A stretch of DNA of 64,000 nt from Octopus vulgaris (Eukaryota): positions 39,494,001-39,558,000 of the forward strand of contig OX597830.1 of NCBI GenBank assembly GCA_951406725.2. Direction: 5' to 3'. Each line of letters opens with the position of its first letter. Positions within the stretch are counted from its first letter, which is position 1. The notes under the pieces are model-generated. The model was not told the origin of the DNA, ran no database searches, and saw only the letters and a list, made by a program, of their open reading frames with translations. The position numbers and the translations under genes were made by a program. Below are positions 1 through 64,000 of the stretch, in pieces.

Positions 1-680
1 TACCTTTCATCCTTTCGGGGTCGATAATTTAAGTACCAGTTACGCACTGGGGTCGATGTAATCGACTTAATCCCTTTGTCTGTCTTTGTTTGTCCCCTCT
101 ATATTTAGCCCCTTGTGGGTAATAAAGAAACATATATTATGTCATACAACCACTGCATTACATAATAAAGAAAAACAAGCAAAATTACAGTATCTCATTG
201 CACTATTCCATATGTAATGTGATGCTGTGTGCGCATGTGTCTTTATCTGCTTGTTGCTTGTACCATTCTTTGGACTATGGCCATGCTGGGGCACCACCTT
301 GAAAGGTTTTAGTTTATTAGATTGACCCCAGTACTTGTTTTTCAAGTTTGGAATTTACTCTATCAATCTCTTTTGCTGAACCACTAAGTTACAGCGGTGT
401 AAACAAATCAGCACCAGTTATCAAGCGAGGAGAGAGTAACACACACACACACACACACACATCTATATGTATCTCTTTCACTATTTTACTTGTTTCAGTC
501 ATTTGACCTATAGATGAGCAAATCAACCCCAGGACTTATTCTTTATAAGCCTAGCACTTATTCTATTAGTCTCTTTTGCCGAACCGCTAAATTACAGGGA
601 TGTAAACACACCAGCATCGGTTGTCAAGTGACGATGGGGAGGACAAACACAGATACACAAGCATATACACACACACATTC

Positions 681-711
<31 letters not shown>

Positions 712-2103
712 CGACGGGCTTCTTTCAGTTTCTGTCTACCAAATCCACTCACAAGGCTTTGGTCAGCCCTAGGTTATAGTAGAAGACACTTGCTCAAGGT
801 GCCACGCAGTGGGACTGAACCCAGATCCATGTGATTGGTAAGCAAGCTACTTACCACACACCCACTCCTGATAGACTTCTGCATAGTTTCTTATTTCTTT
901 ATTGCCCACAAGGGGCTAAACATAGAGGGGACAAACAAGGACAGACAAAGGGATTAAGTCGACTATATTGACCCCAGTGCATAACTGATACTTAATTTAT
1001 CTACCCCAAAAGGATGAAAGGCAAAGTCGACCTTGGCAGAATTTGAACTCAGAACGTAACAGCAGACGAAATACCGCTAAGCATTTTGCCCGGCGTACTA
1101 ATGTTTCTACCAGCTCGCCACCTTCTGCACAGTTTCTGTCTACCAATTTCATTTACAAGGCATTGGTTGACCTGGGGCTATAGTAGAAGACACTTGCTCA
1201 AAGTGCCATGCAATGGGACTGAACCTAAAACCATGTGGTTGCAAAAAGGACTCCTTAACCACACAATTTATATGAATTATATATAAAAAAGATGTCCCTA
1301 TTTCATTCATTCTCACACCACTCTGGCACCTAAGCAAACTGACATACATAGAAAATTAAAATATAATGTTTCTTTATTGCCCACAAGGGGCTAAGCACAG
1401 AGGGGACAAATAAGGACAGACAAAAGGATTATGTTAAATACATCAACCTCAGTGCATAACTGGTACTTAATTTATCAACCCCGAAAGGATGAAAGGCGAA
1501 GTCGACTTCAGTGGAATTTTGAACTCAGAAATGCCGCTAAGCATTTCGCCCAACGTGCTAACATTTCTGCCAGCTCGCAGCCTTTAAAATTAAAATATAA
1601 TGCACAATCACATGCCTGCTGGGGCTTTGAACTCACTATCTCTCAGATGGTCATCCAATACTTTATCTTCGCTGCCACTTGATACTACCACTACTACCAT
1701 CTGCTGGCCAATATTAATTCATTTATTAATTCCATCACAGCACAAGCCACGACATGTCAAAATGATTCACTGGTGGACAATAAGGACCAGTAATCAAATT
1801 ACTAAGTTTAGACTGCGATCGATAAATCCTCTTCTTCATGTCTGTCTGTTTTCTATTTTAGCTCATTAAGAAAAATGACAGAAAAGATATTAAAACAGGA
1901 AATAAATAACCAACATAAAAAAATGAAAAAAATCATTTTGAAAAACCAGCAACTTTTTCTCTCTCTCTTTTTTTTTTTTTTTTTTGAGGTTCCCTGCATT
2001 AGTTATGTTAAATAGGAACTTAATAACTGCTGTATATGTTGATGGCATTTTCGAGTAACTTTCTGCAGAGTTTTTAGCCTGATATATATTGGAGGTCAAA
2101 TTT

Positions 2104-2143
<40 letters not shown>

Positions 2144-2645
2144 ATATTTTCAATGGTTTCCATCATCATTAAAACGAACCAGTGATGTGCACAAAGAACT
2201 TGCTCCTCACACCATTCCTCCCGGGGTGTTTACATGCCATCCAATGCTACAATAGACAATCTCATATTCCTTGTTAAACATGGACAAAATCGTTGATGTT
2301 GAGCAATCAGGACAAGTTCCTCGGATGCAACAGCTTCCAGTGATGAGGTCACAAATATATTACATTTTCATGTGTGTGTGTATGTGTGTGTGCATATGCA
2401 TATATATATATATATATATTTCTTTTTTCTTTTCATCATGTTGAACTGTTAATCCCTATACATTTTTTCTCCTCCTGCTTTTTTATTTTTTAGCGTTCTC
2501 TCTCCATTTTGTTCCTCTGTCGAAAAGCATAGGCTGAAAATGTCAAAGATATTTCCATTCTTCCAAAGCATCAAACTAATACATCTGCTTGTTGTTCCTT
2601 CATCTGTCTTCGTCTTTTACTTTCTGTAAAGTTGAACCATATATA

Positions 2646-2700
<55 letters not shown>

Positions 2701-2703
2701 ATG

Positions 2704-3035
2704 CATATAAAAGGGATGACCTGTAAGTGGACATCCATTATGCTAGAAGAAGATCCACTATGGTCTTACTCCTAAGAAAGGAATTTTCTCAAGAAAATTT
2801 ACCACACGCCAGAACATGCGTGAGCAAGACAAATGAAAAGATACAAAATATAGATTAATCACAAACCAGGTTTCATTGTTAATGCTTACATAATCATTTA
2901 CATAATCATCCGTAAACTCGTCAGTGTGATCGTCTTTGAAATTATAATTTGCAGAACTATACACGAGACGTCCGCATGATGAATGTCCACTTAAAGCATA
3001 GTGGATGTCTACTTACAGGTCATCCCTTTTATATG
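2704..3035. mobile_element. MITE with ~40-bp TIRs in a TA context
   Basis: catataaaagggatgacctgtaagtggacatccattatgct and agcatagtggatgtctacttacaggtcatcccttttatatg are inverted repeats. Confidence 0.85.
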
Positions 3036-3159
3036 TATATAATATAATTTTTTCTGAAACTTCAGATTTTTAAATATGCTAGACCACTGGTTTTAAATTG
3101 ATATTAATCAAATTAATATTCAATTTTTCACCCTTATTATTTTAAATTTCAATATATAT

Positions 3160-3256
<97 letters not shown>

Positions 3257-3337
3257 TTTAGAGATAGTAGACCCCTACATCCCACCAAATAAAAAGAATT
3301 TTTATTTTTATTTTAAATACCTACTGTTTTATTACTT

Positions 3338-3432
3338 AGCAACACGTGTTTCATGAGATACATCCTCGGGTTCCTAAACCACTCCGTGTTTCCCTGGAAC
3401 CCCTCTCAAGATGCCACCCTAATCATCAGGCC
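3338..3432 (-). ncRNA. Type-I hammerhead ribozyme motif with long stem II
   Basis: Minus strand: ggc-CTGATGA-[gcatctt/aggatgt, gggttcc/ggaaccc]-GAAAC-ACGT-GT-T-gct; palindromic stem III ACACGTGT; near (TA)n. Confidence 0.7.
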
Positions 3433-6288
3433 CAGAAAAAAAAAAAGAAACATCTGACCCATGCAGGCAGGAAAAGTGAATGTGAAAATGATGAGTGTAA
3501 TATATAAATGGACGCAGGAATGGATAAGTGCCTAAGAAGTTTACTGCGCAAGCATAAAATCACTTGTTTAAAACTCACTGCATGGCACCAGATCACTAAA
3601 GGCCATGTTGTCTGGAATCGAATGAATGGAAATATGGAACCCTATGATTCAGAGAACCAGCCTTCACACACACACACACACACACAGTATCGCATTAATT
3701 CTGCCAGAGGAATACATTAAGGAATAGGTATTTGTTTAATTCTCGGCCATTTGCTTGCATTATATTTCAATAAGCAAAGAGACCAGTTGATGCAACAACT
3801 CATGTCTTTTGTTTTTCTGTAAATTTTAACTATATAAATCATCATCATCATCATCCTTATCAGTTAGCATCCGCTTTCCATGCAAAGCATGGGTTGGACG
3901 GCGGCTCATCGGGGCAGCTCTGGCAATGACCACGTTCGGATGGTTCGCTTACGTGCCACTGGCACTGGTATCACGGCTACAATTTCCATTGATGTTGATC
4001 GATTTTGATTTTGATTTTGATTCTGATTTCTCACTTGCCTCAACAGGTCTTCACAAGTAGAGTTTTGTCACCAGCAGAGGTAAGAGAATAAGTCCTGGGC
4101 CCAATTTGTTCGACTAAAGGCGGTGCTCCAGCATGGCTACAGTCAAATGACAGAAACAAGTAAAAGAATAAAAGAATATATATATAAATATATACACACA
4201 CATATGCATACATATAAATATATGCACATATATAAACATATATATATAAACATATATACTCACAAGTAGCAAGCAGGATAACAAAATTCATTTTCTAATC
4301 TATGAGACTTATCTATATTTATCAGAAAGATCCTGGAGGAGTCAAAAAGCATGTGGTACAGGTAAATTCAAAGATACAGTATTCAGCAATACTAATGGTA
4401 TACATACCGCAGTAATAATCCAGTCATCTCCATAGACAAAACAATGACGGCAATAGATGTCATCAAATTCAGGGAACTGGAACAGAACGAGGAAAAATAT
4501 ATTAAATTTAACCAATATTTATTTTGAAAAGGGCATGAAGCTGGCAGAAACGTTAGCACACCGAGTGAAATGCTTAGCGGTATTTTGTCTGCCATTACAT
4601 TCTGAGTTCAAATTCCACCAAGGTCGACCTTGCCTTTCATCTTTTCGGGGTTGATTAAATAAGTATCAGTTATGCACTGTAGTCGATGTAATTGACTTAA
4701 TCCCTTTGTCTGTCCTTGTTTGTCCACTCTATGTTTAGCCCCACTGTGGGCAATAAAGAAATATTTATTTTGAACATGAGGTTATCCCCAAACCCCCAAG
4801 ATATTTGCAGAGTGAATATGATGATGGTGGAGGGAGAAGTTGAATATATTTACCTCAGTGATTGCTCAGTATTACTTTGATGAACATTATAAAGATGAAA
4901 GACTAACTCATCCTTACTATGATTTGAACTGAGAATGTAGAAATATGTCACTATAAGCTGCAGGCATTTTGATTAGCGTTCTGTCATCAATCAACTACGC
5001 ATCTAGCAAACCAACTACACACCCAACAAGTAAATAGGGAAAAACTATGTGCTCACTCTACCAGCTAGAAATAATCCTTTCTACTAATTGCACATCGACC
5101 CCAGTATGCAACTGGTTCTTAATTTAATGAACCCAAAAGGATAAAAGGCAAAGTTGACCTTAGCAGCATTTTAACTCAGAATGTAAAGACATGAAATGCC
5201 GCTAAGCATTTCACCCGGAATACTATCAATTCTGCCAGCTCACCGCCATAATAATAATAATAATAATACTAACGATAATAATGATTTCAAATTTTGCCAC
5301 AAGGGCAGCTTGGGGGAGGGGATTAAGTTGATTATATTGACACCAGTGTGTAACTGATACTTATTTAATTGATCCTGAAAGGATGAAAGGTAAAGTCGAC
5401 CTCGTCAGAATTTGAACTCAAAACATAAAGACAGACGAAATGCTGCTAAGCATTTCACCTGGCATGCTAACGATTCTGCCAGCTCAACGCTAGAAATAAT
5501 ACCCAGTCCAATGCCAAATTTTTTATCTCCCCTTCTAATGAACCAGAGATCAATAAAATATCTAACAGTAATGTAACAGTAACACCTTTCCTTCATTAGA
5601 AAACTGTCATGGGCAAGAGAAATGAGCATTTCTCACACTGGCACAAACCATTCAAGTTTGTAAGATTGGTGTAGGGTGTTGTCAATTAAACAAAAATGAG
5701 ATACGAGAAATAATTCAAGAGTGGCCAGCGGAATATAAAGGATACCATAAATAAATACAGGTACATCAAATACCATACAACATAAATTATTGATTGGTTA
5801 ACATTTTCTCTGCTTCTAAGGGATGTATCACAATTACCAAATGGTGTTTGAAACCAGCTTCATATCAAAAGGAGAGATAATCTCAAGAATTAAGAATTCT
5901 CCAAAGTTGACATGCCATTTAGGAAATGGACAGGTTTATTGTCTGGAGACAAGAGGACAGTGATTTACACATGTTTCTATCCCAATAGGCATCATCAGCA
6001 CATCAATTATCCTACCTTACCTCCAGTAACCGATGAAACTGACCAAAGTACATAACTCATTTACTCTTTTACTTGTTTCAGTCATTTGACTGTGACCATG
6101 CTGGAGCACCGCCTTTAGTCGAGCAAATCGACCCCAGGACTTATTCTTTGTAAGCCTAGCACTTATTCTATTGGTCACTTTTGCCAAAATGCTAAGTTAT
6201 GGGGGATGTAAACACACCACCATCGGTTGTCATGTGATGTTGGGGGGACAAACACAAACACATAAACACACACATACACATACATATA

Positions 6289-6340
<52 letters not shown>

Positions 6341-6624
6341 CATATATACGACGGGCTTCTTTCAGTTTCAGTCTACCAAATCCACTCACAAGGCTTTGGT
6401 CAGCCCGAGGCTATAGTAAAAGACACATGCCCAAAGTGCCACACAGTGGGACCGAACCTGGAACCATGTGGTTGGTAAGCAAGCTACTTACCATACAGCC
6501 ACCCCTGCACCTGGTATTTCTTTTATCAACCCCAGATGAATTGAATGATAAACAGTAAAGTTGACTCCCTTCCCCCAGCAGCATTTGAACTTACAGCATA
6601 AGTCTCTGAATATAAATATAATCA

Positions 6625-7014
6625 TCTTTATATATAAAAGTGAAGTTGTGTGTCTGTCTCCTACGATTTAGATTCCTAACTACTCCCACATTTTGCGGTG
6701 CAGTGTAACCAAAAGCGGGTATCTTATAGTCGTGATTCATATCGAGCCCTTCTGGGTATTAGCGCGCATCTACAATGAGTCTACAATTTTAAAAATAATT
6801 TACCATCATTTTTTTTCCATTTTGATGCATTTTTTTCGCTATTATATAACTCTCTAAAAATGTCTACGATGAGTCAACGATTTAAAAAAAATTTACCATC
6901 ATTTTTTTCCCATTTTTAATGGATTTTTTTGATATTTTTTGGCTATAACTCTCTAAAAATGCTTATATAGTTATTTCCCTTACAAACCCAAGCAACGCCA
7001 GGCGATACTGCTAG
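6625..7014 (+). mobile_element. Non-autonomous Helitron
   Basis: A|TC start (TCTTTATATATAAAA), degenerate GC-rich subterminal hairpin near 6987-7003, CTAG|T end, and an internal tandem duplication. Confidence 0.75.
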
Positions 7015-7497
7015 TAAAATATAAATCTCTGAAACTACAGAAAAACATTAAGTCTGGCACTCAGCCATACCTTCTACATCCTTACTATCAATGTTGTCGT
7101 AAATAATCATGATTTATTGATTGTGTCACTACTTTGAACAAACTTCTCAGATGTTAGCATTAAATAATTCATAGAATAAATAAAGGTATTTGTTATCTTT
7201 AAGTATTTAGACAAACCATCTCCTCACATATTACATCATTTGGCTTGAAGTTCATGGAGTGTGTGAAAAATTACTCAGTAGCTTTGCATTGGACTTAAAC
7301 CTAACTTGATATACCAAAGTGAAATGATGGCATAACTTAGAAGTCCCCTCCTCCTCCCCACCCTCTGCTTCAGTGACTGTGGAATGGTCACACGCTGCCT
7401 TGCTTATAAATGGGTTCCATTGATATTTAGAAGATTTGGAAAATAACGTATTATGTACAAGAATGCATAACAAAATTAAAAGATTTGATAAAGATGA

Positions 7498-7560
<63 letters not shown>

Positions 7561-7561
<1 letters not shown>

Positions 7562-8125
7562 GCCCTGATGCAGTACCAGGCAGTAGTTCTCATGGCTTCT
7601 GATCTTAACTGATTGGAAATGTTATCATGTACATTGTTTTGTCTTGGTATAAAAGATGGGCTACAGCAAATATTCTGCTCAATACCACAGATTTGCTTGT
7701 CAGTTGTTTGACCGTAACCAGTTGAGCATGTCCCTTAGTGGCTGATGATATGTGCATCTCTGATCATGACGATATGTGCATCGCTAGTGGAGGAGCATCA
7801 TAGCCATGAGTTGAGAGGAAGTCTTTGGAGTTTGAATAATTCACTTTTGGAAACATGAGTGTTTTGTTCAACATCCTTAAACAACCCTTATTCAGGGACT
7901 TTTTCAGAGGAATGGGCTACTTGACTTGAAGAAAATTCTAACTGAGCCCCACCTGCCAGTTCATGCACTGTTTATCTTGATATAAGATCACCATCTCACA
8001 CACATATGGTTGTGAAGCATGTGCCTAGTGTACCCTTATCAGACGGGTAGTCATGATGGGTATACTGGGTTTTGTATATTTTACCCCAGTGTCACTTTGG
8101 TGGCATGCACTACTCTCTCACTCAA
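7561..8125. mobile_element. Unclassified ~560-bp insertion bounded by (TAA)n
   Basis: Higher-complexity block with sharp borders between (AAT)n 7501-7560 and aatgataataataat at ~8124; no ORF or TIR found. Confidence 0.4.
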
Positions 8126-8644
8126 TGATAATAATAATTATATCAATTTTTTTCCACAAGGGCAGCTTGGGAGAGGTGGGGACAAGTCGATTACATTGAC
8201 CCCAGTGTTCAACTGGTACTTATTTTATCGACCCTGAAAGGATGAAAGGTAAAGTTGACCTCAGCAGAATTTGAACATAGAAGCAGACGAAATACCGCTA
8301 AGCATTTTGCCTTGTGTGCTAACGATTCTGCCACCTCACTCCCTTAATAATAACAACAACAACAACAACAATAATAATAATAATAATAATACATTCTTTT
8401 ATTAGCCATCAGGATTCACATAAAATAGTATCAAATGACAGGCAATAACATAAAAGACAAAAACAGGATGATATAGTGGGTTTTACAGCATGTAAACAAT
8501 ATATATAACAATAAAAAATTAAACAAATTAAAACTCCCAATAAGGGAAGAGCTTTGAGCTCCTCTTGGAAAAACCCACAACAGCCACAAGTGCCTGATTA
8601 ACAGGGTAAGAGCTCTTCTCCTTTTAATTCTCACAGGTATATGC

Positions 8645-8664
8645 TAATAATAATAATAATAATG

Positions 8665-8735
<71 letters not shown>

Positions 8736-8820
8736 AAGAAGAAGAAGAAGAAGAAGAAGAAGAAGAAGAAGAACAGCAGCAGCAGCAAAAACAACAACAA
8801 CAACAACAACAACAACAATC
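8645..8820. repeat. (TAA)n-(GAA)n-(CAG)n-(CAA)n compound microsatellite
   Basis: Read directly from the sequence. Confidence 0.97.
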
Positions 8821-9054
8821 CATTCTACTACAGACTACAGAAACAAAGCCTGAAAATTTTTGAGAAGGTGACAAGTTGATTGAATTGACCCCAGAGCTGA
8901 AATGATGCTTATTCTATTAACCCTGAAAGGAGAAAAGGCAAAGTCAATCTCAGCATTGAAGTCAGAACTTAAAGTCAGAAGAAATAGCTGCTAAATATTT
9001 TTTTCCAGTTTGGTACAGATTCCACCAGCTTGCTGCCTAAATAATAACAATGAT

Positions 9055-9418
9055 AACAAGAGCACTCAGACAGTGCAAACCTCTGCCAAAACAATACCAA
9101 TGTCCTCTCAACGATTAACCAGAGATAATTTTTAAAATGAGAATATCTGAAACAAACTCGTCAGCTCTCACAAAAGTGGATACTAAAAATGAACCCAACT
9201 GCTCTCAAAAATTAAGTAAAAAAAAACAGGGAAAATAATCCAGAATCCTTGTCTAGTACCAGAGCGATCCCAAAATCTAATCAGTTCATGCCAGTCATGA
9301 GGCCAAACATCTCTGAAAGTTTCATTTGAATCCATCCAGCGGTTCTTGAGATATCTTGTCCACAGACAAACAAACACAACTGAAAACAATACCTCCACCT
9401 TAGTGAAGACAGAGGTAA
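9055..9418. mobile_element. Possible Helentron/HINE-like non-autonomous element
   Basis: Subterminal inverted motifs acctctgcc (~9079) / acagaggt (~9409) and a terminal hairpin acctccacc..gaggt; no TSD seen. Confidence 0.4.
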
Positions 9419-10359
9419 TAATGGTTTCAAAGTTTGGCACAGAGCCAGTAGTTTCTGAAAAGAAGGGATAAGTTAATTACATTGACCCCAGTGTTCAACT
9501 TATGTTATGAACCCCAAAAGGATGAATGGCAAAGTCAACCTCAAAGACATCTGAATGTCGAACATAGAGAGCCAAAAGAAATACTACAAAAGCATTTCCC
9601 TGATTAGCTATCAATTCTGCCAGCTCAGCAATTTTAGGGGAAGGGACACATCAATTACATACGAAAAAGTAATTTGTAACAAATAAATTCTTTTCTACTC
9701 TAGGTAAAAGGCCCAAAATTTAGGTTGATTAGATCAACCCCAGTATGCAACTGGCACTTAATTTATCAACCCCGAAAGGATGCAAAGCAAAGTCGACCTC
9801 GGCGGAATTTGAACTCAGAATATAAAGACAGATAAAATACCGCTAAGCATTTCACCTGGTGTGCTAACATTTCTGCTAGCTCACCGCCTTTTGTAACATA
9901 AATTGGTAAAGTCATGAGTACAAAGGAAAAACATGACCCATATCAGAAGTTGTTGAGATATTATGGTATACATTAAATTAAACGAATGTGAAATAATTCT
10001 TATAGTGAAGATGTCTTTAATGCCTAACCAATATCTTAGGTTCTGTGTGCTAAGGTTTCCATGCAAATTCACATTGAACATTTAAAAGATCATAATTACT
10101 TCATACTTCTTTGAAATCTCTACATTCAATGCCAACGCAACACACATTTCTTATATATGGTCCTTTGAGAGGGTAAGCAAGAGAGGGAGAAAGAAGATCT
10201 TTTGATGCATATAGAGGCAACTCACTGAAACCTTTGGTACCCTAGCTACTATGCTATAACCACAACTACTTCCACCACCAACCAGCACCTACACTCCAGA
10301 TAAGAGAAACTATAGACAACACCTAATATACGATCTTGCCAGTTATCTTGCATATGAAA

Positions 10360-10396
<37 letters not shown>

Positions 10397-10516
10397 ATTT
10401 TCACATGAAAAACAGCTGCAGAAATTGGTTCCATACTTGGGACGCATGAATAATCTCACCTCAGATACATAATAGGGTCTTCAGTTTAGAGTTTTATTAG
10501 AAATAAATATTGCTTC

Positions 10517-10559
<43 letters not shown>

Positions 10560-10562
<3 letters not shown>

Positions 10563-10838
10563 AATGCATATCACCACCACGAACCACTGCATCATACACT
10601 TTAAACATATAGCATGAACGAACTCACTTCAAACTATATATGAACTTTATGATGTCTGACTCCATTGTGTATTATAAATGAATTTCTTATATTTGATAGC
10701 ATGAACTATCTTTTTTTATATATAACTTTTTTTGATAAGGTTCATTTCAGGAACTGAAACATGTTATAATGTATATATAAAAATTAAAAATTGTATAATA
10801 TAGCAGCATTTTCGAACTTCATTTTTTACAAATATATA
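10560..10838 (+). repeat. 5' (partial) pseudo-LTR of the PLE
   Basis: Direct repeat of 15186-15464 (offset 4626); by eye only 2 substitutions in ~279 bp. Confidence 0.93.
10715..10782 (+). ncRNA. Minimal type-I hammerhead ribozyme, U3:A8 variant, in 5' pLTR
   Basis: TTGATAA (10732-10738), stem II GGTTC/GAACT, GAAAC-AT-GT-T (10756-10765) with palindromic stem III. Stem I is AT-rich and weak. Confidence 0.65.
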
Positions 10839-10897
10839 CCGACTCATATACGAGCTAATCCTATTATAAATATCACATCACGTACGAGCTCCCGAAA

Positions 10898-12300
10898 ATG
10901 CCTGCTAAAAAAGACACCAACGACATCTCCTCAATAAATGAAGAGATACTGAAAGAATTGAAAAGCATAAATTCAAACCTAACAGCAGTGTTAAACAAAC
11001 TCAACTCAACACCTCGACCTTCCACACAAACTAACGAGGAAACCGAATTGAATAAAACACCCTCTGAAATATTCGAGAAAGTTGAAAATCTATGCGATAC
11101 AATGACGACATTCTTCACAAACTTTACGAAACAAGAGCAACAAAAAGAAGGAACACATGAGAAGAACCGAGCAACTTCAACATTACAAATAAAGAACCAA
11201 GTCCTCCCCCAATGGAGAACACTACAGCGAAACAGAAAATTCACTTTTTGGAAAATTATACAAAATCAGAATAAAGCAGAGATTTACCAAAAATGGCTAG
11301 ACTCAACACCCCTAGTCATACCCCGTAAATTACAAATCAAGCCCATCTCGTAAGAACCAGAAGAACAAAGAAAACTTAGAGAAAAAAATGTCATTAGAAA
11401 AAAATGAAGATGGAAATAGAACTACTCAAGCTGAGAGCTACGACGAATGAAGAAAAAGTAAAAATCATAGACGAGGAAATCAACGAAGAAGTCATCAAAC
11501 TAATAGACGACATCAATACTGAAACATTACCAGCACTATGGAATGAAGAATGTGAAAAAGAGGAACTTAAGTCCCTCCAACGATGGGAAAAGAGCGCCAT
11601 CTGGTTTTTAGATTATGAAACCTACTTCAAAAATGAACACATATCCAACAACCCCTTCATAAAATTAAGTCAATCAAAACCAAATACCAACAGAACGGAA
11701 CAACCACCAAGAAATCCTAACACACTCTACACCAGAAAAGTACACCTAAAACACACCCCACACTACCTACACCAACCCCAAAACACCTACAGAGGCCCAC
11801 CACACCAGTTCGAAAATAGACATACCAACAGAGCAGAACAACCACCAAGAAATCCAAACACACTCTACACCAGAAAAATACATTTAAAACGCACCCCACA
11901 CTACCTACACCAACCCCAAAACACTTACAGGGTCCCACCACACCATTCCACGAACCTAAGAGCCACAACATACAATACTATAAAATACAATACACATAAC
12001 CAAACCAAAACGCTACTACCAAACATCCACCCCAGGAACCAACCATACAAACATAACAAACAACAAATGCACTACGGAGGAAACAACTACCAACACAATA
12101 TACCTGATGAACTAAGACGGAACACTAGGTACAACAACACACTCCAGAACAGAGCACCACAAACTCACTCTGACAATTATAACAACATGAGACAGATAAA
12201 TAGTAGCTTTGAACATAACTACACCAACCATTTTTTAGACCTTACACACAGGAACAGGGACACACGATGGCAAAGGACAAACAAAAGAAACCTCAGGTAA
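10898..12300 (+). pseudogene. PLE ORF1, ~467-aa coiled-coil/low-complexity protein, disrupted
   Basis: ORFs 10898-11353 and 11404-12300 join if TAA 11351-11353 is read through and one extra A is removed from the A-run near 11382-11388 (…KPIS*EPEEQRKLREK/MSLEKMKMEIELL). E/K/L-rich helical N-half; Q/N/H/P-rich C-half with a 46-aa duplication. Confidence 0.75.
12231..12237 (+). promoter_or_regulatory. Candidate -1 ribosomal frameshift heptamer T_TTT_TTA linking ORF1 to the RT frame
   Basis: X_XXY_YYZ register in the ORF1 frame (CAT TTT TTA). The -1 frame is the RT frame; it opens after TAG 12201-12203 and is stop-free from the heptamer to ATG 12267. Confidence 0.6.
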
Positions 12301-14564
12301 TTAAGATAATGAATCTCTCAAACAAAGAACTTACACCTAACGAAATAAGCATACTCTCCAAAGGACTTAAATTTACACCTACCCCACAACGTTCTAATTA
12401 CTATGAAATGAAAGATGATATTTCGGAATTTTGCAGAAAACTAAGACTCACCGAGGCATTTCAAGACAAACAAATAGAGGAGGACTCAATAGCTAGAAAC
12501 AAGAGCAATTACACCCCCACCAAGGGAAAGAATAAAGCCTTAGACCGCTATTGTGACTACATAACTAATTTCCCGTTTCAATTCATCAAGAAACAAAAAC
12601 ACAGCCCTAACTTCAACAAAAGAGAATGGAACGACCTCATCAAACTAAGAGAAGACAAAACAATAACAATTAAGGAGGCAGATAAGGGCAACGCGATAGT
12701 AATAATGAATACAAACGATTATAAAAATTTAGTGCTATCCCTATTAAGAGATGAAACGTATTATGAAAGGGCCCAACAGTATAATCAGCAAAAAATAATG
12801 CATAACCTTAGGACATTAATCAACACATACCAAGAAGGACTCACGAACAAGGAGTATGAATACATCACTAACTTCAAATGCAAATCGAGTTTGTTCTATG
12901 GTATCCCTAAGGTACACAAAAGCCAAATAATTAGAGAAATGTGCAAAACATCCACCGACATACTCATCAAAATCCCTTCACCAAATGATCTCAAACTAAG
13001 ACCGATAATAGCAGGGCCAGCATGTGAAACTCACCGCCTCAGCAATTTCTTAGACACACTTCTTAAACCTTTCCTAAAACACATCAAAAGCTACGTAAGA
13101 GACGATATAGATATGCTCAACCACCTCCCTAAAACAGTCAATGAGAAAACCCTTCTAGTATCATTCGACGTAGTTAATCTTTATTCTAACATCCCTCACA
13201 ACCTAGGAATAGAAGCGATCACCTTCTGGCTGAATAACTACCCCTTTGAACTCCCAACTCGCATAAACAAAGACCTTATAATAGAAGGACTTAGATTTAT
13301 TTTAGAGAACAATTATTTTATTTTTGACAATGATTTCTACAGACAAAGATCGGGAACAGCGATGGGCACGCGTACTGCACCATCTTTTGCCAACCTAGTG
13401 ATGGGATACCTCGAGAAAATACTCTACCGGATAACACTCGAGAAATATGGAAACACCTTCGCCACCTATATCCATAACAACTGGAAAAGATACCTCGATG
13501 ACTGTTTCATCATCTGAGACAAAGGTATAGAGAAACTTGAGGAATTTAAAATACTATTAAATGGAATAAACGACAATATACAATTCATGATGGATCACAA
13601 CGAAAAAGAATTACCATTTTTAGACATCCTCATTAAGAAAACCGGCAACAAAATAGAGACAGATATCTACTATAAACTGACAGACTCCAAACAGTACCTA
13701 CCCTTTGATTCATGCCACCCACGACACACTAGAATGAATGTCCCTTTTTGTTTAGCTAGAAGGATTTGCACCATAATATCAGACACAAACACCCGACACA
13801 CACGTCTCCAGGAACTTAGAACCACACTCACAAATAGAAACTATCCACAGCCCCTAATAGACAGTGCAATCCAACGGGTACTTAAATTAAGTATAGAAGA
13901 CCTGAGACAAACAAAACCAAAAAAGAAAGAACAATTAAAAACCCTTCCCTACATCTCTACACACAACCCACTCAACAATGAGGCCTTCAACACCATACTA
14001 CAAAGCACAGCCCTACTAAAGGGAGACCCAAAGATGAACCGGATCCTCGAAACACACACCATCATTAAAAGTAAACGGCAACCAAAATCCTTGAAAAGGA
14101 TTTTAACCCAAGCTACACTGCACTCAACATCAACCACAAAACCAGCAGTTAGAAAATGTGGAAGGCCCAACTGCGGAATCTGTGTCATCTTGAAAGAAGG
14201 ATCAGAATTTATACTGGAACAAGGCCACCAGTTCACCATTAGAACAAACTTCACCTGCGCATCAGAAAACTTAATTTACGTCATAACATGCGCAGGCTGC
14301 AATAGGCAGTATATAGGCCATACAAAAAATAGCTTACGTAACAGAATGGCGGTGCATAAATCACAAATTAGAAACCCTGATTACCGGAAAATACCGGTCA
14401 GCGGACACATAGATAGATGTGCTGGAAATGTAAATCCGAAATTTACAACTAACCCGCACTATAAATTCAGTGACAACGCAACCTTCACGCAACGCCAAAA
14501 TAAAGAACTGTATTTCATAAAAAAATTTAGACCAAGTTTAAACACCCTGGGCCAGGAATATTAA
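12267..14564 (+). pseudogene. PLE ORF2: reverse transcriptase + GIY-YIG endonuclease, one in-frame TGA
   Basis: ORFs 12267-13517 and 13587-14564 are in the same frame, separated only by TGA 13515-13517 in YLDDCFII*D (Trp expected). C-terminal LIYVITCAGCNRQYIG…RMAVH…KE…PSLN is a GIY-YIG domain. Confidence 0.93.
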
Positions 14565-14754
14565 AACAAAAGATAGGTCCTCCGAAAAGGAGAAGCAAAA
14601 TTCCACCACGGCCGCTACCTTAAACAGTCACTCGCACTGACGGAAATATGCCTTAGGAAAAAAGGAAAAAAAAACTTATAAAAGATCTCTTCGTACAAAT
14701 CTAACCCTGATGGACTGACCACATACGATACAGCTAAGGGTCAGACCCGATTCT

Positions 14755-15033
14755 GATTGGTCAACACGTTGATGACGTCTAGTTCTGCTAGACTGGACAG
14801 GATACAGACAAGGGGCAGAGATTAGTCAGAATATTGATGACGTCCTTTTCTGCTTGACTAGTCACCTAACAGGATACAGACAAGAGGCAGTTATAATACA
14901 GCGATAGGTCACGATTGGTCAGAATGTTGATGACGTCCCGTTCTGCTTGACTAAGCCACCTAACGAAACGATTGGTCAAAACGTTGATGACGTCACGTTA
15001 CGCTGGACTGACCACCTAACAGGTGTTATAAAA
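14755..15033 (+). promoter_or_regulatory. Putative PLE internal promoter: 4 tandem (ATTGG + TGACGTC) modules followed by TATAAAA
   Basis: GATT(G/A)GTC at 14755, 14820, 14913, 14970, each followed 16 nt later by GATGACGTC (14771, 14836, 14929, 14986); TATAAAA at 15027-15033. Confidence 0.65.
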
Positions 15034-15185
15034 CCCGAACAATTCACAAGATTCGCCAGAATCATCCAGCGAACACCAACCATAAGTCATCACAGTTGCT
15101 CAAGGTAAAAATGAATTCCCCGCTCTTTCAGGAACATCAATTTTTTATATTGACTGCATTCCACCACTTTGATCTATTTTTTATA

Positions 15186-15464
15186 TTGAATGCATATCAC
15201 CACCACGAACCACTGCATCATACACTTTAAACATATAGCATGAACGAACTCACTTCAAACTATATATGAACTTTATGATGTCTGACTCCATTGTGTATTA
15301 TAAATGAATTTCTTATATTTGATAGCATGAACTATCTTTTTTTATATATAACTTTTTTTGATAAGGTTCATTTCAGGAACTGAAACATGTTATAATGTAT
15401 ATATAAAAGTTAAAAATTGTACAATATAGCAGCATTTTCGAACTTCATTTTTTACAAATATATA
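15186..15464 (+). repeat. 3' pseudo-LTR segment of the PLE
   Basis: Direct repeat of 10560-10838, running straight into (TA)n. Confidence 0.93.
15341..15412 (+). ncRNA. Minimal type-I hammerhead ribozyme, U3:A8 variant, in 3' pLTR
   Basis: Same core: TTGATAA 15358-15364, GAAACATGTT 15382-15391. Confidence 0.65.
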
Positions 15465-16349
15465 TATATATATATATATATATGAGTCACATCTTTAAAA
15501 AGGTTTTTCAATGTCAACTTCCGGTATTGACATAGCAAGGGCAACATTTTCTGTTTTCATTTGTGAATCCTCTCACTCTCTATTTTAATGTTTTCATTTC
15601 AAGTTTTAATTCACTATTTGCAAACAACTATGATAAATTACTGAAAGAAATATTTACTAAGCAAGTGAGAATTTTTATAAAGTGAAGTTTTCAAGAGAAT
15701 TTATTTTCTGAACTTCCTTTCATTATTGAATATTTCAAGTTTGCAAGTTTAAATATTCGGTACAAGATAGCTTTTAACGAGCTTTCATTTATATGATTTT
15801 TTTGATTTCATGTTTATTTCACTCATTGTTTTCAATGTTCTCTCCCCATTCTCTCTCTCTCTCTCATGCACACACACTGTCTCTCTAATATAAACATCCA
15901 CACTGTTTCTGTGATATAAACACATACACACACACCAGGTTTGATTTCGTTATTACACAAATATCATATTAGAATTTTGCAATTCAACATGGGGTGTCCA
16001 AAAAAATATGGGCATTCTTTCACTTGAACCCACACACTTCGTTAATTTCCATAAAAATTTTTTACTCATTTACTTTTTGCATGCCATGTTCAGCTCTATG
16101 CATTTGTCATCAGTTACACATGCACACATGTGTTTTTGTATGTATGTTTGTATACATTTATATATGTGTGTGTGTTTGTGTGCATGTGTGTGAGAGAGAG
16201 AGAGTGGGTGAAAGGGTGTGTTGTCATGTATACATACATACATACATAAATACATATACATACATCTTTTTTGTATATATGTGTGTGCGTGTGTGTCAGA
16301 CAAAGAGAGAGAGAGAAAGAAAGTGATGTCTAAGTGGCACACACACACA

Positions 16350-16384
<35 letters not shown>

Positions 16385-16745
16385 ACTCTCTCTCTCTCTC
16401 TCTCACATCCATTTAATATACATCTACATACATCTTTCACTTTCTCCTCTCACTTTGAAACAAAAGTAAATAAATAAGAATTTTTACGGAAATTAACGAA
16501 CAAAACCAGTTGTTCATTTTGACATTTCTGTGGGTTCAACCAAAACAATGCCAAAATATGCAACTGAATAAAGACATTTAGCAGCAAAGGCATGACAGTA
16601 GACAATATCATAAAAATTACCAGAATTAGGAATCAAATGTGAAAACATTACATAATGGCTAGCAGAAAACAGCTTGGCAGGAAGGCAAACAGTACTAGGA
16701 TTCTTAAGTGGTTTTTAACTGACCATACATAGTTATGATTTATTA

Positions 16746-16797
<52 letters not shown>

Positions 16798-17085
16798 TAT
16801 ACATAATGAATCTACACCTAGATAGGATGTTAATTTATTACAGGTAATCATTTCTTACTTATTTGGTATTTATTTTTGGCAGCTAGAATTGAAGTATGCC
16901 ATGTAGAACTAAAAATGTACTTCCTGAAATACACAGCTGACAACTTGAAAAGGATTTGAACAAGCACCAACACCTACAAGTCATTTCACTTCAATTACAT
17001 TGCACCAGGCTTAAGATCTTAAGCTATATATTTGTGTGTATGCATATATACACATACATATATATATATAATAATATATGTCTTT

Positions 17086-17184
<99 letters not shown>

Positions 17185-18559
17185 CAGACACGTGTGTGTG
17201 TATGCATGAATGTATACATACATATACACAAACATCTGCGCACACATAAGTATATCAGTAATAATTGATGCTATTTATCAGAATTACCATTCTTGGTTTC
17301 AACAATAAATACCTCACTAGGTTTCCAGAAGCAATAAATTGAAAAAAAGAAGATATTTTTTTTGTAAGTATTATTTTTATTATAATTATCTTTCTTAAGC
17401 TAATACAAGATTCTAATCAATGTACATGAGAAATAGAAGTAATTAGCAAATTTCTTGCTTGTAGACAATGACAGCAACAAAAACAACAGTACAAACCTCA
17501 GCAGACCATCTAACGTTTATCTGAAATAGCCACAGGTGGGTGTATAGTTTGTGACTATCACCTAATCATATATTGTCTCTACCAGGCATCTCATTAAACA
17601 AACACAACAGACTGGAAATATAACCAAATTACACAAATGAAGGAATCACAGAGAAATTGGATGATGTCTCAGTGATAAAGCCATTCATTCAGTCATTCGT
17701 TTATTTCTTGTAATGTAAAGCCAACAGGTTTAATAATGCTGTGCTGGTTGAGTGAGTGAGTAACATACCAGTTCTACCTTAAATAAATAATTGCAATTTC
17801 GTGTCTTCAACATTGAAGTAGAGGCAAAATGACTGAGTGCATATGAAGGCCCAGTGGTCAGGATGTATGCACAAGTGACACATCATCACCATCATCATCA
17901 TCATCATCATTGTCGTTTAACATCCGTTTTCCATGCTAGCATGGGTTGGATGGTTCGACCAGGGTCTGGGAAGCCAGGAGACTGCGCCAGGCTCCAGTCT
18001 GATCTGGCAGTGTTTCTACAGCTGGATGCCCTTCCTAACGCCAACCACCCCATTAGTGGAGTGGGTGCTTTTTGCGTACTTTTACAATGGCCATAAAGTT
18101 CAGGAACCACTAACAAACATCATGATCATGAATTCAATTCTTGTTAGTGTTAGTGCTGCGATGCCCTTGGATAAGGCACATATTCTTAGTTTTTTTTATA
18201 ATCCATGGTTTTATAATCAGTGGTTAGCAGTAAACAGAACATGCAGTTACCCAAGCAATGGATGCAAAGCAATTTTTTCTTTTTGTTTGGTATTAAACTA
18301 CCAGCTCGCAGGCTACATCATTATTCATCATCATTTTATGTCTCTTTTACTTGTTTCAGTCATTTGACTGCAGCCATGCTGGAGCACCGCCTTTAGTCGA
18401 GCAAATTGACCCCAGGACTTATTCTTTGGAAGCCTAGTACTTATTCTATCGGTCTATTTTTGCCAAACCACTAAGTTACGGGGACGTAAACACACAAGCA
18501 TTGCTTGTCAAACGATGTTGGGGAGCCAAATAGACACACAAACATATACACACACATAC

Positions 18560-18604
<45 letters not shown>

Positions 18605-18966
18605 TATATATACAATGGGCTCCTTTCAGTTTCCGTCTACCAAATCCACTCGCAAGGCTTTGGTCAGCCTGGGGCTATAGTAGAAGACACTTGCCCAAGG
18701 TGCCAAGCTGTGGGAATCAACCCAGAACTATGTCGTTCGAAAGCAAGCTACTTACCACACAGCCACTCCTTTATGCTGCTGACATGAGTAGAACAGTTTG
18801 ATAGGATTCACTAAATCAAAGGACCGTGTTTTGCTTCATTTTTGGCATGGTTTCTAAGGTTGAGTGCCCTTCCAAATACCAACCACTTTACAGAGTGTAC
18901 TGGGTGCATTTTTCTTTTTTTTTTGTGGCACCAGCATTATTGAGGTTGTCTTGGCATCATTTAGAC

Positions 18967-19607
18967 CAGTGGTTATCAACCAGGATCCATATGAACCCTG
19001 AGGGTCCACATAAGGTTTTTGAGGTGTCCATGTCAGCAAAACAGCAAATTGGGAACTCACGGTAGTATATTAAGAGTCAATGAAAAAATGTTGCCTTTGA
19101 TGTATAAATTGCAAGAAACAGCTAGATTTCTTCTTTAATGCTTTACTAGGCTCAACAAGTGAATATGTGTGACAAACAAAATAAGAATTTTTAAAGAAGT
19201 TAGTTAGTTAGTTAATTTGGCTCAAAAGCAAATAGCAAGGCCATGTAGGGGGACATGGAGTTAAGTACAGGGTGGTGTTCATGTAAAGAGTTCAGGCCAC
19301 TTGAGGTCCAGGGAGGCTTTGAACAAAGCGGTCGTCGGCATCTTCACCATCTCGTCTGGCAGCTTGTTCCACGGATCCGCAACCCGGACGGAGAAAGCTC
19401 CTCTCCTTCGATTGAGATGAAATCGTCGCAGGTAGAGCTTTTCGGAATGACCCCGCAGCTGACGCTCCGGAGCAGGAGTGAAGAACAGCTCTTTCGAGAG
19501 TATCTATAAAACTAGTTTTAAGACACTGAAGGGCTATGGGGGTCCACCAGAGTAAAATAGTAATCAAAGGGGCTCACCAACAAAGTTAAAAATTTTGAAA
19601 ACCACTG
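18967..19607. mobile_element. hAT-type MITE with nested LINE fragment
   Basis: Termini CAGTGGTTATCAA / TTGAAAACCACTG; 8-bp TSD atttagac/atttaggc. Confidence 0.8.
19199..19501 (-). mobile_element. Young 5'-truncated CR1-like LINE 3' end
   Basis: Minus strand LRGHSEKLYLRRFHLNRRRGAFSVRVADPWNKLP…FKASLD; (TAAC)n tail; GC- and CpG-rich relative to its flanks. Confidence 0.85.
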
Positions 19608-21060
19608 ATTTAGGCCATAGAGCCATCTCAAACTCTGCATTGTCACAATTCATCAATTACCAATCACTGACAGAGGATAACAGGGGCTTTTTGTGACACC
19701 TGTGCTGTGGGGATGCCTTCCAGCTTACGAAATGAAAGGGAGCTCCTATGATGAATGGGAAAACTAAAGAAAAGTAATATGGTTATGTACCAAAAGAAAA
19801 TCTAGAGAGTAATTCTTTAAACAGGACTCTCTTTTTTTTTTGTTGTTTGATTGTATGTTTATCTTTGCTAATTTTGAAACACAAACTTGAATTTGATTCA
19901 GAATCAAGCTGCATCATTTTAACCCTTTAGTATTTAGATTATTTTGCCAAATGTAACACTTATTTATTCATACTGTTTTGAATTAATAATGCATTATCCT
20001 GTAGCTTTAAGATTTTGATGACTGATTGTTTATTTTTAGAATGACATTGTAGGATAGGTATGAGAGATCAGATCTAGCAAGTTTGAACATAAACACAGAT
20101 AGAATATATGGGCTGGATATGGCCAGTTTAAATGCTAAAGAGTTAGTGATTCATTTCTCATACTGGTACACATCTACCTGCTACAATGTTCATCTGTCTT
20201 GGACCTCTATCAACAACCTTAATTGATAAAGATTGATCTCACAAATCATCTTCAGTTGTTGCCTTATTTTTTTTGTTACTAGAATAAGTGATAAAATTTT
20301 GATGTGTGTTTATTTTCATCTCTCAAGGCATAAATTATTTAATATCACATCTTTCAGAAATTCATTTAAAACTAGAGATATAGAATGAATAAAACATCAA
20401 CAATGTAACATATATATTTATTTGTAAAACTGTATAACAAAAACAAAAAAAAATGAAACTGTTTTAAAATGAAAAGAAGTGATTTATAAGCTATTCAAAA
20501 CGTTCAGAAGAAATTATTTTGAAATTCAAATTTCACTAACAAATAACCAGTTTCCATTTCCATAAAGTAAACACTCAAACATAAATTTGGCTGCAATAGT
20601 TTTTTTGTTTTTTGGTTTTTTTTTAAACTTGACACAAAATTCCAACAAGCACTTTATTTGGCAGTTTGATATAGATAACTTTTTAAACATTTTTTGAGGA
20701 AATAAACAGTGAGTACATGGAGACATGAAGACAATGTTAACTTAATGTAGATCAAAGACTGAACTTAGTCGTTGGATATTTTGTTTTTTGTTTTTTTTTA
20801 TTGTGTTTCTGTTCTTTCAGTTCACCTGTAAGAATTACCAATTTCTAATTTTATTCATTTTAATTTGAGTTTCTTTCAATCTGATTCACTAATGAAAGTA
20901 GTCAGATCATGTAGCAGGTACCGAATTGATGTACCAGCTTGTAGTTCAAACCTTTAGCATCATAGCTATTTGCAACACAAACTTCAGTGAGGGGAAATTA
21001 CCAGCAACAGGCTTTCACTTTAAAAAAGGGGGATACGATTACTCCTGTATTCATTAAACA

Positions 21061-21286
21061 TTAAACCTTTAGCATTTAAACCAGCCATATCCAGCCAAAA
21101 TATTCTACCTGCTTCATGCTCAAACTAGTTGGATCTGGCCTCTCACACCAACCCTGTAATGTCATCCTCAATTAAACAATCACATCATAAAAATCTCAAA
21201 GCTATGAGATAATGCAGGATTAATACAAAACAAATGAATAAACAAGCATGACATTTGACAGAATAATCTGGATGCGAAAGGGTTAA
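21061..21286. mobile_element. piggyBac-like MITE family (TTAA-CCCT…AGGG-TTAA); related copies at ~19919-20145, 52450-52626, 55410-56392
   Basis: Shared internal sequence and inverted ends ttaaccctttagcatt / aatgctaaagggttaa. Confidence 0.7.
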
Positions 21287-23182
21287 ATGAGAAAGTGAAG
21301 ATTAGGAATGGATCTAAAAGACCTTTCAAGATCCCTGAAAGGAGTACTTTTATTCTTTGAGTTTTCTTTCATGAAGCTAGACTGTAAACTTTCAAGGGAG
21401 TTCTTGGTGGATTCTTTTTTCTTTTTAATTCCTACCCTAATCTGCCCCAGGATATTTGGAGATAAGTAATGAAATTTTGGAAGGAAGGTGACCTAAAATT
21501 TTCCCAGCTGCCACTAGACTAGTTTGAGCATTGGAGCTGATATCCAGTTTGAATATCAGTAAGCTAAAACCTGTTGAGAGAACCATGGGTGTAGAATAAA
21601 TTCAAGTGTGTAGCTAACCTTGGGGTAGTGTTTAGTAAAGACCAAGTTCAAAAGTGAAGCACTAGAGAGGTGACAAGAGAAGAAGAGTGATATGGGCCAA
21701 GTGAAACACAGACAAATAAGCAAAAAAGTAAAGGAATGCCAAGTTCTTCTGGAAATTAGTATGTGAAACTATACTGTTATACTTTTACTTGTTTCAGCCA
21801 TTTTGACTGCAGCCATGCTGGAGCACCACCTTTACTCGAGCAAATCGACCCCATGACTTATTCTTTGTAAGCCTAGTACTTATTCTATCGGTCTCTTTTG
21901 CTGAACTGCTAAGTTACGGGGACGTAAACATACCAGTATCGGTTGTCAAGCGATGTTGGGGCAACAAACACAGACACACAAACATATACACACACATACA
22001 TTTGTATATATACATATATATGACGGGCTTCTTTTAGTTTCCGTCTACCAAATCCACTCACAAGGCTTTGGTCGGCCCGAGGCTATAGTAGGAGACACTT
22101 GCCCAAGGTGCCACGCAGTGGGACTGAACCCAGAACCATGTGGTTGGTAAGCAAGCTACTTACCACACAGCCACTCCTGCGCCTTGTTGTTGATTCCTAA
22201 ATTCCTAGGGTTTCATTTCTTAGATAAAAAAAAACAGACACAACTCAATGAAATGGAGCAAAAAAAAAAACAGAAAGAAACCAATACAGGATAAAAGAAA
22301 ATAAGCAAAACAAAACGTAAAAAAATAAGACAAAGGCATAACAAAAGTCACAACAAAAAAGAGAAAATTTGCAACAGTTTAAGCAGAATAGTAATGGCAA
22401 TCAATCTCACAGATCTTAGAGATAATGCCATAGACACAGCCCTTTCATCTCGATTAAAACTTTCATTACCATATTTCTTTTGAAATAAAATGCTTTCATT
22501 TCAAATTAATTTTGAAAATAATTAAGAATTTAGTAAATTAAATTTGTCATTATTCAGCTGGAGTTTTGAACATAAATTAACATGAAATTTTGATGGAAGG
22601 ATTTAATTTAAATCACTTAAAAACAGGAAATTTATGGGATAAAACCAAGGTGGTCTTAGGCGGCGAGCTGGCAGAAACGTTAGCATGCCAGACGAAATGC
22701 TAAGCGGTGTTTCGTCTGCTGTTACATTCTGAGTTCAAATTCCACCGAGGTCGACTTTGCCTTTCATCCTTTCGGGATCAATTAAATAAGTACCAGTTAC
22801 ACACTGGAGTCGATATAATCGACTTAATCCGTTTGTCTGTCCTTGTTTGTCCTCTCTGTGTTTAGCCCCTTGTGGGTAGTAAAGAAATGGGTCTTAGGCA
22901 GGTTGGTACGGAAGGGTTAAAGCAATAATAATGACAAGAAAAAATTTGGATAATGTAAGGTTTAGTTACAGGATGTCTGAAAAAATATAGCAAAAATGAA
23001 GAAAAGATGTGTTGGGCATGGCTTGTACACTTCTGATCATAGGTCTCATCTAGGATGAGACAACAGACAATAGACCAGATAGAATGGTTTACAAATACAA
23101 GAGAGATGTGATGCATAGAGATGAACAGAAAAGCAAAATTAATGGAAAATAAAAGTATATATTTTAACCAACGCAACACAAA

Positions 23183-23238
<56 letters not shown>

Positions 23239-23334
23239 CCTTTCGTCTTCCCGTTTACTTTATCATCATTACTATTCAGCTGCTCCACTCCATGAAACAA
23301 CCCTTATTCCTCCACTTACTCCTAGCTTCAACAG

Positions 23335-23499
23335 TGATGGTGGTGGTGGTGGTGGTGGTGGTGGTGGTGGTGGTGGTGGTGGTGGTGGTGGTGGTGGTGG
23401 TGGCAGTGGTGATGAGGATGATGATGATAACAACGATGATGGTGATGGTGGTGGTAGAGGTGGCAGTGATGATGATGATGATGGTGATGGTGAGGGCAT

Positions 23500-23533
<34 letters not shown>

Positions 23534-23650
23534 GGTGGTGGTGGTGGTGGAGGTGGTGATGGTGGTGGTGGTGGTGGTGGTGGTAGTGGCAGTGGTGATG
23601 ATGATGATGATTAATGACAGTGACGATGACAATGCCAACAATGATGAGAG
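23335..23650. repeat. (GGT)n/(GAT)n compound microsatellite
   Basis: Read directly from the sequence. Confidence 0.95.
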
Positions 23651-23786
23651 TGGTCATGTTTCAGATTTACACGGGAGGTTAGCATCTACCAGACAGAAAC
23701 ACATTGGACTAAAGCAACGCTTCAAAGATGTTCTGAAATTTTTTTTATTCTTTTAAATTTGACCATGTAGTAGCTATTCAGTATCT

Positions 23787-23902
23787 TTCCCCAAGACACC
23801 TCATGAAGGCTGGAGGGTATATCAGCCAAAATGTTAACAACGGAGAAATATCCATCAAATGTAAATAATGTACATAATTCCTCATCTCTTAAATATAGAA
23901 CT
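23787..23902 (+). mobile_element. Third copy of the hammerhead-containing repeat body
   Basis: gacacctcatgaaggctggagggtatatcagccaaaatgtt…aaatatccatcaaatgtaaataatgtaca matches the 47.2-kb copy. Confidence 0.7.
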
Positions 23903-24632
23903 CTATTATCTTACTGTATATTTTTAATTCTGCATCCAACAAATCAAGTATTGATCTCTGAGATGATTTTAGCCATTTCTTCCAGAATCATTTTTCCAAC
24001 TCTGCCACAACAAATTTGAGTCCCATTGTACTCGATAATACCATTCATGTTCCATTATATTTCTAGAATAACCATTAAATAATGGACAGGAGAGATAATG
24101 TAAAACAGCGGGAAGAAAAAAAGTTCATGAAAAGATAAAAATGCTCTTTGAGTAGTAGAAATATTCCATAGGCAAGACATAAGATTCTTCCTTGTGTTAA
24201 TATATTGGCAATACAGTAATAACAGTATCAAGATCATGAATATGAGATACAATGTTCAGCAGAAGTATTTGAATGTAAAGGAAGTAAATACTTGGCACCC
24301 AAAAATTTCATACATCAAGCACCACGACGATGACAACAATGGCGACGACGACCGCGGTGGCAGCGGCGGCGACCACCACCACCACCATCATCATTTTGAC
24401 ATCAACTTTTTCATGTCTGCATTGGTCAGACAAAATTCAATGAGGAAAATTTTTCTATGGTCGGATGCTCTACCTGTTGCCAAACCTCACCTGCTTGTAA
24501 GCAAGGTGTAGTATTTCCACTAGTCCTTCAAACATGGAAGCTTGCAAACAAACAACACTGCATGTACAATGGTGAGATTGCTTACGATTAGTGCACAATG
24601 TCCAAACAAGGAAACACAAAAAACTCACTCGT

Positions 24633-24683
<51 letters not shown>

Positions 24684-26282
24684 CAATAGACTTCTTTCAG
24701 TTTCTGCCTACCTAATCCACTCAAAAGGATTTGGTCAGCCTAGAACTAAAGTGGAATACACTTGTCTAATGTGTCACGCAGTAGGATTGAAACCAAAAAC
24801 AATGTGATTGCAAAATGAGACTCTTAACCACACAGCAACGCCTGTGCCTATTTGTGAAACTGACTTGACTCATAAACTAGCATCAAAAAATAGATGTAAA
24901 ATCTACTGTTTTGAAATAAACAAAAACAAAACCATGAAACAAACACTGAAGTACACTTTTAGACAAGTTGATTCATATTTACCAATAGGCGCAGGAGTGG
25001 CTGTGGGGTAAGTAGCTTGTTTACCAACCACATGGTTCCGGGTTCATTCTCACTGCATGGCACCTTGGGCAAGTGTCTTCAACTATAGCCTCAGGCCGAC
25101 TAAAGCCTTGTGAGTGGATTTGGTAGATGGAAACTGAAAGAAGCCTGTCGTATATATGTATTCTCAAAGGTAGAGAAGGCTCCCACTGTTGGTGATCAAG
25201 CCATGAGGAAGCCAGCTCTTCTAGGACATAAACCTTGTAGCACCAGTCATCTTGCAATACTTGCCACCGAAAGCTACTATGAGAGAGAGTGGCAAAAGTG
25301 TTGTATAAGCATCTGTCACTTAAATCCAATGACATGTTGATGTTTCACAGTGGAGGTGCAATGGCCCAGTGGTTAGGGCAGCAGACTAGCAGTTGTAGGA
25401 TCGCAGTTTCAATTCCCAGACTGGGTGTTATGAGTGTTCATTGAGCGAAAACACCTAATGCTCCACAAGGCTCCGGCAGGGTGTGGTGGTGAACCTTGCT
25501 GTACTCTTTCACCACAACTTTCTCTCACTCTTTCTTTCTGTTTCTGTTGTACCTGTATTTCAAAGAGCCAGCCTTGTCACACTCTGTGTCACGCTGAATC
25601 TGCCCGAGAACTACGTTGAGGGGTAGAGCCTTTGCCTTTCCCTTGGATGACATCAGTGGCTTGGGGAGAGAAGGCCAGTTTGAATGGGTTACTGCTGGTC
25701 TTCCATAAACAACCTTGCCCAGACTTGTGACTCAGAGGGTAACTTTCTAGGTGCAATCCCATGGTCATTCATGACCGAAGGGGGTCACAAATTGATGTTT
25801 CACTATCATTACATTTCTTGGCCTGTTTTGTATGCTATAAAGTTCTACAGCAATGGATATGCATGTGTGTGTGTGTGTGCCTCTGTGTGTGTCTCTGTGT
25901 GTCTCTGTATGCATATGGAATGCATATTATTACCACATCTACTACCACATCATCTCAAATTCTATCTCGCTACGTGGGCACCTTAGGTAAAAATCTTCTG
26001 TTGTCAACCTGGGCCAACCAGTGCCTTGTGAGTGAATTTGGGAGACAGAAACGTCTTGGAAGCACATCACCATCATCATCATCATCATTTAACATCCACT
26101 TTCCATAATGGCATGGGTTGGACGGTTTGACAGGAGCTGACCAAGCAGAAGACTACACCAGACTTCTGTGTCTGATTTGGCAGGATTTTTACAACTGGAT
26201 GCCCTTCCAAACACCAACCACCCTGCAGAGTGGACTGAATGCTTTTTACATGGCAGAAGCACAGGTCAGGTGGCACAACACA

Positions 26283-26357
<75 letters not shown>

Positions 26358-26598
26358 CATTCACTTGCTTTCTTCCAAGGAGTCTAGTGCTCTTAGCTTA
26401 GATTTTTCTCGGAGCTGGCCAGATTGGAGCAGCCTCCAGTGTAACCAACCACAACTGCAAAGATGATCTGGAACTTGACTGAGGATAAGAAGCTCTGAAT
26501 GACTTGTCCTTGACTTTTCCTGTTCTTTTTGGTATCGTCTAACTCTCTGGATGTTTTGTTGTCACCTGTTACATTTTTGTTCAATTTTTTGCTTCCTG

Positions 26599-26653
<55 letters not shown>

Positions 26654-27379
26654 TACATGTATATATGTATGTGTATGTATGTATACATGCATGCATGAAC
26701 ACACACATACACGACTTCAGATGAGCTCCATTCACGCTGTGCAAGGAAAAATTACGCAACAACTGCGCAAGTGATGTAATATCATTTAGAATATATACCA
26801 AAAGATAATCTACTTTACAAGAACAAAAAAAAAAAAAAAAAGAAAAGAAAAATGAGGAAAACCACAGCAAAGCATTAAGTTCTTCCTTAGAATGTTCTCC
26901 ACTCTAATTCGCATTCAACATTCAACCATCAAATTTACAGCCTTTTTTTATTTTTTTTTTATTTATTTATTTATTCTTTTATTTCATTACTTATTTATTT
27001 ATTCATTTTACTTTTATTCCTATTTACTTAGTTTCCAAGTTTCAATCAAATTTTCTAGAGGAATCTGAAACGGAGAGTTGATACAGAGAGGGTGGAGGAG
27101 AAGGAGGAGGAGGAGGGGGGAGGAGGAGGGGGGAGGAGTGGGAACGAAAGAGGTGGAGGTGAGAGGGTAATAAAAAAAAAACGAAAAAAAAAAAATAAGC
27201 GAAAGAACATCTACATTTCATTTCAACTGTTTAATCTGATTAAATCCCATAAGAATTTCGTTAAACATGATAAGCTGTGCACTAGTATTTATTTCAAAGG
27301 AAGACTAGTAAAGTAATTCATTGAAGTCATATTGAAAGCAGTGGAAAGCTATAAAGTTATTGAACTTTTAAAACAAGTT

Positions 27380-28168
27380 AGATGATGACGATAAAGAGAA
27401 GGATAAAGATATGATGATGATGATAATGCTGCTGCTGATGATGATGATGATGGTGATGGCGACGAAAATGATGATAGTGATGATCATGAAGATAACAACA
27501 ACAACGAAGTTTGGTGTCAATGATGGTGGTGGTGGTGGTGGTGATGGTGGTGAGGAAGAGGATGACGATGATGATGATGATGACAATGACGATGATAACG
27601 ACGAGGAGGAGTAGCAGGAGGAGGAGGGCAAAGAGGAGAACAGGGAAGAGGACAAGGAGGAAAACAGGGAGGAGAACAAGGAGGACGAGGAGGAGGACGA
27701 GGACAGTGAGGAGGAGGATGACGATGACGATGACAAAGAGAAGGAGGGTGAGGAGAAGGACAAGGAGGAAGAGGAGAATGAGGAGGAGGGGGACAAGGAG
27801 AAATAGGAGGACGATGATGATGAGAGGAGGAGGATGACGAGGTGAAGGAGGAGGAAGAGGTGGAGGAGGAGAAGGGCGAGGAGGAGGATGACAATGATGA
27901 TGATGACAACGACAACAAAAAAACAATGATGGTGATTTTGATGATGATGATGAAGATGATGATGATGATGACAATGATGATAATGATGACAGATGATAGC
28001 TATTATAATGATCTTGATCATAATCATCATTATCCTCATTATCATCACTGTTGTTATCATCATCATCATCACTATCATCATGGTAGTCATAATGCTCATG
28101 ATCATAATCAACATTATCATCATGACAATCATGACCATCGTCCACATCATCATCACAATAATGATAAC

Positions 28169-28215
<47 letters not shown>

Positions 28216-28235
28216 CAATAATAATAATAATCAAC
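27380..28235. repeat. Compound trinucleotide tract (GAT/GGT/GAG/CAT/AAT)
   Basis: Read directly from the sequence. Confidence 0.95.
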
Positions 28236-28444
28236 ATCTGTTCCACAATCATTCTTTTCTACAATCATTAAAAGCTAAATAATCATCAACATTACAGAGG
28301 CAATCTCGATACTTCTCCATCCCTTGTGTATTTGCTTTTTAACCTGATTCCAATTTATGGAGCTAAGCACATTTTATACATTGCTGATCACAAGATTCAA
28401 GTATTTCTTTCAGAAAATTTATAAAAAGACCAGCCCAAGAGATA

Positions 28445-28550
<106 letters not shown>

Positions 28551-29759
28551 TGTGCATATGAGTAAAATTGAAAGAAACAGAGAGAGAGAGAGACATAGAG
28601 AGTATAATTATCAGAAGTTACATTTACAGGCTTGTTCAACTCCTGCCAATATTAAAAAAAAAAACATCATTAAAGTGAAGTTGCTGCTGCTGCTGCTGAT
28701 GATGATGATGATGATAATGATATCATCAAGATTATCATCATCATCATCATTTTAGCATCTTTCTGGTATTTTAAAGTTTTGTTTTTTTTGTTTTTTTTAA
28801 TGCTGGTATGTGTTTGGTAAGATTGCACTATAGCATATCACTTATTGTAGCTCTCATTGTCTAGAGACCCGAATGCAACCTGCTTCTTCTCAAATCATTC
28901 TAAGGTACCCTCTGTCGTCTATATATAGCAGCCAAATATCTTTCAATGCACAACCTGCCACAAAATAGATAGGTTAACCACTGCTGAAATGTCTTTTATT
29001 ATAGGTCTGTTTAACTCAGAACTAAGCTTCAACAACCACATTCCTCCAAGTGCAACATAAATTAACCTTTAGAACACTGTAGATGCATCATGTCATTCTA
29101 TGAGTTTTCTTCTCTGTAGTAACAGGGCAGTGGCAGGGGAAACAATTCTAGAGAAAATGCAATGTCCTAAATGTTAAAAGGTTAAGGATTGGAATAAATA
29201 TGGTGATGAGTATTTTTTAGCTTGCTCTAAAATGATTTTATAATACTAACCCCTTACAGAGAACGTATGGGTTTCAAAATTAAGTGATCGTAATTTCAAC
29301 CTTGTTAGGTTTCATCAGCATCAGTGCAATCAGAAGCATGCACACTTTCTCTTTAATGCCAGTCAATACCCAATAAAAGGGTTCAATTGAGCAAATTATG
29401 CAATTAATTCTGTTGTATCTGGAGAGAGTCATTTTCTTTTTGTGCCTTATAATATAACACACTCACCGGTAAAATTTCCACTTTTTTCTTATTTTTATTT
29501 TCCTAAAATTTTTGTTGCATCTTGCAACCTTTTCAGACACAACAGAATATGCTTCAACACTCGAACTCATATAAAGAATCTTGCAAATCAAATCCAAAAA
29601 CGAAATATGCATTTAATGTTTTAAGGAAAATTCATACACAGAATTCTCATGGTATATTACATAATCACACACAAACACACATATATTTTTACGTTTCAGT
29701 CCAAGGACTGTGGCCATGCTGGGGCACTGCCATTTACTTTGCTACACTTTTACTAAACT

Positions 29760-30105
29760 TCTGCTAATGTATGACATTTGGTGGATGAGGGAGTTTGAAG
29801 TTGCAGCCCTCACCTGTGTTTCTTGCCTAGAGATAGGTTCATCTGGAACTCTTGAGAGAAAAAGATTCAGTTTTGCTTTGAAAAAGTCTGCATCTATGCC
29901 ATGTAGGTCCCTCAGGCTTTGTTGGAGGATATTGAAGAGCTGCGGAACTTTGAAGCCCAAGCTGTTGCAGTATCTGGTTCTGTATCCTGATGGCAATGTT
30001 GGGGTTTTGGTACTATGCAGTGGTGCCCTATCCTGCTGTTATGTAACTGACAATCCCAAAATTTGGCACACTTTTTTCTAACATTTTCCAGATATATATA
30101 ACTGT
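29760..30105 (-). mobile_element. Decayed CR1-group LINE 3' fragment
   Basis: NSLGFKVPQLFNILQQSLRD…FKAKLNLFLSRVPDEP…ATSNSL resembles a CR1-group ORF2 C-terminus. Confidence 0.7.
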
Positions 30106-30111
30106 ATTTAC

Positions 30112-30675
<564 letters not shown>

Positions 30676-31251
30676 CATAGCCAGCACCGCCCTGTCTGGC
30701 CTCCGTGCCGGTGGCACATAAAAAGCACCATCCGATCATGGCCATTGCCAGCCTCATCTGGCCTCCATGCCGGTGGCTCATAAAAAGTACCATCCAATTG
30801 TGGCCGTTGCCAGCCTCGTCTGGCCTCCATGCCAGTGGCATGTAAAAAGCACCATCCGATCGTGGCCGTTTGCCAGCCTCGTCTGGTACCTGTGCCGGTG
30901 GCCCGTAAAAAGCACCCACTACACTCACGGAGTGGTTGGCGTTAGGAAGGGCATCCAGCTGTAGAAACACTGCCAGATCAGACTGGGCCTGGTGCAGCCT
31001 TCTGGCTTCCCAGACCCCAGTTGAACCGTCCAACCCATGCTAGCATGGAAAGCGGATGTTAAACGATGATGATGATATATATATAATATAAATATGTATA
31101 TATATGTATATGTACACGCATACACATATATATATGCATATCCATTTGCTTCTCTCATTGTTTATGTATTCAGCTCTTTTGCTTTCGTATTTCATGTTGT
31201 TTACAATTTGTGATGTCCTGTATCCATATATGCATATATGAGTGCATGTAC

Positions 31252-31289
<38 letters not shown>

Positions 31290-31555
31290 GAAATATGTTT
31301 CGAAAAAAAATATAAAATACACGTGGAAATGTAAGAATAAAATATGAAAAATCAACGAATATGCATATTGTAGATATAAAAAGGCTATTTATGACAGGTA
31401 GTGACAAATATATACATTTAGAGTATTTCTAGTCAAAAAGGTCATTATTATTGATGATTATAAGAAGTTAATAATAATAATAAGGTAAGAGACTGAAACG
31501 AACCAATTGGTTTTCGCATTAGCTATTCATATATATATAAACATACATATATATG

Positions 31556-31996
31556 ATTATAATTAAGGGCATAGAAAAAGATTTTTTCAATGCTACATCC
31601 TGAAGATAGATACAAAATCATCGCACCACATTAAAAACCACAAAAATACACATGTCAAAAGCAAGAGAGCAAGCTAACAGAAATTAATAACAAAATAGCT
31701 CTGGATTACCTCATTCCTGGATCTGCCCCATGGCTTTATCGCATCAGCAGAGGAAATAAATGAGATATCTCATTTATTTCCTTTATGTATGCTCTGCTGA
31801 TGAGGTAAAGCCATGGGGCAGATCCAGAAATGAGCTAATTCAGAGCTAACTATTTTGTTATTAATTTCTGTTAGCTGGCTCCCTCATTTTCGGTGGGTGA
31901 ATTTTTGAGATTTTTAAAGTAGTGTAACAATTTAGCATCAATCTTCAGCATAAAGGCTTTAAAAAAATTTTTTTTTTTTACGCCCTTAATTATAAT
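31556..31996. repeat. ~440-bp imperfect palindrome with a degenerate hammerhead in each arm
   Basis: attataattaagggc/gcccttaattataat ends; perfect 32-bp centre at 31751-31782. Plus arm: gctctg-CTGATGA…GAAA-tgagctaat-t-cagagc (31791-31846). Confidence 0.85.
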
Positions 31997-32070
31997 TACA
32001 TAGGATTCCACCTTCATCAGTCTATTTTCATATGGCTGGCCACTGATAATTTTTTATTTATTTTACCCAT

Positions 32071-32112
<42 letters not shown>

Positions 32113-32295
32113 AGATATAGATATAAACATATACATACACACACACACATATATATATAGTCAGTTGAGGTGTGTTCTGTTAAGAACGCATAAGAGTACA
32201 AATAGAACTCATTCACCCTTAGAATTCCCAAATAGCCGGCAGTATTCTATTGTAGCATGGAAATCTAGATTTACTTACAGAGACAGCAACTGAGT

Positions 32296-32417
32296 ATTGC
32301 CTGAGGATATACATATAGATCTTCTTATACAGGTAAATCGTTACATAATTTAATTTAAACTTAACTTTAAATCCTGTATATACGAGGATCTGTATGTATC
32401 AAAACATTTGTGGTAAT
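32296..32417 (+). ncRNA. Decayed type-I hammerhead motif with very long stem II
   Basis: attgc-CTGAGGA-[atacatatagatcttc..tatacagg / cctgtata..gaggatctgtatgtat]-c-AAAAC-attt-GT-g-gtaat. G12>A is consistent with CpG decay. Confidence 0.65.
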
Positions 32418-32739
32418 TAAAAAGCTGCCTAACCGTACTTACTCTTTTACTTTTTACTTTTTAAATATATATACATATATATATAATAACAAAATAATAA
32501 CTAAAACATATGCATATATACATACATATATGTACGTACCTACATCTATATGTATATATACATGCATATATGGGTACAGGACACCAAAAACCGTCGAACA
32601 CAATGAGAAACAAAAACATAAAGACAAAACCAAGGAAATGGACATTTTTCTTAAACAACGAAAAAAAAGAGTACAAGACATACAACACAAGGAAAATTCC
32701 CCTTCTTCAGTCGCCTCTGTTTCATTTACTCCGCGTTTC

Positions 32740-32826
<87 letters not shown>

Positions 32827-33995
32827 AATATAGTATATAGAAGTCCTGCCCAGACATTTGATAAAATTTACATTTTTAATGGAGCCACTGCGACAGAATA
32901 TAGGTTAAGATTGGATAAACATTTTAATCCTTTCATTAATAACATGCCTGAAGATGCCCAAAAATATTTTTCTGGCTCAAAGTCATCTGAAAAGACTTAT
33001 TCACATCTAAATGTGAATTTCAGTGCAAATCTCATTTATACATTCGTGAAAACACATGATTTCATTATATAAACAATTGAGTTACACTGTCCAACATTAT
33101 TTTGCAGATTTTTTTTTTTCTTCCATTTTTCTTCCATATCAATTTTCTGAAATTTTTCACAATGAACAAAAAAACGGATACCAGTTTCATTGTTAACAAG
33201 CAGACAATTTGAAATAGCAGGATTTTTTGAAAAAAGACATAGAAAAATCTAGCAAAATATAAACTGAACATAAAAAGGACATGTGTGTTTATGAATTGGA
33301 TATTTTTGTTTCCGAAAGTAAAGCAATTCTTACAAGAATTCCAACAGAAATTGAAAAAAAAAAAAATTAATTTGTACCTGAATGTAGTAAGAATTTGAAA
33401 ACTGTTTTTCTTGATTATTTATAGGAAGAGACATGACCTAGCTACAGTCTTTCCAAAGAAATGAAACTATTAGATTATTTTTGTTTTTATTTAATCTTTA
33501 GAAGCAATTTGTGTAGAAATGAATTGTTATGGAAAATAGAGGTAAAAAAAAAGATAGTTCCTCATTTCCAACATGCATGGAAAGAATCTAAGCATTTTTA
33601 GAATATATATATTGTGTGTGTGCCTGCACATATGTGTATGTTTAAGTCTGTAGAGGGGAGAGAAAGAGAGAGAGTGTGTGGTATATTATCATTTATTTGC
33701 AGGATCCAATTGATTCAAGGTATTTTAATAAGAACACCAGGATGAGGGAGTCAACATATATTCTTTATGACCCAAATCTTAAATGTTAAATTTTAAACAA
33801 TTCACCAAATAAAAAACAATTTTTTTTTTTTGATGTAATTGATTTGTTCATCAATAAAAAATGCATCTCATACAGCTATAGTCAAACCTCATATAATTAA
33901 TAAAATAAAAACGAAGAAAAAAACACGAGAAAAAACAACACGAAGATGTGGTACATGCAAAGTATTAAATGACACTCAGGGAAGGGAAGAAAGGT

Positions 33996-34032
33996 TGTTC
34001 TATGTTTTGAGCAAAGCTCTTCTTCAGAAACA
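33996..34032 (-). ncRNA. Decayed minimal hammerhead motif
   Basis: Minus strand: tgttt-CTGAAGA-a-gagc-ttt-gctc-AAAACATA-gaaca; two CpG-type transitions from CGAAACGTA. Confidence 0.6.
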
Positions 34033-34244
34033 AGAGACAGAGGAAAGCCAAGAAAAAAGGAAGACTGAGGAAAAAAATCGCCCACAATCCTATATATATA
34101 TATATAAATATAAGTTCAGCAAAATTTAGATTCAGATGAATATGGTACTTAAGTTAAAGGCACCAGAATTTTGTATGGTATTATCCATATAAATCAAATG
34201 GGGTGATTATAATCAAAATAAGCAACAAGGATATCCAAGGTAGA

Positions 34245-34330
34245 GTAGTACAATTGTTTCATGCTACTTCATTTTATTAAACCCTGCAAGTATTACATCA
34301 GTTTTAAAATGTTGAGCAATCTTCAGCCAC
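34245..34330 (-). ncRNA. Type-I hammerhead ribozyme motif with intact core
   Basis: Minus strand: gtgg-CTGAAGA-t-tgct…agca-t-GAAAC-AATT-GT-A-ctac; palindromic stem III ACAATTGT, GUA site. Confidence 0.7.
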
Positions 34331-34581
34331 ATATAGAATTTTTCAATTAAATGGACAATGCACATTCTTATACTTATTTCATTTGCCAACATTACAAAGA
34401 GGGTAGACATCTAGACAGAGAGGTTAATTTCATCATTAAGAACATGATAGTAGTATGTTCATTCTCTGTCTATAGATTTTATCACTAAGTTCACTTTGTT
34501 ATTTAGATCAATCAGTGGGTTTTTTTAATTCTTTTTTGAATAGAGACAATGATTATATATATATGCATATGTATGCATATA

Positions 34582-34635
<54 letters not shown>

Positions 34636-34687
34636 GTACATATACATACATATATATATATATATATGTATGTATATATATGTACAT

Positions 34688-34735
<48 letters not shown>

Positions 34736-34744
34736 GTATATATA

Positions 34745-34776
<32 letters not shown>

Positions 34777-34791
34777 CACATATGTATATAT

Positions 34792-34822
<31 letters not shown>

Positions 34823-35019
34823 CCTCTTGCTTTACAAGAGATAAGATCTACTTTTGCCTGTCTCCTGTCTTAGCTCCTTTCTCCAGCATTCATCACTTTA
34901 CTTAATTATGGCTTAACAGCCCTCATCGTTTATTTTTACTGTTTTGTTCTCACTGTCCTGTTTTTGTTGCCACTTTCACCCTCCACAAAAATCACAAATT
35001 TTATTTAATTTGCTTTGCG

Positions 35020-35300
35020 GGTAGGACTGTTTTAATGAAGTCACATCTTGTCCCAACCTTCGAAATTCGGAGTACATAAAACAGGGGACAACTGATGAAG
35101 GGAATGTTCCTTATGTTGCCTATCTTGTTTCTCTATTTGTTTCTTTTGTCGTTCGAAAAAATGCTTGTTTTCCATGTTTTTGTTTTCTTATGTTCTCGTT
35201 TTTCATTTTGTTCATATTGTTTTGACGTCCTGTACCCATATATGCATGTATATATACATATATATGTAGGTATGTACATATATGTATGTATATATGCATA
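35020..35300 (+). mobile_element. (TA)n-associated repeat with degenerate hammerhead; related copies at 32500-32742(-) and 31150-31245
   Basis: Shared gacgtcctgtacccatatatgcatg and ctga(t/a)gaaggg..ttccttg segments; ctgttt-taatgaag…cttcGAAAttcggaGTA..aaacag at 35027-35084. Confidence 0.6.
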
Positions 35301-35315
35301 TATATATTATTATAT

Positions 35316-35374
<59 letters not shown>

Positions 35375-35400
35375 TTTATTAAAAATCACAAAAAATATCA

Positions 35401-35500
35401 CAAAAACTGTTACTCAGGTTCACATTCCCGTTCATCAGACAGCTTTGTTTTTCTAAACAAAACTATCTGATGAATGAGAACATGAAACTCTGAGTAACAG
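35401..35500. ncRNA. Inverted pair of minimal hammerhead motifs forming a ~95-bp hairpin
   Basis: Plus strand: ctat-CTGATGA-atg-agaa-cat-GAAAC-TCTGA-GT-A-acag (35463-35500). The minus strand carries a diverged copy at 35401-35450 with a ctgt/acag stem I. Confidence 0.75.
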
Positions 35501-36635
35501 AGTACTATTTTTTCCACCATGCTTCGCATTTATGTGCTTACTCTGGTATATATATATATATGTACACACATGCACATAACATTTGATTTATAAATATGTT
35601 TTCAAATCTACCTCATTCTTATTTTTTTTATTTATCTGTAAGGTGTGTGACAAATGCTAATTAATTTTTATTACAAATCCTTATTATATGTATTTCTGGC
35701 TATTCATGTATGCATGCGAGTTTATTTCATTTAGTTGATTGGATGTGCATTTCATTTCCTAGTTTTCTTCGAAGATATATTCTGGTATTTTGTTGTTTTA
35801 CCTTTATGGTCCACTTGTCTTTTGTGCATTAATTTTAATTCATAAATAATCCAGTAATTTGAACAATTCTTCTATATTAAAATTTTGTAGCATTTCCAAT
35901 TGAATATCAGCTAATAACTCATCTTCTATTATGATTTTTAAACAAACTTTAAATAATTTTATATTTTGTTGAATTTACCCATGTTTACCTGTATTTACCT
36001 GTAATTAGATTCACTTGGAGACAAAAATTATGCCATAAATTTGATTAAGAATTTTTTGTTAAATTGTGTTCCTAAAATCACGTTAATATGTAGTTAAATA
36101 AAAAAAAGTTAGTTGTTTCATGATTATTTGACGGTTTAATTGAAACACACAAGGGTGTCCTTTGGTTAGAAATATAGAAACAAAATGGTTAATTCCCTTA
36201 ATTATAGGGGAAAATTATACAGCATAGCATTAACAAATTTAATTTGTTAAGATGAAGGGCTTGTTTTACAGACTGCATTTTCATATAAAGCAGATAGGAG
36301 TGGCTGTAATTTTACATTCTATGTTGGCAAATTAGGTCTAATTAATAAACATAATGAGTTGTTAATCAGCTACAGGTATCAGCTTATTCTTTTATTCTTT
36401 TACATATTTCAGTCATTTGACTGTGGCCATGCTGGAGCACCACCTTGAAGGGTTTTAGCCAAACAGATCGACCACAGGACTTGTATTTTTGAAGCCTAGT
36501 ACTTATTCTATCGGTCTCTTTTGCAGGACCACTAAGTTACAGGGACGTAAACACACCAACACTGGTTGTCAAGCGGTGATGGGGGTGGGGGACATACATA
36601 GACACAAAGACATATACACATATATACACATAGAT

Positions 36636-36666
<31 letters not shown>

Positions 36667-36671
36667 ATATA

Positions 36672-37472
36672 CAGGGTGCGGTGAATAAATTGTTGTCTAA
36701 ATTACGCAAAACTGAAAACAACACTGACATCTCATTTTAACAGATATATTTACTAAAATAATTTATTCAATAAAATCGACATAGGCTTTAACCATGGCCT
36801 CCAGACTACATCAGAATCTCCTGCAACTCTTCTGGATGGTCTCTTTGTTTAATTTGGTAAATGCTGCCATAATCCTTTGCCTTCAGTTCATCTTTGGTGT
36901 TACAAAGAGTTTTGTTGTTTTCTAACTCAACTGCACCCCACACATAATAATTAATGGGGTTGCAGTCTGGGGAGTTAGATGGCCAGATGTTAGGGGTGAT
37001 GAGGTTACAGAAATTGCCTGACAGGCATGACTGGGTTCTTGTGCTTGAATGGCATGGTATGGAGTCCTGTTGCCAGACACAGGGTCTTCCAGCAGCCACC
37101 CTCTTGACCCAGGGCAGTACTACCTCCTCCAGGCACTTGATGTAGGCCTCCGTGTTGAGTCTGAGGCCATGTGGGAAGATGAATGGAGGCATAATGTCAC
37201 CATCACTAGTGATCACTCCAAACATCATAATGCTTACTGAATGTTTGATTTTTATCATTCTCAGTACATGTCCTCAGATTGACACCCAGACTGAACTGTC
37301 CTCAGATTGACACCCAAACACTCTGAAATGGTCATATTGGAGTTTCTGGCGTGAATCTCACAGACAGTGCCCAACTGACCCTACTGTACTGTGTAGTTAA
37401 AATCAAAATCAAACAATGCACATGTGCAAAATTAAAAATATAAAATGGCGACAATTTACTCATCACACCCTG
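36672..37472 (-). mobile_element. Internally deleted maT/DD37D (Tc1/mariner superfamily) transposon
   Basis: TIRs CAGGGTG..g(a)taaattgt at both ends. ORF 36806-37258 has WQQD…WPSNSPDCNPIN with 37 residues between the second D and the last catalytic position (D>N). Confidence 0.85.
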
Positions 37473-38007
37473 TGTATATATATATATGTAGAACAGGCTT
37501 CTTTCAGTTTCTGTCAACCAAATTCACTCACAAGCCTTTGGTCAGCCTGAAGCTATAGTAGAAGACACTTGCCCCTGGTGCCGCACAGTGGGACTAAACC
37601 CAGAGACCATGTGGTTGGAAAGCATGCTTCTTACCACAGCCATACCTGCACCTTAATAAAATATTTCTAAAATTCTATTTACCCAACATATAAATAATAT
37701 AGGAAGATACAAGTAGAAACACACGCCTACACAAACACACACACACACGTGTACATATATGTAAATATATGGATTAAATTTCATTTTTACAGCAACTACT
37801 CCTTGTTTCTGAATGACCTTATAGTACCATTACCCTATTATTCCTAAACAATATAATTTCTCACCAAAACATCATATATCACCTTATTTTCTCACTCCTA
37901 AATATTCTTTGTTTCACACTTCATTTTTTTTTCTTTTCATTTTCTTGTATGCCTGGAGACTATTTCAATTTAGTGCATTCATTATATATTTCTTCACTTT
38001 TTGATTA

Positions 38008-38072
<65 letters not shown>

Positions 38073-38123
38073 TGTGTATATATGTGTGTGTATATGTATA
38101 TATTTATTTATATAGATGTATAA

Positions 38124-38154
<31 letters not shown>

Positions 38155-38599
38155 CACACATATATATGTATGCATATATATGGCTGTACATACATATATG
38201 TGTATGTACCTATAAGTATACACACACACACACACTTTTATAACATGTTCTTCTAAGTTTTTACCATTAATTTTTATCTTATCATTAATCTTTAATTATG
38301 TACAATACTATTTTACAATTTTACACAGCTTTTTTTCCATTAAGTTCTGACCTGTTTAACTTTTTGTTATACAAATCTAATAACAATTGCTTGGCCTCTT
38401 TATGTGTACAAATATTCACATCTTGATTCATCTAAGCCACCCTTTTCTATATTTCTTTTATTCTTCTTTTCCTTACTCTGTCCTCTCTCTAATCACTAAG
38501 GTTTTCTTTGACGCCACTCTAGAGATACCTACCCTAGCTTATTTATAGCATTCTACACAACAATATTCAAATGTAAATTAAAACAGTATTTAAATGTAT

Positions 38600-38821
38600 A
38601 AGGGGGGGGGAGTTCTGAGAAGGTCTTGGCTTTGAGTAAAACAAAATACAGGAGGAACAGTTAACTATGATTTTATTCAACATATTCCCCTCTCAGATTC
38701 ACACACTAATTGCAGTGGTCCTTCAGTTTTTCTAAGTCCTGTAAAAGAACTCAGAAGGCTGGGCCTCCAACCAAGCCTTTTGCAATATACTTAAAGCCAG
38801 GAACTTTTCAGTACCTCCTCA
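38600..38821. mobile_element. mariner-type MITE (degenerate)
   Basis: Imperfect TIRs ggggagttctgagaaggtcttggctttgagta / tacttaaagccaggaacttttcagtacctcctc, flanked by TA. Confidence 0.65.
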
Positions 38822-39201
38822 TACAAGTTTTTCTCATATAAATTTCTCCACTCAGTCATAAAGAAAATGGCTACGGGTTTTAAGTTCAATAGTCAGTATT
38901 ATATAATCATTGCTTCTGTTCATGTTTTCCAACTTGTTAAGTGATTTATTTCAACCATAAGCTGCTGAAACACCAGTAACCAAAGAATAAATGTGATATC
39001 AGGACATCCATTCTTTTCGCTAAAGTAAACTTCATGGACTTTCAGTTTGTGTGAAACACTTCTACTGAAGCAATGTTCCTTTCTAGACATTTTATTATCA
39101 AGTATTTACAGGAGTGCAGACTGAGGTAACTACCTGAATTCCTGGATTCCCTCTCATTTGCAATGTATATCTGTTTGCATATGTATATATAAGTGTATAT
39201 A

Positions 39202-39239
<38 letters not shown>

Positions 39240-39242
<3 letters not shown>

Positions 39243-39560
39243 AAAATACAAAATGGGACAAGAACGCAAAACATCCAGACAGTTACGTGATACAAAAAGG
39301 CACAACAAAATATCCAGATACACGATACACAGAAAACAAGGATGGGTCATTCGGAGTTTTCTTTCCTCAGTCGAGTTTCAGATTATCTTTGCAATTTCAG
39401 CTGGTTATACTCAAGATTGCTCCAGTCTGGCCAGCCTCAAGGAAAAACTAAGCTAAGAGCATTAGATTCCTTGGAAGAAAGCAGCAAATGTATATGAAAA
39501 CAAAAACGGAGAATGTTACACAAATACAAATAACAGGACATAACAACAGGTGTCTTTCGA
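39240..39560 (-). mobile_element. (TA)n-associated repeat; second copy at ~26352-26600(+)
   Basis: Reverse complement matches 26352-26600; both copies abut (TA)n. Confidence 0.7.
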
Positions 39561-39654
39561 TTAAGGACGAATTAAATTAAGCTGGCGTGTGTGGAAATAA
39601 AGCCTTACAGCAGGGATACAAGATTTTGCAAGGACAGGGAGTAATATAGATGTT

Positions 39655-39942
39655 GAGTCAGAGCATGTCATAAACTGAAAGGACAGTTGGAAGTTGATCC
39701 GGACCGTTTTTTAAAAGGTCACCACTGGTGACGAAAACTGGTGCTATAGAATTTGAAGATGTAGAAGAGGTGGAGAACAAAACGACAGATGTGTTAAAAG
39801 GCATTGCTTTGCAAGAGTTTCAGCATTGCTTTGGATAGTGGAAAATGGACCTGGACCAATGCATTACTTCATATGAAGAATACTTTGAAGGCAATAAAAG
39901 TGTAAACATAATATTCTGGTTTCTTTTGGGTACCCCCTTGTA
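39655..39942 (+). mobile_element. Internally deleted mariner transposase remnant
   Basis: Reads VTTGDENWCY fused to FEDVEEV…FQHCFG*W…CI…EYFEG; ends in the TIR-like gtacccccttgta. Confidence 0.7.
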
Positions 39943-42249
39943 TTAACTTCAGTCCTTAAATGATATTTTATCAACAGCAAAAAAGATGAAAAGTAAAGTC
40001 AGCCAGGTTGAGATTTGAACTCACAATGTAAAAGGATGCAACTAAACACCACAAGGCATTTTCTTCATTGCTCTACTGATTGTGCTAAATCTACTGCCCT
40101 TGTTATTAATTTGATATTAAAACTGCAATACAACATTTATGAAAGAACCCATGCCCCAATCTTCTTCACTGAATTCGTTCTTTCTCAGTCAAGATCTTCA
40201 ATCAGTTTTGTTCTCCTTAGTGTGTAGGTGTGAGAGCGGTGAGTGACAGAAGTGTGTTGTGAGAACAATGAGATGTTTATCCAAGCGAGTGCTGTCAATG
40301 TTGTTTGTTGTGTGTGATTAATAACCAACCTGTAGAAGTCAAATATAAAGAGGAGAGTTACTGACTGATATGATATTAATCATTTTGGCATGCAGAGCAA
40401 TGCAGAGACATCAAGGAGCTGAGTGAGGATAAAGAGACAATGGAAATTTAGACGCTAAAAAAAAAAAAAAGAAATTAATGAATGAAGCAAGATGTAAAGA
40501 AAGGAATAATAAATGAAAAAGATACAAAATTCTAAAATGATAAAAAAAAAATACAAAACAAACGGAAAACAAAATGAAAAGGACAAAAGAAACCAAAAAA
40601 CACAATGTGGAGAGAGAAAAAAAAGAAACCATTCCAGTAATGAATATTTTAAAAGCCAGAAATTACATATTTGACAAGTTGATTTGAGAAAGCACACTCC
40701 ATACAATTTGAAGTTTGTCTCATTTCTGTCTTGTCCAGATGCAGACAAATTACTACTAAAAATGAATCAAATTGATTGGGTAAACAAACAAGAATTGACA
40801 ATTGGCTGATTAACAGAATTTGTCAGAATTCTCTTTCTCTTTCGTATATGTTATTTAACAGCAAAGTTTATGTTGCTAAGTCATATTGCCTTTTTACTTT
40901 TGATTATGAACTGAGATACCTCAAAGTAACTTACATACTGCAACTCTTGTGCATAAATTATTACACGGTAAATGAGAACGTGTATTATTACATAAAGCTG
41001 TAAGTGTATTCAATACTGTTGGTAATGTTTTATTCCCAAACGCAAGATGCTGCCTCAGCCGGCAAAATCCACCCCCAAACACAAATTCTAAGCAAGTATG
41101 GATCAGTGTCTCATTCAATCCCTTAAGTCACTCAAATCGATCACTTTTATGGTCAATAAATGAAGATATTATTATTCTTTTTGTTCAACTATTAACACTT
41201 ACAGAACATTGTCCTTTTTTTTTTTTTAGATGATATTTTAGTCTTCAAATGTTAAGATGAACACTTCTAAGGGAATGTTCATGTGAACACTGCAGCTCTT
41301 CGATTTCACAGCATTCCCACTTTCTACAGCAGTGAGCTGTACCACTTTGTGGTACTTGTTTAGAGTTAGGAAGACCTTAGGCAATGAGACTTAAATGTTT
41401 TGAACACATGAATTCAGTACCAGAAATATAGTATAGTACGAACACAGACCTCTCATTCAGAACTATAATGACTCAAAAGTCCTGGTTTGTTGTTATAGCA
41501 GTTGCAAACGTTAATGTTCAATAGTCTCGTGTAGTCCTCTTTAAGTTCCACACAGGCCTACCATTGATATAAGGACATATCAAGTGTTTAAAGCCATGAT
41601 ATAACCCAAATTATCAATATTTATATCCCTGGTTCTTATCTTCGGTATAAAAACATGATATCCTAATAGTCAGAGACAAAAACAAATGACAGAGGAGTTG
41701 CTGAAGACGAATTTGCAGTTAACTTGATCTATTACATAACAGCTCCACTGACAACTTATGGCACCATTATATATAATATAAGAGAATGGCAACAAGATTT
41801 GTGAGTGACAAAAAAAAAATGTTTTGTGGTATTTGATCCAACTCTTTATATTCTGAGATCAAATCCAGCAAAGGTTGACTTTGTCTATCATTCTTCAGAA
41901 AGTTGAGGCCTCGAGCATAGATCCAAAATCATTATTCTGAACGTCAAAATGTTTTAAATTTACAAGCAAAAATAATACATGTAGGGCTGAACAACCAGTA
42001 TAGCATTGAACCAATTAGGGAACCACTACATGGTTTAAACATCTGCAAGAAGTCATCATCACAATTAACATCTAAGGTCTGTCTTCCCTACTGGCATGAG
42101 TTGGATGGTTCAACAAATATAATTTTGAAAAAAGCCTTTGAACTTTTCACTATAATTTAAAGAAATGTAAAATATTTACTTTTGAAATTAATCATCAAAT
42201 ATGTTATATTAATTTTATTATCATTATTATTATTATTATTATTATTATT

Positions 42250-42425
42250 TGATGAAAACTCACAGCTTGTTTTGCTGGGTATGATGGAAAGTGTCAGCTG
42301 TCCACAGCCAGCAGACTAAGGTGACACTTGTTTACTGGTCATGCTTCAAGAACTCTGAAGAATTCTTGCAGTTCAAAGCAATGCTCATTTTTGTACGTGT
42401 TCTACCTTCATACTTGCACCGATCT
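42250..42425 (-). mobile_element. Short decayed 3' end of another R4/Dong-like element at an (ATT)n tract
   Basis: Minus strand reads ~VEHVQK-ALL-TARIL-RVLEA*, resembling the C-terminus EVQKIVLTGTSHVLRRALSM of the 44.8-kb element; abuts (ATT)n. Confidence 0.6.
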
Positions 42426-43694
42426 TTTTTGAGGGACTGCATTGAGCTCCAGTGTCTGCTTTAGTAAGGTTTCAACAGCTGAATGTCCTTTCTAAAGCCA
42501 ATACCACCCAAATATCTTTCAAACCCCCCCCCCCCCCCACATCTCAAAAAGAAAAGACTTTAGATAATGTAGTCTTAGATTATATCTGGATGAAAGAATG
42601 GTAACAACTGGAGCGACTTTAATCATTGGTCTGTTTGAATGGGGTTGATTTGGAGCTACAGAACAACTACAACAATAAAGAAAACTTCTATAAGCTGAAT
42701 GGACCTGCTGAAAATAGCCAGTAAATCTTCCTATAATCACACTGAATTTCCTTATAAAAAAGGACACATTAGATAATATTTTCTTAAGAACACAATGTCT
42801 CAATAAAAGACAACTGATCATGACTAGAACTCGTGGTCTGCTGAATCAAGGCTGAGTTGGAGCTAAGCCTCAACAACAGCAACAAAAACACCTTTTGCTT
42901 TCAAATAAATTGAATGGACTACCATTGCACACAACAGCAGAAGTATAAACCAATGAGGCAGCCACAACATGGTCACCCACTAAGCCAGAAACAGCAGTCA
43001 TATTACTATCAAATTACACACTGGCTGCTATGGTTTTCAAACTATGAGATCACACAAAAAAGTTACTTTACAAAGAAAGTTAAAATACAATGACATACTT
43101 CACATGCAAAGGTAAAAAGAAGGCTGCTTTTAAAGTTAAAGCATTGGTAAAAAATGGAAGAAACTATTGCATACCATGTTTTATTATGCGAAGCTGTATG
43201 TAAAAATAAAATTATCAATACCATACAGGCATAAGTTTGGTTGTGTGGTATAGCAAAAATGTAAGAGGTTTATTGCCTCATTAATGTGTTTTTTCAACTG
43301 TGTAAGAGGTTTATTGCCTCAGTATGATACTTTAAAAGAACAATGTTTTAGAGAAGCAAAAGTCGGCGGGCGCTTTTCGTCTTCTCCCATCCTTATTATC
43401 CTTGTATCATTATCATTCATCTCATTAATGTCCGTGTCCAGCTCACAAGCTACCATACTCTATGTACTGCCTTTATGGCAAATTTAATAAAATAAAGAAG
43501 CTTGCTTCCTAACCACATAATTTCAGGATCAGTTTCACTGCATTGCTCGTTGGGCAAGGGTTCTCTACTATATTTCTAGGCAAACCAAAGCCTTGTGAAT
43601 AGAGTTGATAGATAGGAACTGAAATAAACCTGCTGTATATAGGTGGGTACATGTGTATGCATGTCTGTGCATGTGTATATGTCTTAATACTATA

Positions 43695-43927
43695 CAGGGT
43701 TGGCCAGAAGTCACCCGACAGTAAATCAAAATTCCATAAATACTATTTGTAATTCTGTATTGACTCAAATGGAAAAATGTGTTGGTTAAGAAGGACTTCA
43801 GTTTGAACAATTTTCATCATGTTTCAGATTTAGATGCTTTTATTAAATTCATTCAGTTGTTAAACATAAATAAATCTCGGAATTAAATGGTTTTGATTTA
43901 CTGTCAGGTGACTTTTGGCCAACCCTG
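43695..43927. mobile_element. Tc1/mariner-type MITE
   Basis: TIRs cagggttggccagaagtcacccgacagtaaatcaaaa / ttttgatttactgtcaggtgacttttggccaaccctg, flanked by TA. Confidence 0.9.
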
Positions 43928-44651
43928 TATTTGGCATTTTGATATGAACATCTTTTGCTTCATGTATAAGCACAGGCATGGTGATGTGGTTAAGAAGCAA
44001 GCTTCTCAACTATGTAGTCTTGGGTTCAATTTCAATGTGCAGCACCAAAATTAACTGCCTTGTACTATAGCCCAGGGCTGACAAAAGCCTCATGATTGGA
44101 TTTGAGGGAAACTGAAAGAAGACCATTGTTTTTCCATTCTGTTTGTTTCCTTGTGTGTATCTGTATGTTTGTGTGTGTATGTGTATGCATGTGTATGAAT
44201 TTCAGCATGTATCCTTATCTAGACATTATGGAATGGTTGTAAATGAGTGTCATCGTCATACAATTGAGGTTGTTTCCAGTCTTCTATAAAAAAAAAAACT
44301 GTCAAACTAAGGGAAAATGAAATCTTGCTTGCAAACATTATAGGTATTAATCAAATACTTGAGTTGATTTAATCAACTTTCCCTTAACTTCAAAAGCTAA
44401 CTTAACCCTTTCTCAAAATTTCTGACCTTGCACCTGGGTTAGAAACACTATTATTAGAAATGGTTTTCTTTTACAGGAAGCAATTCTTTATGGGCTACCA
44501 AAATATAATTTTGAAAAAAGCGTTTGTTTTTCTCTTTTTTGTTCAGCCTTTGAACTTTTCACTATAATTTAGACACATGTAAAATATTTACTTTTGAAAT
44601 TAATCATCAAATATTTTATACATTATTATTATTATTATTATTATTACTATT

Positions 44652-45907
44652 ATTTTTCTTCTTCTTTCAAATTTGCTTCCATTTCTTGCCGAGTGTCTTC
44701 CCAACTCCTAGGGCAAAGAAACTCATAGTATACATTGGTAGGCCATTAAACCAAACTCAGTAGTTCGTTCATTTTTTTTTTTTTTTTTTTTTTTTAAAGT
44801 TAAATTAAAATACATGAGCAGCAACAGTTCTCACATTGACAATGCTCTTCTCAATACGTGTGATGTACCAGTTAAGACAATCTTTTGCACTTCTTGCAGG
44901 GATGGTAAGCCAGGGATCATTCTCATATAATTTTCGGTTCCCTTCTTGATCATTCCTAGTGCTCCTACGATCACTGGTATTGTAACCGCCTTGAGATGCC
45001 ACATTTTCTCAATTTCAATGAGTAGGTCTTTATATTTTCTGAGCTTGTCAAACTCTTTCGCTGAGATATTATGATCACAGGGGATGCTCATGTCGATCAA
45101 TAAGCAAACTTTATTGTTTTGGTCTTTCACAACAATATCTGGTTTATTGGCCTTGATGGTTCGGTCTGTATGTACTGGAAAGTCCCACAGAATGGTTACA
45201 TTTTCTCCTTCAGTTACAGCCTCAGGGTGGTGATTATACCACTTGTCGGCAGTTTTGATATTGTAATGCCGACTTATTAGCCAGTGGAGATATTGGCCAA
45301 CTCTGTCATGTCTTAATTTATACTCCACTAGTGCTAAGACTTTACATCCAGAGATTAGGTGGTCCACTGTTTCAATCATGTCGTTGCAGAATCGGCATTT
45401 TGGGTCTGCTCCATTTTTCATCACATTGGCCTGGTAGTTCTGGGTTAATAGGCTTTGATCTTGAGCAGCCAGGATGAAACCTTCGCTCTCTGCTTTTAGC
45501 CCTGAGCTCCGTAGCCACTGATGGGTTTGCTTCTGGTCAACATCAGCTTGTTTGCTGCAGGTCACATATTTGCCGTGCAGAGGTTTCTCCTCCCACCTAT
45601 CAGCCAATTGCTCGTGCGCTTTTTTCATTGCCATCATTTTCACCTTCTTTGCAACAATAGTTGCCGTACTTCCCTCGGGTTGTTCAGTTTGGGTATCCTG
45701 CACGAGATCAGTAGCAAATTTCTTGCTTTCCTTTATTATAGAATGAAGCTTCTTTCGTCTCTCGTGATTTTCCACGAGCTTCAGCATCCAGTCATTCGAT
45801 ATTTCGAGATATTTGGCCAGTCCAATTGTGGTTGTTTTGTAAGCTAGTTCAAATTGGATCAGGCCTCGACCTCCTTGGGCTCTGGGAAGGTAAAGGCGAT
45901 CTACGTC

Positions 45908-45908
<1 letters not shown>
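44652..45908 (-). mobile_element. 5'-truncated R4/Dong-type non-LTR retrotransposon (restriction-like endonuclease) inserted in (TAA)n
   Basis: (ATT)n tracts on both sides (44623-44653, 45908-45960); encodes a CCHC finger, RHD and PD..D..K-KY motifs. Confidence 0.88.
44831..45787 (-). pseudogene. C-terminal Zn-knuckle + RLE domain of the R4/Dong polyprotein (318-aa open frame; RT missing)
   Basis: CRFCNDMIETVDHLISGC, RHD, WDF, KPDIVV…LIDMSIP…KLRKY, IVGALG motifs. Confidence 0.88.
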
Positions 45909-45960
<52 letters not shown>

Positions 45961-46394
45961 GGTGGTGGTGAGCTGGCAGAATCATTAGCATGCCGGGCAA
46001 AATGCTTAGCGGTATTTTGTCATTCTTTACATTCTGAGTTCAAATTCCACCAAGGTCTACTTTGCCTTTCATTCTTTCGGGGTCGATAAGTACCAGTTGA
46101 GTACTGGGATCAATCTAATCGACTAACCTCCTCCCCAAAAATTTCGGGCCTTGTGCCTAGAGTAGAAATTATTATTATTATTGATGTGGCAAGCTGGCAG
46201 AATCACTAGCACACAGTGCAAATGCTTAACGGTATTTTGCCCGTTGCTATGATCTGAGTTCACATTCCACCAAGGTTGACTTTGACTGTCATCCTTTCGG
46301 GGTCGATAAAATAAGTACCAGTTGAGTACTGGGGTTAATGTAATTGACTATCTCTCTCCCCCAAATTTCAGGCCTTGTGCCTATAGTAGAAAGG

Positions 46395-46426
<32 letters not shown>

Positions 46427-46551
46427 CATTATTATTATTATTATTATTATTGTTATTATTATTATTACTATCATTATTATTATTATTACTATCATTATTA
46501 TTATTATTACTATTATTATTATTATTACTATTATTATTATTATTATTACTA

Positions 46552-46613
<62 letters not shown>

Positions 46614-46675
46614 CTATTATTATTATCATCATTATTATTATTATTATTATTATCATCATCATTATTATTATTATT
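46395..46675. repeat. (TAT)n microsatellite at a SINE tail
   Basis: Read directly from the sequence. Confidence 0.97.
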
Positions 46676-46764
46676 GCACTAAAGCAAGCTAGTTTAGTTA
46701 TGAGGTATTTTATCTTGATGTTTGGTGAAAAAACACCTCCATAAATCTCGAGAATTTTTCTTAA

Positions 46765-46896
46765 AATTTACATTATTTACATTTGACAGATATTTGTCCT
46801 CATCTTTGTTGTTAACACTTTGCGGCTGATGTACTCTCCAGCCTTCATCAGGTGTCCTGGGAGAATTTTGAACTTGGGTTCTCATTCCTAAGGTAT
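46765..46896 (-). mobile_element. Second copy of the hammerhead-containing repeat body
   Basis: Reverse complement matches 47184-47318, including acac-CTGATGA-aggctg…cagcc. Confidence 0.75.
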
Positions 46897-47105
46897 GGAT
46901 AAATGGAGACTGCCTTCCCCCGTGGGATGAAGTTAAAATAATTGACAGAGAACACCACTGGAAAATATGAAAACTAAAAGAGGCAGCACATATGCAAGTC
47001 ACAATAACCTCCTAAGCAGACATAGTGCAGATATGGGTAGCATATGGGAAGGATAGGAAAATATTAGATTTATAAGCTCTAAAATTCACTCCAAAATTGC
47101 CCATA

Positions 47106-47348
47106 GGCATATGGCACAGTGGTTAAGAGCGTGGTCTACTAACCCCAAGATTCCGAGTTCAGTTCCAGGCAGTGACCTGAATAATACCATAGCAATGAGA
47201 ACCCAGGTTCAAAATTCCCCCAGAACACCTGATGAAGGATGGAGGCTATATCAGCCAAAATGTTGTGTTAACAACAAACAAGATGAGGACAAATATCCAT
47301 CAAATGTAAATAATGTAAAAATAATGTACATCTCTCAAATATGGAACT
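47106..47348 (+). mobile_element. tRNA-headed SINE-like repeat containing a hammerhead motif
   Basis: A box TGGCACAGTGG and B-box-like GAGTTCAGTTCC at 47111-47166; aacac-CTGATGA-aggatg…cagcc-AAAATGTT-gtgtt at 47224-47269. Confidence 0.6.
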
Positions 47349-47621
47349 TACTTAAAATTATTATTACTTGCTTATGGTTGATTCACCAATAACAAGTAAA
47401 GATTTCTCTTTTATTTCCTTTATCCTTTTATTTTTTTAAATTTAAATCAAGAACCGAATTATTTTTGAAAATGGAAAATAAACATCACAATATCAAAGGA
47501 ATTAAATACTTTTGTGTTTCCAGTTTTCCTCTCTTCTAAATCATGCGAATGCAGAACGAGATTTTTAACCATAATTTTGCATCATTCACAACTGAAAGAC
47601 TGTAAAAGAATACTCTTATTA

Positions 47622-47624
<3 letters not shown>

Positions 47625-47662
<38 letters not shown>

Positions 47663-47682
47663 TCTCTTTCTCTCTTACTCCC

Positions 47683-47725
<43 letters not shown>

Positions 47726-48215
47726 ATATATATATGTATTTATATATATGTGCATTTATATATGCTTTTATATATGCATATATATATATATACATAGATA
47801 TATTCATTATATACATTTATATATATATATGTGTGTGTGTGTATAATAATGTACATATGTATGTATGTATATATATCAACATACAAAGGTATATAAATAT
47901 ATTTACACACATACACAGATATATATATATGTATGTATATATAAGTATATGTATATGCATATATATATATATGTGTGTGTATATGTGTGTGTATATATAT
48001 ATATGTGTGTATATATATGTATATATATATATGAAACAAGGTGGAAAAAGAGTATATACAGTGTAGAGTAATATGTTTATATATATGTGCCGTTCATAGT
48101 TTATATATATGTGTGTATATATATGTATATATATATATACATATATATATATATAAATATACACATAAATATATAGATATATATACATCCATATTCACAT
48201 ATATACCTACTTTTA

Positions 48216-48256
<41 letters not shown>

Positions 48257-48437
48257 ATATATACATATATATATATCCATATATACATATATATACATAC
48301 ATATATATATATATATATATACATACATACATACATATATACTATATACACATAAGTACATATATGCATATATTCACATATATACATATGTACACAGACA
48401 CACACACACACACATACATATATACACATATATAAAT

Positions 48438-48477
<40 letters not shown>

Positions 48478-48478
48478 C
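47625..48478. repeat. Degenerate (TA)/(TG)/(CA) low-complexity tract
   Basis: Read directly from the sequence. Confidence 0.95.
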
Positions 48479-50699
48479 CTTTCCTGGTGCTATCAATAAA
48501 TATAACAATTCTTAACATTTCCCCTTCTCAGTATCACATTAATTCAAAATCTATGTACAGATTATCATGTTGTTTTTAAATATCATTTGAAGTAGTGCAA
48601 CAATAGTCGCCTATTCAGAGGAAGAAAGACAGAAAGCAACAAACAAACAAACAAACAAAGGTGAATAAAAATCATACAAAATACATTAAACAGTTCTAAA
48701 ATTAAAAGCAACAATTGAAAACCAAAAACATAGAATTTTAATTCGGCAGAGATCATGGAGATCATGCAAGTACAATTTCTATTTATTGGCAGGTGATCAA
48801 GGGCTCATAAATCTGTGTAACGTATTGTTTTCCAAGTAAATGTAAGGTCCTCTTGACATGTTACAAATAACACTACACTGTTTCAAAAGAGAATAACAAT
48901 ATTAGATATTGTTGCCTTAGGTGTTCTAGAGTTTTATAAAAACCGGATGGTCATGGCTAGATTGCCTTTTATCATAGACTCTCTGGGTCAGGCTGACCTG
49001 GGCTTAAACACCAATTTTTTTTTTCCTTTAGGTTTTAGGGGCATTATCAATAGAGTAAGGGACAAGGTCTCAGCTGGAACACCTTTCAATCAAAGCTTGG
49101 TTATAATTGAACTGGTGCTCAACAGCAGCAACAGCTACAGCAGCAGCAGTGGAGGCGCAATAGCCCAATGGTTAGGGCAGCGGACTCGCAGTCGGAGGAT
49201 CGCGGTTTCGATTCCCAGACAGGACGTTGTGTGTGTTTATTGAGCGAAAACACCTAAAGCTCCAGGAGGCTCCGGCAGGGGGTGGTGGCAACGCCTGTTG
49301 TACTCTTTCGCTCCAACTTTGTCTCACTCTTTCTTCCTCTTTCTTGTCTTCAACTTCCTATGCAACCGCTGAGCCTGGATGCACATTCAGCCATCCGTCG
49401 ATGCTCTCGGTGTCGGGGATCGACCTGCTTTCTTTTCTGCGGGTCTTACAAATAGCAAAGGACCATGTTTCGGACTTCTCCCATCTTGTGAGCTCTGGGA
49501 CGAAGACCGTTTGCTCAACAGCAACAGCAACAACAACAACAACAGCAACAACAACAACAACAACAACAAATTCCTTTGAGACTATGAGAAAATATGTGGC
49601 TGATCATTTAACTACTAATAATAAAAAAAAGCTAAATTATTTCAAATTAAAACCAACTGTCTTAGGATAGGACATGTTATATACTGTGATCATGAGTTCC
49701 CTGCATTTAAGACAAAAAATGGGATGGTCATGACTGGCTGGAATACTTGGATGATATGATCATTTGAACAGAGTTGACCTGGTGTTAAACAACAACAATG
49801 ATGTCAGCTGTTTCCAAATATGAAATCCTTAATATGATTTTCTACATGATTTATTTCTGTCCTTATAGCATGTAAAGAAAACGGTGTTGTAGAAATATAC
49901 GCAGCACTTGTAGTACACCAGTACTATATGTAGCTTAAATACTGAGATTGAAAAGTAGGGGCGAATTATGCCTACCTAATCAATAAAAAGATAATACATT
50001 TTGCATTTTATGCATCGTAATCAGACTAACCTAACCTTCATAATTTTATTGAATGAATTGCATATTTTGCCATGAGAGGAAAGTGTTGCTGCCAATCTAT
50101 TTTATTCAAGGTAGGCACTGTCTACCTAGGCAACACATCACTGGTTAAAAGGGTCCCCACTAAAGAAATATCACCAGTGAGATGTGTCAACAATGTCAAA
50201 AAAAGAAATCTTTTAACACCTATTCTGTTATTATTGGTTTCAAATTTTGGCATGAGGCCAGCAATTTCTGGAGCGGAGGTAAGGCAAAGTCAACCTTGGT
50301 GGAATTTGAACTAAGAACTTAAAAACAGATGAAATACTGCTAAGCATTTTGCCCAGCATGTTAACAATTCCACCAGCTCATTGCCTTCTTATTGTGTTAT
50401 TATTAACTGCTAATTGTATCGTGTTGCGACCTATACTTTCGAAAACATGCAGGATGTGGTGTAGAGCCATGGAGGTGGTGAGTTTAAAACTTTTGGAAAT
50501 CAGAATTCTTTTGTCAGTGAAATTTTGTCATATTACTAGCTTAGTACCTGTCAAAAATGATGGGGTTTATATCAGGCACTTTGTAGCATTTCTTAGAATT
50601 TTTGCTTCAAACTCTGCTTCATTACCTCTTTTCACTCTTCATTTTTCTCACTGATTCACTGATATACATCTTCGTCTTCTCTCTCTCTCTCTCTCTCGC

Positions 50700-51118
50700 T
50701 ATTATGGTCGTTGCTGGCGCCGCCCCGTCTAGCCTCCGTGTCGGTGGCACGTAAAAGCACCATTCGTTCGTGTCCGTTGCCAGCCTCGCCTGGCCCCCGT
50801 GCAGGTGACACGTAAAAGCACCATCCGTTCGTGTTCGTTGCCAGCCTCGCCTGGCCCCCGTGCCGGTGACACGTAAAAGCACCATCCATTCGTGTCCGTT
50901 TGCCAGCTCTGTCTGGCACCTGTGCGGGTGGCACGTAAAAAGCACCCACTACACTCACGGAGTGGTTGGCGTTAGGAAGGGCATCCAGCCGTAGAAACAC
51001 TGCCAGATCTGACTGGGCCTGATGAAGCCTTCCAGCTTCACAGACCCCAGTTGAACCATCCAACCCATGCTAGCATGGAGAACGGACGCTAAATGATGAT
51101 GATGATGATGATGATGAT
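50700..51118 (+). mobile_element. SINE-like family D with internal ~60-bp tandem array and (GAT)n tail; others at 30680-31076, 17880-18082(-), 26070-26280(-), ~3840-3980(-)
   Basis: Shared gttggcgttaggaagggcatccagc…aacccatgctagcatggaa…gatgatgat; 3-4 GC-rich tandem units at 50720-50950 and 30680-30920. Confidence 0.8.
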
Positions 51119-52629
51119 ATATATTTTGCTGACATCATAAGTATTTAGAAACTTTGTGAGTCAAAACATGTGAGTTCAAGTCCCAGAAGCAGGCTTCAAC
51201 TTTTTCTATCCAAAGGGCTTTTTAACACAATATTTACATGTTATTATTTTTAGCTTTATCTAATTCCAATTCCATCATTAAAAACAGATATATGTATGTG
51301 TGTGCATGTGTCTCTGTATGTCTGTGTGTAAATCAGTTTTCATCCTTTCACTTCTGTTTCTACACTTTCCTCTCTCAATTTAATATCATTCACAAATTTT
51401 TCTCTCCTATTCCCTCTTCATCCTACACTGTCAATCTCTCACCTATCCATTTGTCTAATTTACCTCCCTTTATGATACTTTCTCTCTTTCATTTCTCTCA
51501 GCACTAACACTGCTTTCTCCTTCTAATAGGGAAGCCAGAAGCCATCCAAGCAAAACATGACACACATCGCAAGACTTAGCACTTTATGTACTAAGATACT
51601 GAAGTTGTCAGTAATCAATCACAAGTGGCTTTATTGTTATTATCATCATCATCATCATAACAGATTACTTTTTTCCACAACAATGATTTTCTTTTTTCAA
51701 CTGGCTGAAAAAATTAAAATGTGAAGAGAGTATTTTCAACAAATCATCCATCACTGGCACCAAATGCAGATGATTTTCCAAATGATTACTACGGGTAATT
51801 CTTTACTTTTTTTTTAATCCTAAGGAATTCGTTAGTGACAGTATAAAACTGAATAGAAATATTGTCCAATTTTAGCTATTCTTAAACACTTTTTTTTCTA
51901 TGTGATAAATCATTTCTCAGGTTAAACAATAGGCTTCAAAAAAAACTACTGGTTGTTTAAGTTGATAAAATTCAAATCAGTTCACTTTTATTTTATTTTA
52001 TTTTATTTTATCTAGTTTCAGCTCATGAGGTGTGGCCATGCTGGGGCACCACCATTTGTGAACAAAAGCAATTTTTTTTTAAAATCAACAGTGTTAGTGT
52101 ACCATTTAAGAAGAAAAGAATTCTAATATTTCAGGCAAGGACAGGGAGGGTGGCCAGCTGGCAGAATAGTCAACATGCTGGCATTCCATCCATCTTTACA
52201 TTCTGTGTTCAAATGTTGCCAGGGTTGACTTCACTTTTCATCCTTTCAGGATCAATAAAATAAGTACTAGTTGAACACTGGAGGTGAAAATAATCAACTT
52301 ACCCCCTCCCTTGAAACTGCTGGCCTTATGCTAAAATTTGAAACCAATATTTCAGGCGTGGATGTTTTTCAGGTCATTTATCAAGAATCTTCCCAATACT
52401 TAAGTTGAGGCATTCTCCAAACACCAGACTGTTTAATTAAATTTAATTTAATTCTTTAGCATTTAAACCAACTTGATCTGACCTCTCACACCTGCCCTAC
52501 AATGTCATTCTAAAAATAATCAATCACAACACTGAAATCGGGAAGCTATCAGATATCAGATGATTAATTCAAACAATGAGAATAAACAGTACACTTGACA
52601 GAGTAATCTGAATGTTAAAGGATTAAAGT

Positions 52630-54600
52630 ATAATCTGAGAGAATTATAGCTCAATTGATTAGGAATAGAATTCAACTAGATGAGATGCAGTTTTATATTG
52701 TACCTGGGAAGAGTACCACAGATGCCATCTTCCTAGTGAGACAGCTGCAGGAAAAGTATTTTGCCAAAAGTAAGCCATTGTACTTAGCTTTCGTCGAATT
52801 GGAGAAAGTTCATAATGGAGCCCCCAACCCTGTTATCTGGTGGTCTCTAAGGAAGTTAAGAATAGAGGACTGGCTTGTTAGAGCTGTACAAGCCATGTAC
52901 AGTGGTGCAGTCAGTAAAGTGAGAGTCAGCCATGAATATAGTGATGAAATTAGTATACAAGCAGAGGTTCAACAAGATTCAGTTCTCACCCTACTCTTAT
53001 TTGTTATTAGTCCTCCAGGCCATAACAGAGGAATTCAAAACTGGTTGCCTGAGAGAACTACTTTATGCCAATGACCTCGCTTTTATTGCAGAAGAAAGTC
53101 CAGGTATGGAGGCAAAACCTGGAATCAAAGGGCCTTGAAGTTGACCTCACAAAGACCAAAGTTGTTAGCAAGAAAGCAGATAAGACTCTCTTTCCATTGG
53201 GTAAATGTCCCTGCTCAATATGTAGGAAAGGAGTTGGAAATAATTCCATTCAGTGCACCCAGTGTAAGCTATGGACACATAAAAGGTGCAGAGGAATCTC
53301 AGGTAGATTAACAGATAAAGTTGTTATCATATGTGGCAGATATGCAGGAACAATAAGCAGTAAGGTCACACAGGAATTAGACTATTTCAAGTGCCCAGGA
53401 GGCTCTCTTGAGGTTGTAGATAGTTTCTGTTACCCTCTCTCTCTATCTGCTCAGTCGAAGTCGACTCTTGGTCACTCGTTGGATCAGTGTCCTCCAGTCA
53501 GTTCTATCCTGGGCCGCTTCTTTCAGATTGGCTATGTCCATTCTGGCATCACTCTTGATGGTGTCAAGCCAGCGGGTTCTTGGTCGGCCTCTTCCTCTCT
53601 TGCCACAGACCATTCCGAGCATGATGCCCTCTCCAGGGACTTTCTCCGCATAATATGACCGAAATATGCCAATCTATGCTTGGTGATCCTAGCTTCTAGC
53701 AACATTTTCGGCCTTATCTGCTTAAGAACTTCTCCATTGGTGAGCCTCGCTGTCCATGGAATCCATGAAAGTTTTCTCCAACACCAAAGCTCAAATGCAT
53801 TATTTCTCTCCTGGTCAGCTTTCTTTAGTGTCCAGGTCTCGCATCCATATGTTGCTATTGGGAAGACAATTGCTTTCACCAATCTGGATTTTGGTAGCGA
53901 GTCTGATATCTCTACTCTTTCAGACCCTGCTCATGCTGACTATTGCTTCTCTGCCTAGTACTATCCGCCATCTTATTTCTGGAGTGCAGTCACCATCTCG
54001 ATTTATTTTGGAGCCAAGGAAGATGAAATCATCAACCACTTGAATCTCTTCAATGGTGGAAGATACTCTGAAAGCATTGTTTCTAGGATAAGAATAGGAT
54101 GGAGGAACTTCAGAGAGCAATTACCTCTGTTGGCAACAAATGGAATCTCTCTCAGAGTGAAAGGTATATTGTATGGTGCTTGTGTGTGAACAGCTGTACT
54201 CCATGGTAGAGAGACACGGGCTCTGAATGTAGAAGATGTGTGTAGACAGGAGAGAAATGAATGCAGTATGTACCACTGGATGTGCAACATCAGTGTACAT
54301 GCACAACAAAGTGCAAATATGTTGAGAGAAAGGTCAGGCATAAGAGGAATCAAATGCAGCATGCAAGAGAGAAGACTACATTGGTTTGGACAAGTGATGC
54401 ATATGAATGAAGATAACAGTATAAAGAAGTGCTGATCACTGAAACTGGATGGAACCTGTGGAAGAGGGAGACCCACGAAGACATGGGATGAAGTGGTGAA
54501 GACTAATCCCAGGATGTTGGGCCTCATGGAAGAAATGACAATGGGCTGAGATTTCTGGTGACATGAGGTTCTTCAGAAGACCTGCCCGAGTCAGCGAAAC
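52630..54600 (+). mobile_element. Decayed RTE-clade LINE (RT fragment with Cys-rich insert), split by a second LINE
   Basis: DEMQF..PGKSTTDAIFLVRQLQEKY..LYLAFV.LEK, LLYAND, CSICRKGVG..SIQCTQCKLWTHKRC and RRLHWFGQVM, with several frameshifts. Confidence 0.85.
53432..54050 (-). mobile_element. RTE/BovB-like LINE 3' fragment nested antisense in the RTE above
   Basis: DDFIFLGSKI..DGDCTPEI..RI.LGR, VKAIVFPIATYGCETWT.KKA….AFELWCWR.L..IPWTAR and YFGHIMRR motifs. Confidence 0.85.
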
Positions 54601-54808
54601 AGAGTTCTGGAAGCGCTGTGGGTTCCAAACACACGTAACAATATACTGACAAACGGTGAATGCAGCAAGTGCTGGAACAGCACATTTGCCCACATTTGAC
54701 CTGACCTAACCTACAAGCTGAAAAATAAAGAAGTCAGCTTAACAAGTTTCCGCTTTTTTAATTTTTTCTAACAAGTATTCCAGGGAAGTTATCTCCCTTG
54801 TTTGGGGA

Positions 54809-54863
<55 letters not shown>

Positions 54864-55761
54864 GAATTCCTTCATTAAAATAGGACATTGAAATCTCAAA
54901 TGGACACAAAAATGAGAATGAAATTGTATCAATCTATTAAGATGCTTTTGTCATATGTGACATGTCATTTATTATTTAATTAATTATTTGAGATGAAATT
55001 TTGTTTGTTTCATTGTAAACAATGCTTTTGAAAATAATTTCCCAATTCATTCAAATTAAACTTTAGTTTATTTTCCTTTTTTTTTTTGAAATTTTATTTT
55101 CAATCAAGAAAGACAGACAGCTCAAGTGGAATTATTGCAAAAAGCTAAAAAAAATTATGATAATAATTCATTACATTTGGATATTACAGGTTTCATGGTA
55201 ACATTTGCAATCCCTCTGCTAAAACCGAAGTTCTAGCTCTTCTTTAAGACAACTGAGATATAAAAAAAAAAAAAAAAGCAAAAGGATAATCAAACGTTTG
55301 TGACATCCAAACATCTTTCATTGCATTAATTAGAAATTTATGGTTTGAAAACCTAAAAACCAAATTTACTCACTTGTGAGACACGTCTGTTTTTATATTT
55401 TTTCTTGCATTAACCCTTTAGCATTCAGATTATTTTGTCAAATCTAATGCTTATTTATTCACATTATATTTGAATTAATCATGCATTATCTCATAGCTTT
55501 TGAGATTTCAATGATGTGATTGTTTATTTTTAGAATAACATTGTAGGGTAAGTATGAGAGGCTGGATCTGGCCTTGTTTTGAATTAATCATGCATTATCT
55601 CATAGCTTTTGAGATTTCAATGATGTGATTGTTTATTTTTAGAATGACATTGTAAGGTAGGTATGAGAGGCTGGATCTGGCCTTGTTTTCAATTAATCAT
55701 ACATTATCTCATAGCTTTGAGATTTCAATGATGTGATTGCCTGTTTATACTATGACATTGT

Positions 55762-56284
55762 GTGGAGGCACAATGGCCCAGTGGTTAGGGCAGCGGACTC
55801 GCGGTCATAGGATCATGGTTTCAATTCCCAGACCGGGCATTGTGAGTATTTATTGAGCGAAAACGCCTAAAGCTCCACGAAACTCCGGCAGTGGGTGGTG
55901 GTGAACCCTGCTATACTCTTTCATCACAACTTTCTCTCACTCTTTCTTCCTGTTTCTATTGTACATGTATTTCAAAGGGCCAGCCTTGTCACACTCTGTG
56001 TCATACTGAATCTCCCTGAGAACTACGTTAAGGGTACACGTGTCTGTGGAGTGCTCAGCCACTTGCACGTCAATAAATGAACTGCGACGTCACTGGTGCC
56101 AAGCTGTATCGGCCTTTGCTTTTCCCTTGGATAACCGCGGTGGCGTGGAGAGGGGAGGCTGGTATGCATGGGCGACTGCTGGTCTTCCATAAACAAATTT
56201 GCCCAGACTTGTGCCTCAGAGGGTAACTTTCTAGGTGCAATCCCATGGTCATTCATGACCGAAGGGGGTCACAACAACACAACA
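55762..56284 (+). mobile_element. tRNA(Arg)-like SINE family C with TSD; others at 25350-25788, 49149-49570, 59165-59460(-)
   Basis: TGGCCCAGTGG A box, gactcgc anticodon arm, GGTTTC(G/A)ATTCC B box. TSD actatgacatt (55749/56285); TSD ttgatgtttcac for the 25.3-kb copy. Confidence 0.88.
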
Positions 56285-56448
56285 ACTATGACATTATAGA
56301 GTAGGTATGGAATGTTGGATCTGGCCAGTTTGAACAAAAAAGAGGCAGAATATTTTGGCCAGATATGACTGGTTTGAATACAAAATGGTTAAGTTTGCTG
56401 TCAAACCATTCCATCATAACATTAACTTTGGTGTGCATCAGAACCTCA

Positions 56449-56915
56449 TTAACCCTTTCGTTAGCAACCCAGCTGAAACCACGTCTGGCTCTGTTTCCAT
56501 AAGTTCTGAATTAAAATCTTCCACCAAACCTTAGTCACAGTTTATGTGCCTAACACTAGCTAAATGATAACCAAGTTATTTTACTAAATTCTTTGTTATA
56601 TTTAAGATTAATTGAAAGAAACACAGAGCCTCTCAATAGAAATATGGTAAGAAAAGGTTTAAAATATATAATAGAGAAACAATTCTTAACCTTTTTGATA
56701 CCAACCCGGCTGAAACTGTATCTGGTTCTGTAGTACAAATGTCTTATTTTCAAAAGGTCTGAATTAAAACCGTCCACCAAAACTTAGTCACAATTTATGT
56801 TCCTAACACTAGCTCAAGGATAACTAAGTTATTTTACTAAGTTCTTTGTTATATTTAAAATTAATTGAGACAAACACAGAGCATCTCAAAATAAATACAG
56901 TAATGAAAGGGTTAA
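56449..56915. mobile_element. Two tandem piggyBac-like MITEs of a second family (56449-56662, 56686-56915); further copies at ~22456-22920 and 59591-60271, each with a nested SINE
   Basis: TTAACCCT…AAGGGTTAA ends and mutually similar ~220-bp bodies. Confidence 0.7.
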
Positions 56916-59726
56916 GACATGCAATTCTACTCCAACTCATAATGACATCCATCAAAACACATTGCCTCCAATGAAAGAGAAAACCCTTTCAATTTTAATA
57001 ACCTTCAACTCACAGGAATCAGCCCTATGCAACTTACTTTCCTCGTGCCAGACATAAACAGCTTCTATAAAGGGAGACCTTTTAAACATCCTTGTGGACA
57101 GCATAATAAAATGTTATGTTTGTTGGTCTCATTCATAAGAAATGCTCTTTTACTTGTTTTGGCCACTGGACTGTGCAAATGCTGGGGGCACTGCCTTGAA
57201 GCATTTTAGTCAAACAAATTGATTTCAACACTTATCCTCTAAAACTCAGTACTTATCTTATTGGTCTATTTTGCCAAACTGCTAAGTTATTGAGATGTAA
57301 ACAAACCAACATCAAGCATAGGTGGAGACAAACACAATCACGAAGATGCATACACATAGATATATACACATATATACATACACAAAGATATATACACATA
57401 TATACATACACATAGATATATACACACATATACATTCAACTGACTTCTTTCAAAACATAAACACATATGTATATATACATATAAATACATGCAACAGGCT
57501 TCTTTCAAATCCACTCACAAGACTCAGTGTTATAGTAAAAGACTCATGCCCAAGGTGTCATGCAGTGGGCCTGAATCGGGAACCATGTGGTTGAGAAACA
57601 AACTTCTTATGATACAACCATGCCTTTTTTTCCTTTCCGTTATTTTACTTCTTTAGTCTGGAGGAAGGGGCAGAGACCATTGCCCTTTCATGTCAACAAA
57701 GCAGGAAAGACATGAGCAGAGTGAGGATTCCAGAGAGCCAATGTTCTAAGGAAGAAAGTACTGGACTCAGCAGTTAGTGGTTAGTGAAGAGAGAGTAGGA
57801 TTGGATGCAATACAGGTACCAAAGTGGTGAGACCAGTGGGTCAGGTGTACACTGAGTAGTGGAGGTATGAAACCAGCCAGCACTGAGGAACAGAGGCCAT
57901 TATACTAGCAATAAAAAAAGCTGGAGAGAGGAGACAACACATTCATGGGCCAGAGACTGGAGTGTGCCTATTGGTGATAAAATAATAAATTGAATGGCTC
58001 TTCTTTGAAAGTGGCAGCACAATATGTGTGTGTTATTTACAGCCTTGTCCCAGTTGGCCAGTATTCCATTCTGAGTATCACTTGACTCTTGTAGAGTATT
58101 GGCAGTTGCTAGGGACTAAAATATCTCCTGGCTATGAAAAGATCTTTAGTGATAGTAAAGTCGAGTATTTGAAGTAACTGTGAGAATTCTAGCTGAGTGT
58201 CACTCATGATTAGAGGGAGAGTGGTATAATAGTGTTTTCTTCATGTGAGTAGTGATTGAGTATTTTACTATTGAAAAGGGGGCTCTACTTTCATGTGAGT
58301 AGTGCTTGAGTATTTGACTATTGAAAAGGGGGCTCTACTTGAGTGGAGGGATTGCTGTTACCATGATGTCTATTACAAGGAACTGTAATCATTTATACCA
58401 GAACTTAAAATGGTAATATTGAAACATTACACAATTATCCTACCTGAATCATCTTTTAATGTCAAAAAAAGGTGTTTAATTATAAAGAATCAAGAAAGTC
58501 TTTTCAAAATTGCTAAGTATCACAATCATTACATCACTTCTATACATAGAAATTATCAGTGATCTCTCAGTGCTACTACATATTAATGACATAACCACAA
58601 CAGCATCCCAAAGTTAGGAACAACTCTTCGAGGAGCAAATGCACTGCCCGATAAAGTAATGCTCACACATCTAGGACAGAATAGCTGTTACATGTATGAG
58701 TAAGGGACATGTAAAAGGGGCCTTGAGGCTGTGACTTACTGTCTCACACAACAGCTATTTGTGCACAAATCTGCTTTTATTTATTTATTCATTTATTTGC
58801 CATCTTTGCTAACATTTGGTACATCAGTGCAATAGCAATAAAACTTAGCACCTGAAGAGCAAAGACACTTTTGGCATCACCACCTTAATTAACAGGTATG
58901 GTGGACCAGATGAAACCTTGTGTGTCTTCACACATGGACCAAAGGATGAATACTCCTTTCATCCACCAATCCTTCTTCATCTGTCTCAGTGCAACAATTC
59001 CCCTCACTCAGGTAGCAGGTTATGTACAAGTCCCACCTAAACACACCTAATGTGCCAGCCTCCTCTCTTCTTTTCAAACTTAGTCATTTCACTGCCAAAA
59101 TCCAACACCAGGCACTTTATAAAAATCTTTCCTACCAGAACTACAGATGACACTCTAAGGACATAGTTGTTGCTGCTGTTTGTTTGTTTGTTGAGTGAAG
59201 TGGTCTTCGTCCCATTAGTGGGAGAAGTCCAAAATGTGGTCCTTCGTAAGACCCGCAGAAGAGAAAGCAGGTCAACCCCCGACACCGAGAGCATCAATGG
59301 ATGGATGAATGAGCATCCAGGCTCAGTAGTTGCATAGGAAGTCGGGGATAAGAAACACAAAGAAAGAATGAGAGAAAGCTGGGGTGAAAGAGTACAACAG
59401 GGGTCGCCACCCACCCACCCGCTGGAGCCTCGTGGAGCTTTAGGTTTTTTTGCTCAATAATGTTGTTGCTGCTGTTGTTGTTATTTCCATTTAAATTCCT
59501 GTTGAGTCAATCTGTAACCAAAGACGTCCTCACCAGGACCATCTCATCTCTATAGCTTATCAAGGTCTATATTGTCGTGCTTCATTTTATTTAACCCTCT
59601 TGATATCAACCTACCTCAGAACATTCTTGGATCTGTAATACAATCTTCCTGTTTGAAAGTAACTGACATTAAAATCTTTAAATGTTTCCATCAAAATTTC
59701 TTATTAATAAATATTAATAAAGCATA

Positions 59727-59897
59727 GGCGTAGGAGTGGCTGTGCGGTAAGTAGCTTGCTTACCAACCACATGGTTGTGGGTTCAGTCCCACTGCGTGGC
59801 ACCTTGGGCAAGTGTCTTCTACTATAGCCTCTGGCCGACCAAAGCCTTGTGAGTGGATTTGGTAGACGGAAACTGAAAGAAGCCCATCGTATATATG

Positions 59898-59941
<44 letters not shown>

Positions 59942-60160
59942 GGTGTGTGTGTGTGTGTGTGTGTCTGTGTTTGCACCCCCCCCCCCCCCAACATCACTTG
60001 ACAACCGATGCTGGTGTGTTTACGTACCCATCACCTAGCGGTTCGGCAAGAGAGACCGATAGAATAAGTACTAGGCTTACAAAGAATAAGTCCTGGGGTC
60101 GATTTGCTCCAGCATGGCCACAGTCAAATGAATGAAACAAGTAAAAGAGAGTAAAGAGTA
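59727..60160 (+). mobile_element. tRNA-derived SINE family A, full-length copy; others at ~474-870(-), 6061-6512(-), 18341-18770(-), 21781-22183(-), 24988-25150(+), 37490-37652(-), 63145-63420(-), 63422-63788(+), 63805-63968(-)
   Basis: A box TGGCTGTG(T/C)GG, B box GGTTCAGTCCC, ccttgggcaagtgtctt core, internal (TA)/(TG) tract and 3' end gaaacaagtaaaaga; more than 10 copies in the window. Confidence 0.9.
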
Positions 60161-61833
60161 TTCCAAACACTAATTATAACAAAGTTGTTTTACTAAATTC
60201 TTCATTATTTTCAAAATTAATTTAAACAAAGGCAAAGTTTTCCAACAGAAATATGGTACCAAAAGGGTTAAGATAGAAGGGTGTGACTGAAGAATGACTT
60301 GACTAATGTTTCAAGCAACTCAAGTGTTCACACAGAGGTTCCTTCGAATGTTCTCACAGCAGATGTCAGCTTGCAGAAGCTCAATGGCATCAACCTCAAC
60401 AGCAGGTAGAATCTTTCTGTATAACTTTTAATGGTTGCCTATGAGACAGGTATGAGAGGAAAGATATCCTCAAATTGGCAATCTGGCCCGAATGCTTACA
60501 ACACGGCAGGCTCCATTCTAAAGGTACCCAAGGTACTAGATGGTAGAGTTAGACCAAGTATGAGATTAAGTCTATTACCAGGCCATGGCCAGGTTTGAAC
60601 TCAGAACACACAGAGCTGGATAAAATCCTGCAAAGCATTCAGTCTGACGTTCATCAATTTCCATTTATCCACCACCCTGAATGCATTCTTCCTTACCAAT
60701 CCTGAAAGGATGAAAAGCAAAGTTGACTTTAGTAAGATTTGAACTCAGAGCACAGAGAATTGGAATAAATAAGACGAGTGTATCTTATCAGATGCTCTAA
60801 CGACTCTGAATAGTGTAACTAGCTTCATAGAATAAAATGGTGGTCGTCTAGAAGAAGACAGAACGTAAATATGGTTTCTTACAAAGGCACAAAACTGCGA
60901 ATCTCTAGCGAAGGGTACAGTCCATAATATCGGTTTCAAATTTTGACCCAAGGCCAGCAACTTCCGGGGAAGGGATTAATCAATTACTCCGATCCCAGGA
61001 CTCGACTGGTACTTATTTTATCGAGCCCGAAAGGATGAAAAGTAAAGTTGACCTCGGCGGAATTTGAGCTCAGAACGTTTGTCGGAAGAAATGCCGCTAA
61101 GCATTTTGTCCGGCGTGCTAACGATTCTGACATCGATACCGACACTTGGTTAGTATCTTATTTAACTTACGATGAAAAGGTGAAGTTAACTGCAGTGAGA
61201 TTTGAACGCAGTACGTAAAGAGCGGGAACAAGTAAGGGAAGGTACTTTATCCAATGCTCTAATAATAATAAAAAAAAAAAAACAAATCCACCGACAAGAC
61301 GTGAAAACATTTCGAACTTAGCTTAAAAACGTCAATATTTACAACTTGCTTATGTAGTTGTTTCCCTTGCATTACAGAATTGTCTCCCTTAGACCATGCA
61401 AAATTTATCTCTCAGTAAAATATTTTTCTCTGAAGACAACTCAAGTCAAACTCTATAATCTGCCGTTTACGATCCCTCGTGGCGAAAGCGCTGACAATCT
61501 AATGAATAGTCGGTGGTTCGTATCCTACTGTTATATCCTTGATCTACGTGCTGAGCATTAGTCATTACAGTTTTAATTCATTGTTCAAACAAAGTGACTT
61601 TGGTAAGTAATATTTCTTTCTATGCCATAAATCACAAGACATGAAATTTTGCTGGAGGTGAACTAATCCTTATTTTATCGACACCGAAAGGATGAAAGGC
61701 AAAGTTGACCATGGCGGTATTTGAACGCAGAACATAGAGACAGACGAAATTTCACTAAGCATTTTGCCCAGTGTGCTAACGATTCTGCAAGCTCACTTCT
61801 TTAATTTAATGAGAAATATAGATTTCAAATTAA

Positions 61834-62064
61834 GGCGGCGAGCTGGCACAACTGTTAGCACGCCGGGCGAAATGCGTAGCCGGATTTCGGCTGCCGTTAC
61901 ATTCTGAGTTCAAATTCCGCCGAGGTCGACTTTGCCTTTCATCCTTTCGGGGACGATTAAATAAGCACCAGTTACGCACTGGGGTCGATGTAATCGACTT
62001 AATCCCTTTGTCTGTCCTTGTTTGTCCTCTCTGTGTTTAGCCCCTTGTGGGTAGTAAAGAAATA
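61834..62064 (+). mobile_element. tRNA-derived SINE family B; others at ~1-130, 893-1122(-), 1368-1583(-), 4531-4762, 9690-9888(-), 22659-22888, 45961-46168, 62231-62442
   Basis: ggcggcgagctggcagaa head, B box GAGTTCAAATTCC and central gcctttcatcctttcggggtcgataaa..agtaccag domain; more than 20 full or partial copies. Confidence 0.9.
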
Positions 62065-63349
62065 GGTATTTCGTCTGTCTTCACATTCTGAGTTAAAATT
62101 CTGCCTTTCATCTTTCCAGGTCGATAAATTAAGTACCAGCTGAGTACAGGAGTCGATCTAATCGACTGGCACCTCCCTCAAAATTTCGGGCATTGTGCCT
62201 CCAGTAGAAAGATTTATTTTAAAGTTCCAAGGCAGCGAGCTGGCAGAAACATTAGCATAACGGGCGAAACAGTTAGCGGTATTTCGCCCATCGCTACGTT
62301 CTGAGTTCAAATTCCGCCGAGGTCGACTTTGCTTTTCATCTTTTGGGAGTCGATAAATTAAGTACCAGTTGTGTACTAGGAATGATCTAATCGACTGGCC
62401 CCCTCGCCCAAAATTTTGGGCCTTGTGCCTAGAGTAGAAAAGAATATTGATTTCAAATTTTGGCACAAGGCCAGTAGTTTTAGAAGAGGGGCAAGTCGTT
62501 TACATCGACTCCAGTGTGTAAATGGTTTTTATTTTATCGACCTCGAATGGATGAAAGGCAAAGTTGACCCCAGCAGAATTTGAACTCAGAACATAAAGAC
62601 AGACGAAATACTGCTAAGCATTTGTCCGGCGTGCAAAAACAATTCTGCCAGCTCATCACCTTCATATTCTGAATGATATAATGATTCATTCCATTGAAGT
62701 TCCAAATTCAATTTTACCTGCATAAAAACAAAATTCCCTACGGTACACTGACATATTTACCAAAGATATTTCTCTCCCTCAAATTAACCACCCAACACTG
62801 GTGATTAGCTCCAACTCAGGGCCTTTTAATAACCCAAAGGTTAATTATAAAAAGAATGAAATCTAACCCTAGTTATAACAGAGAAGCGTCCAAGCATCAG
62901 GAGGAATGCTTAGTGGCTTTTTTTTTCTCTGGTTCCTTACATTCTGAGTTCAAATTCTGCCAGGGTCCACTTACACTTTCGTCTTTCCAAGTAGATAAAA
63001 CAAGAATCAGCTGAGCACTGGGGCCAATGTATGTGACTAACCCCTAAAACTGCTTGCCTTGAGCTAAAATTTGAAAGAATAAGGTGGTAACCTGGCAGAA
63101 CTGTTAGCATGCCAACCAAAATATTTAAATGCATTTCATTTGTCTCTTTACTCTTTTACTTGTTTCAGTCATTTGACTGTGGCCATGCTGGAGCACTGCC
63201 TTTAGTCGAGCAAATTGACCCCAGGACTTATTCTCTGGAAGCCTAGTACTTATTCTATCGATCTCTTTTGCTGAACCGCTAAGTGATGGGGACGTAAATA
63301 CAACAGCATCGGTTGTCAAGCAATGTTGGGGAGACAAACACAAACATAT

Positions 63350-63424
<75 letters not shown>

Positions 63425-64000
63425 CGCAGGAGTGGCTGTGTGGTAAGTAGCTTGCTAACCAACCACATGGTTCCGGGTTCAGTCCCACTGTGTACCATCT
63501 TGGGCAAGTGTCTTCTACTATAGCCCCGGGCCGACCAATGCCTTGGTAGACGGAAACTGAAAGAAGCCTGTCGTATATATGTATATATATATGTGTGTGT
63601 GTATGTGTTTGTGTGTCTGTGTTTGTCCCCCTAGCATTGCTTGACAACCGATGCTGGTGTGTTTATGTTCCCGTCACTTAGCAGTTCGGCAAAAGAGACC
63701 GATAGAATAAGTCCCGGGGTCAATTTGCTCGACTAAAAGGCGGTGCTCCAGCATGGCCACAGTCAAATGACTGAAACAAGTAAAAGATATATATATATAT
63801 ATATACGATGGGCTTCTTTCAGTTTCCATCTAGTAAATCCACTCACAAGGCTTTGGTCCGCCTGAGGCTATAGTAGAAGACACTTGCCCAAGGTGCCACA
63901 CAGTGGGACTGAATCTGGAACCATGTAATTGGTAAGCAAGCTACTTACCACACAGCAACTCCTACGCCTACATTCTGAGTTCAAATTCTGCCAATGTCAA

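Follow-up and report, generated by a model that had tools for sequence, protein, structure and literature searches.

A Neptune-type Penelope-like element of Octopus vulgaris with two overlapping frames and a predicted programmed −1 ribosomal frameshift

The Penelope-like elements (PLEs) in which an ORF1 is combined with a frameshift and a pseudoknot are the endonuclease-deficient Athena/Terminon elements. For PLEs without an endonuclease (EN), an ORF1 separated by a frameshift with a pseudoknot is given in the legend of Fig. 1 of PMC8557442. The EN-containing (EN+) PLEs, Neptune included, are described as single-ORF elements in the available parts of PMC8557442, PMC6431247, PMC6515669 and PMC4209133, in agreement with the initial annotation of the present locus. 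The killifish Neptune consensus has a non-overlapping ORF1 of 420 nt, and a frameshift is not mentioned in the accessible text of PMC12602865. No report of −1 frameshifting in EN+ PLEs was found by a literature search whose reach ended short of Arkhipova 2017, Gladyshev 2007, Han 2020 and the figures of PMC8557442.

Outside PLEs, the HIV-1 gag-pol site is UUUUUUA, usually followed by G, and gives a structural protein together with a rare reverse transcriptase (RT) fusion (available part of PMC12086091); the heptamer had been correctly named as the HIV-1 site. Collision-programmed frameshifting was found in print only for an engineered E. coli reporter. In the accessible part of that work (Smith et al. 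2019, PMC6815119), a slippery heptad without RNA structure was followed by a slow stop one footprint downstream, the optimal spacing between A-sites was 9 codons (range 8–10), and the effect in this artificial bacterial construct was about 2-fold. The SARS-CoV-2 0-frame stop is located 5 codons away and lets the pseudoknot refold, and a high ribosome load lowers the shift, according to the available text of PMC8168617.

The element described here is located in a 64,000-nucleotide stretch of O. vulgaris DNA (contig OX597830.1, positions 39,494,001 to 39,558,000), referred to as the window, and its features are listed in Table 1. Based on the sequence comparisons, it was concluded with a probability of roughly 85% that this is a recently active, Neptune-type EN+ PLE belonging to a large clade that would use programmed −1 ribosomal frameshifting. 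In contrast to the single-ORF description of Neptune, a separate ORF1 of 370–550 aa, a −1 overlap and a conserved heptamer were found.

Table 1. Features of the element and its flanks in the window (positions are those of the window)
Feature	Position	Strand	Remark
(AT)21 microsatellite, 5' insertion site	10519..10560	.	
Upstream partial pseudo-LTR, 3' end of a tandem unit	10556..10838	+	99% identity with 15182-15464
Hammerhead-like core, U3-A8 variant, upstream copy	10732..10760	+	pattern scan
ORF1, helical N-terminal domain and basic low-complexity tail	10898..12300	+	466 aa in intact copies
Tandem duplication of 138 nt (46 aa) in the ORF1 tail	11684..11945	+	same duplication carried by other copies
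RT-EN frame	12219..14564	+	781 codons when intact
Slippery heptamer T TTT TTA	12231..12237	+	ORF1 register; RT frame is −1
RT-frame ATG overlapping ORF1 codon TGG	12267..12270	+	TGG is 10 codons past the heptamer, the site of the ORF1 stop in sister families
C-x4-CxxC linker within the RT-EN frame	about 14157-14183	+	
C-terminal GIY-YIG within the RT-EN frame	about 14271-14534	+	
3' UTR / pseudo-LTR	14565..15464	+	four ~55-nt repeats at 14755-15023
Downstream hammerhead-like core	15358-15386	+	pattern scan
(AT)13 microsatellite, 3' insertion site	15458..15483	.	

As had been annotated, TTTTTTA was found in the X XXY YYZ register of ORF1 (codons CAT TTT TTA), the frame encoding RT and GIY-YIG was −1 relative to ORF1, and an ATG was present at 12267. 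The RT frame had been supposed to open after the TAG at 12201–12203, 28 nt ahead of the heptamer; it opens only at 12219, 12 nt ahead, because in-frame stops also occur at 12204, 12210 and 12216. ORF1 begins with the ATG at 10898 and ends with the TAA at 12298–12300. The overlapping ORF1 of ~467 codons reported earlier was recovered as the state of the family (466 aa when intact), but it is not continuous in the window copy, where it is interrupted by a TAA at 11351–11353 and, relative to a natural intact copy, by two single-base insertions within runs of A (near 11382 and near 11398). The RT frame is interrupted by a TGA at 13515–13517. The window copy is a decayed member of its family.

The 5' end lay in (TA)n in six of the eight full-length copies checked and continued into a tandem unit in the other two; the partial-tandem pseudo-LTR arrangement recurred in other copies. 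The pattern scan showed U3-A8 covariation in the hammerhead-like cores at both 10732 and 15358, a variant documented for PLEs in the available text of PMC4209133. An Rfam scan reported AT-repeat noise only and no HHR.

The T6A heptamer was kept in 64 of the 69 genomic copies of the window's family and in 97 of the 100 copies listed, of 133, for a sister family. A T7 version, which places ORF1 and RT in one frame, occurred once among the 69 and twice among the 100 listed, and a one-frame family consensus, which the initial annotation had named as evidence against its own reading, was not found. When 20 copies were fetched from the 40 best matches, chosen partly for intactness, the 466-aa ORF1 was unbroken in 7, the 781-codon RT-EN frame in 11, and both frames, with the −1 offset, in 3.

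Further, the junction was compared across 18 types, nine from this genome, which are related and hence not independent, and nine foreign, with RT identities down to ~30%. An in-register U6N heptamer was recorded in all 18 (14 TTTTTTA, 3 TTTTTTG and 1 TTTTTTT), compared with 0.012 in-register hits per 200 nt expected by chance from the TTTTTT[AG] background elsewhere in these elements. Given the residues F-L, the chance of the needed synonymous codons was 0.047 per lineage, with synonymous sites saturated. The lack of heptamer conservation that the initial annotation had listed against its own reading was not found, the heptamer being retained across diverged families at synonymous sites saturated elsewhere. 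The RT frame opened 0–105 nt ahead of the heptamer in most junction types, and no ATG preceded the first conserved RT motif in 14 of the 18.

The footprint of the heptamer, x-F-L, was also observed in the proteins. Of 77 ORF1 homologues of at least 330 aa, 64 had FL among their last 45 residues, while control windows gave 4/77 and 6/77 and shuffles a mean of 6.5 (maximum 16). The residue preceding FL was never one without any NNT codon (0/69, background 21%). The frameshifted EN+ elements formed a single RT clade (SH-aLRT 100, 10 rows), and two contigs, assembled from runs presumed to be RNA data, crossed the junction with neither joint nor gap. From these data we infer that −1 frameshifting is used at the heptamer.

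Other origins of the two frames were weighed. That the element has one ORF and owes the offset to a homopolymer indel of the window copy or to misassembly has a negligible chance of being correct. Such indels do occur elsewhere in this copy, but the explanation was refuted by the copy counts, the intact copies and the diverged junction types: the offset is found in 64/69 copies, in 8 other families here and in 9 foreign junction types, and ORF1 homologues terminate soon after the FL footprint. Joining of the frames in RNA, either by RNA polymerase slipping on T6 and adding one U or by splicing of a short intron, was regarded as hardly credible. It is favored by the existence of the in-frame T7 copies mentioned above and by the introns known in PLEs (available part of PMC4209133). 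However, slippage would be independent of the codon register, which is kept in 18/18 types, and if frequent it would enter the DNA and make T7 copies common; the junction-bridging contigs had neither joint nor indel, with the reservation that rare variants drop out and that the RNA status is guessed.

Termination-reinitiation has precedents in LINE-1 ORF2 and in the calicivirus stop-start. By such a route RT-EN would be a separate protein initiated at ATG 12267 after ORF1, with the heptamer as a relic or a second route; this was considered quite improbable. The ATG stands in a favorable context (A at −3, G at +4), its position is common to three of the nine families of this genome, and one family has an ATG directly adjoining the stop (ATGGTAG). 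The nearest RT homologues begin with M-E or M-A at this position, P0162–P0167 starting with Met at an equal distance from the first motif, and W occupies the corresponding ORF1 position in 6 of 57 later-stop homologues compared with a 2% background. In 57 of 120 RT homologues the annotated start precedes the first motif, an ambiguous figure derived from bacterial-style gene calls. However, an RT-frame ATG is present in only 4 of the 18 junction types and the 14 without it still keep the heptamer, as do two sister families nearest on the RT tree that lack the ATG (one with at least 133 copies); the window's own family retains the heptamer at the frequency given above. Initiation of RT at ATG 12267, initially listed as an outcome that would overturn frameshifting, thus fails for most families, but the ATG is conserved in the window's subclade, where its use as a co-existing second route to RT is unlikely though worth considering. 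Programmed frameshifting remained the preferred reading.

A search was made for the stimulator of this frameshifting. Local folding and a simple pseudoknot scan of the 85 nt past the heptamer gave none of the stem-loops or pseudoknots that stimulate programmed −1 signals from 5–9 nt downstream. The weak downstream stem (cct…agg) noticed at first was not significant: positions 12238–12310 fold at −3.3 kcal/mol (z +0.52), and in both fold tests of this junction (z +0.52 and +2.38) the shuffled sequences were more stable. A simple scan for perfect-stem pseudoknots had 1 of 16 junctions beating all 25 shuffles, compared with 7 of 9 EN-minus controls. Within this stretch, no 3' stem or pseudoknot serves as the stimulator.

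In the EN-minus group that turned up as a control (L125, L128, L138, L152, L153, L155, L157, L160, L161 and L165), the PLE RT likewise lies in the −1 frame behind an ORF1, with a slippery heptamer. However, these elements are without EN and combine A AAA AAC with a clear pseudoknot and an overlap of ~200 codons, whereas the window's clade has U6N, no structure, an overlap of 10–25 codons and EN. The clade lies on a separate RT branch, and profile comparison detected no similarity between its ORF1 and theirs. Compared with HIV-1, the elements have no downstream stem-loop, capsid, protease, integrase or LTR.

Of 84 homologues, 26 have the ORF1 stop exactly 10 codons past the heptamer, usually in a weak stop-CA context, and in one it is nearer. 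Whereas the RT motif follows the heptamer at anything from 20 to 68 codons, the stop keeps its spacing from the heptamer. Only 10% identity is shared by the ten residues that follow FL, which range from acidic to basic; therefore, the peptide is not what is conserved. We tentatively proposed that in much of the clade the stimulator may be a ribosome terminating slowly at the stop of ORF1, one footprint downstream. With comparable reserve, the clade, made up of animal EN+ PLEs, could represent natural, selected and structure-free collision-programmed frameshifting, in which the stop, weak in its stop-CA context, would be held exactly 10 codons past U6A (30 nt, one 80S footprint) and make the following ribosome collide while on the slippery site, and ORF1 would be the ancestral PLE N-terminal domain turned gag-like. 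The A-site spacing of 10 codons falls within the E. coli reporter range, but here a natural, selected, eukaryotic signal is predicted instead of an artificial one, and contrary to SARS-CoV-2 the collision model predicts that ribosome load raises the shift.

The collision spacing is absent from 58 of the 84 homologues and from 11 of the 18 junction types, including the window's family, in which TGG replaces the stop at 10 codons and therefore ATG 12267 arises. On a quick ORF1 tree the 10-codon state is clustered (10 changes compared with 22.4 when shuffled). Both observations favor the alternative that frameshifting is real but has another stimulator, such as a protein on a stop-CAC-like motif, long-range pairing, or none, with the stop distance reflecting a minimal C-terminal tail or ancestry, for which the odds were put just short of even. 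The folding scans covered local structure, so long-range pairing remains a candidate. On the other hand, a minimal tail agrees poorly with the dissimilar post-FL residues, the distance is fixed to the heptamer while that to the RT motif ranges widely, and a bound motif 31 nt downstream would probably be out of reach of the entry channel of the slipping ribosome. A second cluster of stops, 20 codons past the heptamer, is not claimed as trisome spacing because in several families that stop comes from the Val/Ile-Ile codons of an RT motif.

The RT-EN frame matched Pfam GIY-YIG above the cut-off (E 2.6e-6) and RVT_1 slightly below it (E 1.1e-6, 28.9 bits, cut-off 29.6), and the RT motifs DKG, GTAMG and YLDD were conserved. 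The CCHH motif, whose two Cys fall between GIY and YIG (C691, C694, H713 and H730), was invariant in 26 RTs and was compared by eye with the Fig. S2 text of PMC8557442. The linker C647-x4-C652-x2-C655, also invariant, fits the zinc-finger-like CX2-5CxxC linker before EN that defines Neptune in the available text of that paper (Craig et al. 2021). The C-terminal GIY-YIG with CCHH, an RT motif 3/4 wording like that of DreriNep1, XtropNep4 and Neptune1_Ap, the partial-tandem pLTR, the candidate hammerhead-like core and the (TA)n targets are likewise shared with Neptune as presented there. A PLE-type RT with C-terminal GIY-YIG, CCHH and a pseudo-LTR partial tandem places the element among EN+ PLEs; EN is not N-terminal and upstream of RT as in Naiad, nor missing as in Athena/Coprina. 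Two overlapping frames in intact copies and in 18/18 junction types were found, and therefore it is not a canonical single-ORF member. On the RT tree, built from unnamed loci, the clade groups next to linker-finger elements with a single ORF and away from those with the GSP motif (support of the deep fork 80), and its motifs match the Neptune rows by eye; Neptune itself is paraphyletic in the available part of PMC8557442. Neither a PDB sequence search with RT-EN nor an RT scan of viral contigs gave a match.

Homologues of ORF1 formed 567 clusters at 50% identity (E<=0.001). Between families, pN was 0.19–0.41 and pS 0.67–0.82, indicating that ORF1 is under purifying selection. No convincing Pfam family was found among the homologues; one, P0045, touches DUF4292 (23.9 bits, cut-off 23). 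For ORF1 the ESM Atlas gave only 0.75 hits, Foldseek against PDB no match at E<=0.001, and VIA a best Z of 8.9 to generic three-helix bundles, from which no named fold is claimed; structure comparisons gave no Gag-like match, and scans with ORF1 of contigs from metagenomes and viruses no matches. The hhalign comparison with a mixed N-terminal alignment reached only E 0.054. The probable source of ORF1 is the helical domain at the N-terminus of single-ORF PLEs, the frameshift having separated it from RT.

It was proposed that translation of one unspliced RNA would begin at the ATG of ORF1 and yield, for most ribosomes, the 466-aa protein, a helical bundle with a basic disordered tail that probably coats the RNA in the RNP. 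A few percent would slip −1 on the heptamer and give a roughly 1,220-aa ORF1-RT-EN fusion, which would set a gag/gag-pol-like ratio. The abundant ORF1 and rarer fusion of gag/gag-pol type in a Neptune-type PLE, as first suggested, is thereby supported at the level of sequence. In families with the 10-codon stop, the following ribosome on the slippery site would collide with the terminating one; in the window's family, which has lost that stop, the bare heptamer, or a queue behind the later stop, might act.

If collision stimulation is true, RT output would rise with ribosome load. The fixed heptamer-to-stop spacing offers dozens of natural sequences bearing on the use of collisions by eukaryotic frameshift signals, and ORF1 hints at a role of the unexplained helical N-terminus in ordinary PLE proteins. 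EN+ PLEs are taught and annotated as single-ORF elements. Given a widespread two-frame clade of 567 ORF1 clusters, full-length consensus models would be cut short where RT starts, and a structural protein would have been overlooked.

The heptamer TTTTTTA was present in the window; the ORF1 frame of this Penelope-like element (PLE) divides it into T TTT TTA, and the frame of the reverse transcriptase and GIY-YIG endonuclease (RT-EN) was reached from it by a -1 step, as the initial annotation had stated. The RT frame opened 12 nt upstream of the heptamer rather than 28 nt, and the supposedly continuous ORF1 of ~467 codons was found to be broken in this copy by a stop codon and two one-base insertions. 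The RT frame was also interrupted, and the copy was 98% identical to a natural intact one. In the window's family, the ORF1 stop lay 20 codons beyond the heptamer, and a TGG codon occupied the 10-codon point, forming ATG 12267 with the preceding A. The majority of the fully intact copies seen belonged to the CC subfamily. The number of 3' UTR repeats varied among copies; their words, which we take to be CCAAT-like and CRE-like, mark them as a candidate promoter that may drive the next tandem unit.

Features of the element and its surroundings (window coordinates)
Feature	Position	Remarks
Dispersed repeat pair	6064-6506 and 18342-18770	flanks element; 81-90% alike, 12.3 kb apart
Short interspersed repeat	8164-8345, 8853-8971, 9450-9634, 9724-9890	3-4 diverged copies upstream of element
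Whole element	~10556-15464	flanked by (AT)21 and (AT)13
Terminal repeat		283 nt; one hammerhead-like core per repeat
ORF1 ATG	10898	inferred start of translation
TAA in ORF1	11351-11353
One-base insertions in ORF1	near 11382, 11398
RT frame opening	12219	after TAA 12216-12218
Heptamer	12231-12237
Subfamily dinucleotide	12242-12243	right after heptamer; TT 18/30 copies, CC 12/30
TGA in RT frame	13515-13517
3' UTR repeats	14755-15023	four of ~55 nt, each with ATTGG and TGACGT

Many copies of the window's family were contained in the host assembly (G000; 2.8 Gb, 227 contigs). A pattern matched to the flanking sequence alone, so that T-run length had no influence, recovered 69 of them, with T6A in 64, T5A in two, T7A in one and substitutions in two. 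Twenty copies, selected partly for intactness, were fetched out of the 40 best matches; an unbroken 466-aa ORF1 was found in seven, the 781-codon RT-EN frame in 11 and both in three, and the -1 offset was always present. The offset was therefore a family state and not an indel of the window copy. In two runs whose RNA origin is a guess, contigs spanned the junction with no joint or gap; contigs mask rare variants. A sister family comprised 133 copies, with T6A in 97 of the 100 listed; full-length head-to-tail tandems of it (unit ~4.43 kb) were located at G000:C9:10674521, 10678954 and 10683374, and another at G000:C9:55718237 and 55722663. Several copies of one family (loci L169, L182, L242, L243, L254, L256 and L263) shared a 1-base deletion that severs the -1 link, located in a G/A run just past the heptamer; these copies are possibly a non-autonomous subfamily or homopolymer errors.

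Diverged relatives were collected by searching the host assembly with four distant ORF1s and by scanning genomic and metagenomic contigs for RT. An ORF1 followed by an RT start was obtained on 176 locus-strands, many representing one place fetched twice, and TTTTTT[AG] was in register in 153. Eight of the other 23 came from one T TTT TTT family (six in register, two with an A-run indel), and in the remainder the T-run was T5 or T7, or a 1-base indel lay further on. Four loci with the ORF1 core off the contig or unrelated were added by hand. The heptamer was conserved beyond the window's family, being in register in all 18 junction types (TTTTTTA in 14, TTTTTTG in three, TTTTTTT in one), nine from the host assembly and nine foreign, with RT identities to the window's family from ~70% down to 29%; the chance expectation was 0.012 per 200 nt. 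The ORF1 core was under purifying selection, with pN of 0.19-0.41 against pS of 0.67-0.82 in five comparisons, so synonymous sites were scrambled; despite this, the codon choice required by the heptamer, for which ORF1 codon usage gives 0.047, was retained.

The same signal was visible in proteins. Residues 1-258 of the window-family ORF1 matched 567 clusters at 50% identity, and the best 150 of these together with one further search yielded 153 proteins. F-L was found within the last 45 residues of 64 of the 77 homologues of at least 330 aa, as compared to 4/77 and 6/77 in control windows and a mean of 6.5 (maximum 16) in 1000 shuffles. None of M, K, E, Q and W ever preceded FL/FF directly (0/69; background 21%), as expected if the codon there must end in T. 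In an RT tree built quickly from 46 unnamed rows, 10 of 11 frameshifted EN+ elements fell on one branch (SH-aLRT 100), with locus L113 apart. This EN+ element (L113:1-975) had an unrelated upstream ORF, and an in-register T TTT TTA at ~936 links this ORF to the RT, with the stop 11 codons on; the ORF gave no Pfam match and resembles an SGNH/GDSL esterase in its motif. L113 may possibly represent an independent origin of the heptamer signal.

The weak stem initially noted after the heptamer was not significant: the fold of 12238-12310 reached -3.3 kcal/mol (z +0.52), and the wider region 12160-12400 was less stable than its shuffled versions (z +2.38). Pseudoknots were sought with a simple scan, which outscored every one of 25 shuffles in only 1 of 16 EN+ junctions, as against 7 of 9 junctions in a group of EN-minus PLEs that the contig scans had also recovered, which carry an A AAA AAC heptamer and a ~200-codon overlap; the scan thus detects such structures where they are present. 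No RNA stimulator was found at the EN+ junctions, local structure being what the scans covered. The EN-minus loci (L125, L128, L138, L152, L153, L155, L157, L160, L161 and L165) had an ORF1 of 600-780 aa and an H-type pseudoknot; a pattern search of them found no telomere-type repeats, and their ORF1 contained the I-P-R-S-L loop motif of other PLE N-termini.

Reinitiation at ATG 12267 may provide a second route to RT in the window's subclade: this ATG is kept in two other families of the host and apparently in the nearest foreign RTs, but the two sister families nearest to the window's family do without it. An RT-frame ATG ahead of the first conserved motif occurred in only 4 of the 18 junction types. 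Programmed -1 frameshifting is the reading that we favor for the ORF1/RT-EN junction, with a probability of about 0.85.

The stop position was analyzed in the 84 of 104 homologues of at least 270 aa that carry FL/FF in the last 60 residues. The stop fell exactly 10 codons past FL in 26, at 11 codons in six and sooner in only one, while a stop density measured at 0.074 per codon predicted 3.5% at exactly 10 codons and 54% sooner. The ten residues after FL were 10% identical and the 26 proteins had a median identity of 26%; the trait was clustered on the tree, needing 10 changes as against 22.4 after shuffling, and the 26 cases were thus not independent events. At the DNA level, the spacer was found in 7 of 18 junction types, all with TAA or TAG followed by C; CA followed in 6/7 (background 0.106), or in 4/5 with three host families counted once (p ~6e-4). 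The spacing was absent from 58/84 proteins and 11/18 junction types, the window's family included. Termination is weakened by +4 C, and by +5 A after UAG (PMC5829715), and in engineered E. coli reporters, stalling of one ribosome at a slow stop raises -1 frameshifting of the trailing one ~2-fold, with an optimum of 9 codons between A-sites (Smith et al. 2019, PMC6815119). Disome footprints in eukaryotes measure ~60-64 nt (PMC12086091), so 10 codons would be the spacing needed by an 80S version. By this analogy, a terminating ribosome is tentatively suggested as the stimulator in the 10-codon families, at somewhat less than even odds; no natural collision-stimulated signal appeared in the literature listings searched.

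AlphaFold2 on 50 sequences predicted an all-helical ORF1 domain (mean pLDDT 88; helices 10-37, 55-135, 155-201 and 204-246), followed in the sequence by a basic tail rich in N/R/Q/H/P. Structure and family searches gave no specific fold or family match. In single-ORF PLE proteins, the N-terminal domain has in common with the ORF1 core an [IL]-[IL]-P-[RK]-x-[LF] loop motif, a helix-loop-helix-turn-helix layout with matching lengths, and the same top two structural neighbours over equivalent ranges, these being generic bundles and weak evidence. Their hhalign comparison gave E 0.001 and a probability of 21% over 85 columns (reversed control, E 0.47), and the two domains are rather likely homologous. 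LINE ORF1p and Gag are models for ORF1 RNA binding and oligomerization; likeness to them, and composition, suggest that the ORF1 protein would act similarly.

Neptune-defining protein motifs were present in the element, which lacks the single-ORF organization canonical for EN+ PLEs. A pseudoknot-frameshift ORF1 reportedly belongs to EN-minus Athena elements (Arkhipova, 2017). In the Fig. 1 legend of Craig et al. 2021 (PMC8557442), ORF1 is described as separable by a frameshift with a pseudoknot. Elsewhere PLEs are said to combine RT and EN in one ORF or else to have two ORFs and lack EN (PMC6431247), or are given as single-ORF (PMC6515669, PMC4209133); the killifish Neptune has a short, non-overlapping ORF1 without frameshift (PMC12602865), whereas ORF1 here overlaps in the -1 frame. 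Searches of the openly accessible literature returned no report of frameshifting in EN+ PLEs. The -1 junction with its heptamer is real and extends far beyond the window. Animal-type PLE sequences also occurred in bacterial genome bins of bivalve gill symbionts, Campylobacteraceae, SUP05 and Bacteroidota (loci L081-L087; proteins P0191, P0202, P0215, P0222, P0236, P0264 and P0268, named as symbiont proteins). These are most likely mis-binned host DNA and give rise to false RT/GIY-YIG annotations in bacteria.

It is proposed that translation would start at the ORF1 ATG and that the majority of ribosomes would release ORF1p, and that a minority would slip on U UUU UUA to produce an ORF1-RT-EN fusion of ~1,220 aa, which would nick (TA)n targets and reverse-transcribe the RNA.

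Follow-up and report, generated by a model that had tools for sequence, protein, structure and literature searches.

Mobile repeats that carry hammerhead ribozymes have already been described in general terms (PMC4209133, PMC7229834, PMC8557442, bioRxiv 10.64898/2026.07.22.740005). In Penelope-like elements (PLE), Cervera and de la Pena (2014, PMC4209133) reported type I hammerheads with a short palindromic stem III, thousands of solo copies, opposite-strand pairs 100-700 bp apart, an extra nucleotide after A9 and a U3-A8 core; no octopus case is seen in the accessible part of that paper. Non-LTR retrozymes (PMC7229834; Li, Clavereau and Pollet 2026, bioRxiv 10.64898/2026.07.22.740005) are coding-free, head-to-tail hammerhead units tied to PLE pLTRs, with unit sizes of 150-450 bp in the former account and consensus lengths of 51-972 bp in the latter, and those described carry type I hammerheads. 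Naiads encode an N-terminal GIY-YIG domain together with RT and have been reported without canonical hammerheads; Naiad_Ovul, which like Naiad_Obim targets (TA)n, is tabulated as HHR_half_core, that is, lacking a canonical hammerhead (Craig et al. 2021, PMC8557442). Finally, the type-SGC and type-CSG hammerheads of Eckert, Friedrich, Weinberg and Weinberg (2023, PMC10085705), which come from metatranscriptomes, metagenomes and one bacterium and whose cleavage has been shown, belong to a six-way permutation classification that assumes CUGAnGA and its adjacent paired strands to be inseparable.

Here, we analyzed 64,000 nt of Octopus vulgaris (GCA_951406725.2, OX597830.1, 39,494,001-39,558,000, forward strand; hereafter, the window), focusing on positions 31480..35500, about 4 kb in which a sequence-only reading had reported a cluster of hammerheads. 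Short and largely decayed fragments of common Penelope-type repeats are piled up here in TA microsatellites, a pattern that is already known. Repeat blocks A, B, C, D and F follow the PLE scheme of PMC4209133 in their type I order and short palindromic stem III, occur as solo copies and opposite-strand pairs of the kind described there, and share further traits with it, namely, the extra nucleotide after A9 in C and the U3-A8 core in the window's own PLE; they depart from it, in the family majorities, by an unpaired A before GAAA in A and a C at position 4 in F. Block E lies outside this scheme. It resembles the type-SGC and type-CSG RNAs (PMC10085705) in the cyclic arrangement of its CUGAnGA, cleavage and GAAA blocks, the pseudoknotted core, the short stretch linking stems I and II and the extra helix joining the other sides of these stems, but it opens between A9 and G10.1, where those RNAs keep the block whole, it is a high-copy repeat in the chromosomes of one animal, and its cleavage is predicted. 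Like the non-LTR retrozymes, E and A form partial tandems, but the E unit is about 700 bp long and its hammerhead is split-core (PMC7229834, bioRxiv 10.64898/2026.07.22.740005). It is the topology of block E that appears to be new, whereas the cluster, the TA targeting and the type I motifs are known biology; our search of the open-access PMC and bioRxiv literature found no prior description of this strand arrangement. Overall, the stretch likely represents stacked, decayed copies of six abundant families ending in (TA)n, probably inserted serially by PLE enzymes, with family E carrying a predicted hammerhead open at A9/G10.1.

Results and Discussion

Composition of the hammerhead cluster

The repeat blocks and the neighboring PLE are located as follows, in window positions.

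10560..15470, plus strand: near-intact PLE; pLTRs 99% identical; (TA)n on both flanks
12219-13514 and 13518-14561: its RT ORF (one stop) and GIY-YIG ORF
near 10729-10768 and 15355-15394: its U3-A8 hammerheads, in the pLTRs
31529..32075, no strand assigned: block A, two copies from a single family arranged as a fold-back; the unit measures about 460-550 bp and forms partial tandems elsewhere
31791-31846, plus strand, and 31698-31752, minus strand: block A type I hammerheads with palindromic stem III; the former passes the descriptor, the latter is defective
32160..32460, plus strand: block B; family hammerhead canonical type I with long stem II; copy at 32296-32417 with three core changes
32572..32744, minus strand: second copy of the block E family, 5′-truncated, 74% to block E; only the GAAA and CUGAAGA halves (32659-32744)
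33890..34090, minus strand: block C, TA-flanked repeat of about 215 bp; minimal PLE-type hammerhead at 33996-34032, G12 changed
34108..34549, minus strand: block D, pLTR (3′ end) of a Penelope-like element with GIY-YIG, 5′-truncated
34245-34330, minus strand: block D hammerhead, type I; core intact; U.U at the base of stem II; palindromic stem III
34822..35236, plus strand: block E, one 5′-truncated copy; the repeat is coding-free, measures about 660-740 bp and forms partial head-to-tail tandems
35372..35550, no strand assigned: block F, fold-back pair with conserved center and a tail on one arm
35401-35450, minus strand, with a deletion, and 35463-35500, plus strand, with a stem I mismatch: block F hammerheads, type I

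Hammerhead-like text is present at all eight positions originally reported, but the motifs are neither unrelated in sequence nor type I throughout, as had been claimed. They belong to six repeat families, and two pairs are inverted copies: 31698-31752(-) forms a fold-back with 31791-31846(+) (76% over 237 nt), as does 35401-35450(-) with 35463-35500(+) (80% over 46 nt). The motif at 35027-35084(+), in block E, has a different order of core elements and is not type I. None of the eight passed a strict canonical type I scan, and a relaxed PLE-type descriptor was passed by two, 31791(+) in block A and 34245(-) in block D, the only passes within the window. Rfam scans retrieved no hammerhead or other ribozyme family among the best 150 of 246 matches in one scan and among all rows in further scans. 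Family alignments show that five of the eight motifs are mutated copies of genuine family hammerheads, with A9 and A13 altered in 31698(-); G10.1, G12 and H17 altered in 32296(+); G12 altered and stem III broken in 33996(-); a 2-nt deletion after GAA in 35401(-); and a stem I mismatch, with the core retained, in 35463(+). The overlooked 5′-truncated E-family copy at 32659-32744(-) is a ninth relic. At the level of families, type I order, an intact core and a short palindromic stem III are found in A, B, C, D and F, with an additional A ahead of GAAA as a family-wide trait of A and CCGACGA as the majority core of F; the type I descriptor is passed by 9/25 copies of A, 3/19 of B, 6/19 of C, 16/24 of D and 7/22 of F (the latter at the anchor).

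Both solo pLTRs and retrozyme-like units had been suspected among the blocks, and both kinds occur: D is a solo PLE 3′ end and E consists of coding-free head-to-tail units. The ORF upstream of D matches GIY-YIG (PF01541, E 1.1e-5), and at 14/20 loci of that endonuclease, or 12/18 without the two discovery loci, it is followed 1.0-1.5 kb downstream by D in sense orientation. Block D is thus the solo 3′ end (pLTR) of a GIY-YIG PLE. For E, no PLE ORF lies upstream in the sense direction at any of 30 loci. No autonomous parent of A, B, C, E or F was found in the collected loci, which are short and were picked by likeness to the window; these families are accompanied by no more than scattered ORF pieces at distances within 1.5 kb, antisense or split off by other repeats, and the endonuclease upstream of B in one locus (L098) is separated from it by other repeats. 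The PLE at 10.5-15.5 kb, originally put forward as a mobilizer, has no sequence tie to blocks A-F; its pLTR carries a different, U3-A8 hammerhead, and a link by sequence between the blocks and this element was rejected (best E 0.009, no real match). Positions 32826-33880 have no long match among the loci collected for analysis and contain a 47-nt, 77% match to the pLTR of the same PLE. As regards expression, no run recorded as RNA was listed for the stretch; contigs from four sequencing runs, assigned to four organism labels, cover it and are uninformative on ends, strand and level.

Copy number, density and TA tracts

All six blocks are multi-copy, as the sequence-only reading had anticipated, with first-look genome candidates numbering 74 for A, 627 for B, 2493 for C, 3373 for D, 4544 for E and 2534 for F. 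The density of motifs exceeds that in dinucleotide shuffles: against the two descriptor passes, matches averaged 0.023 per shuffle over 300 shuffled versions of the 4-kb stretch, and one of the 300 reached two. Intact motifs are common throughout the genome (29 in 600 kb of random DNA vs 0-3 in shuffles), and the purported hotspot is dense, with nine relics in 4 kb compared to 71 in 600 kb of random DNA, but not unique. The best 4-kb count in 60 random 10-kb regions was seven in two regions, four in one and at most three in 57, and of the two with seven, one (L192) is a mixed-family cluster and the other (L141) a tandem array, leaving 1/60 comparable to the stretch; since copies from the window itself went into the family models, this comparison is tilted toward the cluster.

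The association with (TA)n is borne out as well. The median distance of 64 motifs to (TA)n is 118 nt, compared to 520 nt for random points, a proximity that is partly built in because E carries its own TA-rich tract, and (TA)3+ follows the 3′ end in 20/24 copies of D, 16/19 of C and 16/19 of B, against a background of 17% of random 80-nt windows. Presumably, a PLE endonuclease nicks (TA)n and the PLE RT copies RNA from its 3′ end, often halting early or inverting; each new insertion would add or divide TA tracts, supplying fresh targets, and local pile-ups would therefore be expected. If the stretch were not a passive pile-up but a single composite or selected locus, with a ribozyme cluster that has a function, this could account for nine relics in 4 kb, more than in any of the 60 random regions. 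We nevertheless consider it highly improbable, given that 6/8 motifs fail the descriptor, every block terminates at a TA tract of its own and has matches in a distinct set of dispersed loci, a mixed cluster of seven turned up among the random regions, and TA tracts are 3.6 times denser in the stretch than in the background. A passive pile-up is our preferred reading, and as a cluster the stretch is nothing out of the ordinary in this genome.

A predicted split-core hammerhead in block E

The elements of the block E fold, all on the plus strand, are as follows.

35021..35098: predicted split-core, non-circularly permuted hammerhead (decayed copy)
35021-35025 and 35057-35061: 5′ and 3′ strands of stem II
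35027-35034/35077-35084: accessory helix
35042-35045/35066-35069: stem III
after 35047: predicted cleavage site
35048-35054/35085-35091: stem I
35062-35065: GAAA box
35092-35098: CUGAUGA box
35099..35112: hairpin immediately 3′ of A9, predicted in most copies

The elements run from the cleavage site through GAAA to CUGAnGA, rather than in the type I order of CUGAnGA, GAAA and cleavage site. The earlier type I assignment of 35027-35084(+) missed this unusual topology: what it took for ‘stem I’ is the accessory helix, with the CUGAUGA box located downstream. The window copy carries mutations in stem III and in one pair of stem II. Block E shows the S, G, C order of type-SGC, along with the short link between stems I and II and the helix that joins their other sides, but its block C is interrupted, with a covarying stem II strand located at the 5′ end. 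With covariation placing the partner strand of stem II upstream, the break in the chain falls between A9 and G10.1.

Several lines of evidence support this fold. The half-core pattern of E, which included CUGAnGA and GAAA but neither the NUH triplet nor the cleavage block, has 4,404 exact matches in the genome, and its reversed control has none. Of 70 near matches in the collected loci, 55 could be anchored, the remaining 15 being truncated or without the cleavage block; 53 of the 55 anchored copies contain an NUH triplet, which is GUC in 25. Across the 55 copies, Watson-Crick pairing reaches 0.86 in stem I and 0.75 in stem III, compared to 0.72 and 0.55, respectively, after partner swaps, and in either case 0/5000 swaps were as high. 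Stem II formed with the upstream partner scores 0.865 vs 0.754 (0/3000 swaps, each followed by a fresh choice of offset), and the upstream strand co-varies with its partner across three stem II variants. In 15 copies of the window's subfamily, 92.5% of the cells are paired, with 13 double-sided changes vs 5.6 (0/500), whereas the number of pairs changed on both sides is not clearly above shuffles (32/500 for these 15 copies; 182/500 for a 21-copy set with the rejected pairing); these counts are of sequences rather than events, with about six subfamilies underlying them, and CpG decay can imitate some of the double changes. A sequence-free split-core descriptor found 18 matches in 1.52 Mb of loci and none in five shuffles, and 4/18 come from repeats unrelated to E; the same wiring occurs in a second family. 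The window E copy and 17/19 of its nearest relatives fail this descriptor. Thus, family E contains the hammerhead boxes and covarying stems I through III; it is predicted to self-cleave.

Our initial reading of E as a plain type-SGC hammerhead, with block C whole and stem II formed with the G-run directly after CUGAnGA, was superseded once the upstream partner was recognized, and we now deem it very unlikely. Both the S, G, C order and the 2-5 nt that link stem I′ to stem II′ agree with Eckert et al. (PMC10085705), and 95% of the stem II cells in the 21-copy set can form standard pairs (4/25 rows that MAFFT misaligned, L247, L254, L124 and the window, were dropped, truncated copies having been excluded beforehand). 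These pairs, however, are mostly G.U, with Watson-Crick pairing of 0.32 vs 0.315 after swapping (1185/3000 as high), whereas the upstream strand pairs almost perfectly and tracks its partner across the three variants; moreover, the G-run is predicted to lie within a hairpin of its own. Two other candidates fell away. A twister reading, which would require P1, P2 and P4 together with two pseudoknots, had no Rfam match and was replaced by the hammerhead reading; the first pseudoknot failed to pair in an alignment by eye of block E to a twister consensus. An outer helix closing the A9/G10.1 gap, hinted at by eye and by co-folding in some copies, was too inconsistent to count.

It is also unlikely, if somewhat less so than plain type-SGC, that the fold is a structured non-catalytic relic, for example, a signal bound by a helper RT, with the boxes kept for some other reason or by descent. 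Consistent with a relic, the activity of E is a prediction, most genomic copies are decayed, and Naiads are widespread without a recognized hammerhead (PMC8557442). Against it, the three core helices and NUH are retained across subfamilies with differing stems, in the second family and in the Naiad tail, and NUH persists in nearly all anchored copies even though the cleavage block was absent from the search pattern. A split-core hammerhead thus remains the preferred reading. Such a fold breaks the assumption underlying the six-way classification (PMC10085705) and, as the split falls inside a block presumed intact, current descriptors and Rfam miss it. If the reading is correct, non-circular permutations are no longer confined to environmental RNAs but are present in animal chromosomes at high copy.

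Monomer, dimer and mobility

In a multimeric E transcript, the strands would be ordered II, accessory helix, III′, cleavage site, I′, II′, GAAA, III, accessory helix′, I, CUGAnGA. In such a fold, the far ends of stems I and II would be tied together by the accessory helix, and bending at the internal loop under stem III would complete the cage. In E, a straight loop-E-type motif matches this loop no worse than a kink-turn does, and the monomeric cage would therefore be hard to close; the corresponding loop of the second family and of the Naiad tail reads by eye as a canonical kink-turn, which would allow it. One alternative is that E acts only as a dimer, in which the cleavage and GAAA blocks pair with the CUGAnGA of another RNA, the monomer being switched off. 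In favor of this, stem III continues into the accessory helix, which meets stem I without a linker, such that closure would need a sharp bend; the minimum-energy fold of five E copies is an inactive rod plus hairpin, as computed by a program that cannot model pseudoknots; tandem E copies exist; and PLE hammerheads have been reported to act dimerically (PMC4209133, PMC6765202). Nevertheless, the kink-turn permits a monomeric cage in the related folds, and type-SGC RNAs with a direct helix join exist in a class that cleaves in cis during transcription (PMC10085705). An exclusively dimeric E seems rather unlikely to us, although it is the least improbable of the alternatives.

As a coding-free head-to-tail unit with a predicted ribozyme, E resembles a non-LTR retrozyme, and tail-to-head junctions are found in 12/30 loci, the query locus among them. 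The predicted cut after the NUH triplet would free a unit of about 700 nt, which might circularize and be reverse-transcribed in trans, yielding more-than-unit copies; the helper would most likely be a Naiad-type or another TA-targeting PLE. An endonuclease 1.3 kb upstream of the E copy in one locus (L285) was rejected as the E parent because a TA tract separates the two and E's own tandem start lies between them.

Relationship to Naiads

The 3′ end of Naiad_Ovul published in the supplement of PMC8557442 shows, when read by eye, the same split-core order as E. Block E itself is not a Naiad PLE: it lacks an ORF with N-terminal GIY-YIG and RT, such as Naiads encode (PMC8557442), and does not descend in sequence from the Naiad 3′ end, with no nucleotide match between E and 20 Naiad-tail loci, so that the fold alone is shared. 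None of 20 loci with the Naiad motif reached a recognizable RT frame, and hence the link to Naiads is drawn through the published consensus. We are inclined to think, with some reservation, that E is an active hammerhead with a seventh strand arrangement, defined by the A9/G10.1 opening and an accessory-helix cage, that it is the ribozyme presumed missing from Naiads, and that it drives at least two non-autonomous circular-RNA families with thousands of copies. If so, there would be a testable explanation for why Naiads, reported without canonical hammerheads, show only ‘half cores’ (PMC8557442). The tail motif of Naiad_Ovul has 374 exact matches in this genome.

Relics of six repeat families

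The flagged cluster (27% GC, interrupted by (TA)n tracts) comprises six repeat blocks:

31529-32075: block A
32160-32460 (+): block B
33890-34090 (-): block C
34108-34549 (-): block D
34822-35236 (+): block E, with a predicted split-core fold at 35021-35098 (+)
35372-35550: block F

All of them are repetitive in the genome (2.8 Gb, 227 contigs), with 74, 627, 2493, 3373, 4544 and 2534 first-look candidates for A to F, respectively, 40 of which were scored per block. The sequence-only reading placed eight separate, unrelated type I hammerheads here. A strict type I scan recovered none of the eight, and no hammerhead appears among the Rfam matches listed for these motifs. We also used a relaxed descriptor, modelled on variants of Penelope-like elements (PLEs) in PMC4209133, which allows U3-A8 or C4 cores, a palindromic stem III, and one mismatched or additional base at the foot of stem II. 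It passes 31791(+) and 34245(-); shuffling the flagged stretch yielded a mean of 0.023 matches, with 2 reached in 1 of 300 shuffles. Family alignments reveal genuine type I hammerheads in families A, B, C, D and F; stem III takes alternative palindromes among family copies, and stem I of A shows paired changes. The alignments also expose core lesions in the window copies at 31698, 32296, 33996 and 35401, and copy 35463 carries a mismatch in stem I. Both opposite-strand motif pairs are fold-backs, each of a single family, which contradicts unrelated folds. What survives of the eight is relics of six families, with two relics passing the descriptor; the rest are lesioned or, in the case of E, misread.

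Outside the cluster, 2857-2931(-) is another descriptor-passing type I candidate, adjoining TA tracts. Elsewhere in the genome, what looks like a young array of retrozymes (L141:2272-4548; G000:C1:20002272-20004548) consists of back-to-back units of 353-359 bp, five in one orientation and two in the opposite one, all carrying identical, intact type I hammerheads.

A predicted split-core fold in block E

The type I fold read at 35027-35084 cannot be maintained: its "stem I" (35027-35034/35077-35084) surrounds GAAA and excludes CUGAUGA, which starts at 35092. Instead, comparison of copies gives good support to E as a predicted hammerhead with a new strand arrangement, decayed in the window. In diverged E subfamilies, the order is cleavage block, GAAA, CUGAnGA, and stems I and III co-vary; the chain is predicted to open between A9 and G10.1. 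A pattern spanning GAAA and CUGAnGA matches the genome exactly 4,404 times (reversed control, 0). Covariation was assessed in 55 anchored copies out of 70, the other 15 being truncated or without a cleavage block; 53 of the 55 have NUH, even though the cleavage block was absent from the search pattern. Watson-Crick pairing reaches 0.86 in stem I and 0.75 in stem III (0/5000 swaps), and the strand preceding GAAA is paired at 0.865 with one upstream of the accessory helix (swaps 0.754, 0/3000). Stem II occurs in three main variants, GAAGG/CCTTC, GAACG/CGTTC and GAGCA/TGCTC. Among 15 copies selected by hand from the subfamily of the window copy, 92.5% of cells are paired in the four-helix structure. 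All these counts derive from about six subfamilies, and some are inflated by CpG decay.

Two other structures were considered and rejected: a twister, abandoned upon Rfam scans and inspection of diverged subfamilies, and a plain type SGC hammerhead with stem II formed by the G-run after the core, which is Watson-Crick paired at 0.32 versus 0.315 in swaps.

A split-core descriptor free of family sequence retrieved 18 copies from 1.52 Mb of loci, 14 in E and 4 in unrelated repeats, and nothing from 5 shuffles or from the 600 kb of random background. It rejects the window copy and 17 of that copy's 19 nearest relatives, and the minimum-energy folds predicted for E are inactive. E may fold as a monomer or as a dimer, because a loop-E-type motif fits its loop no worse than a kink-turn does. 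The same wiring is found in repeats unrelated to E:

L244, L114, L068 and L116 (minus strands): repeats ending in (TA)n, with a hairpin following A9; most also have a kink-turn-like loop

An E subfamily in L227, L192 and L128 (second copy) lacks the conserved purine motif of the internal loop and keeps stems I-III. A further E-family 3'-end fragment (31141-31240) lies immediately left of the cluster.

Relation to known hammerheads and Naiad

E shares its cyclic order with the SGC/CSG hammerheads of PMC10085705, and its accessory helix corresponds to the helix joining stems I and II in those forms. The difference lies in block C, assumed by the authors to be indivisible, within which E's chain is predicted to open. 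Opening at A9/G10.1 is plausible, since PLE hammerheads accept an extra base there, according to PMC4209133. Naiad_Ovul, a (TA)n-targeting element, is annotated HHR_half_core in the supplement of PMC8557442, and the 3' end of its consensus, compared by eye, has E's strand order with different stem sequences. The consensus motif has 374 exact genome matches, and most of 20 such loci retain the upstream strand and cleavage block. By eye, the loop in the 3' end of the consensus resembles a kink-turn. None of the 20 loci reached a recognisable RT frame or matched E at the nucleotide level. Our literature search, over open-access PMC and bioRxiv, found no prior paper on the split-core arrangement.

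The E element as a repeat unit

The E unit spans roughly 660-740 bp, reaching 821 bp at one locus. Tail-to-head junctions in 12 of 30 E loci, together with the lack of an upstream sense-direction PLE ORF in all 30, fit a non-autonomous element copied from multimeric or circular RNA.

At 7 of the 30 loci, a helicase frame is joined to the unit by its 3' end; this frame, presumably PIF1/Helitron-like by its motifs, reads on into the start of E:

L292, L293, L299, L302, L304, L310 and L320: helicase-E fusions, junction near oriented position 1500

The 5' part of the unit (e.g., L137:1290-1560) contains a word resembling a splice donor and, after it, a long pyrimidine tract, both upstream of the predicted ribozyme, where some subfamilies have acceptor-like words; PLEs hold introns in the corresponding region.

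Links to Penelope-like elements

The blocks had been attributed to mobilization by TA-targeting PLEs such as the one at 10.5-15.5 kb, which shares no sequence with A-F. This element (10560-15470) has RT (scoring slightly below the Pfam cut-off) and GIY-YIG domains separated by one stop. Of 148 genome GIY-YIG matches, 16 fall in open frames of 781 aa, which equals its two frames plus the stop, so its family is probably young and recently active. In 12 of 30 such GIY-YIG loci, the endonuclease has a sense-oriented U3-A8 hammerhead downstream. PLE linkage does hold for D, which has a parent of its own: its longer copies extend upstream into a GIY-YIG frame, and in 14 of 20 loci D lies downstream of that endonuclease. 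For A, B, C and F, the loci examined showed only scattered ORF pieces. PMC4209133 and PMC8557442 describe solo hammerheads of PLE terminal repeats (pLTRs), opposite-strand pairs, tailed inverted 5' pieces and a (TA)n bias; PMC7229834 and bioRxiv 10.64898/2026.07.22.740005 describe a retrozyme-PLE link.

A 358-aa frame at 44831-45907(-), with a zf-RVT match just below cut-off, constitutes the 3' portion of a non-LTR retroelement.

Cluster density and TA tracts

In 60 background regions of 10 kb at fixed round coordinates (600 kb), the relaxed descriptor has 29 matches, 7 from one tandem array; shuffles gave 1, 1, 1, 3 and 0. Homology detects 71 decayed relics in this background versus 9 in the cluster, a comparison biased toward the latter because the models included its own copies. 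One background region has a mixed cluster of 7 relics within 4 kb:

L192:5379-9891 (G000:C19:40.0 Mb): comparable cluster mixing relics of E and F with D-like ones, within one of the fixed-coordinate regions

The median distance to (TA)4+ is 118 nt for 64 motifs versus 520 nt for random points, and the 3' end runs into (TA)3+ in 20/24 D, 16/19 C and 16/19 B copies (random, 17%). TA tracts number 6.0 per kb in the cluster versus 1.6 per kb in the background. The proposed hotspot is real but ordinary, at the high end of a pattern that runs through the whole genome.

Nearby, 31290-31475 is a TA-flanked repeat, 83% identical to one beside a PLE end in L240, with no hammerhead recognised. One family of 61-62-bp tandem repeats is present twice in the window, at 30694-30916 and at 50732-50946.
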